Shown here: positions 1 through 53,086 of the stretch, in pieces
Layout of the letters: every line of letters begins with the position of its first letter
Position numbering within the stretch: the first letter of the stretch is position 1
DNA from: a virus
Taxonomy: Duplodnaviria > Caudoviricetes
Reading direction: 5' to 3' (one strand)
DNA length: 53,086 nucleotides
Virus record (IMG/VR): IMGVR_UViG_3300030330_004944
Coordinates: 1 to 53,086 of that record
Notes under the pieces: model-generated
What the model saw: only the letters and a program-made list of their open reading frames with translations
Told to the model about the DNA's origin: nothing
Database searches by the model: none
Made by a program: the position numbers and the translations under genes

Positions 1-2
1 CC

Positions 3-389
3 ATACCAACATATGTAACATGCATGTATAGTGTTACAATAAGAACTGAATATCAACAACAAATGAACGATTTGGTGACTCCTTTTGTCACAAGAACAGG
101 GCAAATTAATAATTTTTTATTTGAACAAGAGGGTCATCGTTACGAAGCCTTTATAGAGCAAGAGTTTTCAGAAAATAAAAACACAACCAACTTGGGCGAA
201 GAAGAGAGAATGTTTGAAACCAAGATACAGATTAAAGTTTTAGGACATTTGATGGGAGAAGGAGTCAACCGAGAAAAGCCAAAGATAACCATTAGAGAAA
301 ATGTTGTAAAAGTTAGAATCTCTAGAGAAAGAGTTATCGTTGGAGATAAAATCCCTTGGAAAAAGAAAAATAACGACTATATAGACTAA
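3..389 (+). CDS. Tail terminator/sheath-stabiliser-like protein (T4 gp15-like), 5'-truncated
   Basis: Frame is open from the window edge (IPTYVTCMYSVTIRTEYQQQMNDLV resembles the gp15-type P-x-x-x-x-x-x-x-x-I-x-T-x-Y-Q-x-x-M motif); lies directly upstream of the sheath. Confidence 0.5.
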   Translation: MPTYVTCMYSVTIRTEYQQQMNDLVTPFVTRTGQINNFLFEQEGHRYEAFIEQEFSENKNTTNLGEEERMFETKIQIKVLGHLMGEGVNREKPKITIRENVVKVRISRERVIVGDKIPWKKKNNDYID

Positions 390-410
390 TGCGTTTTCCA
401 AGATGAAGAT

Positions 411-418
411 ACTATTTA
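411..418 (+). promoter_or_regulatory. Putative late promoter motif WCTAHTTA (also 3393, 5603, 28503, 31174, 40765, 41118, 45121, 47242)
   Basis: ACTATTTA before the sheath; same motif shortly upstream of tube and other genes that lack a TTGACA promoter. Confidence 0.6.
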
Positions 419-449
419 CTGTTGAGTAATAGTTTAAGGAGAAAAATTA

Positions 450-3392
450 ATGCCTAGTAAATTTGATTTTATATCACCAGATGTTGTGATTAGAGAAATT
501 GATCAGAGCCAAATACCGGTTGAAACAGCCGATGATGGCGCTTTGATAATTGGACAGGCCCTACAAGGTCCGGCGATGCAGCCAATCAAAGTTAAAAACT
601 TAGATGACCTCTACACAGTATTTGGAAGACCGCAAAGCGGAACAGGTAACAATTCTGATATTTGGAGAAATGGAAATTCAAAACTTCCAACCTACGGTCT
701 CTACGCAGCCCAAGCATGGCTTGCCTCAGAGACATCACCAGTTACATTCATGAGATTAGCTGGTAATGATCAAGTTTCTGGTCGAAGAGCTTCTGGTTAT
801 ACCAGAGCAGGTTGGAGCACCGGTCACAACTTGACACCCATAAATACAAATACTAACCAAGCAGCTTATGGTTTGTTTATAGCTCCCTCCGGGGCTGTCT
901 CCTCTACAGTAGAGGGAACGCTTGCTGCTGTTATTTATGCCAAAGACTGTGCTATTACGCTTTCTGGTAGTGTACATGGCGAAGATGGTGCCGAAATAGA
1001 TCAAGGTCCCAATATTTCTCGTGCGGGCATGTTTATAAATTCTCGTGGCGGAGTCGCAAATACATTTAAATTAGAATTTTGGAGGACAGGAGCAGGTGGG
1101 GCTGGTGGTGCCAACGATAATGTTCCCAACAAAGGCTTGATTGAGTCAAAAACATTTCACTTTGACCCAACCCAGACAAGTGGATTTATCAGAAATGTTT
1201 TGAATACAAACCCGCAGAAAATTGTATCCACAAATCAAAGCTCGACTGAATATTATTTCCTAGGAGAGACTTTTGAAACTGCTGTGAAGCAAACAGTAAC
1301 CGATAATAACAGTGGTACGACTGCGGGTAGTCAGATGGCAATTTTGATGCCATTAGCATCTGGTTCTGCTTATTGGTCTGAAAACTATAGAGAAGCAACA
1401 CCTGCAAAAACCGGTTGGTTCTTTAATAGAAACCCTAATCCCACCGGTGATCATATCGGCAACACTTTTGACAATAGAAAAAAACTCTTTCGTCTTGTTT
1501 CCCTTCATGAAGGAGAGTGGTTTCACAAGAATTATGTTGTGCGTATCACAGATCTTGCCCTAGGAAATACAACCGTGCCAGATTCTAGATTCTCAGTGCG
1601 TATTGCAAATTTACAAGGGACAATTGTTGAAGAGTTCACTGACTGCACATTGAACGAAGACAGTGCCAATTTTATTGGTAAAAAAATCGGAGATCAACGA
1701 CAAGAATGGAACTCCGATCTCAACAAATATCAAACCAAGGGACAATATCCCAACTTATCAAATTATATAAGAGTCGAAATGCACTCAGATTGGGAAGATG
1801 GTATACAGGATGAATATGCCATTCCTTTTGGGTATTATGGCCCTGCTGTTCCACCAAAAATTGGAATAACTTCTGGTTCTGCTACTTTGTCTACTGGACA
1901 TGTCAACCGGTTTGTTGTGTCAGCGACTACAGCATCTGTACCTTATGGTCACAATGAGGAAAAAAATGGGGTAAGGGTTTTTGCTCATCTAGGCTTACAT
2001 GCAGGTGTCTGTGACTTGTCATGGCCTAGTTTACAACTAACATCCCAAGGTACCAACGGTGGTTTCGATTATCCAGAAGATACATTCTTTGGAATAAGAC
2101 AGGCTAGAAGTAATGATGCTGGGCTAAGTCAAGATCAAGTCTATTATAGAAAAGATTATGTTGATCACTTGAGAGCTTTACCGGCTGGCTTAGATACTTA
2201 CGCAACCTCTGGGCCGTATCTCACTCCTTCGTTTGTATTCAGCTTGGATAATATTCGTGGAAATAATATGAACAGTGTATTCTATCATAGCTCTGGGTCA
2301 CACTATGCTGCCACAGCGATTACAATCACAAGCATGTCTGGTACTGATGGGCTGCTCTCTACATTTGGCGTAAAGCAATTTGTGGCTCCTTTCTTTGGAG
2401 GAACAGACGGAGTTGATATCACTCTTACAGATCCGTTCTCTTCTGCTGTTGTTTTGGACGTTGGCGGAGCAAATGAAAATAATTCTTATGCTTATTACTC
2501 TGTCAAGAAAATGATGGATATTGCCAAAGAAGAAGAGATTGTAAAATACGATGTAATTTCAATGCCGGGACTTGTTAATGATTCCCTTCGTTTTGATTTG
2601 GTTAATAATACAGCTAAAAGAGGTGATGCTCTAGCTATCATCGATATGGACTCTGGTTTTAAAGCTAAATTTGAAAACAGTGGCACAAAGACACTAGGTA
2701 CTTCAACTAGCGCAATTTCAGATGCCAAGACACAAGATTTTGACACCAGTTATGCTGCCACTTACTACCCCCCTGTTAGACTAGCGATGTCAGAGGGTGG
2801 AATCGAAGTTCCAGCTTCAGTTGCTGGTATTGGTGTTCTTGCTCAATCTGATGGTGCTGAAGGAAGTGCTCCATGGTTTGCCCCTGCAGGATTCAATCGC
2901 GGTGGAATCAAGAAACTTGGTGGAAATCAAGGACCAAGAATTTCAAAAGCAATTGAGAACCTAAATAAAGCAGATCGTGACAAGCTTTATGAAGTTAATA
3001 TCAATCCAATAGCCAACTTCCCCGGTGAAGGAACAGTTGTATTCGGACAAAAGACTCTGCAACAAACAGCGAGCGCTTTGGATCGTATCAATGTTCGAAG
3101 ACTCATGATTTATCTCAAGAAGAGAGTTGGTGCTGTTGCTAGACAAATCTTGTTTGACAATAATGTACAAGCAACATGGAACCGCTTTATCGCAAGTGTA
3201 GATCCAATCTTGTTAGATGTTAAAGCTAGGTTTGGAATAACAGAGTATAAACTTGTGTTGGATGAGAAAACAACTACACCCGATTTAATTGATCGAAATA
3301 TTATGTACGCTAAGGTATTTGTCAAGCCGGCTAGAGCTATTGAGTTCATTGCGATTGATTTCATTATAACAAGAACAGGAATTGAGTTCTAG
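450..3392 (+). CDS. Contractile tail sheath protein
   Basis: N-term FISPDVVIREID; C-term WFAPAGFNRG, INPI, GQKT, INVRRL, VKPARAIEFI sheath motifs; SD AAGGAG. Confidence 0.95.
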   Translation: MPSKFDFISPDVVIREIDQSQIPVETADDGALIIGQALQGPAMQPIKVKNLDDLYTVFGRPQSGTGNNSDIWRNGNSKLPTYGLYAAQAWLASETSPVTFMRLAGNDQVSGRRASGYTRAGWSTGHNLTPINTNTNQAAYGLFIAPSGAVSSTVEGTLAAVIYAKDCAITLSGSVHGEDGAEIDQGPNISRAGMFINSRGGVANTFKLEFWRTGAGGAGGANDNVPNKGLIESKTFHFDPTQTSGFIRNVLNTNPQKIVSTNQSSTEYYFLGETFETAVKQTVTDNNSGTTAGSQMAILMPLASGSAYWSENYREATPAKTGWFFNRNPNPTGDHIGNTFDNRKKLFRLVSLHEGEWFHKNYVVRITDLALGNTTVPDSRFSVRIANLQGTIVEEFTDCTLNEDSANFIGKKIGDQRQEWNSDLNKYQTKGQYPNLSNYIRVEMHSDWEDGIQDEYAIPFGYYGPAVPPKIGITSGSATLSTGHVNRFVVSATTASVPYGHNEEKNGVRVFAHLGLHAGVCDLSWPSLQLTSQGTNGGFDYPEDTFFGIRQARSNDAGLSQDQVYYRKDYVDHLRALPAGLDTYATSGPYLTPSFVFSLDNIRGNNMNSVFYHSSGSHYAATAITITSMSGTDGLLSTFGVKQFVAPFFGGTDGVDITLTDPFSSAVVLDVGGANENNSYAYYSVKKMMDIAKEEEIVKYDVISMPGLVNDSLRFDLVNNTAKRGDALAIIDMDSGFKAKFENSGTKTLGTSTSAISDAKTQDFDTSYAATYYPPVRLAMSEGGIEVPASVAGIGVLAQSDGAEGSAPWFAPAGFNRGGIKKLGGNQGPRISKAIENLNKADRDKLYEVNINPIANFPGEGTVVFGQKTLQQTASALDRINVRRLMIYLKKRVGAVARQILFDNNVQATWNRFIASVDPILLDVKARFGITEYKLVLDEKTTTPDLIDRNIMYAKVFVKPARAIEFIAIDFIITRTGIEF

Positions 3393-3412
3393 ACTATTTA
3401 TTAAAGATTAAG

Positions 3413-4041
3413 GAGAAATAAACCATGGCATTTTGGTCAACAAACGACATAGAACCTAAGAGAAATTTTAGATTTCAAGTAACCCTTGGAGCAGCAAGTA
3501 GCGCACCCGTGCTTTGGTGGGCTAAGACTGTAACAACACCTAGTTTTGATGTTTCTGAGACAGAGCATGATTATCTAGATAACAAATATTATTTTCCGGG
3601 GCGTGTAACTTGGTCAGAGGTTAGTATGACATTGGTCGATCCAATTTCCGTTGATGCTGTTGCACAAACTAACAAAATTATAGTAGATTCCGGATACGCA
3701 ATTAAAGACGGCCCAACTACCACAAAGTCAACTATCTCCAAGGCAAAATCGTCTAATGCTGCTGTGTCGACAATTGCGCCGCTAGCTAACGTTAAAATTG
3801 AAGTGTTGGATGCCGATGGTGTTGTAGTTGAAAGATGGACTCTCAAAGGAGCTTTCATAAAGTCAGCTAAGTATGGTGATTTGGACTATTCCAGTGATGA
3901 CCTCAGAACTGTTGAGCTTTCTTTAAGATACGATTATGCTTTGTGTGATAATATTAGTAACGGCCAGACAACAACAAACTTCAAACCAGTTTAGAACGAG
4001 AAATAAACCATGGCATTTTGGTCAACAAACGACATAGAACC
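3413..4041 (+). repeat. Exact 44-bp direct repeat at 3413-3456 and 3998-4041
   Basis: GAGAAATAAACCATGGCATTTTGGTCAACAAACGACATAGAACC read at both positions. Confidence 0.95.
3425..3994 (+). CDS. Tail tube protein 1 (T4 gp19-like)
   Basis: EPKRNFRF, PGRVTW, ERWTLKGAF, GDLDYSSDD, LRYD; follows the sheath. Confidence 0.88.
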   Translation: MAFWSTNDIEPKRNFRFQVTLGAASSAPVLWWAKTVTTPSFDVSETEHDYLDNKYYFPGRVTWSEVSMTLVDPISVDAVAQTNKIIVDSGYAIKDGPTTTKSTISKAKSSNAAVSTIAPLANVKIEVLDADGVVVERWTLKGAFIKSAKYGDLDYSSDDLRTVELSLRYDYALCDNISNGQTTTNFKPV

Positions 4042-4531
4042 GGTTAGGAAATACCGCTTCAAACTTGGAAACAAGTGGTGGTGGGCCAAATCAGTGTCAA
4101 AACCCTCTTTTGATATTGCCGTTGAAGAGTATTTATTAATCAATCACAAGATAAAGTATCCCGGTGTTGTAACTTGGAGTGATATTGAGATTGTAATTGT
4201 TGATTTTACCAACGAAAACAACAAATCCGTACAGGCAAGACACCTTTACGATGCTTTTGAAGGCAGAATTTCACGCAATTATGACTTTACAGGGACCTCA
4301 AGTGAAGGGTTTTCAAAGGAAGTTATGATAGCTGGAGTCAATGAGGTTATGGATGCTGCTGGGTTTATTATAGAACAATTTGATGCTAATGGAAACCGTA
4401 TTGAGAAATGGACCCTTATCAATCCAATGATAAAGTCTGTAAATTTTGGACAATTGGAGTATTCTTCCGATGATTTGTTAGAGATTTCCATGACTGTTGC
4501 GTATGATAGCGCAAAATTTGAACAAACTTAA
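4010..4531 (+). CDS. Tail tube protein 2 (diverged paralog)
   Basis: Same motifs (PGVVTW, EKWTL, GQLEYSSDD, VAYD); first 11 aa identical to tube 1. Confidence 0.82.
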   Translation: MAFWSTNDIEPVRKYRFKLGNKWWWAKSVSKPSFDIAVEEYLLINHKIKYPGVVTWSDIEIVIVDFTNENNKSVQARHLYDAFEGRISRNYDFTGTSSEGFSKEVMIAGVNEVMDAAGFIIEQFDANGNRIEKWTLINPMIKSVNFGQLEYSSDDLLEISMTVAYDSAKFEQT

Positions 4532-4544
4532 CTAAGAGGTATAA

Positions 4545-5399
4545 ATGAGTAGAAATAACCAAAATAGGCTTGGGGGAAATACACCAACACCCTCCGAACC
4601 ACCAACACAGGCAACAGAAAAGGCTTTTGACCCTTTAAGTTTTGTTGCGCCCACAGAATTCGTCGAACTTCCATCGAAAGGAGCTTATCCAGCCGGACAT
4701 GCTCTGCACAATAAAGAAGTATTGGAGATAAGATTCATGACAGCGAAGGAAGAAGATATTTTATCTTCCCAAGCTCTGCTGAAGAAGGGATTGGCTATAG
4801 AAAGAATGCTTGATTCTTTGATTGTCGATAAAAACGTCAAAGCAAATGATTTGTTGACAGGTGATCGAAATGCTTTGGTTATTGCGGCTAGAATATCCGG
4901 ATATGGCGCCAATTATAGAACGCAAGTGTCATGTCCCGCATGTGGAGAAAGAGATAACGTCAATTTTGATCTAAATAAGGCAAAAATAGAAGATTCGAAG
5001 GAAAACGAGACATTGGGATTGGTAAAATTGACTAATGGAAATTTTTCTACAAAAACACCTTATTCCAAGTTTGAAATTGAATTTAAATTGCTAACTGGTA
5101 AGGATGAAAACTTTCTGGCTAAATTAATAATGGACAAGAGAAAAAGAAAGATGAGAGAAACTGCTCTTACCGACCAATTCAAGATTATGATAGTGTCGAT
5201 TGAAGGTCACTCAGATAAATCAATTATTGATCGGTATGTAGATAATATGCCCACGATGGATTCACGTCATATCAAGGCTTGTTACAAGATTGCCTCTCCA
5301 GATGTTAAAATTACAGAAGATTTTACATGTGGTTCCTGTAGTTATCAGCAGGAATTGGAGGTGCCGTTTAATACGGACTTTTTTTGGCCTGACCGATAA
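4545..5399 (+). CDS. Baseplate hub assembly / tail assembly chaperone (T4 gp26-like)
   Basis: PTEFVELPSKG, RFMTAKEEDIL, two CxxC pairs, ends DFFWP; between tube and tape measure genes. Confidence 0.7.
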   Translation: MSRNNQNRLGGNTPTPSEPPTQATEKAFDPLSFVAPTEFVELPSKGAYPAGHALHNKEVLEIRFMTAKEEDILSSQALLKKGLAIERMLDSLIVDKNVKANDLLTGDRNALVIAARISGYGANYRTQVSCPACGERDNVNFDLNKAKIEDSKENETLGLVKLTNGNFSTKTPYSKFEIEFKLLTGKDENFLAKLIMDKRKRKMRETALTDQFKIMIVSIEGHSDKSIIDRYVDNMPTMDSRHIKACYKIASPDVKITEDFTCGSCSYQQELEVPFNTDFFWPDR

Positions 5400-5574
5400 A
5401 TACTCTGAGGCTCTTTATGAGCAAATATTTATTATGAAACATTATGGCGGATGGTCTTTCATCGAAGTCTATAACCTCCCAGTTGGCTTGAGAAACTGGT
5501 TTTGTGAAAGAATGAAGAAGCAATATGAAGAAGAAAAAAAGCAAATGGATAAATCATCCAAACGAAGAAGATAA
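5380..5574 (+). CDS. gp51-like chaperone extension, probably expressed by frameshift from the upstream gene
   Basis: YEQIFIMKHYGGWSFIEVYNLPVGLRNW resembles gp51/GT-type tails; no good start or SD; T7 run at 5379-5385. Confidence 0.6.
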   Translation, partial: FFGLTDKYSEALYEQIFIMKHYGGWSFIEVYNLPVGLRNWFCERMKKQYEEEKKQMDKSSKRRR

Positions 5575-5597
5575 TGCTCTGCAAGGGCATTTTTTTA
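5574..5597 (+). terminator. Intrinsic terminator
   Basis: ATGCTCT-GCA-AGGGCAT hairpin followed by a T run. Confidence 0.7.
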
Positions 5598-5629
5598 TTA
5601 GTACTAATTATTTTGATGGAGGGAATTAG

Positions 5630-5992
5630 ATGCTTGTTATTGACTTAGAAAAAGCCAAGGTCACGCTAAATGAGACATGGTCGGAAATGCTGGGAAGTTG
5701 GACTAAGACACTTCTTCGCTATATGTACGGAAAAGATGTTAATATGGTGGCGAACCTTAACGTCGTAAAGGAAGAAGAGGGACATGGTCCAAAGTTTGTG
5801 ATTAGAGGCAAATATAAGGATGTAAAAGCCTATTCCAAGGCACTATCGTCAGAGAAAAACTTCCTTGATGCCTTCAAAGAATTTGGAACAGATCACCCTC
5901 AAACAGAAAAAGCTAGAACCATCTTGAGACAAGATGTTAAGGAGTTTGAAAGAGTTACCGGATTGATTTGGCCTTTCAAAGATGAGGACTAA
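5630..5992 (+). CDS. Hypothetical late protein
   Basis: SD GGAGG; ACTAATTA motif upstream; tail-module context. Confidence 0.6.
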   Translation: MLVIDLEKAKVTLNETWSEMLGSWTKTLLRYMYGKDVNMVANLNVVKEEEGHGPKFVIRGKYKDVKAYSKALSSEKNFLDAFKEFGTDHPQTEKARTILRQDVKEFERVTGLIWPFKDED

Positions 5993-5995
5993 TAA

Positions 5996-8275
5996 ATGGC
6001 GACTATAGAGGAAAGACTTGCTGCTCTAGAGGAAGAGAACAAAGAACTCAAAAAGAAAATTGAAGATGGTAAAAAAATTAGCGGCCAATCTTCAAAAGAA
6101 GAAATCCAAACAGAACAAAGAAAACTTGAATTATTAAAGCAACAATCCTTGGCTCTTGGAGAGATAACCAATGCCTCCAAAATTGCTTTTGATCAAAAAA
6201 AGATATTTGATGATATTCAAAAAGTTGCTGCCAAACGAGGCATTCAAGATGAAAACGAAATAAATAAATTACTTAAAGAACAGACCGGCCTAACTGGTGA
6301 ACAGATAAAAAATGTCAAAGAACTTGCTAAAAGATATAAAGAGTTGGGTGCGGCAGGAGCCGAAGCTTTTGAAGAAACAAAGGGTGATTTTGAAGATATA
6401 GCACTTAAAATCGGATTAAATTCAACAGCAGCAAACAATGCCATAAAAACATTTCAAAAATTTAAATTTCACGCACAAGAGGGTGGAAAAGGCATAAAAG
6501 CCGCCTTTAGGGATGTTTTTAACTATAAAAAGATTGGCGGCGCAGTATTGGCACAAGTTATAGACTCAACTTTAAAGTTATCTTTAGCCGTTGACACCGC
6601 ATCAGCAGCATTCGCTGCGAACACTGGTGCCGGTAGAGCCATGCAACATCAAATAATGGAAGTTGGTGGGAGTTTTCGAAATTTAGGTATCGGAGCAGAA
6701 GATGCCGGAAAAGCAGCGGAAGTGTTATTTAATAATTTTTCCGGGTTCATGGGGACAACCAAAGCTGAACAAGAAAATCTGATGCAAACTGTTGCTGGGT
6801 TGGAAAAGATTGGTGTCTCCGGAGAAAGTGCTGCTCAAACCCTTGTGCTTATGAATAAAAACTTTGGCAAATCCACAACAGAATCAATCAAACTAACAAA
6901 GCAACTATCAATTATGGGTACAAAAATTGGTATTTCATCATCCAAGATGGTTCAAGGTTTTAACGAAGCAGCAAAACAGCTTGCCGTATATGGTGATGAT
7001 GCCATCAAAGTCTTTTCTGATCTTGCCGCTCAAGCAAAAGCAGCAAATGTTGAAACCTCCGCTCTTCTTGGTATAGCGACACAATTCGATACATTCTCTG
7101 GTGCTGCGGATGCGACCGGTAAACTGAATTCTATATTGGGAACTCAACTTTCAACGACTGAATTACTGACAATGAAAGAAAATGAAAGAATAGAAGCATT
7201 AATTCGCTCCATACAAGCACAGGGTATAGCCTTTAAAGATTTAGACAGATTCTCGCAAAAAGCAGTTGCCGCAGCAGCCGGAATCACCGATATGGCAGAG
7301 GCTCAGCGAATATTTACAATGAATATTAACGATTATAGAAAGGGCCTTCAAGAAGCTGCTGCAGAGGAGGAATTCAACAAGAGACTAAAAGATGCCATGA
7401 CTGTATTTAAGAAACTTGAAATGGTAGCTAAAAATTTTGCCATACAAATGACATGGGTTGTTGACATAGTGGCTAAGGCCGCGCAATGGATATTGGATGC
7501 CTCTACATTCACAAAGGCACTATTCGGAACAGTTGCTGTTGGTGTGCCAATTATGATTGGCCTTATGATGGTTATGTCGCAGCTAGTGCCTCTGTTTACA
7601 GCTTTTGGAACTGTTAGTGCCCCTGCCGCTAGCACAGGTTTATCAACGTTGGCAAAAGTCGCCCCACCAGCGTCTAACGCATTAGGTAAAGCTGCGCCAA
7701 AGTTATTAGCATTCTCAGCAGCAATTGGAGTTCTCGGGCTAGGCGTAGCTGCGATGGCTTACGGGATTGGTATAATGATATCCGAACTTCTAAAATTGAT
7801 AGAAATTGGCTTACAAGCGCCGAAAGCATTCATGCAAGTTGCTTCCGGTGTAGCAGTTTTAGCATCTGCTCTTATGATGGCTGGAAATCCTGTGGCTGTT
7901 CTGGGACTTGGAACACTATCAGTTGCTCTTGCTAACATTGGACTTGCCATTTCTATGATAGATACAGAAAAATTAGCTATACTTAGCAATATATTTGGAG
8001 GAGGAGCCACAGCAAGAGCCGCAATAGATTTTGAAAGTATGGACAGTGCTCTCACAACAATGGCAAAAGATGCCAACATTAAGCCAATCCTAGGAGATCT
8101 TGCTTTGGTTGCTGTTGGTAAGACCACACAAAAAGTGACAACAGAAAGCACCGGATATACTCTCCAACAGTTTTCTGCCAAATTTGACAATGTGTTCAAA
8201 CCAGAAATTGTTGTCAAAATCGGAGATAAAGAGCTTAAAAATATAGTCTATGAAACACAGAGGAAGAGTAATTAA
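5996..8275 (+). CDS. Tail tape measure protein
   Basis: Long helical Ala-rich protein with N-terminal coiled coil and Ala/Gly hydrophobic segments, downstream of tube/chaperone genes. Confidence 0.8.
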   Translation: MATIEERLAALEEENKELKKKIEDGKKISGQSSKEEIQTEQRKLELLKQQSLALGEITNASKIAFDQKKIFDDIQKVAAKRGIQDENEINKLLKEQTGLTGEQIKNVKELAKRYKELGAAGAEAFEETKGDFEDIALKIGLNSTAANNAIKTFQKFKFHAQEGGKGIKAAFRDVFNYKKIGGAVLAQVIDSTLKLSLAVDTASAAFAANTGAGRAMQHQIMEVGGSFRNLGIGAEDAGKAAEVLFNNFSGFMGTTKAEQENLMQTVAGLEKIGVSGESAAQTLVLMNKNFGKSTTESIKLTKQLSIMGTKIGISSSKMVQGFNEAAKQLAVYGDDAIKVFSDLAAQAKAANVETSALLGIATQFDTFSGAADATGKLNSILGTQLSTTELLTMKENERIEALIRSIQAQGIAFKDLDRFSQKAVAAAAGITDMAEAQRIFTMNINDYRKGLQEAAAEEEFNKRLKDAMTVFKKLEMVAKNFAIQMTWVVDIVAKAAQWILDASTFTKALFGTVAVGVPIMIGLMMVMSQLVPLFTAFGTVSAPAASTGLSTLAKVAPPASNALGKAAPKLLAFSAAIGVLGLGVAAMAYGIGIMISELLKLIEIGLQAPKAFMQVASGVAVLASALMMAGNPVAVLGLGTLSVALANIGLAISMIDTEKLAILSNIFGGGATARAAIDFESMDSALTTMAKDANIKPILGDLALVAVGKTTQKVTTESTGYTLQQFSAKFDNVFKPEIVVKIGDKELKNIVYETQRKSN

Positions 8276-8916
8276 TGCCTAATTTAAATATAAGCGATGA
8301 CAATTCAGTAGAGATATATGCCAACAATGCAAACGCTATCTTGATCATAAAAAGTACAATTACGGGCAACACTGTTAAATTCCCAGCGTTTTTAACAGAT
8401 TTTTCGCAGACTTTTTCAAGCAATTGGAGCACAGAAGACGTATACGGTCGAAATGACCCAATAGCTACCTTTCAATCCACAAGAAGAACTATATCTGTAG
8501 GGTTTAATGTACCAGCGGCAACACAAAAAGGGGCCGGAGAAAATCTTACCAAATGCTCTAATTTAGTTAAAATGCTATATCCCGGATACAGTAAATCTCT
8601 TTCTGGATTTGGCAATGTCATATCAAAGTCTCCACTAGTTAAAGTAAAGTTCGCGAACTTAATTGTATCTCCGATATCAACGGGTGATGAAGGTGGTAAT
8701 GGATTGTTGGGGTGGATAGATAATTTAAGTTGGAATCCTGTCTTGGATATGGGAATGTTCACGATGGCAGGAAACCTTTATCCTAAAGTTATATCATTAT
8801 CATTTAACTTCAATGTTCTTCATCAAACAGAACTAGGACAGGAAAAAGATGACGATGATTTGCCTTTAGGTGATTGGCTAGGTAGTCAAAAAAATTTCCC
8901 ATTTGGAAGAGGGTAA
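8275..8916 (+). CDS. Baseplate/tube initiator-like protein
   Basis: FSSNWSTEDVYGRNDPIATFQSTRRTISVGF is typical of contractile-system tube initiators; position after tape measure. Confidence 0.6.
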   Translation: MPNLNISDDNSVEIYANNANAILIIKSTITGNTVKFPAFLTDFSQTFSSNWSTEDVYGRNDPIATFQSTRRTISVGFNVPAATQKGAGENLTKCSNLVKMLYPGYSKSLSGFGNVISKSPLVKVKFANLIVSPISTGDEGGNGLLGWIDNLSWNPVLDMGMFTMAGNLYPKVISLSFNFNVLHQTELGQEKDDDDLPLGDWLGSQKNFPFGRG

Positions 8917-8919
8917 ATC

Positions 8920-9252
8920 ATGTCTAGATATACTAACAGAAACAAAGCTATTAATAATAAAGAAATGTATGATGAACTTTTCGAAAAAAGAGGTGTTAAA
9001 TCTATTGTACAGTACAGATCACCAAAAGCAAGATACATCAGTGACGAAGAATTAAATAAAGTTGATTGTATAGAGCATGTTTGGTCTTACGGAGATGATT
9101 TTTGGAAATTGGCTACTCAATATTATGGAAATCCGAATCATTGGTGGGTTATAGCAACATTCAACAGAAAACCAACACCAGATCACGTAAAATACGGTGA
9201 AAAAATAAAAATTCCCAAATCCTTATCAGATGCACTACAGGTAATTGAATAA
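8920..9252 (+). CDS. LysM-like baseplate wedge protein (gp53/tail X-like)
   Basis: GDDFWKLATQYYGNPNHWWVIATFN...GEKIKIP. Confidence 0.75.
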   Translation: MSRYTNRNKAINNKEMYDELFEKRGVKSIVQYRSPKARYISDEELNKVDCIEHVWSYGDDFWKLATQYYGNPNHWWVIATFNRKPTPDHVKYGEKIKIPKSLSDALQVIE

Positions 9253-12200
9253 TGTCAGAACAATCAGATCTAATGAAAGCTGCCGGTGTTAAGCTGGAGG
9301 ACCTAAGAGATGATTCCATCGCCCCGGCTGCTGCTTGGAGATTCTATCGAGAATGGAGTACCACTTGGGCAATACACTATTTGTTTACAGATCTAGATCT
9401 AGAGTTTGCTCTAGAGGCACTACCAATTTATAAAACTAGTAATTTTTATGTTGGTGGGATGGGGGGAAACCAAATCTCTGGTAGGGAAATCATTTCTAAA
9501 ACCTTTGCTTATCCGGGATACATCAATAAAACAAGTATATTAAGTTTCTTTTATGATAAAATAAGCTGGAAGGAGGATTCGAGATCGTCTGGGTTCTTTG
9601 AGAAGCTTGGCTTGGGAGGCGAAAAACCAGTACCAGATAGCATCGAAAAAAAGGGCGACATAAGTGAAATAGCTAAAAGGGCCTTTGTAGCATACGCCGG
9701 GGCTTGGTATCTATATCACGGATCTTACGGTACAAAGCGTGCCGGCCTACACGATCCAACAGAGGAAAACAAAATCAAAGTTCTTGGGGCTTGGATATAC
9801 AATGAGTTTGATAAAAGAGGCAATGGTTGGCTAGAAGGATGGAGCGGAAACTTAGCAGGAGCAAAGAATTATTCATATGATGCCTTTGAAGCAGAAGTTG
9901 TCAGAAAAATTAACCTCTGGTTGTATTTCGACGAACAAATAGTCATTCCTCGGGGACCATTTGGAGATTCTTATGTTCGCGAAGTGGATGAAAATAACAA
10001 AATGGGACCTTTTTTATTGTACAGTGGTGAGACATTGATAAAAGACAAAGAGATGTATGTGTATGATCAAGAAAGGCAAACTCAAGCCTATCCCGGAAAA
10101 ACAGACGCTTACAAAGCCACACAGAAAGCAGGCCTTTTTTCAAAACAAGCGAAATATAAGTCGCCATTAGATAATTCCGGAACAACACAAAACACTATAA
10201 AAATAAAAAAAGATTTTAATCCCACAGAGCTAGGTAAAGATACACCAGAAGAGATAAGGCAATTTAGAATAAACATCATGTTAGAGGCTTATTCGAATGT
10301 AGCCTTTGAAATAATGTTAGAAATATTTAAAGAGAGAACCGATCCGGGATATGGAATCAATTTAGACCGCCTAAATAAAATTTTTGGCACTCAAAGATCT
10401 TATGAAAACTCCAATGGAAAAATTATAAAGGGTAAATTACTAAGTGTGGGTACTGAAAACTTCTATTCTTCTACAATCGACACACAAGATAGGCCCCCTG
10501 CAAGTCTGCAGGATTTCATACCAACAGATACAATCACTACGTTCTTTAAAAGCAATACTGGTTTAACAGGTAAACTAGCGAATATTTTAGCACCGAGTTT
10601 TGCCTCATCAGTGGTTCACGAAATTAGGAAAAACTTTTGGAACTCCTTGAGGGCAAAATCAGAAGGCGTAAGAGAAGCAATAATATCAGAGGAAGATGCC
10701 GCACAAGAAGCATTAAAGGCGGTTGAGGAAGCCAAAGAAGATCCTAAGTTTAAAGAAAATCCGGATAAAAAGAGTGAAATTCTAACTGAAGAAGAAATAC
10801 AAGAGAGGCAAAGGTTTTTAAAGCAATGTATTTTAATGACCAATCTTTCAACTCTGGCGGAAGAGAATATCAAACATATAAAGAAAAATTGTAATTCATG
10901 TGTAGAATCTGGAAATTATATTAACATTCATAAGGACACCCCATATAGATCGAGATTTTATATGGTAGAAGATGGAACTTCCGGTGATCAATCTTCTACT
11001 ATGAATAGACTATTGATGCCACCTAGAAACGATATATCAGAGTTTATTGATCTCAAACCAGCAGTTCATGCCTATCTGATACCGAAACTAAGATTTTTTA
11101 AGGTATTCAGTACGCACAATGGCTTAGAAGAATACGAATACACTTTTCCAAACTTTAGTGATCCAGAAAGGATTAGTGGGCTGTTATCGACAAGCTTTGA
11201 TAAGGGAGATGGATGTGGCGTTAAATCTTTTTCTTGGAATTATGAAGGCACAACTCCCGCAACAGCGCGGAATGATGTTACAGCTAACTTAGTGCTTTAT
11301 TTTCAATCTTTTTCTGATTTTATTAATAAAACGGCGGGTAATGATCATCCATATGTTGATCTCTTGTTATTATCACAAGGAGCCCATAAAGGGACTTTTT
11401 TCGAATATGACCCGTCATATTATAGAATACGTGTTGATGTAGGATGGATGATAGATTCCGCAAAAAGTGACGCTTTAGTTGGACAGATTGGCCAACAAGG
11501 TGTTGTGAGTTTACAAAATTCAATTGAAAAAACGAATAAGTCTTTATACCTCAATATGGTTGACCATGAAATAGAATTCAAAGAAACAGGAGCAGTAGAA
11601 ATAAAAGTGAACTACAGAGCATATGTGGAGTCTGCTTTAAAAGGAACTTCTTTAGACGCCCTAGCATCGGTTGAGTTAAGAAAGACATTAGAGAATTCTA
11701 GAAAGCTATATAATGATGTTTTGAAGAAAAAACACTGTACCAAGAAAGAATTGACAGACATAAGGCTGCAGCTTTTAGAATTAGAGCGTTTAATTAAGAA
11801 GCAAAGCTACCAATCAATCATGAAAAGAATAATTGATTTGGATCTGATGAGATACAAAATAGTTTCTGATAAGTCACGGAAAATTGATCAATTTTTAAAA
11901 ACAGGGATCTTTACTAGTCCTGTGGAATTTGAAAGTCCAGTAAGCAAGTTTATTGGTGATCAAGGATCCAGTTCTACTAAGGCAAAACTTAGTGAAGTTT
12001 CGACTTATAATTTAACAAAAGATTCTTTTAGAGATTTAGATCCATTTAATAACCACAAAACCATAAACTATTTTTTTCTGGGTGATTTGTTGTATGTAAT
12101 ACTGGATTCTCTATATGAACAAGATGGAGTGACTTATCGCGAGAATCTGGAGAATTTTAAATTTATCTTAAGCTCGTTTCAATATGAAGATTTAGTTAGA

Positions 12201-13211
12201 GACGGGGAAATCAGAACTATCAACCTCGCTAACATTCCAATATCCTCAGAACTGTTTAATGAATGGTACACCACTAAAATAATAAAACCAGAAAGACAAT
12301 CATATGCTATTATGTATTTTATACGAGATTTGTGTAGTTATTTAGTAAGTGATATTTTGCTTGATGGATGTTTTAGAAGACTAGATGATAATTCTTTAGA
12401 TTTTACGACCGGCAACTTTATTGGGGTTTCAAGAGATGGTGTTGATCCATTTTCAAGATTTTTAAGAAAAGAAAATCCTGTTATCGATGTTGGAGCTTTA
12501 TATGGAAAAGGGTTGCCCTTGAACACAAACTTGGGTCATATAAAACAATTGTATAACTATATAACTATTCTTCCGGTAACACCTAGATTGTCCTCGAACC
12601 TTAAATTAGGCAAACGTTTTGAGGATGAAAACAAAGGTATATATCACTATCAAATTGGATCCAACACTGGTTTGGTAAAGAGAATAAACTTTTCAAAAAC
12701 CGACATGCAATATATTCGAGAGGCAAGATATTTTCGAAATGGATATGATGGTTTAATGCAATTAGCTGCTGTTTATAAAGTCAATTTAGATATGATAGGT
12801 AATTCTCTATATTATCCGGGAATGGAAGTGTATATTGACCCAAGAAGTATCGGTGGAATGGATTTCAACCCATCTGTTCAAAATTCTATTGCCAATAAGC
12901 TAGGATTTGGTGGCTATCATGTTGTTATTAGGGTTAATTCAACAATTCAACCCGGAAGTTTTACAACAACTGTTGAGACACAGTTTGATTATGCTGGAGA
13001 TGGTCAGCCGTCGTCACAAGTAGTTGGAAAAAATGAAGAAGCCATAGGTAATATAGAAGATCCAGTTTCCATAGAGCAGAAACCCGACAATCCCAATGCG
13101 GATTTTTGTGAAAAAGTCTATCAACGAGTTCAATTAGAAGCTATTGATATCAGTGTGGGCCATAAAAGTGTTTTCCCCGAGATTGATGTTAAGGATTTCG
13201 ACAATGGCTAA
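9252..13211 (+). CDS. Large baseplate hub-like protein
   Basis: C-term MIGNSLYYPGMEVYID..GGYHVVIRVNSTIQPGSFTTTVE resembles hub (gpD/gp27-type) C-termini; coupled to the LysM gene. Confidence 0.5.
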   Translation: MSEQSDLMKAAGVKLEDLRDDSIAPAAAWRFYREWSTTWAIHYLFTDLDLEFALEALPIYKTSNFYVGGMGGNQISGREIISKTFAYPGYINKTSILSFFYDKISWKEDSRSSGFFEKLGLGGEKPVPDSIEKKGDISEIAKRAFVAYAGAWYLYHGSYGTKRAGLHDPTEENKIKVLGAWIYNEFDKRGNGWLEGWSGNLAGAKNYSYDAFEAEVVRKINLWLYFDEQIVIPRGPFGDSYVREVDENNKMGPFLLYSGETLIKDKEMYVYDQERQTQAYPGKTDAYKATQKAGLFSKQAKYKSPLDNSGTTQNTIKIKKDFNPTELGKDTPEEIRQFRINIMLEAYSNVAFEIMLEIFKERTDPGYGINLDRLNKIFGTQRSYENSNGKIIKGKLLSVGTENFYSSTIDTQDRPPASLQDFIPTDTITTFFKSNTGLTGKLANILAPSFASSVVHEIRKNFWNSLRAKSEGVREAIISEEDAAQEALKAVEEAKEDPKFKENPDKKSEILTEEEIQERQRFLKQCILMTNLSTLAEENIKHIKKNCNSCVESGNYINIHKDTPYRSRFYMVEDGTSGDQSSTMNRLLMPPRNDISEFIDLKPAVHAYLIPKLRFFKVFSTHNGLEEYEYTFPNFSDPERISGLLSTSFDKGDGCGVKSFSWNYEGTTPATARNDVTANLVLYFQSFSDFINKTAGNDHPYVDLLLLSQGAHKGTFFEYDPSYYRIRVDVGWMIDSAKSDALVGQIGQQGVVSLQNSIEKTNKSLYLNMVDHEIEFKETGAVEIKVNYRAYVESALKGTSLDALASVELRKTLENSRKLYNDVLKKKHCTKKELTDIRLQLLELERLIKKQSYQSIMKRIIDLDLMRYKIVSDKSRKIDQFLKTGIFTSPVEFESPVSKFIGDQGSSSTKAKLSEVSTYNLTKDSFRDLDPFNNHKTINYFFLGDLLYVILDSLYEQDGVTYRENLENFKFILSSFQYEDLVRDGEIRTINLANIPISSELFNEWYTTKIIKPERQSYAIMYFIRDLCSYLVSDILLDGCFRRLDDNSLDFTTGNFIGVSRDGVDPFSRFLRKENPVIDVGALYGKGLPLNTNLGHIKQLYNYITILPVTPRLSSNLKLGKRFEDENKGIYHYQIGSNTGLVKRINFSKTDMQYIREARYFRNGYDGLMQLAAVYKVNLDMIGNSLYYPGMEVYIDPRSIGGMDFNPSVQNSIANKLGFGGYHVVIRVNSTIQPGSFTTTVETQFDYAGDGQPSSQVVGKNEEAIGNIEDPVSIEQKPDNPNADFCEKVYQRVQLEAIDISVGHKSVFPEIDVKDFDNG

Positions 13212-14406
13212 ATTTAAAGGAAAAAATAAAATAAATTCAGTAATCAAATTAGCATTTGAAAGAAACTCATATGAATTTAAAGCATTTCCCATGAATAATG
13301 GACTGGGAGACATACAAATCAAAGATTTAAGTTTTGCTGAAAGAGTTATGTATGGAAGAACAGATACAAATCTTGACGTGGTCCTGCCTATACAACAGTT
13401 TATCAAACCGGTTAATGCCGGCAATGATTCTGTTTCATTAATGAATTTTGCTGCTGATGCTTTTAATGACCTAAAAGCAACTTTTCAAAGATGTTTAAAT
13501 GGCGGTAACATTAGATCGGATGATCCCACACTTAGCGTTATACAGGCTTTTAGGGGCTATCAAAATCCGAAAACAAATTATGAAAATTATATGGAAAATG
13601 TTATGCAATCTTATCATAATGTTTTTATAAAAAATACACGTACCAAGATAATAACACCTAAAGATTATGTGGAAGAATTTAAAAATTATATTAAAAGAAT
13701 GTCACCAGAGTTTCCGGTATCTTTTACTGGTTGGCATAGAAGTAAACATTCGTCCGTTTTCTCTTCGGGCCTAGCCATTGACATTGGAGGCTTACCAATG
13801 GATGATGACGAATTAAAAGAGCAAATGATCAATAGTCCAAATTTTGAATTTTATAAAAATGCTGCTTTAAATCATGGTTTCTCCATTGTTAAAAATTCTC
13901 CATGGATAATGGTTTGCGATTTAGGATCCCCCGCCTTAACAATATATCATGAAAAGTACAACTTGTCAAGTAGAAAAGATATATTTTCTTTACAATTTGA
14001 TAAATCTTATATATATGATATAGAATATATTAAATTAATATTATATAATAATTATACTATTTTATATAATAGATATAACTATGAAAAAAGAATAGAAGTA
14101 TGTAATAGAAAAGTAAATGTCACCAATCTATTCAGAGAAAATCTTAGTTTTGAAAAATTTAATAGTGTCTTTGATGATAGCTACTGGATTGACTTTTATA
14201 CTATTATGAGGCACTATGAAGAAGGAGAAAGATTTTCAGAAGCAGATAGACGATTATTTTCTAGAAATGGAAGAAAATTAAAAAAAACATTTGACATCCA
14301 AAGAGCTATAGGTTATATTAATGAACAGCATAGATCTGTTTATAAATCGAAACCGGGAGGGGTTAACGATATTATAAAAAAACGGATAGCTAAAAAATCA
14401 AAATAA
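13204..14406 (+). CDS. Protein with degenerate M15 (VanY-like) peptidase fold
   Basis: AADAFNDL..LSVIQAFRGY, SGLAID, NAALNHGF..SPW; Zn-binding His residues absent; ATG 13204 preferred over TTG 13144. Confidence 0.45.
   Translation: MAKFKGKNKINSVIKLAFERNSYEFKAFPMNNGLGDIQIKDLSFAERVMYGRTDTNLDVVLPIQQFIKPVNAGNDSVSLMNFAADAFNDLKATFQRCLNGGNIRSDDPTLSVIQAFRGYQNPKTNYENYMENVMQSYHNVFIKNTRTKIITPKDYVEEFKNYIKRMSPEFPVSFTGWHRSKHSSVFSSGLAIDIGGLPMDDDELKEQMINSPNFEFYKNAALNHGFSIVKNSPWIMVCDLGSPALTIYHEKYNLSSRKDIFSLQFDKSYIYDIEYIKLILYNNYTILYNRYNYEKRIEVCNRKVNVTNLFRENLSFEKFNSVFDDSYWIDFYTIMRHYEEGERFSEADRRLFSRNGRKLKKTFDIQRAIGYINEQHRSVYKSKPGGVNDIIKKRIAKKSK
14291..14319 (+). promoter_or_regulatory. sigma70-like promoter inside the upstream CDS, driving polA-like gene
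   Basis: TTGACA-17-TATATT. Confidence 0.65.
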
Positions 14407-14421
14407 TTTTACGGAGGACAT

Positions 14422-15606
14422 ATGTTATTTCAGATTTTGGATGATAAAAAAGATTGCTTGGGAATTTATTCCGGAAACGATTTTTACTATGGAAACATTA
14501 AAGAGTCTTTTTCTAGGACGTGGGATTGGTCTCCACATTTATTAAATAAAGAGTGTGAATATGCTAAAATATATTGTGGTGGACAAACGCTGGATAATGT
14601 CTGCCCGGATAATCTCAAAGATCGTTACGAAATATATAAAGACAAAATAAAGGCTTTTATAAAAGCAACATCAATCGCAAAAATTAATATAGAGAATATA
14701 TGTTTATTCGATTTAATACCAGAAAGGCACCTACTACACTGGTGCCAGATCAAAAATGAAATTTGTGAATATATTTTTAATAATTTCGAAAAACCAAAGA
14801 ATCACAAATTTCTCTCAGACCTTTCTGAAATGGTGTATGAAATTAAACAGAGACCAGTAAATATTGACAATAATCGATTGTTTTATTACTCTAAAAATGA
14901 TTTTAAAGCAAAGACACTGTGGGATAAATTTGGTGGTCAAAAACCTTATATATTTTATAATATTTGGGGCACAAAGACAGGTCGCTTATCAACCATGGAG
15001 AACACCTTTCCTATATTGAATTTGAAAAAAGAAATCTCTGATATTGTCAAGCCTACAAACAACATGTTCATACAGTTTGACTTCAATGGTGCTGAGATAA
15101 GAACTCTGCTTTCGCTCTCTGGAAAAGAACAGCCAAAAGAAGATATACACACTTGGAATCTAGAAAATGTATATAGAGGTATTGGTACCAGAGATAAGGT
15201 AAAACAAAGGTTTTTTGCGTGGCTATATAATCCTAATTCAAGAGATCACCTAACAGAGAGATTCTACGATAGGAGGGGGGTCTTAGAAAGATACTACCAT
15301 GGTGGGGCGGTACACACCCCTATGGGCCGTATCATCTCTTCAGATGATTTTCATGCTTTAAATTATTTATTGCAAAGTGTATCATCTGATAACTGTTTGA
15401 AACAAGCGATTAAGCTCAATAGATTTCTTAAGGGTAGAAAATCTTTTGTACATTCAGTGGTCCATGATTCAATAACAATTGACTTCCACCAAGACGATAG
15501 AAAAATTGTTTCACAACTACAGGAAATCTTCGAAGACACAGAGTTAGGAATATTCCAATCTTCTATGTATTTTAGTAAGAATTATAAAGATATGGAGAGG
15601 GTGTAA
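14422..15606 (+). CDS. Short family A DNA polymerase (polymerase domain only)
   Basis: TGRLS, motif A DFNGAEIR, DIH, motif B RDKVKQRFFAWLY, NYLLQS, motif C VHDS. Confidence 0.75.
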   Translation: MLFQILDDKKDCLGIYSGNDFYYGNIKESFSRTWDWSPHLLNKECEYAKIYCGGQTLDNVCPDNLKDRYEIYKDKIKAFIKATSIAKINIENICLFDLIPERHLLHWCQIKNEICEYIFNNFEKPKNHKFLSDLSEMVYEIKQRPVNIDNNRLFYYSKNDFKAKTLWDKFGGQKPYIFYNIWGTKTGRLSTMENTFPILNLKKEISDIVKPTNNMFIQFDFNGAEIRTLLSLSGKEQPKEDIHTWNLENVYRGIGTRDKVKQRFFAWLYNPNSRDHLTERFYDRRGVLERYYHGGAVHTPMGRIISSDDFHALNYLLQSVSSDNCLKQAIKLNRFLKGRKSFVHSVVHDSITIDFHQDDRKIVSQLQEIFEDTELGIFQSSMYFSKNYKDMERV

Positions 15607-16403
15607 TGGTTTTAATAGGTTTGGGTACTGCTGGCTGTAATATAGTAGAAAAATTCAATGATAGTTATAAAAAAATAACCATAAACACTGGTTCGAAAAT
15701 CCCAGAATTTTCCTCACCAGAAGAATACGAGGAACACTTACCGGATCTAAGCGACGTCTTGGATTTCACCGAGGAAGAATGTTGGTTTTTTGTGTGTGGT
15801 GCCGGAAAAATTGCCTCGGCTTCTTTACGTGCGCTCGAATATATTAAAGATAAGAAAATAAATATAGTATACATTTATCCGGAAGAGATTCTTTTATCTC
15901 CGAAACAAAAAAAGATGAACAGAGTTGTATACAATGTTCTTCAAGAATATACTAGATCCGGATTGTTAAATTCAATGTGGCTGTTTGCGAATGAAGATAT
16001 ATCTAAATTTGTACCGTCACTAACCATGGAGAATATGTGGGATAAAATAAATGAAGCTATTGTTAATGCTTTGGAGAATATTTTCTATTTCAGAAAGACA
16101 AATCCTTTCATGGGATCTCACCATGAAGAAAAAGAAATTTCTAGAATAATGACAGTTGAATATGGATCTTTTGAAAATAATGAAAAAAAATTATACTTTC
16201 CTCTTGACAACATAACCGAGTCATGCTATATTAATATTGTAAGCGATGAGGAGATGAGAAACAATAATAATTTGATGAATATATTTAAGCAGAAAATTTT
16301 GGATGATATAGATAAAAAAATTATATCTTCATTTACAATTTTTAAAACTGAATACGGCGAATCATTTTATTATGCGATTCATTTTACTCATTTCATACAA
16401 TAA
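15606..16403 (+). CDS. Divergent tubulin/FtsZ-like protein
   Basis: N-term LIGLGTAGCNIV, later LFANE and WDKINEAI; GGGTGSG loop replaced by GAGKIASAS. Confidence 0.55.
   Translation: MVLIGLGTAGCNIVEKFNDSYKKITINTGSKIPEFSSPEEYEEHLPDLSDVLDFTEEECWFFVCGAGKIASASLRALEYIKDKKINIVYIYPEEILLSPKQKKMNRVVYNVLQEYTRSGLLNSMWLFANEDISKFVPSLTMENMWDKINEAIVNALENIFYFRKTNPFMGSHHEEKEISRIMTVEYGSFENNEKKLYFPLDNITESCYINIVSDEEMRNNNNLMNIFKQKILDDIDKKIISSFTIFKTEYGESFYYAIHFTHFIQ
16204..16232 (+). promoter_or_regulatory. sigma70-like promoter inside the tubulin-like CDS
   Basis: TTGACA-17-TATATT with TG extension. Confidence 0.6.
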
Positions 16404-16414
16404 ATGGAGGAAAA

Positions 16415-16672
16415 ATGATTGTAATCAATGGAATAGAGATTCCAAGAGATACCAACGCTATCAAACTTGAACCTTCTCCGCAACTTGATAAAGCTGTTGT
16501 GGAATATGATAGGGAAAAAGATATTCTCGTTTATCATGTTGATACTTTGATATCATGTTTTGTGGAGCAAGGAATGTCAACAGAAGAAGCATGGGAGTGG
16601 TTTGACTATAACACTCTTCGAACAGGAGATTATATTAAAAATTATCCAAATTTTATTTATGAGAAAAAATAA
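16415..16672 (+). CDS. Hypothetical protein
   Basis: SD GGAGG; GMSTEEAWEWFDYN motif common in phage hypotheticals. Confidence 0.7.
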   Translation: MIVINGIEIPRDTNAIKLEPSPQLDKAVVEYDREKDILVYHVDTLISCFVEQGMSTEEAWEWFDYNTLRTGDYIKNYPNFIYEKK

Positions 16673-16680
16673 AAAAATAC

Positions 16681-16708
16681 TTGACAAATAATAACAACAT
16701 GTTATATT
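16681..16708 (+). promoter_or_regulatory. sigma70-like early promoter
   Basis: A-tract, TTGACA-16-TATATT, TG. Confidence 0.8.
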
Positions 16709-16734
16709 ATAAATGTACAACAAACGGAGGAAAA

Positions 16735-17064
16735 ATGAAAGTACAAAAATTTTGCCCAACGGCACTTATCTCAATATTATCACACATTAGAGCAGCGCAC
16801 CACAAAACTCTGATTGAAGCACGAGATCAATATCTATCAACACCGGATCATGAAGTGACATCCGTCACTGTATCATATACAGATCCTCTTGGTTATGGAA
16901 ACTACGGTAAAACAGATATCGTTTTAGAAGAAGAAAGCGATCAAATAAAAATCACTTACAAGCCATTTAATGAACGTAAGATAGATTTTACCATTACACC
17001 ACCAAAAGCTGAAGATGAATTTCCAATGATCCACAAAAAAATAGTCATCATAGAACAAATTTAA
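16735..17064 (+). CDS. Hypothetical early protein
   Basis: SD GGAGG before ATG 16735; own promoter at 16681. Confidence 0.65.
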   Translation: MKVQKFCPTALISILSHIRAAHHKTLIEARDQYLSTPDHEVTSVTVSYTDPLGYGNYGKTDIVLEEESDQIKITYKPFNERKIDFTITPPKAEDEFPMIHKKIVIIEQI

Positions 17065-17072
17065 AAAAATAC

Positions 17073-17100
17073 TTGACAAATTTTCACAACATGTTATATT
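17073..17100 (+). promoter_or_regulatory. sigma70-like early promoter
   Basis: A-tract, TTGACA-16-TATATT, TG. Confidence 0.8.
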
Positions 17101-17122
17101 AATAAAGTAACAAAGGAAAAAA

Positions 17123-17242
17123 ATGATTCTTATCTTTTTATGTACAATGCTCGGATGTTCTGAGTTGGAAAAAGACACATCTGAATGTGAGTGTTCTTGT
17201 GAACCAAATTGTGAATGTCAATGCGAAGTAGAAAAAAAATAA
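17123..17242 (+). CDS. 39-aa Cys-rich putative lipoprotein (not in ORF track)
   Basis: MILIFLCTMLGCSELEKDTSECECSCEPNCECQCEVEKK; SD AAGGA; own promoter at 17073; stop lies in the next promoter repeat. Confidence 0.6.
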   Translation: MILIFLCTMLGCSELEKDTSECECSCEPNCECQCEVEKK

Positions 17243-17250
17243 AAAAATAC

Positions 17251-17279
17251 TTGACAAATCAATCATAATATGATATAAT
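17251..17279 (+). promoter_or_regulatory. sigma70-like early promoter
   Basis: TTGACA-17-TATAAT, TG. Confidence 0.85.
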
Positions 17280-17397
17280 ATATATATACACCAATTGAGA
17301 AGTGAAACTCCCAAAAAATCACACTGCGGTTACTGACTATATCCCTTTGAAAAAGTCAAAAAAAAAACTTACTCATAAACATCAAAACGGAGGAAAC

Positions 17398-17643
17398 ATG
17401 AGCAAAAACGTAACTATCTATACTGGAACTTTCACTAAGTTGAACGGCGAAAAGCGCACTATGAGCTTTATTCGTCAAAGTGATCTTCCCTCTTCAATGG
17501 TTAATTCTCAAACCATTAATGAAATGCAACAAAAAACTGGTAGTGAAGTTGTATTTGATACTGATAAGAAGCAATTTCGACAGTTTAATTGGAAAACTGT
17601 CCAAGGTAAAGTTACCGAGCGAAACACTACTTTTAGTTTCTAA
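17398..17643 (+). CDS. DUF2693/WYL_2-like Sm/SH3 barrel protein
   Basis: TFTKLNGEKRTM...VFDTDKKQFRQF; SD GGAGG. Confidence 0.6.
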   Translation: MSKNVTIYTGTFTKLNGEKRTMSFIRQSDLPSSMVNSQTINEMQQKTGSEVVFDTDKKQFRQFNWKTVQGKVTERNTTFSF

Positions 17644-17662
17644 TTGCCTCTACGAGAAATAG

Positions 17663-17705
17663 TCGGTTTTTTGAAAGTTTCCGAAGAAAAAACTTTCTTT
17701 TTTTT
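17663..17705 (+). terminator. Terminator hairpin with pseudoknot potential
   Basis: GAAAGTTT/AAACTTTC stem plus T run; loop CCGA complementary to upstream TCGG. Confidence 0.6.
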
Positions 17706-17706
17706 C

Positions 17707-17735
17707 TTGACAACAATAAGAAAAAATGTTATAAT
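17707..17735 (+). promoter_or_regulatory. sigma70-like promoter of the SSB gene
   Basis: TTGACA-17-TATAAT, TG. Confidence 0.85.
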
Positions 17736-17817
17736 ATAGATGGGAGCAAGATTGAAACTCTGCTTACCTTAGTCCGAGAGGACAAAAAACATCGTCATAA
17801 ATAACGGAGAAAATAAC

Positions 17818-18573
17818 ATGGCACTTAATATTGAAGCAATGCGACAAAAGCTCGCAAATTCACAGAACAGAACTTCTGGAAATAAAAATGATACAAAATG
17901 GAAGCCAAAAGAAGGCGACCAAACAATTCGAATTCTTCCTACAGCGGATGGAGACCCGTTCAAAGAATTTCACTTCCACTATAATGTTGGAAAAAACCCC
18001 GGCATTCTATGCCCTAAGAAAAACTATGGTGAAAATTGTCCTATTTGCGACTTTGCCTCTCAACTTTGGAGAGAAGGTGTCGATAATAACAACGATCAAT
18101 CCAAAAATGCTGCTAAAAAGCTATTCGCTCGTAAGCGATATTACTCCCCAGTAATTATTCGTGGATCTGAAACCGATGGTATTAAGATTTGGGCATATGG
18201 TAAAACAGCATATGAAACACTATTGGGATATGTCTTGGACCCAGATTATGGTGATATTACTGATCCCGAAACAGGAACTGACTTAGTATTGACTTATACA
18301 GTTCCCGGAACCCCCGGGTCTTTCCCAAAGACCCAATTAAAGCCTCGCCGTCGCCCCTCCGTTCTTTGCGATGATGCCATCGCCTCTTGCGATGAACTTC
18401 TAGAGTCTGTCCCAGACATTGAAGCTCAATTCACCAGACATACGTCTGAAGAGATACAAAATATCATGAATGAGTTTCTATCTTCCGATTCCTCCTCCGA
18501 GTCGTCTTCTTCTGAGACAACAAAATATAATAAGTCAAAGGTTGATAGTACTTTAGATAAGTTCCTTAGTTAG
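17818..18573 (+). CDS. Single-stranded DNA-binding protein (T4 gp32-like)
   Basis: WKP..G.QTIRILP, His/Cys Zn site (HY..CP..CPIC), YGDITDPETGTD, Ser/acidic C-tail. Confidence 0.85.
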   Translation: MALNIEAMRQKLANSQNRTSGNKNDTKWKPKEGDQTIRILPTADGDPFKEFHFHYNVGKNPGILCPKKNYGENCPICDFASQLWREGVDNNNDQSKNAAKKLFARKRYYSPVIIRGSETDGIKIWAYGKTAYETLLGYVLDPDYGDITDPETGTDLVLTYTVPGTPGSFPKTQLKPRRRPSVLCDDAIASCDELLESVPDIEAQFTRHTSEEIQNIMNEFLSSDSSSESSSSETTKYNKSKVDSTLDKFLS

Positions 18574-18582
18574 ATGTGGTGA

Positions 18583-18625
18583 ACCGCTATAGCCCCGGCG
18601 GTATATAAATTGGGGCTTTCTTTTT
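18583..18625 (+). terminator. Terminator hairpin with H-type pseudoknot
   Basis: ACCGC/GCGGT crossed with AGCCCC/GGGGCT, then TTCTTTTT. Confidence 0.7.
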
Positions 18626-18685
18626 GTTCACATCATGTAAATATCAGTGATAAGGTTATCCCTTCATGGTGTGAGCTTTTTTTTT
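18626..18685 (+). terminator. 12-bp stem-loop plus T9 (second terminator or small RNA)
   Basis: GTTCACATCATG / CATGGTGTGAGC with two G-U pairs. Confidence 0.55.
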
Positions 18686-18750
18686 AGACTTTTTTGAATG
18701 CTCTTAAATACTAGAGTGTTTGAAAGAATACAAACAAAGGAGAAAGTATT

Positions 18751-20055
18751 ATGTCTAGTAATTATAAATCAGTCACTATAGCTGAATTAATAGAGGATTT
18801 TTGTCCCATAAATTTATCAAAAGAAGACTATCAACTGGTTACTTTAAAAAAGGTTTCCGATGACTACAGAACAAAGAAATTATTCTTTGATCCAAGCTAT
18901 CAAAGAATGTATGGATCGTGGGATAATAATAGGAAAAGAAAATATATTAAAAGTATTTTTATGAAGTGGATTTACACCCCTATTGTTATTTCTGAATTGT
19001 CAAAAGAAGCAAAAAACAAGACACCAGAAAACACTAAATTTGCCTGTTTAGACGGACAACATAGGACAAACGCTATTGCTGAGTTCGTTTCTAATAAGTT
19101 TGGACTAAACTGTTTAATTGAAATAGATGGTATTGAAAAGAACTATAATAATGTTCTTTTTAAGGATCTTACTCCACGCGAAAGATCGTTGTTTCTTCGA
19201 AGAACTGTAGAAGTCCAGATCATCAAACCCAATGATGCAGAAACTACTAAATCAAGACAAACTTTAGCTAAAATATTTTTAGCCATAAATGATGGCGCGC
19301 CGCTGAACGCTCAAGAAAAGCGCAATGCTGTACAATGTGACGTTTCCAATTGGTCTCGTGAATGTTATAGTTCCTACAAAGATTGTCTAGCCCCAAAAAT
19401 GTATAATTCCAGACAATTGAATAGAATGGTATTTCATGAATATGTTATAAAATCATATCTTTTTCTTAAGAATTTTATCGCCATAGAATCAACTGAGAAA
19501 TTAAGAACCTATATAGATTTGAATACTAAAAGTTTAGATGATGTTTGCGTTACCAATTATCGTATAAATAATTTTATTAGTAGATTTATCAAATCAAATC
19601 TACTAGCAGTTATGGAAAATATACTCGAATGTGTTGAGGAGTCTTGGTCAATTATGAATCCAATTGCTATTAAAAGACTAAAACAATCTGAACTTTGGGT
19701 CTTAACAATGATCTATTCAATTTTATTTCTAGAGGAAAAGCAGCAGCTAGTTGATATTGGTGAAAACTTTACAAGTTTAGACTTCTGGCACTTTGTACAA
19801 GAAACCCATAAGTCTTTAATATCGGAAAGTAAAAAACATGAAGCTAATCTTTATACAAAATTAGAAGATGAGCTTATAACTATAGAAGAATACAAGAAAC
19901 ATAAGTTTTTCCATGACGAAATCAGAACATTTCATCTGGCTGGATCCCAAAAGATATGTTATGCCAAAATTTATGAACATTTAGGCGGTACTGTCTCTGG
20001 TTCAATTAAATCTTGGTATACAAAGAAGATGACAAAGATTATAGCATCAGCTTAA
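18751..20055 (+). CDS. DUF262 (ParB/Srx-like, GmrSD N-terminal type) domain protein
   Basis: PSYQR..W, YIKSI, LDGQHR, IFLAINDGAPLNAQEKRN. Confidence 0.75.
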   Translation: MSSNYKSVTIAELIEDFCPINLSKEDYQLVTLKKVSDDYRTKKLFFDPSYQRMYGSWDNNRKRKYIKSIFMKWIYTPIVISELSKEAKNKTPENTKFACLDGQHRTNAIAEFVSNKFGLNCLIEIDGIEKNYNNVLFKDLTPRERSLFLRRTVEVQIIKPNDAETTKSRQTLAKIFLAINDGAPLNAQEKRNAVQCDVSNWSRECYSSYKDCLAPKMYNSRQLNRMVFHEYVIKSYLFLKNFIAIESTEKLRTYIDLNTKSLDDVCVTNYRINNFISRFIKSNLLAVMENILECVEESWSIMNPIAIKRLKQSELWVLTMIYSILFLEEKQQLVDIGENFTSLDFWHFVQETHKSLISESKKHEANLYTKLEDELITIEEYKKHKFFHDEIRTFHLAGSQKICYAKIYEHLGGTVSGSIKSWYTKKMTKIIASA

Positions 20056-20060
20056 TCATA

Positions 20061-20100
20061 GCCCTTTGGAGCATGGCATAAAACTGCTCCTATTTTTTTT
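20061..20100 (+). terminator. Terminator hairpin with pseudoknot potential, upstream of recA
   Basis: GGAGCA/TGCTCC stem plus T8; loop GGC complementary to upstream GCC. Confidence 0.6.
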
Positions 20101-20111
20101 ACGGAGAATAA

Positions 20112-21230
20112 ATGGCAAAAAAAGTATTACAAATGGCTAATAAAGCCGGTAAGATTGACTTACAAAAAATGCAGAAACTGGTAAATAAAAAAACCGGTTT
20201 AAATGTAGCTCACGACTTAAGAGAAGATACTCCTACGGTTGTGAAGGATTGGATTCCAACTGGCTCTCGATGGCTAGACTCAATTATCTGTCGAGGGAAA
20301 AGAGCCGGAATTCCAATCGGAAAGATAACTGAAATAGCTGGCCTCTCCGGAGCAGGTAAATCTTTCATGGCAACTCAGATAGCAGCAAATGCTCAGAAAA
20401 TGGGATTGTTTGTTGTTTATTTTGACGCTGAGTCCGCAATAGATCCTACTTTCTTGGAAACTGCGGGTTGTAATCTTTCCAATCTCCTTTATGTTCAAGC
20501 CGTCTCGGTAGAGAAAGTACTGGAGACCATCGAAGAATTGATGGATAGTTACGAGGATCAAAGATTTCTTTTTATATGGGATAGTATCGCTGCTACTTCA
20601 TCTGAAAAAGATCTTGAGGGGGATTACAACCCCCAATCCTCAATGGCTGTAAAGCCACGAATATTCGCTAAGGCTTTTCCTAAGCTCACAATCCCCTTGG
20701 CGGATCAACAGTGTACTCTTCTTTTGGTTAATCAATTGAAGACAAACTTAACAACAAATGTTGCGGAAGCAATGACAACTCCTTTCATAGCACCCGGAGG
20801 TAAAGCGATCGAGTATTTTAGTTCTCTTCGTATTTGGCTAACAAAGCGCAAAGCGAGAGCTTCTTTTGTTACTGATGACTCTGGACTGCGTGTAGGATCT
20901 GAGGTTAAATGTAAACTTCAAAAGTCTCGTTTTGGGACCGAAGGTCGCGAATGTACATTTAAAATACTCTGGTCTGGCTCTGCTGCCATCCAAGACGAAG
21001 AATCTTGGCTTGAAGCTCTTAGGGCTTCTGGTACAAATCGCCTAACTATTGGCGGTGCTTGGTATACTCTAACCGGAACCTCTGGTAAATTATTTAAATT
21101 CCAAAAGAAGGAATGGCTAGAAAAGCTAAAAGATGGTGAATTTAAGCAAGCTGTCTTTGACATCATGGATGAAGAGATTGTCAAGAAATTTGTTGACGAA
21201 GGAAAAAACTTCGCTGTCGATAAAGACTAA
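20112..21230 (+). CDS. recA: RecA/UvsX recombinase
   Basis: IPTGSRWLD, Walker A GLSGAGKS, FDAESA, IWDSIAA, VNQL, PGGKAIEY, KSR. Confidence 0.93.
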   Translation: MAKKVLQMANKAGKIDLQKMQKLVNKKTGLNVAHDLREDTPTVVKDWIPTGSRWLDSIICRGKRAGIPIGKITEIAGLSGAGKSFMATQIAANAQKMGLFVVYFDAESAIDPTFLETAGCNLSNLLYVQAVSVEKVLETIEELMDSYEDQRFLFIWDSIAATSSEKDLEGDYNPQSSMAVKPRIFAKAFPKLTIPLADQQCTLLLVNQLKTNLTTNVAEAMTTPFIAPGGKAIEYFSSLRIWLTKRKARASFVTDDSGLRVGSEVKCKLQKSRFGTEGRECTFKILWSGSAAIQDEESWLEALRASGTNRLTIGGAWYTLTGTSGKLFKFQKKEWLEKLKDGEFKQAVFDIMDEEIVKKFVDEGKNFAVDKD

Positions 21231-21250
21231 GTTAGTTTTTTCTTTTCCAC

Positions 21251-21279
21251 AGCCCACCCCTAAAAAGGTGGGCTTTTTT
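21251..21279 (+). terminator. Intrinsic terminator
   Basis: AGCCCACC-N8-GGTGGGCT plus T run. Confidence 0.85.
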
Positions 21280-21281
21280 AT

Positions 21282-21309
21282 TTGACAAATTTTAAGAATA
21301 TGTTATATT
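21282..21309 (+). promoter_or_regulatory. sigma70-like promoter
   Basis: TTGACA-16-TATATT, TG. Confidence 0.8.
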
Positions 21310-21328
21310 ATATACACAAGGAGGAAAT

Positions 21329-21493
21329 ATGAAAGCAGAAAACAATAAAGTGTGGCTTTATCTTGATCAAGCATTAAGAAAGCTGCAAAACGTCACTCAT
21401 TGGACAACATCAGCCGATGAATGGCATGAAGATATTATAGCGGCTAAAGAATCTATTAAAGAAGCTTTGAAAAAACTGGAGGAAGATAAATGA
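21329..21493 (+). CDS. 54-aa hypothetical protein (not in ORF track)
   Basis: SD AAGGAGG after promoter 21282; MKAENNKVWLYLDQ...; ATGA overlap with next gene. Confidence 0.65.
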   Translation: MKAENNKVWLYLDQALRKLQNVTHWTTSADEWHEDIIAAKESIKEALKKLEEDK

Positions 21494-21684
21494 AATATGA
21501 ATATATGATAAATAAACGCGGTAAATATGTTGTTCCATGGGCAAAATCCGAAGATGATCGAGAACGTAGAGATAGATGTTTTATAGATAAGTTCGGAGTA
21601 AGACCGGTAATTGTGTCACCAGATTTCTGGGAGTATCTGCTGGTCGAGAATGATGTTAAAGTTATTGAAGTGGAGTGTGGATGA
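21490..21684 (+). CDS. Hypothetical protein
   Basis: SD GGAGG; ATGA coupling at both ends. Confidence 0.6.
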   Translation: MKYEYMINKRGKYVVPWAKSEDDRERRDRCFIDKFGVRPVIVSPDFWEYLLVENDVKVIEVECG

Positions 21685-22211
21685 GAAAGTTTAAAACTAT
21701 CTTGATAGATCCACCATGGAATGAAAAAGGTGGTGGAAAAATAAAAAGAGGCGCAGATAAACACTATCCCACTATGAAAACACCAGAGATAATCTGTACA
21801 GTTTTACAATCTATTCACTGGAATGAAATTGATGAAAATGCTCACATGTATCTGTGGGCTACAAATAACTTCTTAGAAGACGGTCTGTTTGTGATGAAAT
21901 CTTTAGGATTCAGATATGTTACAAATATAGTCTGGATTAAGGACAGAATGGGCCTAGGACAGTATGCACGAGGAAAGCACGAAATTCTATTATTTGGCAC
22001 AAGAGGCAGAAAGCACACTTCGGTTAAAAAACACAATAATTCCTTGACTTCGGTTATAGAGGCAAAGAGAGATAAACACTCCAAGAAGCCGGAAGAGTCT
22101 TTTAAGTGGATAGAGGCTAGATCGCATGGTCCTTATTTGGAGCTTTTCTCTAGAAGCAAGAGAGAAGGTTGGGTAGTGTGGGGCAATGAAATCAACAAGG
22201 AGGAAAAATGA
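21681..22211 (+). CDS. MT-A70 family adenine methyltransferase
   Basis: ILIDPPW, HMYLWATN, IVWIK, HSKKPE, LELFSR, GWVVWGNE. Confidence 0.9.
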   Translation: MRKFKTILIDPPWNEKGGGKIKRGADKHYPTMKTPEIICTVLQSIHWNEIDENAHMYLWATNNFLEDGLFVMKSLGFRYVTNIVWIKDRMGLGQYARGKHEILLFGTRGRKHTSVKKHNNSLTSVIEAKRDKHSKKPEESFKWIEARSHGPYLELFSRSKREGWVVWGNEINKEEK

Positions 22212-22951
22212 AAACCAAAAAATGCACAAAATGCGGAATTGAAAAAGAACTTGATTGCTTTTATAAAGATTCCAAAAAAAAAGATGGGCTCCGATATCGG
22301 TGCAAATCTTGTTTTAAAACGAACAGTGCCGAGTATTACCAAAACAACAAAGAAAAAAATAAGAAACAATGGGCCGAGTATTACCAAAACAACAAAGAAA
22401 AAATTCTTAAACAAAAAGCCGAGTATCGAAAAAACAATAAAGAAAAAATTGCTAAAAAAAGTGCCGAGTATCGAAAAAACAATAAAGAAAGAATAGCCGA
22501 GTATATTGCTGAGTATCGAAAAAACAATAAAGAAAAAATTGCTAAACAAAGAGCCGAGTATCGAAAAAACAATAAAGAAAGAATAGCCGAGCATATGGCT
22601 GAGTATCACAAGAAAAGAAAATTAGAGCAACCTGCCTGTGTTTATCAAATAATGAACACTGTGAATAATAAAATTTACATCGGACAATCAACCCTAGGAG
22701 AAATTCGCTGGTATAGGCACTTGACGAATCTCCGAGGAAATCGCCACCCAAACCACAAAATTCAAGCGGACTTCAACAAATTCGGAGAAGATGCCTTTGA
22801 ATGGAGCATCATAAAAGAATACCCAAAGGATAAAGACACTTTGTTATTAGAAGAAGCAAAGACTATTGTAAAATACCGGAAGGAAGGAAAAGATCTATAC
22901 AATTTAACACTAACGATAGATCAAGTGCAACTATTAGAGGAGAATAAATGA
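22208..22951 (+). CDS. Free-standing GIY-YIG homing-type endonuclease with Zn finger and 15-aa repeats
   Basis: CTKC..CKSC; repeats AEYRKNNKEKIAKxx; VYQIMNTVNNKIYIGQS, RWYRH. Confidence 0.8.
   Translation: MKTKKCTKCGIEKELDCFYKDSKKKDGLRYRCKSCFKTNSAEYYQNNKEKNKKQWAEYYQNNKEKILKQKAEYRKNNKEKIAKKSAEYRKNNKERIAEYIAEYRKNNKEKIAKQRAEYRKNNKERIAEHMAEYHKKRKLEQPACVYQIMNTVNNKIYIGQSTLGEIRWYRHLTNLRGNRHPNHKIQADFNKFGEDAFEWSIIKEYPKDKDTLLLEEAKTIVKYRKEGKDLYNLTLTIDQVQLLEENK
22328..22611 (+). repeat. 45-bp coding tandem repeat (6 full units plus partial)
   Basis: GC(C/T)GAGTAT at 22328, 22373, 22418, 22463, 22508, 22553, 22598. Confidence 0.9.
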
Positions 22952-23895
22952 AAGTAATGATAATTGACGGTCTCAATATGTTTTTGAGATCATACATAAT
23001 AATTCCATCAATGGATCCGCGAGGCAATCCAAATGGAGGAACATGGGGCTTCTTGAAGTCCTTGCAAAAAATATGTAAGATGTTCAATCCGGACGAGATC
23101 GTTGTATGTTGGGATGGAGTTGGAGGATCGGAAAAGAAACGAACCATCAACAAAAACTATAAACAAGGTCGCAAACCCCTCCGCTTCAATCGGAGAATGA
23201 TCGAGCTTTCTGTTGAGAAACAAGAAGAAAACAAGGCATACCAACAAATTCGTCTTATGGATTATCTTAACGATATGCCTGTAATTCAAACTATGATTGA
23301 TTATGTGGAAGCAGATGATGTCATAGCTTATGTAGCACAACATGATAAATACAAGGATTGGGATAAAGTTATTATATCATCAGATAAGGATTTTTTTCAA
23401 TTGGTTGAGGGCAACTGTACCCTATATAGACCAATACAGGATACTCTACTAGAACAAAAAAATATAATGGAAGAATATGGTATTCATCCTCGCAATTTTG
23501 CACTAGCTAGAGCGATGGAAGGAGACAAGTCGGATAATCTTGCTGGAGTCCCCAGAGTCGGCCTTAAGACTATAAAATCTAGATTTTCCTTTATGTCATC
23601 ATCGGTATGTCATGAACCGGAAGATATATTCAAAGTTTGTGAAACGATAGAAAAACCTATAGGGATTCATAAGAATATACTAAAGAACAAACAGCTTATA
23701 GAGAGTAATTTTAAAATAATGCAACTATATAGTCCGAGTATTTCTAGTGTACATAAAAAGCAAATTAACTTCGCATTATTAGAATTCGATAAGAGTTATA
23801 CAAAAATAGAAATTCTTAAGAAAATGGCCATAGACGGCATGGATGCGGGAAAATTTAATAATTTATTTAATTGTTTGAAAAAAATAACAAAATAA
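22948..23895 (+). CDS. 5'-3' exonuclease/flap endonuclease (Pol I N-terminal / T4 RNase H-like)
   Basis: IIDGLN, WDG, YKQGR, EADD, SSDKD, GDKSDN..GVPRVG.KT. Confidence 0.92.
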   Translation: MKVMIIDGLNMFLRSYIIIPSMDPRGNPNGGTWGFLKSLQKICKMFNPDEIVVCWDGVGGSEKKRTINKNYKQGRKPLRFNRRMIELSVEKQEENKAYQQIRLMDYLNDMPVIQTMIDYVEADDVIAYVAQHDKYKDWDKVIISSDKDFFQLVEGNCTLYRPIQDTLLEQKNIMEEYGIHPRNFALARAMEGDKSDNLAGVPRVGLKTIKSRFSFMSSSVCHEPEDIFKVCETIEKPIGIHKNILKNKQLIESNFKIMQLYSPSISSVHKKQINFALLEFDKSYTKIEILKKMAIDGMDAGKFNNLFNCLKKITK

Positions 23896-23905
23896 TTTTT
23901 TTTAC

Positions 23906-23934
23906 TTGACAGACTTTTAAAAGTATGATATTAT
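23906..23934 (+). promoter_or_regulatory. sigma70-like promoter of the helicase
   Basis: TTGACA-17-TATTAT, TG. Confidence 0.75.
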
Positions 23935-23957
23935 ATTTATAACATCGGAGGAAATTG

Positions 23958-25340
23958 ATGGAAACGAATAGAGAGACATTCTCAAGGTTTGGCAAATCCT
24001 TTCAAGAAAAACTTTGCCACTTAATGCTTCAAGATAGACCTTTTTGCGATCAAATAACAGAAGTATTAAATGTGAACTTCTTACAGTACGAATATCTTCG
24101 TATCTTTGTAAAGATTTTAATAGATTATCGTGAAAAATATAGGACTCATCCGTCTTATGATATCATGGCCACTAAAATAAAATCCGGCCTAGATTCTTAC
24201 ACACCAGCACTACAAAAACAACTAAGAAGCTTTTATGCTTCGGTACTTTCTGAGAGTGAATTACGTGATGGTGAATTTATTAAAGATAACGCATTAGACT
24301 TTTGCCGTAAACAGGTTCTAAAAGAGGCAATGATGAAATCAGTTAAGTTGATTAAAACCTCTTCTTTTGATGAAATACAAGGTGTTATCGAGAAAGCTCT
24401 TAAGCTTGGAACAGATAACAATTTTGGTCATGATTTTATTAAAGATTTTGAAGAGAGATATTTGATAACTTCGCGAGATCCGGTATCAACTGGATTTGAG
24501 AGAGTTGATGATATCTGCAAGGGAGGATTAGGCAAAAGTGAGCTTGGTGTCGTTATAGCACCAACAGGTGCCGGCAAATCAATGGTATTGGTACATTTGG
24601 GAGCAGAGGCTCTTAAAGCTGGTAAAACAGTTGTTCACTATACAATGGAGCTAGCTGATACTGTTGTCGGTAATCGCTATGACAGTTGTATTAGTCGTGT
24701 TCCATTGTCTGACTTATTTACCAACAAGAAAAGAGTTTTGGAGTCAATTCAAGATGTAGAGGGTCAATTGATTATAAAAGAATACCCTACAAAATCTGCT
24801 AGTACCGAAACTATTAAGAATCATATCGAAAGGCTAAAGAAGCGTGGTATAGAGCCGGATGTGATAATTGTAGATTATGCTGATCTCTTGAGACCCGTTA
24901 GATCTACAAAAGAGAAACGCCACGATTTGGAAAATACTTATGAAGAGTTAAGGGCCATAGCACAGATATATAAGTGCCCTTTGTGGACAGCTTCACAAAC
25001 CAATAGATCTGGTTTAAATGCTGAGGTTATAACAATGGAAGCCATTTCCGAAGCTTTTAATAAGTGTTTTGTAGCTGATTTTATCTGCTCTTTGTCTAGG
25101 ACAGTTCAAGATAAACAAGCTAACAAGGGACGTGTTTTCATAGCAAAAAATAGAAATGGACCGGATGGTTTGGTCTTTCAAGCTTTTGTTGACTGGTCAA
25201 ACGTTTCAATAAAAGTTCTCTCTAGAGAAGGAGAGGAAGCAATCTCAAGTGTAATACAAGATTCAGCCGAGAATACATTACAATTTATGAGAGAACGATT
25301 TAAAAAAAAAATAAACAATAACGAGAGGTATAGATGTTGA
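23958..25340 (+). CDS. Replicative DNA helicase (DnaB/T4 gp41-like)
   Basis: Walker A APTGAGKS, TMEL, IKEYPT, IVDYAD, TASQTNR, KNRNG. Confidence 0.92.
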   Translation: METNRETFSRFGKSFQEKLCHLMLQDRPFCDQITEVLNVNFLQYEYLRIFVKILIDYREKYRTHPSYDIMATKIKSGLDSYTPALQKQLRSFYASVLSESELRDGEFIKDNALDFCRKQVLKEAMMKSVKLIKTSSFDEIQGVIEKALKLGTDNNFGHDFIKDFEERYLITSRDPVSTGFERVDDICKGGLGKSELGVVIAPTGAGKSMVLVHLGAEALKAGKTVVHYTMELADTVVGNRYDSCISRVPLSDLFTNKKRVLESIQDVEGQLIIKEYPTKSASTETIKNHIERLKKRGIEPDVIIVDYADLLRPVRSTKEKRHDLENTYEELRAIAQIYKCPLWTASQTNRSGLNAEVITMEAISEAFNKCFVADFICSLSRTVQDKQANKGRVFIAKNRNGPDGLVFQAFVDWSNVSIKVLSREGEEAISSVIQDSAENTLQFMRERFKKKINNNERYRC

Positions 25341-27307
25341 AATTAGGAAATATTAATGTAAGAAAGTTTAAGCTTTCTGAGCAATTTATAGGCAAGTATA
25401 AAGAAGCTGAGGTTCCATGGGGACCTGTGGGGTATGTAACGTTTAAGCGAACATATGCTCGACGCTTATCTGAATTTGAAGATGGCGCTGAAGGCACTGA
25501 AGAGTGGTGGCAAACTTGTCGCCGTGTAGTAGAGGGTATGTTTGATATACAAAAAAGACATGCTTTTTCAATTGGAATTGAATGGAACGATGCCAAAGCC
25601 CAAAGAACAGCTAAGGAGGCTTATGATCGATTGTTTAATCTTAAGTGGACTCCACCGGGCCGAGGACTGTGGATGATGGGCACTAAGTTCATATACGAGA
25701 GAACAGGTGCCGGATTGTTTAATTGTGCTTTCCGCTCTACTAAAGATCTCAGTCAAAAAGGTGGATATATCTATGCTTGGATGATGGATGCGTTAATGCT
25801 AGGGATTGGTGTTGGGTTCGATACTCTTGGAGCAAAAACGTTTACAATCAAAGAGCCACACTGGACAAATGATACGTTGATTATTGAAGACTCGCGAGAA
25901 GGGTGGGTCAATAGTATTCATATATTGCTAGATGGATATATTTTGGGTAAGAAAGTGCCAATATTTGATTACTCTGCCATAAGATTGGCTGGTGAACCCA
26001 TAAAAGGTTTCGGAGGTACTTCAAGTGGTCCAAAACCATTAGTCGAGCTTCACAACGACTTAAAGAACCTTTTAGAATCTAAAATAGGAGAATCCATCCA
26101 ATCAGTCGATATTGTTGATATTGAAAACCTCATTGGTCGCTGTGTTGTTGCTGGAAATGTAAGAAGATCAGCAGCACTAGCAATTGGTCAAGGAGACGAC
26201 ACAGAATATCTATCGATGAAGAATGATCAAGAAAAACTTTATCACCATAGGTGGGGCTCAAACAATTCTTTTGAGGCAAAAGTTGGCATGGATTATACAT
26301 GGCACGCCAAACAATCTCAAATTAACGGTGAGCCCGGATATATTTGGCTTGACAACGCCAGAAATTACGGAAGAATGAAAGACGGTATAAGAACAGACGA
26401 TAAGAAGGTTATGGGCTTTAATCCGTGCGTAGAACAACAATTGGAGGATGCTGAGCTATGTTGCTTGGTAGAAACGTTCCCAGCAAAGCACGAGACTTTT
26501 GAAGATTATATTAAAACCCTAGAAATAGCTTACATGTATGGTAAGACCGTTACACTGATCAACACCCATTGGCCCGAGACCAATGCTATTATGTTGAAAA
26601 ACCGAAGAATTGGATTATCCCAGTCTGGCGTTGTACAAGCCTTTAATAAATTTGGTAGAAGAACAGTCTATCAGTGGTGTGATAGAGCTTATGAGCATGT
26701 TGAAGAATTAGACAAAGAATACTCAGATTGGCTCTGTGTTCCTCGATCTGTAAGGATGACCAGTATTAAACCATCCGGAACAGTTTCTCTTCTAAATGGA
26801 TCAACCCCCGGAATACACTTTCCGGAGGATGAGCACTACATTCGAAGAATTAGATTTTCAAAGAATTCTAGTTTGTTGCCGGCTCTAGGAGAGGCGGGAT
26901 ACAAGATAGAAGAAGATTCGTATTCTCCTAACACATATTGTGTCGAATTTCCTGTTAAAGAGCCATTCTTCGAAAAAGGAAAAAGAGATATTTCAATGTG
27001 GGAACAATTGGAAATCGCTGCTCAATATCAGCACTACTGGGCAGATAACAGTGTTTCTATTACTGTTACTTTTAAACCAGAAGAAGCCGAGCAAATCAAA
27101 GATGCTTTGGAAATGTATGAATCTAGGCTTAAAGCGGTGTCCTTTCTGAAATATGAAGAGACTGGATACAAACAGGCCCCTTATGAACCAATAACCAAAG
27201 AACAATACGAAGAAATGATTGAAAAAATCAAGCCAATAACTAAAATTATGACCAATGAAGGTGGTATTGGTTCAAAATTTTGTACAAACGATACTTGTGA
27301 ATTATAG
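25334..27307 (+). CDS. nrdJ: Class II (B12-dependent, RTPR-type) ribonucleotide reductase
   Basis: PPGRG, NCAF, GNVRRSA, NPCVEQ..CCL, TSIKPSGTVS, C-terminal CxxxxC. Confidence 0.92.
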   Translation: MLKLGNINVRKFKLSEQFIGKYKEAEVPWGPVGYVTFKRTYARRLSEFEDGAEGTEEWWQTCRRVVEGMFDIQKRHAFSIGIEWNDAKAQRTAKEAYDRLFNLKWTPPGRGLWMMGTKFIYERTGAGLFNCAFRSTKDLSQKGGYIYAWMMDALMLGIGVGFDTLGAKTFTIKEPHWTNDTLIIEDSREGWVNSIHILLDGYILGKKVPIFDYSAIRLAGEPIKGFGGTSSGPKPLVELHNDLKNLLESKIGESIQSVDIVDIENLIGRCVVAGNVRRSAALAIGQGDDTEYLSMKNDQEKLYHHRWGSNNSFEAKVGMDYTWHAKQSQINGEPGYIWLDNARNYGRMKDGIRTDDKKVMGFNPCVEQQLEDAELCCLVETFPAKHETFEDYIKTLEIAYMYGKTVTLINTHWPETNAIMLKNRRIGLSQSGVVQAFNKFGRRTVYQWCDRAYEHVEELDKEYSDWLCVPRSVRMTSIKPSGTVSLLNGSTPGIHFPEDEHYIRRIRFSKNSSLLPALGEAGYKIEEDSYSPNTYCVEFPVKEPFFEKGKRDISMWEQLEIAAQYQHYWADNSVSITVTFKPEEAEQIKDALEMYESRLKAVSFLKYEETGYKQAPYEPITKEQYEEMIEKIKPITKIMTNEGGIGSKFCTNDTCEL

Positions 27308-27315
27308 GAGGAAAA

Positions 27316-27606
27316 ATGAAATTCAAAAGTTATAACAGATATATAAATATCGAATTAATTGAAGATGAAATAAAGGAAAACAATTCCTTAGTGGTGCTTC
27401 CAACTGATTATAAGAAACCCGAAAGGCCATATGCTTTGGGAAAAGTGATTGATTGGGCACCAGATGTCAAGTTATCTCTAGAAAAAGGGGAAATAGTTAT
27501 ATTTGAAAAGCGTATGCTCAACAAGATTGAAGTATATGGTAAAATGCACTATTTAGTGTTAGAAAACTATATTTATGGTGGAATCGTCACAGAGGAGGGG
27601 CAATGA
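27316..27606 (+). CDS. groES: Co-chaperonin GroES-like
   Basis: 96 aa; mobile loop LVVLP, GKVI, GEIVIF, LVLENYIYG. Confidence 0.65.
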   Translation: MKFKSYNRYINIELIEDEIKENNSLVVLPTDYKKPERPYALGKVIDWAPDVKLSLEKGEIVIFEKRMLNKIEVYGKMHYLVLENYIYGGIVTEEGQ

Positions 27607-28343
27607 GTGAAGCTAAAAAGTCGATTTTTATATTCGATGACGAGATCGGTAGGGTTGACTATGTTGACCATATGGGTAGCGACCTTACCGTTGTCAATTC
27701 TGCTCGTGTATCTTTTGGTGTGCAAAAGCATGAACTCAACTCCCGAGACATTAAGCTTATTAAATACCTTATTAAGCATAAACACACTAGCACTTTGGAG
27801 CATTGTTCTGTTACCTTTAAATTTACTGTGCCTCTTTACATACGTTCTCAGCATATGCGTCACAGGACGTGGTCGTATAACGAAATAAGTCGTCGATATA
27901 CCGATAAAGATTATCGATTTTATATGCCAAAGAAATTTCGAACTCAACACAAAAGTAACAGACAGGCTAGTAATATAGATGAACTCATTAATCCTTCAAT
28001 CTTAAGAAATGCTAGTTACGGACTGATCCCAGCTAATTATCCAACAGCAGCAGAGATATATCGACAACATTGCGAAAAGTCACTATCGCTATATGAAGAT
28101 CTAATACATGCTGGTGTTTGTCGTGAACAAGCGAGAGGGATACTTCCGCAAACTACTTATACTGAGTACTATGGAACAGTAAACCTTAATAACCTTCTTA
28201 AGTTTATAAGTTTGCGTATACATGATGGTGCTCAATGGGAGATAGTACAGGTTGCAAAAGCATGTCTTGAGATTGCTAGAAATTTATACCCAATTTCAGT
28301 CTCCGCATATGAGGAGTGCGTTCATGGAGGCGAAATACAATAA
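27603..28343 (+). CDS. thyX: Flavin-dependent thymidylate synthase
   Basis: SARVS, HTSTLEH, RHRTWSYNEISRRY, EQARGILP, AQWEI. Confidence 0.95.
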   Translation: MSEAKKSIFIFDDEIGRVDYVDHMGSDLTVVNSARVSFGVQKHELNSRDIKLIKYLIKHKHTSTLEHCSVTFKFTVPLYIRSQHMRHRTWSYNEISRRYTDKDYRFYMPKKFRTQHKSNRQASNIDELINPSILRNASYGLIPANYPTAAEIYRQHCEKSLSLYEDLIHAGVCREQARGILPQTTYTEYYGTVNLNNLLKFISLRIHDGAQWEIVQVAKACLEIARNLYPISVSAYEECVHGGEIQ

Positions 28344-28569
28344 AGGGAATTTAATAATTTTAAATTCTTTTGGCTTACTGTTGAGAGACGATGGTAATGA
28401 AGCAAAAATTGGGATAGTCATATCCGGTCCTAGAAACTATATGCATAGTCAAGAGATCTTGGAGTTGTTCTATTGGGTTTATGATGTTATGATAGGAAAC
28501 CAACTAATTACTGATGTTCCTCAAGAATTTATAGACAGGATGGTAAAAGATGAAGAGAATATTAAATGA
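28324..28569 (+). CDS. Small SH3/KOW-like hypothetical protein
   Basis: KYNKGNLI..IGIVI..YDV pattern; start at internal ATG. Confidence 0.5.
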   Translation: MEAKYNKGNLIILNSFGLLLRDDGNEAKIGIVISGPRNYMHSQEILELFYWVYDVMIGNQLITDVPQEFIDRMVKDEENIK

Positions 28570-29515
28570 ATGGAGAAAATTTTTAAAAGAAGCAAAAACT
28601 GGAGGAATACTACAGTCGATATCCAAACAAGATCCAACTCTTAAAATTAATGATCCTAGGGTGACAGCTATATTTGTACTATATGCTCTAAGAGGCAATG
28701 ATTCTGCTGAAGTGGTGAAGCATATTGAGAATAATAGTAAAAAAGTGTTGGAGATTTTCGATCGAAAAAATTTTGGTAGCAATGATCTTTTGAAAATCGC
28801 CACAGTAAGGGAACAAAATTTTTTAGCAGGAAAAACAAAAGATGCTTACGCCCTAATCCCGGAGTTTGATTACGATATGGAAGTGAGAACATACCCAGAT
28901 ATGCTTACCTTGCGACAATATTTGGGTGACTTTATATCAATGGTCAAGAAAGGCCCGGCTTCTTATAACTTTAGAGCTTTAGAGGCAGATATTGGAACAG
29001 GTGGAACCGGTAGAAGTATGGAATACAGAGGATCTGGTGGAGCCACAGACACTGGGATTGTGGTACCGAATGAAGCAAAAGACGAAGAAAAAGCCCCGAT
29101 AGCTGCGAATATAAATAAATATAAAAGCTACTACATGTACAAACCAGAGGACTATATCATATCTTCACAAGATTATGAAGAAAGTTTGAACTACTTGGTA
29201 GCAGCTTACGAAGGATTGTACCATCTGTGGATGGAACACTCACCAGCCGACTCAGAATTTGAGAAAGTTAAAACCGCATTGAGGGCAGCAGTAGATGCTC
29301 GTGAAATAGGAATAGAGATGTCTGACGAAGAAAAAGCCAATCAATTTATGAAAACAGGCAATAAGCTTATGGCTGCTGGAATGAAAGAAGCAGCAATGCA
29401 GTTTCGAAGTGCCAAGGCTCTCTATAAGAAGCTGGGTATGTCTGATAAAGCCAGAGAAGCCCAAAAGTTATTCCAAAAATCTAGGATGTTAGCACAAAAA
29501 GATCGGAGTGTTTAG
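28550..29515 (+). CDS. Hypothetical, putative head-associated late protein
   Basis: N-term MKRILNEWRKFLKE (two L-x-E); ACTAATTA upstream. Confidence 0.55.
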   Translation: MKRILNEWRKFLKEAKTGGILQSISKQDPTLKINDPRVTAIFVLYALRGNDSAEVVKHIENNSKKVLEIFDRKNFGSNDLLKIATVREQNFLAGKTKDAYALIPEFDYDMEVRTYPDMLTLRQYLGDFISMVKKGPASYNFRALEADIGTGGTGRSMEYRGSGGATDTGIVVPNEAKDEEKAPIAANINKYKSYYMYKPEDYIISSQDYEESLNYLVAAYEGLYHLWMEHSPADSEFEKVKTALRAAVDAREIGIEMSDEEKANQFMKTGNKLMAAGMKEAAMQFRSAKALYKKLGMSDKAREAQKLFQKSRMLAQKDRSV

Positions 29516-30354
29516 TGAGTGTAGAACTTAGTTTTGATAAATTAATATTTGGTGGCTCCATAGAGTCTCTTTTGTATTCTTTTGTAACTGGGATTCCTGT
29601 AATTATAAGCACTCCAATAATACCCTTTGAATTGGAAACTATACAATATGATGGTGATTTTAAGTTTTTAGGATATGAGAATGTAAGAGAAATTTATAAA
29701 TCTGAAATGTGGGATAGGCTGTCTTTTATATTATCTATGGCCGGCTTGATTATGATGCCCAACATTATTAAAAACATAAGACAAGAAGATAAAAAACTAA
29801 TATTTGCTACGGAAGGCAATACAAGAACCATTATCAATTACAACAAGATTATATCATTTGATTCTTTTAATGAAGAGATCCTGCATGTATACGACTGGTT
29901 CAATATTAAGTCTGGCTCAAAAATTTCACTAGAAAAAATCTCAGATTCAGATGATTTTGTCCGGGATATATATTTTTATCGTTCAAAGAGAAGCGGGGTG
30001 AATTCGAACCTAAGAGACTTGGTTTCCTACTCCAAGATACAGAAAAATAAAATTTATGATTATGAAAAATCTGAGAGTTTTTGTCGCCTTAAAACAATCG
30101 AGATGATGAAGACCAACAAACTGAGAGGAAAACCCAATGGTTATGATAAAAATGGAAATGCTTTGTTTTATTCAATAAGATTGGAGCATACTCATCGAGA
30201 TATTATAAAAGACTATAAGCCATTATATGATTTTGATCAAATTTTAAAAAAAAGTAAAAACAAAGGAGAGACATGGAGCTTAGCGAGAAAACTTTTACGT
30301 CACAGGCAAATTTCCATCTTACGGGAATCGTCCCGCTTGCAGGTCAAAGTTTAG
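29515..30354 (+). CDS. Hypothetical protein with degenerate Rossmann-like start
   Basis: DKLIFGGSIESLLYS resembles a decayed GxGxxG FAD-binding motif. Confidence 0.4.
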   Translation: MSVELSFDKLIFGGSIESLLYSFVTGIPVIISTPIIPFELETIQYDGDFKFLGYENVREIYKSEMWDRLSFILSMAGLIMMPNIIKNIRQEDKKLIFATEGNTRTIINYNKIISFDSFNEEILHVYDWFNIKSGSKISLEKISDSDDFVRDIYFYRSKRSGVNSNLRDLVSYSKIQKNKIYDYEKSESFCRLKTIEMMKTNKLRGKPNGYDKNGNALFYSIRLEHTHRDIIKDYKPLYDFDQILKKSKNKGETWSLARKLLRHRQISILRESSRLQVKV

Positions 30355-31178
30355 ATTTTAACTTACCATATCCGGATTGCTTGTTGGCTATAGCACCAGA
30401 CTATACCTTGATTCAAGCAGCCATTGTAGAATGTGCTTATGCGGGTTGTGATACAATATGGGTTGTCTGTAACGATGATATCGCACCAGTTGTCAGACAT
30501 ACAGTTGGAGATTATATAGAAGATCCAATGCACTTCTACAACACTAAAACAAGAACTAGCGACACTAGAAGACGCATTCCTATCTTTTGGACCCCAATTC
30601 ATCCAAAAGATAGAGACAAGAGGGATTGTTTATCTTGGAGTGTCATATATGGTGCTCTCATGGCCTTAAAGGTATCCTCTCAGATCTCTAAGTGGGTTAT
30701 ACCAGATAAATATTATGTTAGCTTTCCATATGGAATTATAGATCCAAATTCAATTTGGAGAAGTAGAAAGCATATACGCAGCAATAAGGACTTCTATATT
30801 TCCTCCGGAGGTAAGACTGTACAAGATAATTTGTATACTTCTTTTACATTTGGCAAAGAAGGTTTTGTAAAATATAGGAGAAATATAAGATCTGGTACCG
30901 GACAGTATACACTTCAAGAGGTGGATGAAAGAGGTATACCTCGCTCTAAGTTGCCCTTAGAAGAAAGGTGGTCTGCTAGGTTTTTTGAATTAAAGGACGT
31001 ATTCATCGATCTAGATCTGGACAATTCAAATGTATTGGAACTGGAATACCATAATATAGGATCATGGAGTGAATATATCTCTCTGATGTCTACGGAGTTT
31101 GTAAGCAACATTGCGAGACCACCACTGGATATGTTTTCCTACAAAGAATTTAACCCAGTTGCGAAAGACATAGACTAA
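30273..31178 (+). CDS. Sugar-nucleotidyltransferase-like protein (divergent)
   Basis: GIVPLAG..PDCLLAI..TLIQAAIVECAYAGCDTIWVV resembles the NTP_transferase N-terminus; the GxGTR and K residues are missing. Confidence 0.5.
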   Translation: MELSEKTFTSQANFHLTGIVPLAGQSLDFNLPYPDCLLAIAPDYTLIQAAIVECAYAGCDTIWVVCNDDIAPVVRHTVGDYIEDPMHFYNTKTRTSDTRRRIPIFWTPIHPKDRDKRDCLSWSVIYGALMALKVSSQISKWVIPDKYYVSFPYGIIDPNSIWRSRKHIRSNKDFYISSGGKTVQDNLYTSFTFGKEGFVKYRRNIRSGTGQYTLQEVDERGIPRSKLPLEERWSARFFELKDVFIDLDLDNSNVLELEYHNIGSWSEYISLMSTEFVSNIARPPLDMFSYKEFNPVAKDID

Positions 31179-31185
31179 TTAAGAC

Positions 31186-31803
31186 ATGTCTATAGAAAAA
31201 AAGAAATTTAAAAAACTCCATCGAGAACTTCAATATCAGCAATCTGAGTTGGATTATGTTCTGGAAATCCTCAAAGAAGCTCATGTTGAGTTTGAACAGT
31301 ACCATAGACAATATTGTATGGAAAAAGAAATAGACCTCAAAGGTTTAAATAAAAAACACAAAGAGAAGGTAAAAAAGACTCTTGTGAATCCCAAGAAGCA
31401 AAATCACGATGAAGATGGTATATTAAGCATCAACGATAAGACTGATATGATCGATAACACTGATATCAAGGAGTTTAAAAAGATATATCGTGAGATTGCA
31501 AAACTTCTCCATCCGGACAAAGGTGGTGATGAAATACAATTTAAAAAAGCTTCTGATGCCATGGCAAACAAAGAGTGGGGTGTTTTATTGGAGATATGCG
31601 AAAAGCACAATATAAGCATAACCAACTATAAATCAATTAATAAAATTCTTAAAAAAAAGATTGAAAGCACAAAAGAGAAAATAAAGCAGCAAAAATCTAC
31701 TTATAGTTGGTTACTTTATATGTGTGATGATAAAGAAACATGTAAGCACAATGTTGTCAAGAAATTCTTGAAACATCTATTTCAATACGGAGATTATAAA
31801 TGA
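31186..31803 (+). CDS. J-domain-containing protein
   Basis: FKKIYREIAKLLHPDKGGDEIQFK. Confidence 0.75.
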   Translation: MSIEKKKFKKLHRELQYQQSELDYVLEILKEAHVEFEQYHRQYCMEKEIDLKGLNKKHKEKVKKTLVNPKKQNHDEDGILSINDKTDMIDNTDIKEFKKIYREIAKLLHPDKGGDEIQFKKASDAMANKEWGVLLEICEKHNISITNYKSINKILKKKIESTKEKIKQQKSTYSWLLYMCDDKETCKHNVVKKFLKHLFQYGDYK

Positions 31804-32324
31804 GAATAACAACGGAAGATATTAGAAGAATAATAAAAGAGGAGTTAAGAGCACTTTTATCGGAAAAAGAAGCTATCCTCCCAAAGGAGCTTGATCAAAG
31901 ATGGCAGATCTGGATATATTCTACAAAAGAAGCTATGGAAGACTCCAATATCAAGTCAACAATCAACAGAAAAAACCCACAACCCTATGAAGGAGAAAAA
32001 AACATGTGCCGTAAATTTGAAAGCTCCTCCGATCCGGAGCCAAGACATATTATGATCACACCGGAACTACAAAAAGAGATTGGAAAATTAGCAACTTCAT
32101 CGAAGAAGCCTTTCAAACAGATTGAAGGTCAAAAAGAATTCAGTAAGTATCTCAATGGTATACAGGAAACAGCAATAGCCACAGCCAAATTAGTGTGGAA
32201 ACGAATAAAAGACTATTATGAAGATCCTAAGCAGCATATGTATGTAAATTATAGTTGTACAGATAATTTTGGAAAAATGATGACATATATAGAAGCCGAC
32301 AAGGGTTTTCTACCAGCAAAATGA
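31800..32324 (+). CDS. Hypothetical, putative head-associated protein
   Basis: N-term MRITTEDIRRIIKEELRALLSE. Confidence 0.5.
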   Translation: MRITTEDIRRIIKEELRALLSEKEAILPKELDQRWQIWIYSTKEAMEDSNIKSTINRKNPQPYEGEKNMCRKFESSSDPEPRHIMITPELQKEIGKLATSSKKPFKQIEGQKEFSKYLNGIQETAIATAKLVWKRIKDYYEDPKQHMYVNYSCTDNFGKMMTYIEADKGFLPAK

Positions 32325-32572
32325 ATAAGCCAAAATTTAAAGTTGGTGACTTGGTATATTATAGACCAACATATTGTAATGCCTATGCCAATGGAACTAG
32401 GAACCTAGGAGTTGTAATTGAGGTCAAGCGAGAGGGTTTGCCACTTTTTTTAAATTTTCCGGAAAATGAGATTTTTGAATTTGAATATGTAATTAAATGG
32501 ATAAACATTGGATACACTTCAAGCCTTATGGGATTTAATCTAGAAAAACTAGAAGCACCAAAAGATACTTGA
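32321..32572 (+). CDS. Small SH3/KOW-like protein
   Basis: KFKVGDLVYY..LGVVIEV..YVIKW. Confidence 0.6.
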   Translation: MNKPKFKVGDLVYYRPTYCNAYANGTRNLGVVIEVKREGLPLFLNFPENEIFEFEYVIKWINIGYTSSLMGFNLEKLEAPKDT

Positions 32573-32596
32573 CAATATAAAAAAATAGGTTATATT
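32569..32596 (+). promoter_or_regulatory. sigma70-like promoter of the deaminase
   Basis: TTGACA-16-TATATT. Confidence 0.75.
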
Positions 32597-32625
32597 ATTA
32601 AAAGCAACAAAAAAACAGGAGAACA

Positions 32626-33585
32626 ATGCAAGATATATTATTAAATTTAGAAAACCAGATAATGAAAAAAGGTGGCTTTGTTAATGCCCATGCTCACTTA
32701 GATAGAGCGAATACTGTTGGATATTTTTCCAAAGAAGAACAATACAAGTTTTTAAAAGAAAAATGGAAACTGGTTGATAGAATAAAAAAGCAAACTCATT
32801 ATTGGGGCTATAAAGTTAGGATCGATGACGCATTAAGTAGTCAAATTAACCTAGGAACCACAGCGGTTTGTTCTTTTATAGATATTGATGATATCGTGTC
32901 AAAAAAAGCAATATTAGCAGCCAGAGAGATACAGTTAGAGAGAACCGATATTTCTTTTTTAACAGCGTGTCAGACTCTAAAGGGCGTTCTGGACCCAACT
33001 CAAGAATTGCTTATTCGCAATTCACTGATTCATGTTAATATAATAGGCTCTCTACCGGGAGCAGACAAAGGCAGAGAGGCGGATCATTTAGATAAAGTCA
33101 TGAAATGGTCAAAAAAGTATAAAAAAAGATTACATGTACATGTCGATCAGTTAAACAGCCCTGCTGAAAAAGAAACGGAACTTCTAGCTAGAAAAACTAT
33201 GGAGCATGGCATAGAGGGAAAGGTAACAGCTATTCACAGCATCTCTCTAGCATCCCATCCAAAAAGCTATAGAGAAGAGGTATATAAAATGTCCAAAGAT
33301 GCTGGACTATCTTTCATCAGTTGCCCCAGTGCTTGGATTGACCACCCTCGAAGAGAGGATCTTGTTCCATCACACAATGCCATTACACCGGTTGATGAAC
33401 TCTTGGAACATGATTTGGTCGTTGCTATTGGCAGTGATAATATACATGATATATATAAGCCATTCGCTAATGGCGATATGATGTTTGAACTTCGGTTGCT
33501 TCTGGAGGCTTGTAAAATATATGATGAGGAAGCATTGGTAAAAATAGCGACTGAAAATGGTAAAAGAGTTTTGGGTATCCTATGA
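32626..33585 (+). CDS. Amidohydrolase, cytosine deaminase (CodA)-like
   Basis: NAHAHLD, HVHVD, VTAIH, GSDN metal ligands. Confidence 0.8.
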   Translation: MQDILLNLENQIMKKGGFVNAHAHLDRANTVGYFSKEEQYKFLKEKWKLVDRIKKQTHYWGYKVRIDDALSSQINLGTTAVCSFIDIDDIVSKKAILAAREIQLERTDISFLTACQTLKGVLDPTQELLIRNSLIHVNIIGSLPGADKGREADHLDKVMKWSKKYKKRLHVHVDQLNSPAEKETELLARKTMEHGIEGKVTAIHSISLASHPKSYREEVYKMSKDAGLSFISCPSAWIDHPRREDLVPSHNAITPVDELLEHDLVVAIGSDNIHDIYKPFANGDMMFELRLLLEACKIYDEEALVKIATENGKRVLGIL

Positions 33586-33752
33586 AAGAAGCAATTGGGT
33601 ATCTAACTAGACCTGTAGCTGCTTGGCTAAAGAAGGCGGGATTTACCTATGTCGGGGTTCCAAATGAGTTTTTAGAGAAACTTGGATTAAAACCCGGCGA
33701 TGCAGCAAAAATCAAATTTGATGGAGAAAAAATTATAATAGAAAAAGCTTGA
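33582..33752 (+). CDS. AbrB/MazE/SpoVT-like DNA-binding protein (56 aa, not in ORF track)
   Basis: YVGVPNEFLEKLGLKPGDAAKIKFDGEKIIIEK; ATGA overlap with the deaminase stop. Confidence 0.7.
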   Translation: MKEAIGYLTRPVAAWLKKAGFTYVGVPNEFLEKLGLKPGDAAKIKFDGEKIIIEKA

Positions 33753-33776
33753 CATTTTTCCTCCACATGTTATAAT
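33749..33776 (+). promoter_or_regulatory. sigma70-like promoter of the R-M pair
   Basis: TTGACA-16-TATAAT, TG. Confidence 0.8.
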
Positions 33777-33803
33777 ATATATGTACAACAAGAGGAGGAA
33801 AAA

Positions 33804-34403
33804 ATGTACAGACTCTTAAATGATATTAGAAAATCTACCCATTGCTCAAATGCTGGTAAGAAGCATGAAAAAAGCATTGAAAGTAAATTAAAAAAATATG
33901 GTTATAAAAAAACAACTATAAAAACATTGGGCTTTGAAAAGCAAAACATTCGTGATACAAAGTATGATAAATCTAAGAAAAAGATGTGGTACGTCGCACA
34001 ACCTTGTGGTTCTCAAAGTTTTCCGGATTTTATTGTTGGAGATAAGTTTGGAAATGTTTTCTATGTGGAATGTAAGTCATGTAAAGGCGATCATATTACA
34101 TGGAATAGTGGTATGCCGAAATCTAAAGCAATTTATGTATTTTCAAGTGGAATACATAATGCTCAAACTATTGCTATGGGAAGTGATTTGTGGACAAAAG
34201 AAGAATTAGAATTACAACAAAAAGTTAGAAAATTGATTGATGAAACCTATAAGCCTCATAAAAATAAAGATCATGGAGTTCATTACTATGGAAGACATAT
34301 GCATCAAGACTACAGGCCCATTTATGGTGATAAGAATCGAACAAAAAGAGAAAGTCGTGTTTATCGATTTGTGGAGGCTATTCGAAAATGTCAAAACTCC
34401 TAA
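33804..34403 (+). CDS. PD-(D/E)xK nuclease, putative type II restriction endonuclease
   Basis: HE..IE, QPCGSQSFPDFIV..YVECKS; overlaps the downstream MTase. Confidence 0.65.
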   Translation: MYRLLNDIRKSTHCSNAGKKHEKSIESKLKKYGYKKTTIKTLGFEKQNIRDTKYDKSKKKMWYVAQPCGSQSFPDFIVGDKFGNVFYVECKSCKGDHITWNSGMPKSKAIYVFSSGIHNAQTIAMGSDLWTKEELELQQKVRKLIDETYKPHKNKDHGVHYYGRHMHQDYRPIYGDKNRTKRESRVYRFVEAIRKCQNS

Positions 34404-35680
34404 AACATACGGAAGATTTTTTACAACAGGCAAATATAAAAGATAGAAAAAGCAAAGGGCAATATTTTACCAATAAAACATTGAAAGATAAAAGCTTGAA
34501 AAACATTTCTTTTGAAGATGATATGGATATTCTAGAAAATTCTTGTGGAACAGGTGAATTCATATATTCGATTTTAGAGATCAACGAAAACGTCAACATC
34601 GATGCTTTTGATATTGATGCTTCTTTGGTTGCGATCATAAAAGATAAGTACCCAAATGTAAATGTTGTATGTGCTGATTGGTTGTTGTCCGGCAATTATA
34701 AAAAATATGATAAGATAATTGGGAACCCTCCTTACTTTGAAATTTCAAAAGCGGAATGCAAAACAAGAGGTTATAAAGAATTTCTTAAATACTGTAAGAG
34801 TAAGCCAAATATCTATTCATTTTTTATTGCCAAATCAATTGATTGTCTCAAGGAGGGTGGAGAGCTTATATACGTAGTGCCTACTTCTATGAATAATGGT
34901 TATGGGTTTTCTCCCTTGAGAGATCATATAATAAAAAATTGCAATATAGAAAACATTATACTACACAGTGACGATGATTTTGAAGATGCCAAGCAGAACA
35001 CTATGACATTACATTTAAAAAAACTTCGTAATGAAGAAGTCAACAACGGTAAATTTGTATATAAAAATAAATCAATAACCATATTTTCTAAAGATGTTCA
35101 AGCTATTGATAAATTATTTAAAGATAAACATTCTCTTTCAGAGCTAGGCTTTGAGGTATATACGGGAAACTATGTTTGGAATCAAAACAAGCAATATATG
35201 TCAACAAACAATACTGATACTTTGTTGCTGTGGGCGTGTAATATAATTGACAACTCTTTACATCTGAACCCTACGCTATCCAGTGGTTTACCAAAGCTTG
35301 GGCTGTCTGCCAGCCCTACACCAGTGGGGCATAAAAAGAAAGCTAGAGAGGAAAAATCTCAATGGGTTTCCGGCCACTCAGAGGAAAGAAAGCCACTGAG
35401 TGGTAAAAGTATAATTGTCAATAGGGTCACTGGATGTGGAAAAAAAGCTGGGATCCGGGCTGCTATTGTTGATGTTGGTCGTTCTTATTACACTGAGAAT
35501 CATTTAAATTACATAATAGAAACAGACAGAAGTTTGATTGATCTAGAGGAGCTTCATGATAAATTAATTTCTGTAGAGACAACGGAAATTCTAGAATATA
35601 TTTCTGGAAATACACAATTGTCTAAAAAAGAATTATTAAATTTAATACCAATTCCACTTGACAAACCAGAAGAATCATGA
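34388..35680 (+). CDS. N6-adenine DNA methyltransferase (gamma class, TaqI/Eco57I-like)
   Basis: GQYFT, motif I ENSCGTGEF, motif IV IIGNPPY. Confidence 0.9.
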   Translation: MSKLLKHTEDFLQQANIKDRKSKGQYFTNKTLKDKSLKNISFEDDMDILENSCGTGEFIYSILEINENVNIDAFDIDASLVAIIKDKYPNVNVVCADWLLSGNYKKYDKIIGNPPYFEISKAECKTRGYKEFLKYCKSKPNIYSFFIAKSIDCLKEGGELIYVVPTSMNNGYGFSPLRDHIIKNCNIENIILHSDDDFEDAKQNTMTLHLKKLRNEEVNNGKFVYKNKSITIFSKDVQAIDKLFKDKHSLSELGFEVYTGNYVWNQNKQYMSTNNTDTLLLWACNIIDNSLHLNPTLSSGLPKLGLSASPTPVGHKKKAREEKSQWVSGHSEERKPLSGKSIIVNRVTGCGKKAGIRAAIVDVGRSYYTENHLNYIIETDRSLIDLEELHDKLISVETTEILEYISGNTQLSKKELLNLIPIPLDKPEES

Positions 35681-35686
35681 TACAAT
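35658..35686 (+). promoter_or_regulatory. sigma70-like promoter of dnaE
   Basis: TTGACA-17-TACAAT, TG. Confidence 0.75.
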
Positions 35687-35706
35687 AATAACATAACGGA
35701 GGAACA

Positions 35707-38700
35707 ATGAAACAAAACATTAAATTTGTAGGGCTTCATGCCCATTCGGGTGTTGGCTCACCCTTTGATGGATTTGGTTATCCACAAGAACATATGGACT
35801 TTTGCTTTGAAAACGGAGGCAAAGCATTAGCTCTCACGGATCATGGCAACATGAACGGATTTGCTTATCAAGTTTTACACGCCAATAAAATGATGAAACA
35901 AGGTAAAGATTTTAAGCCTATTTTTGGCGTAGAAGCTTACTTTGTCCCATGTGTCAAGGAGTGGCGGAAAGAATATGAGGAAGCAAAGCTAGATAAGAAA
36001 AAAGCAAAGCTTCTTAAAGACGAACAATCTGGTACCAATGTCGAAGAGGAAGGAGCTTCTAAGTCTAAAGGTAATAAAGTGTCTAGGGTAAGACATTTAG
36101 TTTTGTTGGCAATGAACCAAACCGGTTTGAACAATATATTTAAATTAGTGTCGGAGAGTTACAGTGGAGAGTACTTTTTTAGAAAGCCTCGTATTGACTA
36201 TAATCTTCTTGCTGACCATTCTGATGGTGTTATTGCTCTCTCTGCTTGTTTGGGTGGTGTTTACGCTGGCTGCTATTGGGAAAATCATGAAGATGGTCGC
36301 GAAGCAGTTTTGGAATGTATGCGAGATACAACGAAAAAGATGGTTGATATTTTTGGTAATCGTTGGTATGGTGAGCTTCAGTGGAACTCTGTGGCTGAAC
36401 AGCATGAATTAAACCAATATGTTATAGAAATGCACAAAGAGTTTGGCATACCTTTAGTATCAACTGCTGACTCCCATTATCCAACACCCACTGCTTGGAA
36501 GGATCGTGAGTTGTACAAGCGTCTAGGTTACCTTGGAAGAGGGAAACCAGAATGGCTTGACATGACTATCCCCGGAGCTTTGGAAGATTTAGAATATGAA
36601 TTGTATCCAAAGAATGGAGAACAAATGTGGCAAGATTATAAAAAATACTCAGAAGGGTATGATTATGACGATAACTTGGTTCTTAGAAGTATAGAAGAAA
36701 CACATACGATAGCAATGAATAGAGTGGAAAACTTTGTTCCGGACACAACAGTTCGTCTTCCTAGCTTCGTCGTTCCTGCTGGTCGCCATGAGGATGATTA
36801 TTTACGTGACCTCTCTTTGGGTGGTTTGAGATTAATGCGAAAACTCAAGCCAGAGTATAGTTCTAGATTAAATCATGAACTGAAGGTTATTGCGGACCGA
36901 GGTTTCTCCAAGTACTTTTTGACTATGAAAGCAATCTCCGACAAAACTAATGAGGTCCAACTAGCTGGTCCGGGCCGTGGTTCTGCCGCCGGTTCTCTTG
37001 TAGCCTATGCACTTGGGATCACACAGGTTGATCCTATTCAATATGGTCTTTTATTCTCTCGCTTCTTGCGCTCTGATGCAACAGACTATCCGGATATTGA
37101 TTACGATGTATCCGATCCAATGGTCCTCAAGGATATGTTGATTGAGGAGTGGGGTGATGACGTTGTAGTTCCGATTTCCAATTGGAATACTCTGCAGCTT
37201 CGTTCTCTTTTAAAAGATATATCTAAGTTTTACGAAATTCCTTTTAATGAAGTGAACGCTGTTACAAATGTAATGCTCAAAGAAGCCACTCCTTTAGCAA
37301 AACAGAAGCATGGAATTAAAGCTGGTGTATATACCCCTACCTTCGAGGAGACGATTGAATTTTCTGATACATTAAAGAATTTTTTAAACAAGTATCCACA
37401 TGTATCGGAACATGTTATGGCTCTATATGGTTCTTACCGGTCTTGCTCACGTCATGCTGGTGGTGTTGTAGTTGGAGAGGACTTGGATAAATATATGCCA
37501 TTGATTTCTTCAAAAGGTGTCCGCCAGACTCCATGGTCCGAAGGGCAGAACGTTCGTCAACTTGAGCCCCTTGGTTTTATTAAATTTGACATCTTGGGGT
37601 TATCAACATTGAGAATGATTGAGGGCTGCATTGAACGCATTCTTAAAAAGCAAGGTGTCGAGAATCCAACCTTCAAAAATATTAAACAATTCTACAAAGA
37701 TAACCTTCATCCGGACAATATTGATCTAAATGACAAGAGTGTTTATGAAAATATATTTCATGAAGGTAAGTGGGCTGGTATCTTTCAATTCACAGAAAAG
37801 GGTGCCCAGAAGTTTGCCAAGAAAGCCCAACCAAAAAGCATCATCGATATAGCAGCTATAACTTCTATATATAGACCCGGTCCGCTTTCTGCAGGGGTTG
37901 ATAAGCAATATGTTTCTGCTATCAATGATACTTTGAGTATAAAATATCTACATCCATTGGTGGAAGAGGTTACAAAAGAGACTTATGGTTTTCTGATTTT
38001 TCAAGAACAAATAGCCTTACTAGCATACAAGCTTGGAGAAGGGATTACAATGGATGAAGCCAATCTACTTAGAAAGGTGTTGACCAAAAAAGGAACAGGT
38101 AAAGGTAATGAAGTCAAAGAAGAAATCAAGAAAAAATTCATCAAAGGATGCGAAAACAAAGATATACCAAGTGAATCCGCCGAGCGACTTTGGGCTACTT
38201 TTGAATACTTCTCTGGCTATGGCTTCAATAAGTCTCATGCTGTTTCTTATTCCATCATATCTTTTCAATGCGCTTGGCTTTATAACTATTATCCTACTGA
38301 ATGGATGTGCTCTTTTTTGGATCGTGAACCCGATACACGTAAAGAGAAAGCAATCAACATTGCTAGGTCTCACGGTTTTTCTATCGGCAATATTGATATT
38401 AATGTTTCTGGTGAGAATTGGGAAGCAGTTTCTGATGTAAGCTTGGTGGCTCCCTTGACAACAATAAAAGGTCTTGGAGAAAAAGCAATTGAGGAAATAG
38501 TTCTACACCGACCATTTAATACAATTGACGAGCTTTTGTTTCATCCGGATATAATTTATAGAAAATTAAATAAAAGATCGCTAACAGCACTAGCTTTGGG
38601 ATCAGCACTAGATTCTTTGGTAGATGAGAGATTTTCTGGAGATAAACATTTCTTCAAAGCATGTTGTGAAGATAGACCAAAGAACCCTAAGAAATTCAAA

Positions 38701-39141
38701 GAAAACATTGAAAAATATATTGGAGAGGGGCAATACTCAAAATCAGAAAAGATTAATAATCTCGCCGAGATTACCGGTATTTTTCCAATTGGATTGGTGT
38801 ATGATGATATTACGAAAATGAAATTAGATTCTCGCTTTATTCCCCCTATTTCTGAATTTGACTCAGACCTCGGAGCGTGTTGGGCGATCCCTAGAAATAT
38901 TAACACTAGAAAATCTAAGAGTGGAAAATGGTTTGCCATTATTGACTTAATAGATTCTAACAATGTCATGACAAAACTTAGATATTGGAATATCAATAAT
39001 GATACAATTGAAAAAGAAATACTATTGAATGAAGTTTATGTTATAAAACCAAATTATTCAGATAGCTGGGGATTCTCGGTAAGAGGCCATGTAGATAAAA
39101 GTTGGTGCAGAATGACAACAATAAATACAGAAATAACTTGA
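35707..39141 (+). CDS. dnaE: DNA polymerase III alpha subunit (family C)
   Basis: PHP domain LHAHS..ALTDHG..ADSHY; GPGRGSAAGSL; PDIDYD; HAGG; IKFDILGL; YGFNKSH. Confidence 0.96.
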   Translation: MKQNIKFVGLHAHSGVGSPFDGFGYPQEHMDFCFENGGKALALTDHGNMNGFAYQVLHANKMMKQGKDFKPIFGVEAYFVPCVKEWRKEYEEAKLDKKKAKLLKDEQSGTNVEEEGASKSKGNKVSRVRHLVLLAMNQTGLNNIFKLVSESYSGEYFFRKPRIDYNLLADHSDGVIALSACLGGVYAGCYWENHEDGREAVLECMRDTTKKMVDIFGNRWYGELQWNSVAEQHELNQYVIEMHKEFGIPLVSTADSHYPTPTAWKDRELYKRLGYLGRGKPEWLDMTIPGALEDLEYELYPKNGEQMWQDYKKYSEGYDYDDNLVLRSIEETHTIAMNRVENFVPDTTVRLPSFVVPAGRHEDDYLRDLSLGGLRLMRKLKPEYSSRLNHELKVIADRGFSKYFLTMKAISDKTNEVQLAGPGRGSAAGSLVAYALGITQVDPIQYGLLFSRFLRSDATDYPDIDYDVSDPMVLKDMLIEEWGDDVVVPISNWNTLQLRSLLKDISKFYEIPFNEVNAVTNVMLKEATPLAKQKHGIKAGVYTPTFEETIEFSDTLKNFLNKYPHVSEHVMALYGSYRSCSRHAGGVVVGEDLDKYMPLISSKGVRQTPWSEGQNVRQLEPLGFIKFDILGLSTLRMIEGCIERILKKQGVENPTFKNIKQFYKDNLHPDNIDLNDKSVYENIFHEGKWAGIFQFTEKGAQKFAKKAQPKSIIDIAAITSIYRPGPLSAGVDKQYVSAINDTLSIKYLHPLVEEVTKETYGFLIFQEQIALLAYKLGEGITMDEANLLRKVLTKKGTGKGNEVKEEIKKKFIKGCENKDIPSESAERLWATFEYFSGYGFNKSHAVSYSIISFQCAWLYNYYPTEWMCSFLDREPDTRKEKAINIARSHGFSIGNIDINVSGENWEAVSDVSLVAPLTTIKGLGEKAIEEIVLHRPFNTIDELLFHPDIIYRKLNKRSLTALALGSALDSLVDERFSGDKHFFKACCEDRPKNPKKFKENIEKYIGEGQYSKSEKINNLAEITGIFPIGLVYDDITKMKLDSRFIPPISEFDSDLGACWAIPRNINTRKSKSGKWFAIIDLIDSNNVMTKLRYWNINNDTIEKEILLNEVYVIKPNYSDSWGFSVRGHVDKSWCRMTTINTEIT

Positions 39142-39166
39142 CAACTATACACAAACAGGATATATT
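39138..39166 (+). promoter_or_regulatory. sigma70-like promoter
   Basis: TTGACA-17-TATATT. Confidence 0.75.
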
Positions 39167-39189
39167 ATATAAGACAAAAGGAGGAAATA

Positions 39190-39468
39190 ATGTTAGATAA
39201 AAAAATCTATGATAAAATAATGAAAAAATTCAAAGGAAAAGGAGGAGGTCCGGAGGCTGAATCAATTTTAGTGGATAATAACGAAGAGCGCAAAAGTGGC
39301 TTTATAGAAGTTTATGCTCACGGAAAGAATGCTGCTAAGATTGCTGAAAGATGTTGGCCGGCAATAACCAAAGTTCGCTTTGAAGGAGAGGCGGTGTTCT
39401 ATACAATCAAGAGGACTGCCTTCCGTGGAATACATACAGCATTTAAAGTAGTAAGGGAGGAAAAATAG
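39190..39468 (+). CDS. Hypothetical protein
   Basis: SD GGAGG after promoter 39138. Confidence 0.65.
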   Translation: MLDKKIYDKIMKKFKGKGGGPEAESILVDNNEERKSGFIEVYAHGKNAAKIAERCWPAITKVRFEGEAVFYTIKRTAFRGIHTAFKVVREEK

Positions 39469-39470
39469 TT

Positions 39471-39833
39471 ATGGAAGATTACAAAAGTGTTTACGATATG
39501 TACGTAGAAAATAACAAGGAAACCGGTTTTTGGATTGGTAGAAATTCGTGGAGAAATGTAATAGCAAAAGTTGTAAAAGTTGAAGGTAATTATGTTGAAG
39601 AAAAAGAACAGTTTGGCCAAAGTGAAATCAAAATGTTTGTTAAGTTTTACAACATTGACACTGGTAAAGAGCAAGAAAGCTATTACAAAGGAAACATGAA
39701 AGAAATGACCCCATTAACATGGCCAACAAAACCAGTGTGGCCCCACGCATACCAGTTTTACAGACTAGAAGATTCCGATGTTAAGCAGCATTTTGGATTT
39801 ATTCCCGGAAGTAAGGGAGGAATAAATGACTGA
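39471..39833 (+). CDS. Hypothetical protein
   Basis: SD GGAGG; operon packing. Confidence 0.6.
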   Translation: MEDYKSVYDMYVENNKETGFWIGRNSWRNVIAKVVKVEGNYVEEKEQFGQSEIKMFVKFYNIDTGKEQESYYKGNMKEMTPLTWPTKPVWPHAYQFYRLEDSDVKQHFGFIPGSKGGIND

Positions 39834-40104
39834 ACCAAAAATAGTTCTCGTACAAGATATGCGAGAAACCAAATCAAAAGAGGAGCATATTAGTGATTAT
39901 ATCGAAAGTCTTAAAGCGATTGAAGAGGCGATGGAGCCTTATAAGGAACAGAAAAGGGAACTTAAAAAAGAGTACCTTGAAAAGAAGTGGTTGTCAAAAG
40001 AAGACATCTCTCTCTCGGTGCGAGCGTTGCGCTTGCTCAAAGATGAAGTAGATATAGGAGCTTTAATTGATATGTACGATGCCTTAAAGAGTAAGGAAAA
40101 ATGA
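39826..40104 (+). CDS. GapR/T4 DsbA-like dsDNA-binding protein
   Basis: YIESLKAIEEAMEPYKEQKRELKKEY..LSKEDISLSVRALRL follows the DUF2312/DsbA helical pattern. Confidence 0.45.
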   Translation: MTEPKIVLVQDMRETKSKEEHISDYIESLKAIEEAMEPYKEQKRELKKEYLEKKWLSKEDISLSVRALRLLKDEVDIGALIDMYDALKSKEK

Positions 40105-40376
40105 ACAGAGCACAAAGAAGAAAACTGGGGATCAAGAAAAAACCTAATTTAGATAAAAAGATAGGACTCTTTGATAAGCTACCAGATAAATGCACAAATT
40201 GTGACAAACCTTATGATAAGAAGTCAAAAAAAATGGCGATGACTTGGTCTGTCGTCGTCAGAGAACAAGAAGGAAAAGTAAATTTATATTGCCCTGTTTG
40301 TTGGGATAATGCACAAAAACTCATTAAAGAAATAAAGGAGGAAATAAATGAGAATAAGAATAAAAAAGACACATGA
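40101..40376 (+). CDS. Small Zn-ribbon protein
   Basis: MNRAQRR start; CTNC..CPVC. Confidence 0.6.
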   Translation: MNRAQRRKLGIKKKPNLDKKIGLFDKLPDKCTNCDKPYDKKSKKMAMTWSVVVREQEGKVNLYCPVCWDNAQKLIKEIKEEINENKNKKDT

Positions 40377-40764
40377 AAATGCTGTGATACCTAAATATGC
40401 CCACTTCGGAGACGCAGCAGTTGATCTTGTTGCTGTTAGAAAGTGGGAAGATGATCATGGTAATATATGCTATGGTACCGGATTGGCTATGGAGATTCCT
40501 ACACATCATGTTGGTCTACTCTTCCCTAGGTCTTCCATTAGTAAGACAGATCTCCGCCTTGCCAATGCTGTAGGAGTTATTGACTCCGGATATCGTGGCG
40601 AGATTATACTTAAGTTTGACTTAAAGGGAGGCATCTTATACAAGGTGGGCGATCGAATAGCACAATTAATGCTCGTTCCAATTCCTAGTATTAATTTTGT
40701 GGAAGTTGTCAATCTACCAAGCTCAGATAGAGACACAGGAGGCTTTGGATCTTCTGGCGAATAG
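40348..40764 (+). CDS. dut: Trimeric dUTPase
   Basis: AAVDL, PRSS, GVIDSGYRGEI, GDRIAQL, RDTGGFGSSG. Confidence 0.95.
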   Translation: MRIRIKKTHENAVIPKYAHFGDAAVDLVAVRKWEDDHGNICYGTGLAMEIPTHHVGLLFPRSSISKTDLRLANAVGVIDSGYRGEIILKFDLKGGILYKVGDRIAQLMLVPIPSINFVEVVNLPSSDRDTGGFGSSGE

Positions 40765-40776
40765 ACTACTTATAGC

Positions 40777-41100
40777 ATGGCTGAGAAAAAAGACAAGAAA
40801 ATTATTTTTGATGATTCTTCTCAAAGACACGCAAGATTAAAAATTCGGCTTGAATATGATGGTTTGTCGCAAGCCGAATTTTTTCGTTGCTTTATAACCG
40901 GGTATCTAGAAAAAGATGAAAGAATTATTTCTTACCTACAGTCTTACAAGCTCAAGAAGAAGAGCCAATCTAAAAGAAATATGAAAATAATTAACAAAGA
41001 TAAGGAAAAATCGGAAGATCTTTTATCACAATTTGGTATAAAAGATAAGGAATTAGAAAATATTTTTGATCTAATCGCAAAAGAACATCCAGATTTATGA
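40777..41100 (+). CDS. Hypothetical, possibly ribbon-helix-helix
   Basis: KKIIF..HARLKIRL..GLSQAEFFR; ACTACTTA motif ends 4 nt before ATG. Confidence 0.5.
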   Translation: MAEKKDKKIIFDDSSQRHARLKIRLEYDGLSQAEFFRCFITGYLEKDERIISYLQSYKLKKKSQSKRNMKIINKDKEKSEDLLSQFGIKDKELENIFDLIAKEHPDL

Positions 41101-41154
41101 GTTTTTGTTTTTTACGTTCTATTTACTATGAATAAATTTTAAGGAGAATTTTAA

Positions 41155-41853
41155 ATGGCAAAGAAAAAACTTTTAAGCGAAGCACAAGTCCGCAGATTTA
41201 TGGGTCTTGCTGGTATTCAACCTCTCAACGAGATGGGAAGCTATAATTACAAGCGTGATGATGAAGAAAAAGTTGATGATAAAGAAAAAGTTGATGAAGC
41301 AGGTCTTCATTATAAACAAGAAGATGAAGTTGTTATGGAAGAAGATGATCCCATGGCAGAGGAAGAAGCTGATCTTCCCGATGAAGAGCCAATGGATGAT
41401 ATAGAGCCGATTGATGACTCTGAAGTTTCCATGGAGGAAGAAGATATTGAAGCTATAGGTGATGCCCTTGAGACTCTTAAGAGTAAATTATCTCCCCTAC
41501 TTGGTCAAGCTGGGGCTTCAATGGACATGGAAATGGAAGATGAACCAATGGATGATATGGAAATGGAAGATGAACCAATGGATGACATGGACATGGAAGA
41601 TGAAGATATGGAAGATGAAGATATGGACGCTGAGTTAGCTGAAGTCAATTATCAACTATCTGAGGAAGAAATTGTAAATGAAGTATCTAGACGTGTAGCT
41701 AAAAGAATAGTGGAAGCTAAAAGAGCACAAAAGAAAATGAACGAAGCCTTGGGCCGCAACAGACCCGCCTCCAAACGCCCCAATAAAGCCCCTGCCGCCA
41801 AAAGAACACCCAAGGGGCCAACAAAGAAAACTTCTAGAAGAACAAAAAAATAA
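41155..41853 (+). CDS. Acidic prohead core/scaffold-like protein with basic tail
   Basis: LLSE..RRFMGLAGI..LNE start, D/E/M-rich repeats, K/R/P-rich C-terminus; late motif upstream. Confidence 0.55.
   Translation: MAKKKLLSEAQVRRFMGLAGIQPLNEMGSYNYKRDDEEKVDDKEKVDEAGLHYKQEDEVVMEEDDPMAEEEADLPDEEPMDDIEPIDDSEVSMEEEDIEAIGDALETLKSKLSPLLGQAGASMDMEMEDEPMDDMEMEDEPMDDMDMEDEDMEDEDMDAELAEVNYQLSEEEIVNEVSRRVAKRIVEAKRAQKKMNEALGRNRPASKRPNKAPAAKRTPKGPTKKTSRRTKK
41521..41628 (+). repeat. 30-bp and 15-bp coding tandem repeats (MDDMEMEDEP, DMEDE)
   Basis: ATGGAAATGGAAGATGAACCAATGGATGA twice; ATGGAAGATGAAGAT twice. Confidence 0.8.
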
Positions 41854-41860
41854 AAAACAT

Positions 41861-41889
41861 TTGACACAATATAATATATGTGTTATATT
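41861..41889 (+). promoter_or_regulatory. sigma70-like promoter of clpP-endolysin-groEL
   Basis: TTGACA-17-TATATT, TG. Confidence 0.8.
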
Positions 41890-41892
41890 AAT

Positions 41893-41922
41893 AAGGACGG
41901 TGGAGGTTTTCCCGTCCTTTTT
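41893..41922 (+). promoter_or_regulatory. Leader hairpin plus T run between promoter and clpP
   Basis: AAGGACGG-TGGAGGTTTTC-CCGTCCTT-TTT. Confidence 0.55.
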
Positions 41923-41938
41923 ATATTATGGAGAAACT

Positions 41939-42649
41939 GTGAAGAAAATACTAAAGAGAATTATAAAATTAACAAAAGGTTGTGAAGAAGACACCAAGGA
42001 AGAGCCGAAAGAGCAGCCCAAGGAAACATCAAAAGAAGAGGTAAAAAGCAAAGACAAGAAAGAAGATTTAATGAGTATGTTGATGGGCAACCCCTCTGAA
42101 CAACCAGAGTCCAGAATTTTAATGCTACATTCTGAGTTAAGCGAAGAGAAAGCTATGGAAATAATATCAACTTTTATAGCCCTTACACAATTGATAAAAC
42201 CAAAAGAAGATTTAAAAGAAGGTGAATTGCCATATGATCCAATTAAGTTTTATATTTCAACCTACGGAGGATCCGCAGATGAAATGTTTGGAATATATGA
42301 TATGATGTCATCAATTAAGGAAAAATGCGTTATTGAAACAATAGGTATAGGAAAAGTAATGTCTGCTGGTACCTTACTTCTGGCTGCTGGTACAAAAGGC
42401 CACAGAAAGATAGCTAAGAATTGTCGTGTTATGCTTCACCAAGTTAGTGCTGCTGCTGTTGGTCCGCTGTTCAACATGACGACAGAACTTGAAGCAATAC
42501 AAAAGATGCAAGAACAATATATCAACATCATGGTTTCTTGTACTTCGTTTTCAAAAAGAAAACTTAAATCTCTTCTTAATGAAAGAGTCAATGTATACCT
42601 CACAGCAGAAGAAGCTGTAGAATATGGATTAGCTGACGAGATAGTGTAA
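41939..42649 (+). CDS. clpP: ClpP-like serine protease
   Basis: YISTYGGS, GKVMSAG (Ser), RVMLHQ (His), YLTAEEAVEYGLADEI; GTG start with SD GGAG. Confidence 0.85.
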   Translation: MKKILKRIIKLTKGCEEDTKEEPKEQPKETSKEEVKSKDKKEDLMSMLMGNPSEQPESRILMLHSELSEEKAMEIISTFIALTQLIKPKEDLKEGELPYDPIKFYISTYGGSADEMFGIYDMMSSIKEKCVIETIGIGKVMSAGTLLLAAGTKGHRKIAKNCRVMLHQVSAAAVGPLFNMTTELEAIQKMQEQYINIMVSCTSFSKRKLKSLLNERVNVYLTAEEAVEYGLADEIV

Positions 42650-43545
42650 TGGAAGATAAAATATTTTATAATGAATCTTCATCTCAAAGTCTCGGCTGGT
42701 CTCCGGATTGGCTAGGGGCTTCTGACTTTGATGGAGAATTAATAAAGAGAATTGTTGCTTTTCAAAAGAAACACGGACTTAAAGCGGATGGTCTTCTTGG
42801 CCCCGGAACATACCGAAGATTATGGACCGAGAGAGAAGCAGAGATTGAAACTTACGTACCCGTAGAGATCAAATCTAATAGTGAAAACTTCTTGATATAT
42901 AACAATAATTATGTACCGATTGAGTGGGACAGGGTTGTCCTACCATTCAACCGTGGAGGTCTAAAACATACCAATGGTTACAAGAAAATGATAGAGAAAA
43001 GGGACATCTCAATGTTTGTCACTCACTGGGATGTATGTCTTAATGCGAAGTCATGCTTCAAGGTTCTTAATAACACCAAAAGGAAGGCTTCAATACATTT
43101 TGCTATTGATAACGACGGAACAATTTATCAGTTTCTGGACATGAACCATGTAGCATGGCATGCTTCAAAGAGAGCAGTTAATGATAAATCCGTTGGTGTT
43201 GAGATTTCGAATGCCTATTATCCTAAGTATCAATCTTGGTATAAAAGAAATGGCTTTGGAGAAAGACCACTGATTACGGACGCGAAAGTCCATGGCAAAC
43301 CAATGGAAGAGTTTCTAGGCTTTTACCCTGTGCAGATTGATGCTCTAAAGGCTTTATATAAAGCAACTCATAAGGCTTGTGGCATACCATACGAAACTCC
43401 GGACACTGATACGGTTGATCGTAAGGTTGCTAGAGGAACATACAAGGGATATGTTCATCATTATAATGTGGTCAAGAACAAGATAGATTGTGCTGGCCTT
43501 GATATTAAAAATATTTTAAACGAATTGAAAACTATGGAGGATTAA
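42649..43545 (+). CDS. Endolysin: PG-binding domain plus Amidase_2 N-acetylmuramoyl-L-alanine amidase
   Basis: FQKKHGLKADGLLGPGT; VTHW, SIHFAID, AWHA, SVGVEI, HH..KIDC. Confidence 0.88.
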   Translation: MEDKIFYNESSSQSLGWSPDWLGASDFDGELIKRIVAFQKKHGLKADGLLGPGTYRRLWTEREAEIETYVPVEIKSNSENFLIYNNNYVPIEWDRVVLPFNRGGLKHTNGYKKMIEKRDISMFVTHWDVCLNAKSCFKVLNNTKRKASIHFAIDNDGTIYQFLDMNHVAWHASKRAVNDKSVGVEISNAYYPKYQSWYKRNGFGERPLITDAKVHGKPMEEFLGFYPVQIDALKALYKATHKACGIPYETPDTDTVDRKVARGTYKGYVHHYNVVKNKIDCAGLDIKNILNELKTMED

Positions 43546-45119
43546 TGAAAAAATATTATGACAATGGAAGATCTTTAAGTGAGAAAATCTTCAAAGGAAT
43601 GAACACACTGGCAGATAATGTTGGTACAACACTAGGGCCGAAAGGTAGAAATGTTATACTGTACGACAAAAAGCAAAACATACCAGTTATAACCAAAGAT
43701 GGTGTCACTGTGGCTAAATTTATAGAGCTTGATGACCCCTTTGAGAATGTTGGAGTACAAATATTAAAACAAGCTGCTGAACAATCAGCGACAACAGCCG
43801 GAGACGGAACAACCACTGCTACCATTTTAACAAGAGGTATATTAAGATTAGCACAGAAGCACTTGGCTGCTGGCGCTTCCCCTGTTGAATTAAAGAGAGG
43901 CATGGATAAGGCTTGTGGAAGAATCTCATGGACACTCCAACAAAACTCTAGACCAATACAAACACAGGAAGACATTAAACACATTGCAACCATATCAGCT
44001 AATAATGATAAAGCCATTGGCACTTTAATAGCATCTGCCGTAGATTCTGCTGGTAAAGATGGCTCAGTTCTTGTCGAAGAAGCTCGCTCTGTTAATACCT
44101 CATTAGATTTAATAGAAGGATTCCGTTTTGATAGTGGTTATTTATCCTCGACTTTTATCAATAATGAAAGGAATGGTACCGTACACTATGATAACCCCTT
44201 GCTACTTGTTACAGATGAAAAAATTGAAGTTATTGAGCAAATTTTACCTACTCTAGAGCTAGCTGCGAGAGAAGGTAGACCCTTGATAATAGTTGCTAAT
44301 GACATGGAAGGTCAAGCCTTGGCTGCTGTAATAGCAAACGCTGTTCGAGGCACAATGAAGATCGCTGCTGTCAAGGCTCCAAGATACGGAGAAGAACGTA
44401 GAAATATTCTCAAGGATCTCTGTGCCTCTGTTGGTGCTACTTTTATCACTAGAGAGAACGGACTACAAATTAAAGCTGTACAACTAAAACACTTTGGGAA
44501 CTGTAAGTCGATAACAGTATCAAAAATTGGTACAACTATAGTTGGAGGAAAAGGAAATGAGGAAGAGATTGAAACGAGGATTGAAGGAATCAAAGCGCTT
44601 ATTCAAGAAGAAAATAACCTCAAGGCATGTGAACGATTGCAAGAGAGAATTACTCGACTTGCTTCCGGGGTTGCTGTTATTAGGGTGGGCGCTGCAACAG
44701 AAGTTGAAATGACCGAGAAAAAACACCGCATTGATGACGCTCTAGAAGCCGTGAGATCAGCACAAGAAGAAGGCATAGTTACTGGTGGTGGTGTTGCTTT
44801 AATAAGAGCGGTTGATGACATAGTTGTGGACACTGATAATGAAGATCAAGCCATTGGTGTATCAATTGTTGTCGAAGCTGTGCATGAACCTTTAAGGCAA
44901 ATGGCAATTAATGCCGGAATGTCTCCGGATATAGTGGCTGATCAAATAAAAAAATTGACAGAATCTAATTACGGCATGAATTTCATGACAGGCGAAATAG
45001 AAGATTTGGTATCTTCTGGAGTTATAGATCCTGTCAAGGTCACCAGATGTGCTTTGGAAAACGCTGTATCAGTTGCCTCAACCATTATAACAACTAGCCA
45101 CGCTGTTATAAGGCAATAA
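43545..45119 (+). CDS. groEL: Chaperonin GroEL
   Basis: TLGPKGRNV, TKDGVTVA, GDGTTT, ERITRLASGVAVI, GGGVAL, IDPVKV; no GGM tail. Confidence 0.96.
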   Translation: MKKYYDNGRSLSEKIFKGMNTLADNVGTTLGPKGRNVILYDKKQNIPVITKDGVTVAKFIELDDPFENVGVQILKQAAEQSATTAGDGTTTATILTRGILRLAQKHLAAGASPVELKRGMDKACGRISWTLQQNSRPIQTQEDIKHIATISANNDKAIGTLIASAVDSAGKDGSVLVEEARSVNTSLDLIEGFRFDSGYLSSTFINNERNGTVHYDNPLLLVTDEKIEVIEQILPTLELAAREGRPLIIVANDMEGQALAAVIANAVRGTMKIAAVKAPRYGEERRNILKDLCASVGATFITRENGLQIKAVQLKHFGNCKSITVSKIGTTIVGGKGNEEEIETRIEGIKALIQEENNLKACERLQERITRLASGVAVIRVGAATEVEMTEKKHRIDDALEAVRSAQEEGIVTGGGVALIRAVDDIVVDTDNEDQAIGVSIVVEAVHEPLRQMAINAGMSPDIVADQIKKLTESNYGMNFMTGEIEDLVSSGVIDPVKVTRCALENAVSVASTIITTSHAVIRQ

Positions 45120-45148
45120 TACTATTTACGAATGTGAGGTAACGTTTT

Positions 45149-45415
45149 ATGAGTAATCAAGATTTAACACATCTGATACAAGCCATCATGGAAATGAAAG
45201 GCTCTGTTGAAAGAATGTCTGAAAGACAAGAGGAAATGGTTGATGATGTTAAGAAAATTAAAGAAGCAGTGTACAATCCGGATTCTGGTTTGTATGCTCG
45301 CTTAAGGGCTTTAGAGCAATGGAAGGAATCACAGGCCAAAATACAATGGATGGTGATAGCTACTTTGGTAGGATTAGTCACCACCACAGTTTATAAATTA
45401 ATTATGTCAATATAA
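45149..45415 (+). CDS. Holin/XhlA-like membrane protein
   Basis: Coiled coil plus single C-terminal TM (WMVIATLVGLVTT); late motif upstream; near the endolysin. Confidence 0.45.
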   Translation: MSNQDLTHLIQAIMEMKGSVERMSERQEEMVDDVKKIKEAVYNPDSGLYARLRALEQWKESQAKIQWMVIATLVGLVTTTVYKLIMSI

Positions 45416-45418
45416 TAC

Positions 45419-45447
45419 TTGACAAATATAATATAATATGTTATATT
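45419..45447 (+). promoter_or_regulatory. sigma70-like promoter
   Basis: TTGACA-17-TATATT, TG. Confidence 0.8.
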
Positions 45448-45468
45448 ATATAAGTACACGGAGGTTAT

Positions 45469-45777
45469 ATGAGAGTACGAATAAGTTATTCTGTGGATTT
45501 AGAAGAAGTCCCGGAAAAATCTACTGCTTTATTGCAAGAGGCGGTGGAAGAATTAGAGTTTGCTAATAATTTGATCAATGATCTTAAATATAAAATTGAA
45601 AACAAACTTGCCAACAAAGAGAGGATATCTTCTGAAATGGATGAAATAAGAAAAACTTTGGGCAAAGTTGATAGTAAAATTGTCGATACAAATATGATAA
45701 TGACTGGTTTTTACGATGCTATGGCACACATTGATTCTGAGCCGAATAGAGAAAAGGAGCAGATTAATGTTGACTAG
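45469..45777 (+). CDS. Hypothetical coiled-coil protein
   Basis: SD GGAGG after promoter 45419. Confidence 0.65.
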   Translation: MRVRISYSVDLEEVPEKSTALLQEAVEELEFANNLINDLKYKIENKLANKERISSEMDEIRKTLGKVDSKIVDTNMIMTGFYDAMAHIDSEPNREKEQINVD

Positions 45778-45994
45778 AGGAGATTTGATCAGAATACCAG
45801 CAGATACATGTATTGTTAAGAGCGATCTAGAAGAGCTAAGTATTATTGAGAAATATGAATACACCAAAAAACCAAAAATTGGCATATTCATTTCCTATAT
45901 AAAATATGAAGATGTAAAAATATTTCTAGGAAATGAATATTGGATTGTAAATATTAAAGATATAAATTATGTAAGGGGGCAAAATGTTAGTTAA
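45767..45994 (+). CDS. Small SH3/KOW-like protein
   Basis: MLTRGDLIRIP..IGIFI; SD AGGAG. Confidence 0.55.
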   Translation: MLTRGDLIRIPADTCIVKSDLEELSIIEKYEYTKKPKIGIFISYIKYEDVKIFLGNEYWIVNIKDINYVRGQNVS

Positions 45995-46274
45995 GTTGAT
46001 AAAAATTATGAAATCTGGAAGAGACTATAGTCTGAAGCAGATTTTTGTAAACCCATCACAAATTCTTTATATCCAAGAAGATGAAAGATTTATAAGTGAC
46101 TTAAGAGAAGGAGCAATTTCATTAGATATTCATCAATCAACCGGTTTTTCAAAAATAAGATTGGATTCAAACGGTATATACGAAGAACTAACTGTTGTTG
46201 GAGATCCGGAGATCATACAAAGAAAGATTGAGAATGTAATATTTTCTACTAGAAAGCAACTTTTGAGGGACTGA
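45984..46274 (+). CDS. FlbD/SwrD-like small protein
   Basis: MLVKL..IFVNPSQILYIQE..SKIRL..LTVVGDPEII pattern. Confidence 0.4.
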   Translation: MLVKLIKIMKSGRDYSLKQIFVNPSQILYIQEDERFISDLREGAISLDIHQSTGFSKIRLDSNGIYEELTVVGDPEIIQRKIENVIFSTRKQLLRD

Positions 46275-46546
46275 TGGAGAAGTACTTAATATACGCCAAA
46301 GAATCATGCCCTTTTTGTGATAAGCTATTAAGATATATGAAAGAGAATGATCAAAAATTTATTTATGTATTGAATTATGGATTAGATGCTGAGTTGCATG
46401 TGGTAATGGAAAAATATAATTGGAGAACAGTGCCAATTGTAGTCGAAATAAAAGAGAATGAAGAACGTTTAATTGGAGGTTGTGATGATACTATCGAGTA
46501 CTTCAGAAGAAGAAGAACTGGAAAAGATCCTATATCAACTGGCTGA
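46274..46546 (+). CDS. Glutaredoxin
   Basis: CPFC, TVP, LIGGCDD. Confidence 0.88.
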   Translation: MEKYLIYAKESCPFCDKLLRYMKENDQKFIYVLNYGLDAELHVVMEKYNWRTVPIVVEIKENEERLIGGCDDTIEYFRRRRTGKDPISTG

Positions 46547-46871
46547 AACAATTGAGAGTGATTTATATTGCTTTGTGTATTTGGAGAGTAATGATTGTTG
46601 TTTTATCCCCTATGCTTTTCACGAAGATATAGTTGGCGAAATAAATATAAATGGATCACTATCTAATTTTGATAGACTGGTGGCTTTAACGCATGAGGTT
46701 GGACATGTCTTGGACGACAGTACGTCAAGCAACCCAGTTCAGTTAGAACTAAACGCTTGGCATTTGGGCTATAAATACATGATAATGGAGTCTATAATTA
46801 TTAATAGCGAAGAGTATTTTGATCAGATGTATAAATGCTTGTCGCAGTATATAGAAAAGGAGAGAATATGA
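46485..46871 (+). CDS. ImmA/IrrE-like HExxH metallopeptidase
   Basis: ININ..LVALTHEVGH..ELNAW; SD GGAGG. Confidence 0.55.
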   Translation: MILSSTSEEEELEKILYQLAETIESDLYCFVYLESNDCCFIPYAFHEDIVGEININGSLSNFDRLVALTHEVGHVLDDSTSSNPVQLELNAWHLGYKYMIMESIIINSEEYFDQMYKCLSQYIEKERI

Positions 46872-47224
46872 ATGAATATACAGTTATTAAACCATGGGGC
46901 CATGAAATAAGATTTGCGATCAGTGATAAATATATTGGTAAGATTTTATATATAGCAAAAGGCCAGAGACTTTCTAGACAATATCATACACAAAAAGACG
47001 AAACTATTTTCGTACAAGAAGGTATTCTGTTACTAGAAATTGGATCTCCAAATGATCCTAATTTTAAAAAAATAGAACTAGGATATGGTCATCGTTATAG
47101 AATATTTCCGGGAGTAGTGCATAGATTTTGTGCCCCTTATGATCAAGGAGTGACATTAGTAGAGGTATCTACTCCGGAACTTGATGACGTAGTTAGACTA
47201 GAGGATGATTATAGTAGAATTTAG
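46868..47224 (+). CDS. Cupin (mannose-6-phosphate isomerase type II C-terminal-like)
   Basis: KPWGHE, LSRQYH..KDET, HRF, EVSTPELDDVVRLEDDY. Confidence 0.85.
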   Translation: MNEYTVIKPWGHEIRFAISDKYIGKILYIAKGQRLSRQYHTQKDETIFVQEGILLLEIGSPNDPNFKKIELGYGHRYRIFPGVVHRFCAPYDQGVTLVEVSTPELDDVVRLEDDYSRI

Positions 47225-47267
47225 AGATTGATTGTTCCCCTTCTAATTACTATAGGGGGGGTATTTT

Positions 47268-47966
47268 ATGTTATTGTTTTTACTATCTTGTTTGTTATCT
47301 CATGAGACTGATTTGGGACAGACAACAATCAGCTTAGAACAGACAAAAGCTATCAGTCATGTTAATTTCAAGCATGGTCACAAATCGTCTGTGAAGATAG
47401 AAATTCTACAAGACGAACTTATAAGCGGACATGGTTCCGGAAACTATTTTAAAATAGGCAAACATAAATTTATTATAACAGCAGGGCATGTAATATATGA
47501 TGCTTCTGCTGTTTTTATTTTAGACTCAGGCGAACCGGTTTTTCTAGAGGTGGCATATATAGATCCGTATTCTGATTTGGCCATCATGATACCAAGCCGA
47601 GAGCTATTCGAATCTAAGGCAGTAGAATATAGAAACTATAAGAAACAAGATATCCTAGGAAAGACAGTTAACTACACTGGATATCCTTCGGATTTGCCAA
47701 AGACATCATTTACTGGTACGGTTTCTTATAGTGGTATTGGATATGCTATTATACAGTCATATGCTGTTCCCGGTTCATCTGGTTCGATTGTTTTTGATAA
47801 CTCCGGAAAAGTCATAGGAGTAGTTAGTGCTGTTAAGATTGGTCACTACGGCCTTTCAATATTTCCTAGGCTAGAGGAGAACGTAGTTTTTGTTGAACGC
47901 ATGATTGAGTTCAACAGAAAAGATATTGTGGAGATAATTAAATTGTGGGGGAAGAACAGGAATTGA
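47268..47966 (+). CDS. Trypsin-like serine protease with N-terminal signal/lipobox
   Basis: TAGHV, DLA, PGSSGS triad; MLLFLLSC. Confidence 0.85.
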   Translation: MLLFLLSCLLSHETDLGQTTISLEQTKAISHVNFKHGHKSSVKIEILQDELISGHGSGNYFKIGKHKFIITAGHVIYDASAVFILDSGEPVFLEVAYIDPYSDLAIMIPSRELFESKAVEYRNYKKQDILGKTVNYTGYPSDLPKTSFTGTVSYSGIGYAIIQSYAVPGSSGSIVFDNSGKVIGVVSAVKIGHYGLSIFPRLEENVVFVERMIEFNRKDIVEIIKLWGKNRN

Positions 47967-48166
47967 TTGCTGGTACTCTCATAAAAGATATGGGTCGAAT
48001 TGGCATAATAACAAAAATCATAAAGAGCGGTACTTTAGATACCGCTCCTGTTTTGATTAAATGGAGAATAAATTACGAAATAATTTATTCTGATGGAACG
48101 ATTACAATCATAGCAAAAGAATCATTTCAGCGCTTAAAAGAACAAGGTATAATTGAAATTCTATGA
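47945..48166 (+). CDS. Small SH3/KOW-like protein
   Basis: LIAGTLI..IGIITK..YEIIYSDG. Confidence 0.55.
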   Translation: MGEEQELIAGTLIKDMGRIGIITKIIKSGTLDTAPVLIKWRINYEIIYSDGTITIIAKESFQRLKEQGIIEIL

Positions 48167-48204
48167 CCTACTACCCTACTACTACCCTACTACCCTACCC
48201 CCCC
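48167..48204 (-). repeat. C-rich CCCTA(CTA)n microsatellite; G-quadruplex motif on minus strand
   Basis: C tracts at 48174-76, 48185-87, 48193-95, 48198-204. Confidence 0.7.
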
Positions 48205-48226
48205 TCTTCCTTTTTTGGAGGCCCAT

Positions 48227-48490
48227 GTGCATTACTCTGATGTGAAATTGCCGGAAGATCAAAAAAAACTACTGAACTGCTACATGTTCATAACAGTTCG
48301 ATTAAAATCATTATGGATTGAATATGTTAATTACGTTGAGTCTCCTTTGGGATCTCAAGAATCTTTTTTTTATATAATAATATTCAATGAAATGGATTTC
48401 TTTGAAGGCTTAAGGGCTAGAATTGAAGATAAGCTTCCACCAAAACTTATGAGAAGCATGAGAGCTTTAGATGACTATAGCAGTTGGTAG
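48227..48490 (+). CDS. Hypothetical protein
   Basis: GTG start after SD GGAGG. Confidence 0.5.
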   Translation: MHYSDVKLPEDQKKLLNCYMFITVRLKSLWIEYVNYVESPLGSQESFFYIIIFNEMDFFEGLRARIEDKLPPKLMRSMRALDDYSSW

Positions 48491-48674
48491 GTTGGTCTTA
48501 GTTAGCACGTTCTTTAATAGCGAAGATTTTTTGTGTGTAATCATCTCCGAAGGAAGACCAGAATTTATAGGTGGTCTCGAAGGAACATATTATTACAAAG
48601 TCTATTGTTTTAAAACCAAAGAGACTTTCTTGTGCTTCAACTACGAGATGACCATAATACCTACCGACCAGTAG
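48471..48674 (+). CDS. Small SH3/KOW-like protein
   Basis: IAVGRLVLV..CVII..YKVYC. Confidence 0.5.
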   Translation: MTIAVGRLVLVSTFFNSEDFLCVIISEGRPEFIGGLEGTYYYKVYCFKTKETFLCFNYEMTIIPTDQ

Positions 48675-48756
48675 ATTTTTCCATTATCTACTCATGGGTA
48701 GGTAAAATTTTAACTAACTTGCATAAAATCGTTTGTCAAGTTTCATAAAACCCATC

Positions 48757-48791
48757 TTGCAAGAAGTGTGCCAATAGTTCTTTACATAACT
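48757..48791 (-). promoter_or_regulatory. sigma54 (-24/-12) consensus site, copy 1
   Basis: Minus strand AGTTATGTAAA-N6-TTGGCACACTTCTTGCAA. Confidence 0.7.
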
Positions 48792-48822
48792 GAAGAACCT
48801 TAGAAGTGTTTCTATGAATACT

Positions 48823-48857
48823 TAGCAAAAACCGTGCCAAAAAAATTTTACATAACT
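48823..48857 (-). promoter_or_regulatory. sigma54 consensus site, copy 2
   Basis: Minus strand AGTTATGTAAA-N6-TTGGCACGGTTTTTGCTA, a full TGGCACG-N4-TTGCW match. Confidence 0.75.
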
Positions 48858-48911
48858 TCCACGTTTTTAGCAAAGTTGCATAAAGTTTATGAAAGTTACA
48901 TAAAATGGTGG

Positions 48912-48946
48912 TTGCAAGAAGTGTGCCAAAAAAAGTTTACATAACT
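48912..48946 (-). promoter_or_regulatory. sigma54 consensus site, copy 3
   Basis: Minus strand AGTTATGTAAA-N6-TTGGCACACTTCTTGCAA. Confidence 0.7.
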
Positions 48947-49130
48947 AAACTGCTTCCTTGCGCACCAGAGCACGTTTTTGCCTACTTTGGAGGTAAGTGG
49001 CATAAAACTATAACAAACTTTCATAAATTTTATATCATACTTATGAGTAGATAAAAAACTTTTACTTTTTTTCTTGACAAAGTCTTTGATATATTATAAG
49101 AGTATAGTATGAAAACTTTCTGGAGAAAAA

Positions 49131-49355
49131 ATGCGAATAGCAAAAACACTAGATGATTTACCTATTGGAACACCAATTGAGATAAATGGTGCGTATAAAA
49201 TACATAAAGGAATAGTGTGTAGAGTAAGGCGTGCAGCAGAGCCAGAGGTGGTGGTTCTTTTTTCCGATGGGTCTGAATTGACTTACTATGAGGAAGACTT
49301 GATAACCGAGCAGATACAGATTTTGGAGACAAAGTGCAAAGAGCAAAAACAATAG
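49131..49355 (+). CDS. Small SH3-like protein (paralog of next gene)
   Basis: MRIAKTLDDLPIGTPI..GIVC..VLFSDGS. Confidence 0.65.
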   Translation: MRIAKTLDDLPIGTPIEINGAYKIHKGIVCRVRRAAEPEVVVLFSDGSELTYYEEDLITEQIQILETKCKEQKQ

Positions 49356-49540
49356 AAGATTTACCCATAGGCACAGCTATAAGTTGGGATGGGCTTGATA
49401 TAGGAATCGTGTGTAAACACGGGATATATGGTTGTGGTGATAGATTCATAGAGATACTGTATACAGATGGAAGTCGTATCCCCTATCATCATCGTGAGAT
49501 AGAAATAGGCAATTTTTTAATTTTGGGGTTAGAGTCATGA
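49334..49540 (+). CDS. Small SH3-like protein
   Basis: MQRAKTIEDLPIGTAI..GIVC..ILYTDGS. Confidence 0.65.
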   Translation: MQRAKTIEDLPIGTAISWDGLDIGIVCKHGIYGCGDRFIEILYTDGSRIPYHHREIEIGNFLILGLES

Positions 49541-49710
49541 AAGAACTTAAAAAGGGTGACTTAATAATATGTTTTAATAAAAACACTGGCTTTGAAAGTC
49601 TTGGCTATATTAGGGCAATATGGGGGGACGATACATGGATCGTCTATATTTTTAAAAATGCGGGAATTGGGGTTTGGACAAAATCTCATATAAAATACTT
49701 GACAATTTAA
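49537..49710 (+). CDS. 57-aa SH3/KOW-like protein (not in ORF track)
   Basis: MKELKKGDLII..LGYI..WIVY; ATGA overlap. Confidence 0.55.
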   Translation: MKELKKGDLIICFNKNTGFESLGYIRAIWGDDTWIVYIFKNAGIGVWTKSHIKYLTI

Positions 49711-49726
49711 ATGAATAGGTTATATT
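49699..49726 (+). promoter_or_regulatory. sigma70-like promoter
   Basis: TTGACA-16-TATATT. Confidence 0.75.
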
Positions 49727-49754
49727 ATAAATACCAACACCGGAGAGCAAAAAA

Positions 49755-49964
49755 ATGATAAAAACTAGAGAGGTGAAGCATATAAGAACTGGTATGCTTT
49801 GTAGAGTTATAAAAGACGATACTCACCTAACCAGTCAATATAATGATTATATAGTAATTAAAGGCCCTTTAGGGCCAACAGGATACTTTGTAGAGGGTGT
49901 CAATCTAAAAACCCTTAAAAATCATCATTATGCTATTGATGATTTAGAGGAGATATACGTGTGA
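49755..49964 (+). CDS. Small SH3-like protein
   Basis: IRTGMLCRV; SD GGAG after promoter 49699. Confidence 0.6.
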   Translation: MIKTREVKHIRTGMLCRVIKDDTHLTSQYNDYIVIKGPLGPTGYFVEGVNLKTLKNHHYAIDDLEEIYV

Positions 49965-50137
49965 TGAAGATTAAAAACCTATATAGACATAAACATCCGG
50001 AGTTTCATAAGAAGCTTGGCTTTGGTGTGCTTGTTGAGAAAGTCAATGACAATAGATGGATCATTAGATGGATAGGAACGGGGAAAATAGTTCCGATGCA
50101 TCCGAATTGGCTGGAGGCTATTTATGAAGATAGGTGA
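49964..50137 (+). CDS. 57-aa SH3-like protein (not in ORF track)
   Basis: MKIKNLYRH..GFGVLV..WIIRW..WLEAI; TGATG overlap. Confidence 0.55.
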   Translation: MKIKNLYRHKHPEFHKKLGFGVLVEKVNDNRWIIRWIGTGKIVPMHPNWLEAIYEDR

Positions 50138-50315
50138 CATTATATTATTTACAACAGGCAGCGAACGATCTTGGGGTTTGGGTATTTTATTGGATGAGTG
50201 CGATCTAAATTATGATCAAGTATATAAAATATATTTCCCCAACAAAAATATACAATTACTCTACACCAAAATAGAGCTTGTAGGCAACACAATAAACATT
50301 AGTAAAAGGAGCTAA
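50124..50315 (+). CDS. Small SH3/KOW-like protein
   Basis: MKIGDIILF..GLGILL..YKIYF. Confidence 0.6.
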   Translation: MKIGDIILFTTGSERSWGLGILLDECDLNYDQVYKIYFPNKNIQLLYTKIELVGNTINISKRS

Positions 50316-50321
50316 AAATCA

Positions 50322-51137
50322 ATGACAATGATAAGTGATATAAGTTTTGTAGAGTTTCTACAATTAAAGCAAAAAATGGATGATAACATAAACAGAATCA
50401 TCAAGGATCATGAAGAAGTAACTGGCAAAAAGATGAGGTACAAGTGGAACCTGCCTATTGATGATTATTGGCATACCAAAGGCAAAGAACTATTGAACCT
50501 AGGGCGAATCAATGAGTCTAACTATAAGGATCATTGGTTCCCTAGTAGAATCGTAAGAGAATGGGACACCGAGTCTTACGGTAAGCAATTCGAATCTTTA
50601 TATAAAGCCTACAAAGGTATCGCCAATGATCCTAAATATATTAAGATTCTTAAAAAAGTACGTGAAAAAGCAAGATTATGGGGCTTCATATATGGCGAAA
50701 CGGTAGAGGCCACAGATGCTGGACGTTTTTTGTCTTTTTGGTCGTATAGAACAGCCTATGAAGACACAAAAGGGGCTTGGAGGCACTGGTTTGACTGCTT
50801 TCTTCATGACAATAAGTTTGCTGTAGGCTCTATTGTTGAGTTTCGTTCAAGGGCAACCCACAATCATTTATGGCATACAGAGATAATTTGGGATAGACCG
50901 AGGCTCCGAACAACCCCTATTCGTGATTGGAAATCAATTAAAAACAAAACCTTCGTTGTTTTAGCCTATGATCAAAAAGACCCTCCCACAACCTATTCTT
51001 ATAAGCCATCCATGGGTTCTCATAAAATGGTATCAGTGTTACCGCTAGGAGGGACTAAGGTTCACTATGTATCAGAGCAGTTTTTAAAAATCTCACGTAA
51101 ACAAGCGGTCAAAGACGCTAAGGGAAAAAAGAAATGA
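50322..51137 (+). CDS. Hypothetical protein with C-terminal SH3-like segment
   Basis: KFAVGSIVEF..VSEQFLK; SD AGGAG. Confidence 0.65.
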   Translation: MTMISDISFVEFLQLKQKMDDNINRIIKDHEEVTGKKMRYKWNLPIDDYWHTKGKELLNLGRINESNYKDHWFPSRIVREWDTESYGKQFESLYKAYKGIANDPKYIKILKKVREKARLWGFIYGETVEATDAGRFLSFWSYRTAYEDTKGAWRHWFDCFLHDNKFAVGSIVEFRSRATHNHLWHTEIIWDRPRLRTTPIRDWKSIKNKTFVVLAYDQKDPPTTYSYKPSMGSHKMVSVLPLGGTKVHYVSEQFLKISRKQAVKDAKGKKK

Positions 51138-51334
51138 AAGATGGGGATATATTTATAGATCCAGATGGTAGGATAGGAGTTGTTTATTGTACAATAGAGG
51201 CTTGCGTTCCCGTTGGCGGTGGTTGTACCAATGCTGCTATGGGCTTCTATTTTGATAACGGGGAAAAAATGATAATATATGAAGAAGAAATTGAAATAAT
51301 TGGAGGTTATAGTGGCGCATATATATTGGAATAA
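51134..51334 (+). CDS. Small SH3-like protein
   Basis: MKDGDIF..IGVV..FYFDNG..EEEIEII. Confidence 0.55.
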   Translation: MKDGDIFIDPDGRIGVVYCTIEACVPVGGGCTNAAMGFYFDNGEKMIIYEEEIEIIGGYSGAYILE

Positions 51335-51596
51335 AGGCGACAAAGTCGATAAAAAAGAAGCAATTGATGCTTTGATGAGAGAGCTTGTCAAGGTTACAGA
51401 CACAACGTTTACAGTTAAAGCGGAGTCCGACGATGCGGGTTCTCACTTGGTAGCTTATATTGAAAGAACCGACGACGACGAGATACCAGACAAGAAGGAT
51501 CTACCAGAGAAGTTTTTGGGATGGAGACTCTTAGTCGTACATGTTCATGAAGGTTTCATAACCTATGTTATGAATGGAAAAAGATATGACGAATGA
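51312..51596 (+). CDS. Hypothetical protein
   Basis: GTG after SD GGAGG. Confidence 0.55.
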   Translation: MAHIYWNKGDKVDKKEAIDALMRELVKVTDTTFTVKAESDDAGSHLVAYIERTDDDEIPDKKDLPEKFLGWRLLVVHVHEGFITYVMNGKRYDE

Positions 51597-51870
51597 CATG
51601 GGACATACTTTAGAAGTAGGTGACTTGTTGTGTAGGGGCAATGAGGTTGGTGTAGTACAACATATACAGACAACTCCGTATGGATTTATATACAATATAT
51701 ATTGGGTTTGGGAAAACACTTGTGGGATGACGACTATCCCACAGCAACTACTATGTAAAGCTTTTTTTAATAAATTTATCCATATCAAGGCCGAGAATAA
51801 GAATGAGCAAGAGAGACAAGCGAAGGAGAATAAAGAGGAAGAGGCAAAGGGTGAACTACAAGGTAGGTGA
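51586..51870 (+). CDS. SH3/KOW-like protein
   Basis: LEVGDLL..VGVV..YNIYW. Confidence 0.55.
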   Translation: MTNDMGHTLEVGDLLCRGNEVGVVQHIQTTPYGFIYNIYWVWENTCGMTTIPQQLLCKAFFNKFIHIKAENKNEQERQAKENKEEEAKGELQGR

Positions 51871-52030
51871 TTTAGTTTGGTATTATCCGGCACACGGTTC
51901 CAAAAGAAGATTGTGTATCATACATCAACATCATGATATGCATGGCTTTCTTTTTCAACTATGGGACATAAATCGAGGTTACAAGTTCATAGCTTCAAAA
52001 AGTTGTATAAAATTACTTGACAAACCTTAA
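51851..52030 (+). CDS. SH3/KOW-like protein
   Basis: YKVGDLVWY; GTG start. Confidence 0.55.
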   Translation: MNYKVGDLVWYYPAHGSKRRLCIIHQHHDMHGFLFQLWDINRGYKFIASKSCIKLLDKP

Positions 52031-52049
52031 GGACGTGTTAGTGGATAAT

Positions 52050-52223
52050 ATGAAAACAGAATGGAAGGTTGGAGACTTGGTGGTCGATCGAAAAGATGGA
52101 GATATAGGTGTAATAGTTGAAATGATAACTGCTAAAGCAGCTATAATCCATTGGCCTTGTGGCCACCAGTCGGCAGTTATATTAGGCAATCACGTTAGGA
52201 GATTTAAGTATGAAAGTAGGTGA
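52050..52223 (+). CDS. SH3/KOW-like protein
   Basis: WKVGDLVV..IGVIVE..IHW. Confidence 0.6.
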   Translation: MKTEWKVGDLVVDRKDGDIGVIVEMITAKAAIIHWPCGHQSAVILGNHVRRFKYESR

Positions 52224-52413
52224 TTTAGTCGTGATAACCGTAAGGTGTTGGAAAGACCAGAGAGAGCACGTAGATAATTATACCGGTATAATAAGGGAAA
52301 TTCGAGAAGATCCATTTGAGACAAGGTATAATGTATATTTTGCCTCCCCTCCAAACGATGCTTGGAATTGTCACTTTTGGAGCGCCCCATATTTAAAACG
52401 GGTGAGAGAGTGA
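52210..52413 (+). CDS. SH3/KOW-like protein
   Basis: MKVGDLVV..TGII..YNVYF. Confidence 0.65.
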   Translation: MKVGDLVVITVRCWKDQREHVDNYTGIIREIREDPFETRYNVYFASPPNDAWNCHFWSAPYLKRVRE

Positions 52414-52574
52414 AAGTAGGTGATCTAGTATATTGGAAAGGCAATAGGGATTTGTGGATTATCATAAGTCTATCAAAATATAGTGTTTCCATTTGGAACG
52501 TCAAAAATGGCAATAGAATTGGATTTAAAAATCCTCATCGTGCTCCGTTAAAATTGTTTGGAGGTGTTGAATGA
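52410..52574 (+). CDS. SH3/KOW-like protein
   Basis: (V)KVGDLVYW; GTGA overlap. Confidence 0.6.
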   Translation: MKVGDLVYWKGNRDLWIIISLSKYSVSIWNVKNGNRIGFKNPHRAPLKLFGGVE

Positions 52575-52726
52575 AAGTAGGTGATTTGGTTTACTGTACT
52601 GATTATGAACAGAGTTGGGGGATTATCTTGGCGGAATGTATGAACCAATATGAAATATATTGGATGGATGGTGATCGCTCATGGATCTTTAAAAGGGCGG
52701 TCAAAAAATATAAAAAAAATACTTGA
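52571..52726 (+). CDS. 51-aa SH3/KOW-like protein (not in ORF track)
   Basis: MKVGDLVYC..WGII..YEIYWMDG; SD GGAGG. Confidence 0.65.
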   Translation: MKVGDLVYCTDYEQSWGIILAECMNQYEIYWMDGDRSWIFKRAVKKYKKNT

Positions 52727-52750
52727 CAATTTTAAGCAACAGGTTATACT
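52723..52750 (+). promoter_or_regulatory. sigma70-like promoter of uvsE
   Basis: A-tract, TTGACA-16-TATACT. Confidence 0.8.
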
Positions 52751-52780
52751 ATAAACATCACAACAAAACATGGAGATAAC

Positions 52781-53086
52781 ATGAAATTGGGATACGCATG
52801 TATCAACAAAGGCTTATCAGAACAGCCAAAGTCAAAACGAATTACAACCAATAGGACGTTCCGCAAAGCAACGTTCGAAGAGAAGGGCCTTCCGTATGCA
52901 TCGGAAATCTTCCTACAGAACAGCAAAGACTTATTGGAGATCCTTAAGTGGAACGAGAAACACAACATTAAGTTTTTCCGTTTATCTTCTCAGATTGTTT
53001 CGTGGGCTTCCGAGTACCTACTACCCTCCCTCCCCGACTACTCCGAGATTGAAGAAGTCCTCTTCGAGTGTGGTATGTACATAGAG
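52781..53086 (+). CDS. uvsE: UV damage endonuclease UvdE/UvsE, 3'-truncated (not in ORF track)
   Basis: MKLGYACIN..TTNRTFR..QNSKDLLEILKWNEKHNIKFFRLSS; SD GGAG and promoter 52723. Confidence 0.88.
   Translation, partial: MKLGYACINKGLSEQPKSKRITTNRTFRKATFEEKGLPYASEIFLQNSKDLLEILKWNEKHNIKFFRLSSQIVSWASEYLLPSLPDYSEIEEVLFECGMYIE

Follow-up and report, generated by a model that had tools for sequence, protein, structure and literature searches.

Introduction

Among the classes of bacterial promoters, only that of σ54 is, to our knowledge, completely silent before activation by an ATPase. The usual view of phages is that they depend on σ70, on sigma factors of their own or on their own polymerases. 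In the MotA/AsiA system of phage T4, a phage factor that sits at a set distance from a host sigma element redirects the host polymerase to middle promoters, and the promoter-early stem-loops of T4-type phages are repeated regulatory modules in which hairpins and sense σ70 early promoters lie between cassettes of small early genes. In Escherichia coli, intragenic and antisense σ54 sites are conserved and mostly inactive without an activator, according to the available text of a dedicated study (Bonocora et al., 2015; PMC4591121). For phages, the available text of one report states that Pseudomonas phage YuA uses a σ54-like promoter (bioRxiv 10.1101/2023.10.13.562163), and a T4-type phage AAA+ protein is described, in the accessible part of a preprint, as having the shape of an enhancer-binding protein without the σ54 contact loop (preprint 10.64898/2026.10.06.757011); as far as this part of the preprint goes, the interest of phages in the σ54 machinery is only now being examined. 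Our literature search yielded only the single σ54-like promoter of YuA and phage genes for σ54-related proteins, and no description of conserved antisense σ54 arrays in phages was found; supplements, possibly including YuA or σ54 ChIP promoter lists, lay outside its scope.

Here, we analyzed a whole linear IMG/VR virus record of 53,086 bp (hereafter, the window), in which three minus-strand repeats within an intergenic gap resemble bacterial σ54 promoters such as those of pspA/pspG and glnAp2: they share the TTGGCAC-N5-TTGCW core, the R after TGGCAC and the T-rich run before TTGC. Unlike the bacterial promoters, however, the phage sites have no downstream gene and are antisense wherever this can be scored; the units stand in tandem (two to four), down to 48 bp apart, each with an invariant 11-bp box, and the phage records searched have no recognisable enhancer pair or activator gene. 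The silent sites of E. coli are similar in matching the consensus while serving no neighbouring gene, and in being antisense in some cases, but in the available account they are single, lie mostly inside genes and are sense-biased (68%) (PMC4591121), whereas those described here form intergenic arrays, antisense in every scorable cluster, with a co-factor box. YuA, likewise, is a phage without its own polymerase that uses a host σ54-type promoter, but it has, as reported in the available text, one such promoter, for phage transcription, with no antisense array or linked box. The likeness to MotA/AsiA holds only if the box binds a phage protein, and is an analogy only; the T4 system, moreover, acts on σ70 and at sense promoters. 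As to the promoter-early stem-loops, the gaps studied here differ in adding antisense σ54 sites to the sense σ70 promoter. Consensus σ54 sites under selection in a widespread marine clade would suggest that phage genes are controlled at a level not yet described, or that a host factor is captured.

The phage and its relatives

The window has an estimated completeness of 29% and encodes a tail sheath, a UvsX-like recombinase, a DnaB-like helicase, a ribonucleotide reductase, a DnaE-type polymerase and GroEL; all of its credible genes are on the plus strand, and canonical σ70 promoters are found at 49699 and 52723. Isolated phages include no close relative: a DNA search of 50,697 phage records returned no match, and the polymerase and sheath proteins reach a best identity of 31–41%, to phages with unrelated hosts. 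The sequencing runs that contain the stretch are marine metagenomes only, with no RNA run among the 20 runs listed. No tRNA genes were found in the phage, and a search with GroEL, aimed at identifying the host, matched metagenome proteins only.

Three σ54-type units in an intergenic gap

The gap spans 456 bp (48675–49130), between the stop of a 67-aa gene (48471..48674, plus strand) and the start of a 74-aa gene (49131..49355, plus strand), and is one of two gaps longer than 200 bp in the window when ORFs of at least 45 aa are counted. It had initially been taken as non-coding, and indeed no credible plus-strand gene lies within it; a 49-aa ORF running across the repeats is probably spurious. 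A coding reading of the repeats was also considered and rejected: an 80-aa ORF that runs over the units in L003 and L014 is split into 45 and 42 aa in the window, and the units lie in different frames. The 67-aa product, a small β-rich protein encoded by the last gene of the upstream block, is conserved in relatives L008 and L011 and has no PHROG or Pfam match. The 74-aa gene is the first of the downstream small-gene block and has a tandem paralogue at 49334–49540 (80% DNA identity).

Three 35-bp repeats are present in the gap where the initial annotation had placed them (48757–48791, 48823–48857 and 48912–48946) and, as it had proposed, they read AGTTATGTAAA-N6-TTGGCAC-N5-TTGCW on the minus strand. 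A σ54 start lies 12 nt past the C of the GC element, the rule used here to place the starts. Unit 1 (48757..48791, minus strand) consists of the box AGTTATGTAAA at 48781–48791, N6, TTGGCAC, N5 and TTGCAA, with a predicted start near 48747. In unit 2 (48823..48857, minus strand) the box lies at 48847–48857, the core is TGGCACGGTTTTTGCT and the predicted start is near 48813; in unit 3 (48912..48946, minus strand) the box lies at 48936–48946, the core is TGGCACACTTCTTGCA and the start is expected near 48902. The box thus covers about −44 to −34 relative to the predicted start.

All three units match the −24/−12 consensus of σ54 exactly, with the GG and GC elements 10 bp apart. Exact TGGCAC-N5-TTGCW occurs three times in the 53,086 bp, always on the minus strand and within 171 bp, against 0.05 expected, and none of 100 shuffles reached three matches. 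Exact copies of AGTTATGTAAA are found in these three places only. The units are 76–88% identical, and their differences fall in the N5 and N6 spacers and in the flanks, in line with the earlier observation that the copies differ mainly in the spacers. Reading the units as σ70 promoters, on either strand, was rejected as there is no −10 element at a workable spacing. Judged from the sequence, recognition of the units by σ54 is predicted with good confidence.

Layout of the putative control region

The units had been described as part of an element bounded by 17-bp inverted repeats. The arms do exist (48684–48700 and 49038–49054, 88% complementary), but the bounded element does not stand, the arms being copies of a palindromic operator-like site of the ATCTAC-N6-GTAGAT type, with a third copy at 48659–48676. 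A mobile element with terminal inverted repeats was for the same reason set aside: besides the third palindrome copy, there is no transposase, and relatives have the orthologous region in a fixed place, between the same genes. On the left side of the units, two adjacent palindromic operator-like sites (48659–48676 and 48686–48703) occupy 48658..48704, and 48659–48676 and 48686–48704 pair as a hairpin with 19-bp arms across the stop codon of the 67-aa gene, with folding z-scores of −2.5 and −3.8 and no T-run after it on either strand. The hairpin sits where backward transcripts would start or pass. A σ70-type promoter-like site reading backward (48711..48739, minus strand; TTGACA at 48739–48734, 17 nt, TAGTTA at 48716–48711) has a weak −10 in the window, and the palindrome begins at approximately its expected start site; many relatives carry TTGACA-N17-TATAAT in this position. 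Any backward transcript would be antisense to the 67-aa gene (48471..48674).

To the right, the remaining palindrome copy (TACTTATGAGTAGATAA, 49038..49054) lies roughly 110 bp upstream of unit 3 and about 20 bp upstream of a T-rich tract and of the TTGACA of a rightward σ70-type promoter-like site (49074..49102, plus strand), an arrangement shared with L008 and L011. In this rightward site, which would serve the small-gene block and whose layout is shared with relatives, the TTGACA (49074–49079) is followed by TATAAG at 15 nt or by TAAGAG at 17 nt, and further downstream by GGAG and the ATG at 49131. The usual gap in relatives runs from the end of a cassette (often with a hairpin) through a palindrome, the backward units, a second palindrome and a T-/A-rich tract to a rightward TTGACA site and GGAG; with a loose pattern, a rightward σ70-type promoter-like site was found behind 15 of 21 clusters.

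About six additional half-boxes had been noticed between the repeats. With at most one mismatch, seven AGTTNCATAAA matches are found in 48717–49027, six on the plus strand (48717, 48739, 48874, 48894, 48996 and 49017) and one on the minus strand (48886), out of 13 in the window; all three exact matches lie within this interval. The six plus-strand half-boxes are paired, 20–22 bp apart, and AGTT...TAAA is common to the half-boxes and the σ54-linked box. Compared with the box or the palindromes, what we take to be the DnaA-box, IHF and TyrR-box consensus sequences gave partial matches at most.

Conservation and spacing of box and core

The full composite motif was found in 17 stretches of 14 IMG/VR contigs and in at least 119 metagenome stretches, one relative of 78% completeness carrying 12 box-linked sites. 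The 6-bp distance between box and core, proposed initially from the three window copies, is conserved: the core is present at that offset in 187 of 206 box contexts, and at another offset in none. Conversely, of 58 distinct contexts from a relaxed-core search, 54 have the box at this offset; the four without it, two of which are inside long ORFs (G001 position 1533 and window position 1352), have the appearance of chance or degenerate sites. Information content is 0.1–1.1 bits at spacer positions, as against 1.4–2 bits in the box and in the core, where positions were fixed by the search. The patterns used to collect most of the instances already fix the core, so that its conservation is in part by construction. 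The coupling was for that reason also examined in two ways that do not presuppose a link between box and core, a search with the box only and an inspection of box contexts outside the retrieval pattern. In the whole records of G000, G001 and G004, 15 of 17 boxes are followed by GGCAY-N5-TTGCW at the fixed distance. Among 64 box contexts outside the retrieval pattern, the core was at the fixed offset in 45, at a different offset in none and absent in 19, and thus the 6-bp spacing is rigid.

Beyond the positions fixed by the patterns, the R after TGGCAC, the TT before TTGC and the AAG after TTGC are conserved, and the start region (−3 to +1) is about 85–89% A+T. One site of G001, TTGGCATGATTCTTGCA, agrees at all but one of 17 positions with the pspG site of E. 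coli as given in the available text of Bonocora and co-authors (PMC4591121). A large clade of phages keeps both the consensus match and the box spacing but lets the spacers vary, the pattern that the initial annotation had read from the three copies in the window. Outside the clade, a scan of the genomes of 185,579 species for the composite motif gave a single match, in a Peregrinibacteria MAG, which lies inside a membrane-protein ORF, uses degenerate letters and is at about chance level (0.5, our own estimate); it was treated as chance.

Candidate readers of the sites

No genes with Sigma54_DBD, Sigma70_r2 or a true Sigma54_activat domain were found across five related phage records, including a distant one that is 100% complete. 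Hits to PF00158 were confined to two of the five and, at 15 bits, fell below the cut-off; the protein hit in L020 is an AAA_5-type ATPase in the sequence of which no GAFTGA loop was seen. The window offers one enhancer candidate only, the palindrome roughly 110 bp upstream of unit 3. Because no phage sigma or activator gene was found in the records searched, the host RpoN holoenzyme is the likely reader, and would be the simplest one. The box, on the other hand, is not a motif of host genomes, as the one chance-level match among 185,579 species' genomes indicates, which makes a phage-encoded partner the likelier; the box may be bound by such a putative protein, for which Pfam and PHROGs searches of 20 small neighbouring proteins gave no DNA-binding candidate.

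It is conceivable, if improbable, that a phage protein bound to the box, 6 bp from the −24 element, captures the host σ54 polymerase and either fires it without an enhancer-binding ATPase or locks it in place. If so, this appropriation of σ54 would give an entire clade of abundant marine phages a private and tightly silent class of promoter for antisense control of the phages' own blocks of genes, and in relatives it would be wired with host Fur sites (see below) as a sensor of iron state.

Proposed antisense promoters and the alternatives

Our preferred explanation, held tentatively, is that the units are activator-dependent antisense promoters inside a divergent control region. The 456-bp gap would be this region and the three repeats landing sites for the host σ54 RNA polymerase, each coupled at a fixed 6 bp to a box that is probably bound by a protein specific to the phage clade. 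The units would fire backward, in an enhancer- or activator-dependent manner and in tandem with the σ70-type promoter of the same direction, and their product would be a non-coding RNA that is antisense to the block of genes before the gap and starts at or runs through the palindromic operator/hairpin at 48658–48704. Silent until activated, such units could provide a damping or insulation of the upstream block gated by the state of the host, while the rightward σ70 promoter would run the small early genes. In this scheme we infer the binding of σ54 holoenzyme, the transcript, its silencing role and the protein on the box.

The polarity of the sites is consistent with this explanation. The sites had been noted to point against the genes, and they do so in all 21 box-bearing clusters (15 sources); among 80 metagenome loci listed, the 47 that could be scored are all antisense, the remaining 33 not being scorable. 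All 10 matches to TTGGCAC-N5-TTGC in the 141-kb relative G001 are reverse and all eight in G004 are forward, and a reversed-pattern control gave no match. As was also noted earlier, the sites serve no minus-strand ORF: none of at least 30 aa lies leftward of them as far as 47587. No Rfam family was found, and no intrinsic terminator follows the sites in the window, or on that strand in relatives.

Behind the last unit of the relatives' orthologous regions, a σ70-type promoter of the same direction (TTGACA-N16-18-TAnnnT) is present in 33 of 94 distinct downstream contexts; 16 of the 33 are perfect TTGACA-N17-TATAAT and 29 start 30–39 nt after TTGC, whereas none of the 94 contexts has one of the opposite direction in this stretch. 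In L048, the backward σ70 promoter matches the consensus at 12 of 12 positions, and has the TG. Because of this co-oriented promoter in relatives, backward transcription looks designed, and a passive decoy would not explain it. The several roles first suggested for the array fare differently: the co-oriented promoters (33/94) lean toward backward promoters or an antisense switch, and a passive decoy or roadblock is less favoured. Indeed, σ54 holoenzyme is reported to have had no roadblock effect in E. coli, in the portion of the work available (Bonocora et al., PMC4591121). Speaking against promoters are the lack, after search, of a minus-strand ORF, a terminator, an activator gene or a clear enhancer, and, in the window, the poor −10 (TAGTTA) of the co-oriented σ70-type site.

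The alternative that survives best, although we regard it as rather unlikely, is an array for binding only, in which σ54 or its holoenzyme is kept in a silent closed complex and never fired. It could act as a sponge for a scarce host factor while the phage DNA multiplies, or form a complex between cassettes with an architectural or insulating role, and a protein bound to the box would add affinity. The failure to find an activator gene or a clear enhancer is in keeping with such an array, as are the 12 box-linked sites of the 78%-complete relative and the many transcriptionally silent σ54 sites described in the available text on E. coli (PMC4591121). The placement of the units agrees with it too: clusters of one to four units occur only between genes in the small-gene region, none is placed before a gene, and the window's structural and replication parts have no cluster. 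The preferred spacings of units in relatives are 48–50, 57–59, 66–68 and 84–89 bp; when they are packed at 48–50 bp, the start of one unit falls a few bases before the box of the next, a packing that is easier to reconcile with closed complexes present at the same time than with efficient firing in tandem. For a sponge, however, orientation need not be strict, whereas all 21 clusters and all 47 scorable loci among those listed are antisense. The consensus σ70 promoter that reads the same way in relatives and the A+T-rich start region also count against it, and the related roadblock idea was unsupported when tested in E. coli, as far as the available text goes (PMC4591121).

The origins of T4 and T7 use a primer or an R-loop formed by transcription. 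Backward promoters reading into A+T-rich, iteron-like box pairs could likewise provide the primer or R-loop of a transcription-activated replication origin, which we consider very unlikely here. An origin would suit the seven half-boxes, with the six plus-strand ones paired 20–22 bp apart, the A+T-rich arrays with tandem promoters of one direction, transcripts that would be untranslated, and a phage that encodes a DnaB-like helicase, a DnaE-type polymerase and a UvsX-like recombinase. However, cumulative GC skew, which the initial annotation had put forward as a check for an origin, climbs steadily through 47–51 kb with no turn; no initiator gene is recognised beside the region, one relative has five such clusters within 22 kb, the dispersed clusters lack half-box arrays, and priming backward would send the fork head-on into all the genes.

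We give a similarly slight chance to the possibility that the reader of the 33-bp unit is a protein of the phage or a polymerase modified by it, the likeness to σ54 being mimicry or coincidence. The unit could then serve the gene strand, for example as a promoter of the middle or late class, with the sequence GCAA-N5-GTGCCAA-N6-TTTACATAACTC and plus-strand 5′-ends just downstream of CATAACTC. On that strand the units do lie upstream of gene cassettes, like tandem promoters, the box is specific to the phage clade (one match at about chance level in 185,579 species' genomes), and only one of the records searched, a distant one, is complete. Set against this are the agreement at 11 of 11 consensus bases together with the exact 10-bp distance from GG to GC (0.05 expected in the window), a gene-strand reading that fits no σ70 spacing, the σ70-type promoter that still follows 15 of 21 clusters, and the absence of a sigma-like gene from the records searched. 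Finally, it is highly improbable that the units are recombination or shuffling signals of mobile regulatory cassettes, comparable to T4-type promoter-early stem-loops, with protein binding secondary. Different small-gene cassettes of G001, G004 and G005 are indeed bordered by near-identical units, together with hairpins and palindromes, but exact σ54 bases and spacing are selected while the rest drifts, which plain homology would not require.

The host and Fur-box-like sites

The σ54 sites would imply a host that bears RpoN, as initially suggested, and would in this way narrow the host range of an uncultured group of phages. A host of the proteobacterial type is suggested because the canonical σ70 promoters, the GGAG ribosome sites and the Fur-box-like sites of relatives fit one. 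The last were scored with a 19-nt consensus that we take to be that of the Fur box. Within three mismatches, the window itself has none; in relatives, 52 matching palindromes, at 20 of 103 loci, flank the dispersed clusters, as against none in shuffled loci, and 44 of the 52 lie within 250 bp of a unit.

The composite unit in a distant phage and a backward promoter

The full composite unit, in which a fixed 11-bp box precedes a sigma-54 site, is present in a single copy in G002, a distant complete large phage of 248 kb with terminal repeats (positions 3740-3773 of its locus L049). There the unit is again antisense, yet lies within a 101-aa ORF, and its flanks are conserved in three contigs (L049, L018 and L090). 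Where several units occur, the unit-to-unit spacings, taken over all the IMG/VR and metagenome loci collected, fall into clusters of 48-50, 57-59, 66-68, 84-89 and 146 bp, with a step size of roughly 9 bp.

The relatives' loci L048 (4066-4094) and L003 (4940-4912) and about 30 metagenome loci each carry a sigma-70 promoter, at or near consensus, that is antisense to every adjacent gene; its equivalent in the window is at 48739-48711, on the minus strand. No ORF lies behind this backward promoter in the relatives' loci, and its predicted product would be a strong non-coding or antisense transcript. In relatives, the promoter is just upstream of a lone 11-bp box, devoid of the sigma-54 core, which is found at the end of an upstream 64-aa ORF, the stop codon of which it apparently overlaps (L046, about 3573-3583; also L003, L048 and L116-type contexts). 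Judging from this arrangement, a putative protein bound to the lone box could block the transcript.

Other candidate regulatory inputs in relatives

Several relatives have arrays of Fur-box-like palindromes, one to four per array, on the flanks of the sigma-54 units or after them (L130; L044, from 100.4-104.5 kb of the 141-kb relative G001; L047, L052, L086, L089, L105, L114, L125 and L127). With up to three mismatches allowed, 52 matches were detected, spread over 20 of 103 loci, as against none in shuffled loci; 44 of the 52 are within 250 bp of a sigma-54 unit. Two copies, one of which was seen in the L130 context, match the Fur consensus at 19 of 19 positions. These arrays suggest an iron-state input into the early control regions of the relatives. 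A second recurrent palindrome, GGACA-N5/6-TGTCC, adjoins the -35 element of rightward promoters in relatives (L047, at about 52.2 kb of the relative G004; L061, L065, L072 and L003, at about 5300).

At about 92-94 kb of G001 (locus L020), a gene for a 169-aa protein with a LexA DNA-binding domain (384-893) is located about 600 bp upstream of the gene for a 353-aa AAA_5-type ATPase (1486-2547), whose match to Sigma54_activat is weak and sub-threshold. The same pair is present in G004 (L019).

The small-gene block and the phage GroEL

In the window, tandem paralogous genes of 74 and 68 aa (49131-49540) are 80% identical in DNA over the initial 60 bp, a stretch that takes in the ribosome site (repeat family D2); the small-gene run that holds them gave no family match. 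The same block contains two near-consensus plus-strand sigma-70 promoters (TTGACA, 16 nt, TATATT or TATACT; 49699-49728 and 52723-52752), neither of which has a sigma-54 unit beside it. Finally, at least 120 relatives of the phage GroEL (43545-45119), 67-97% identical to it, occur in metagenomes, marine ones among them, and the contigs that carry them reach 191 kb; the phage clade is thus abundant and mostly unexplored.
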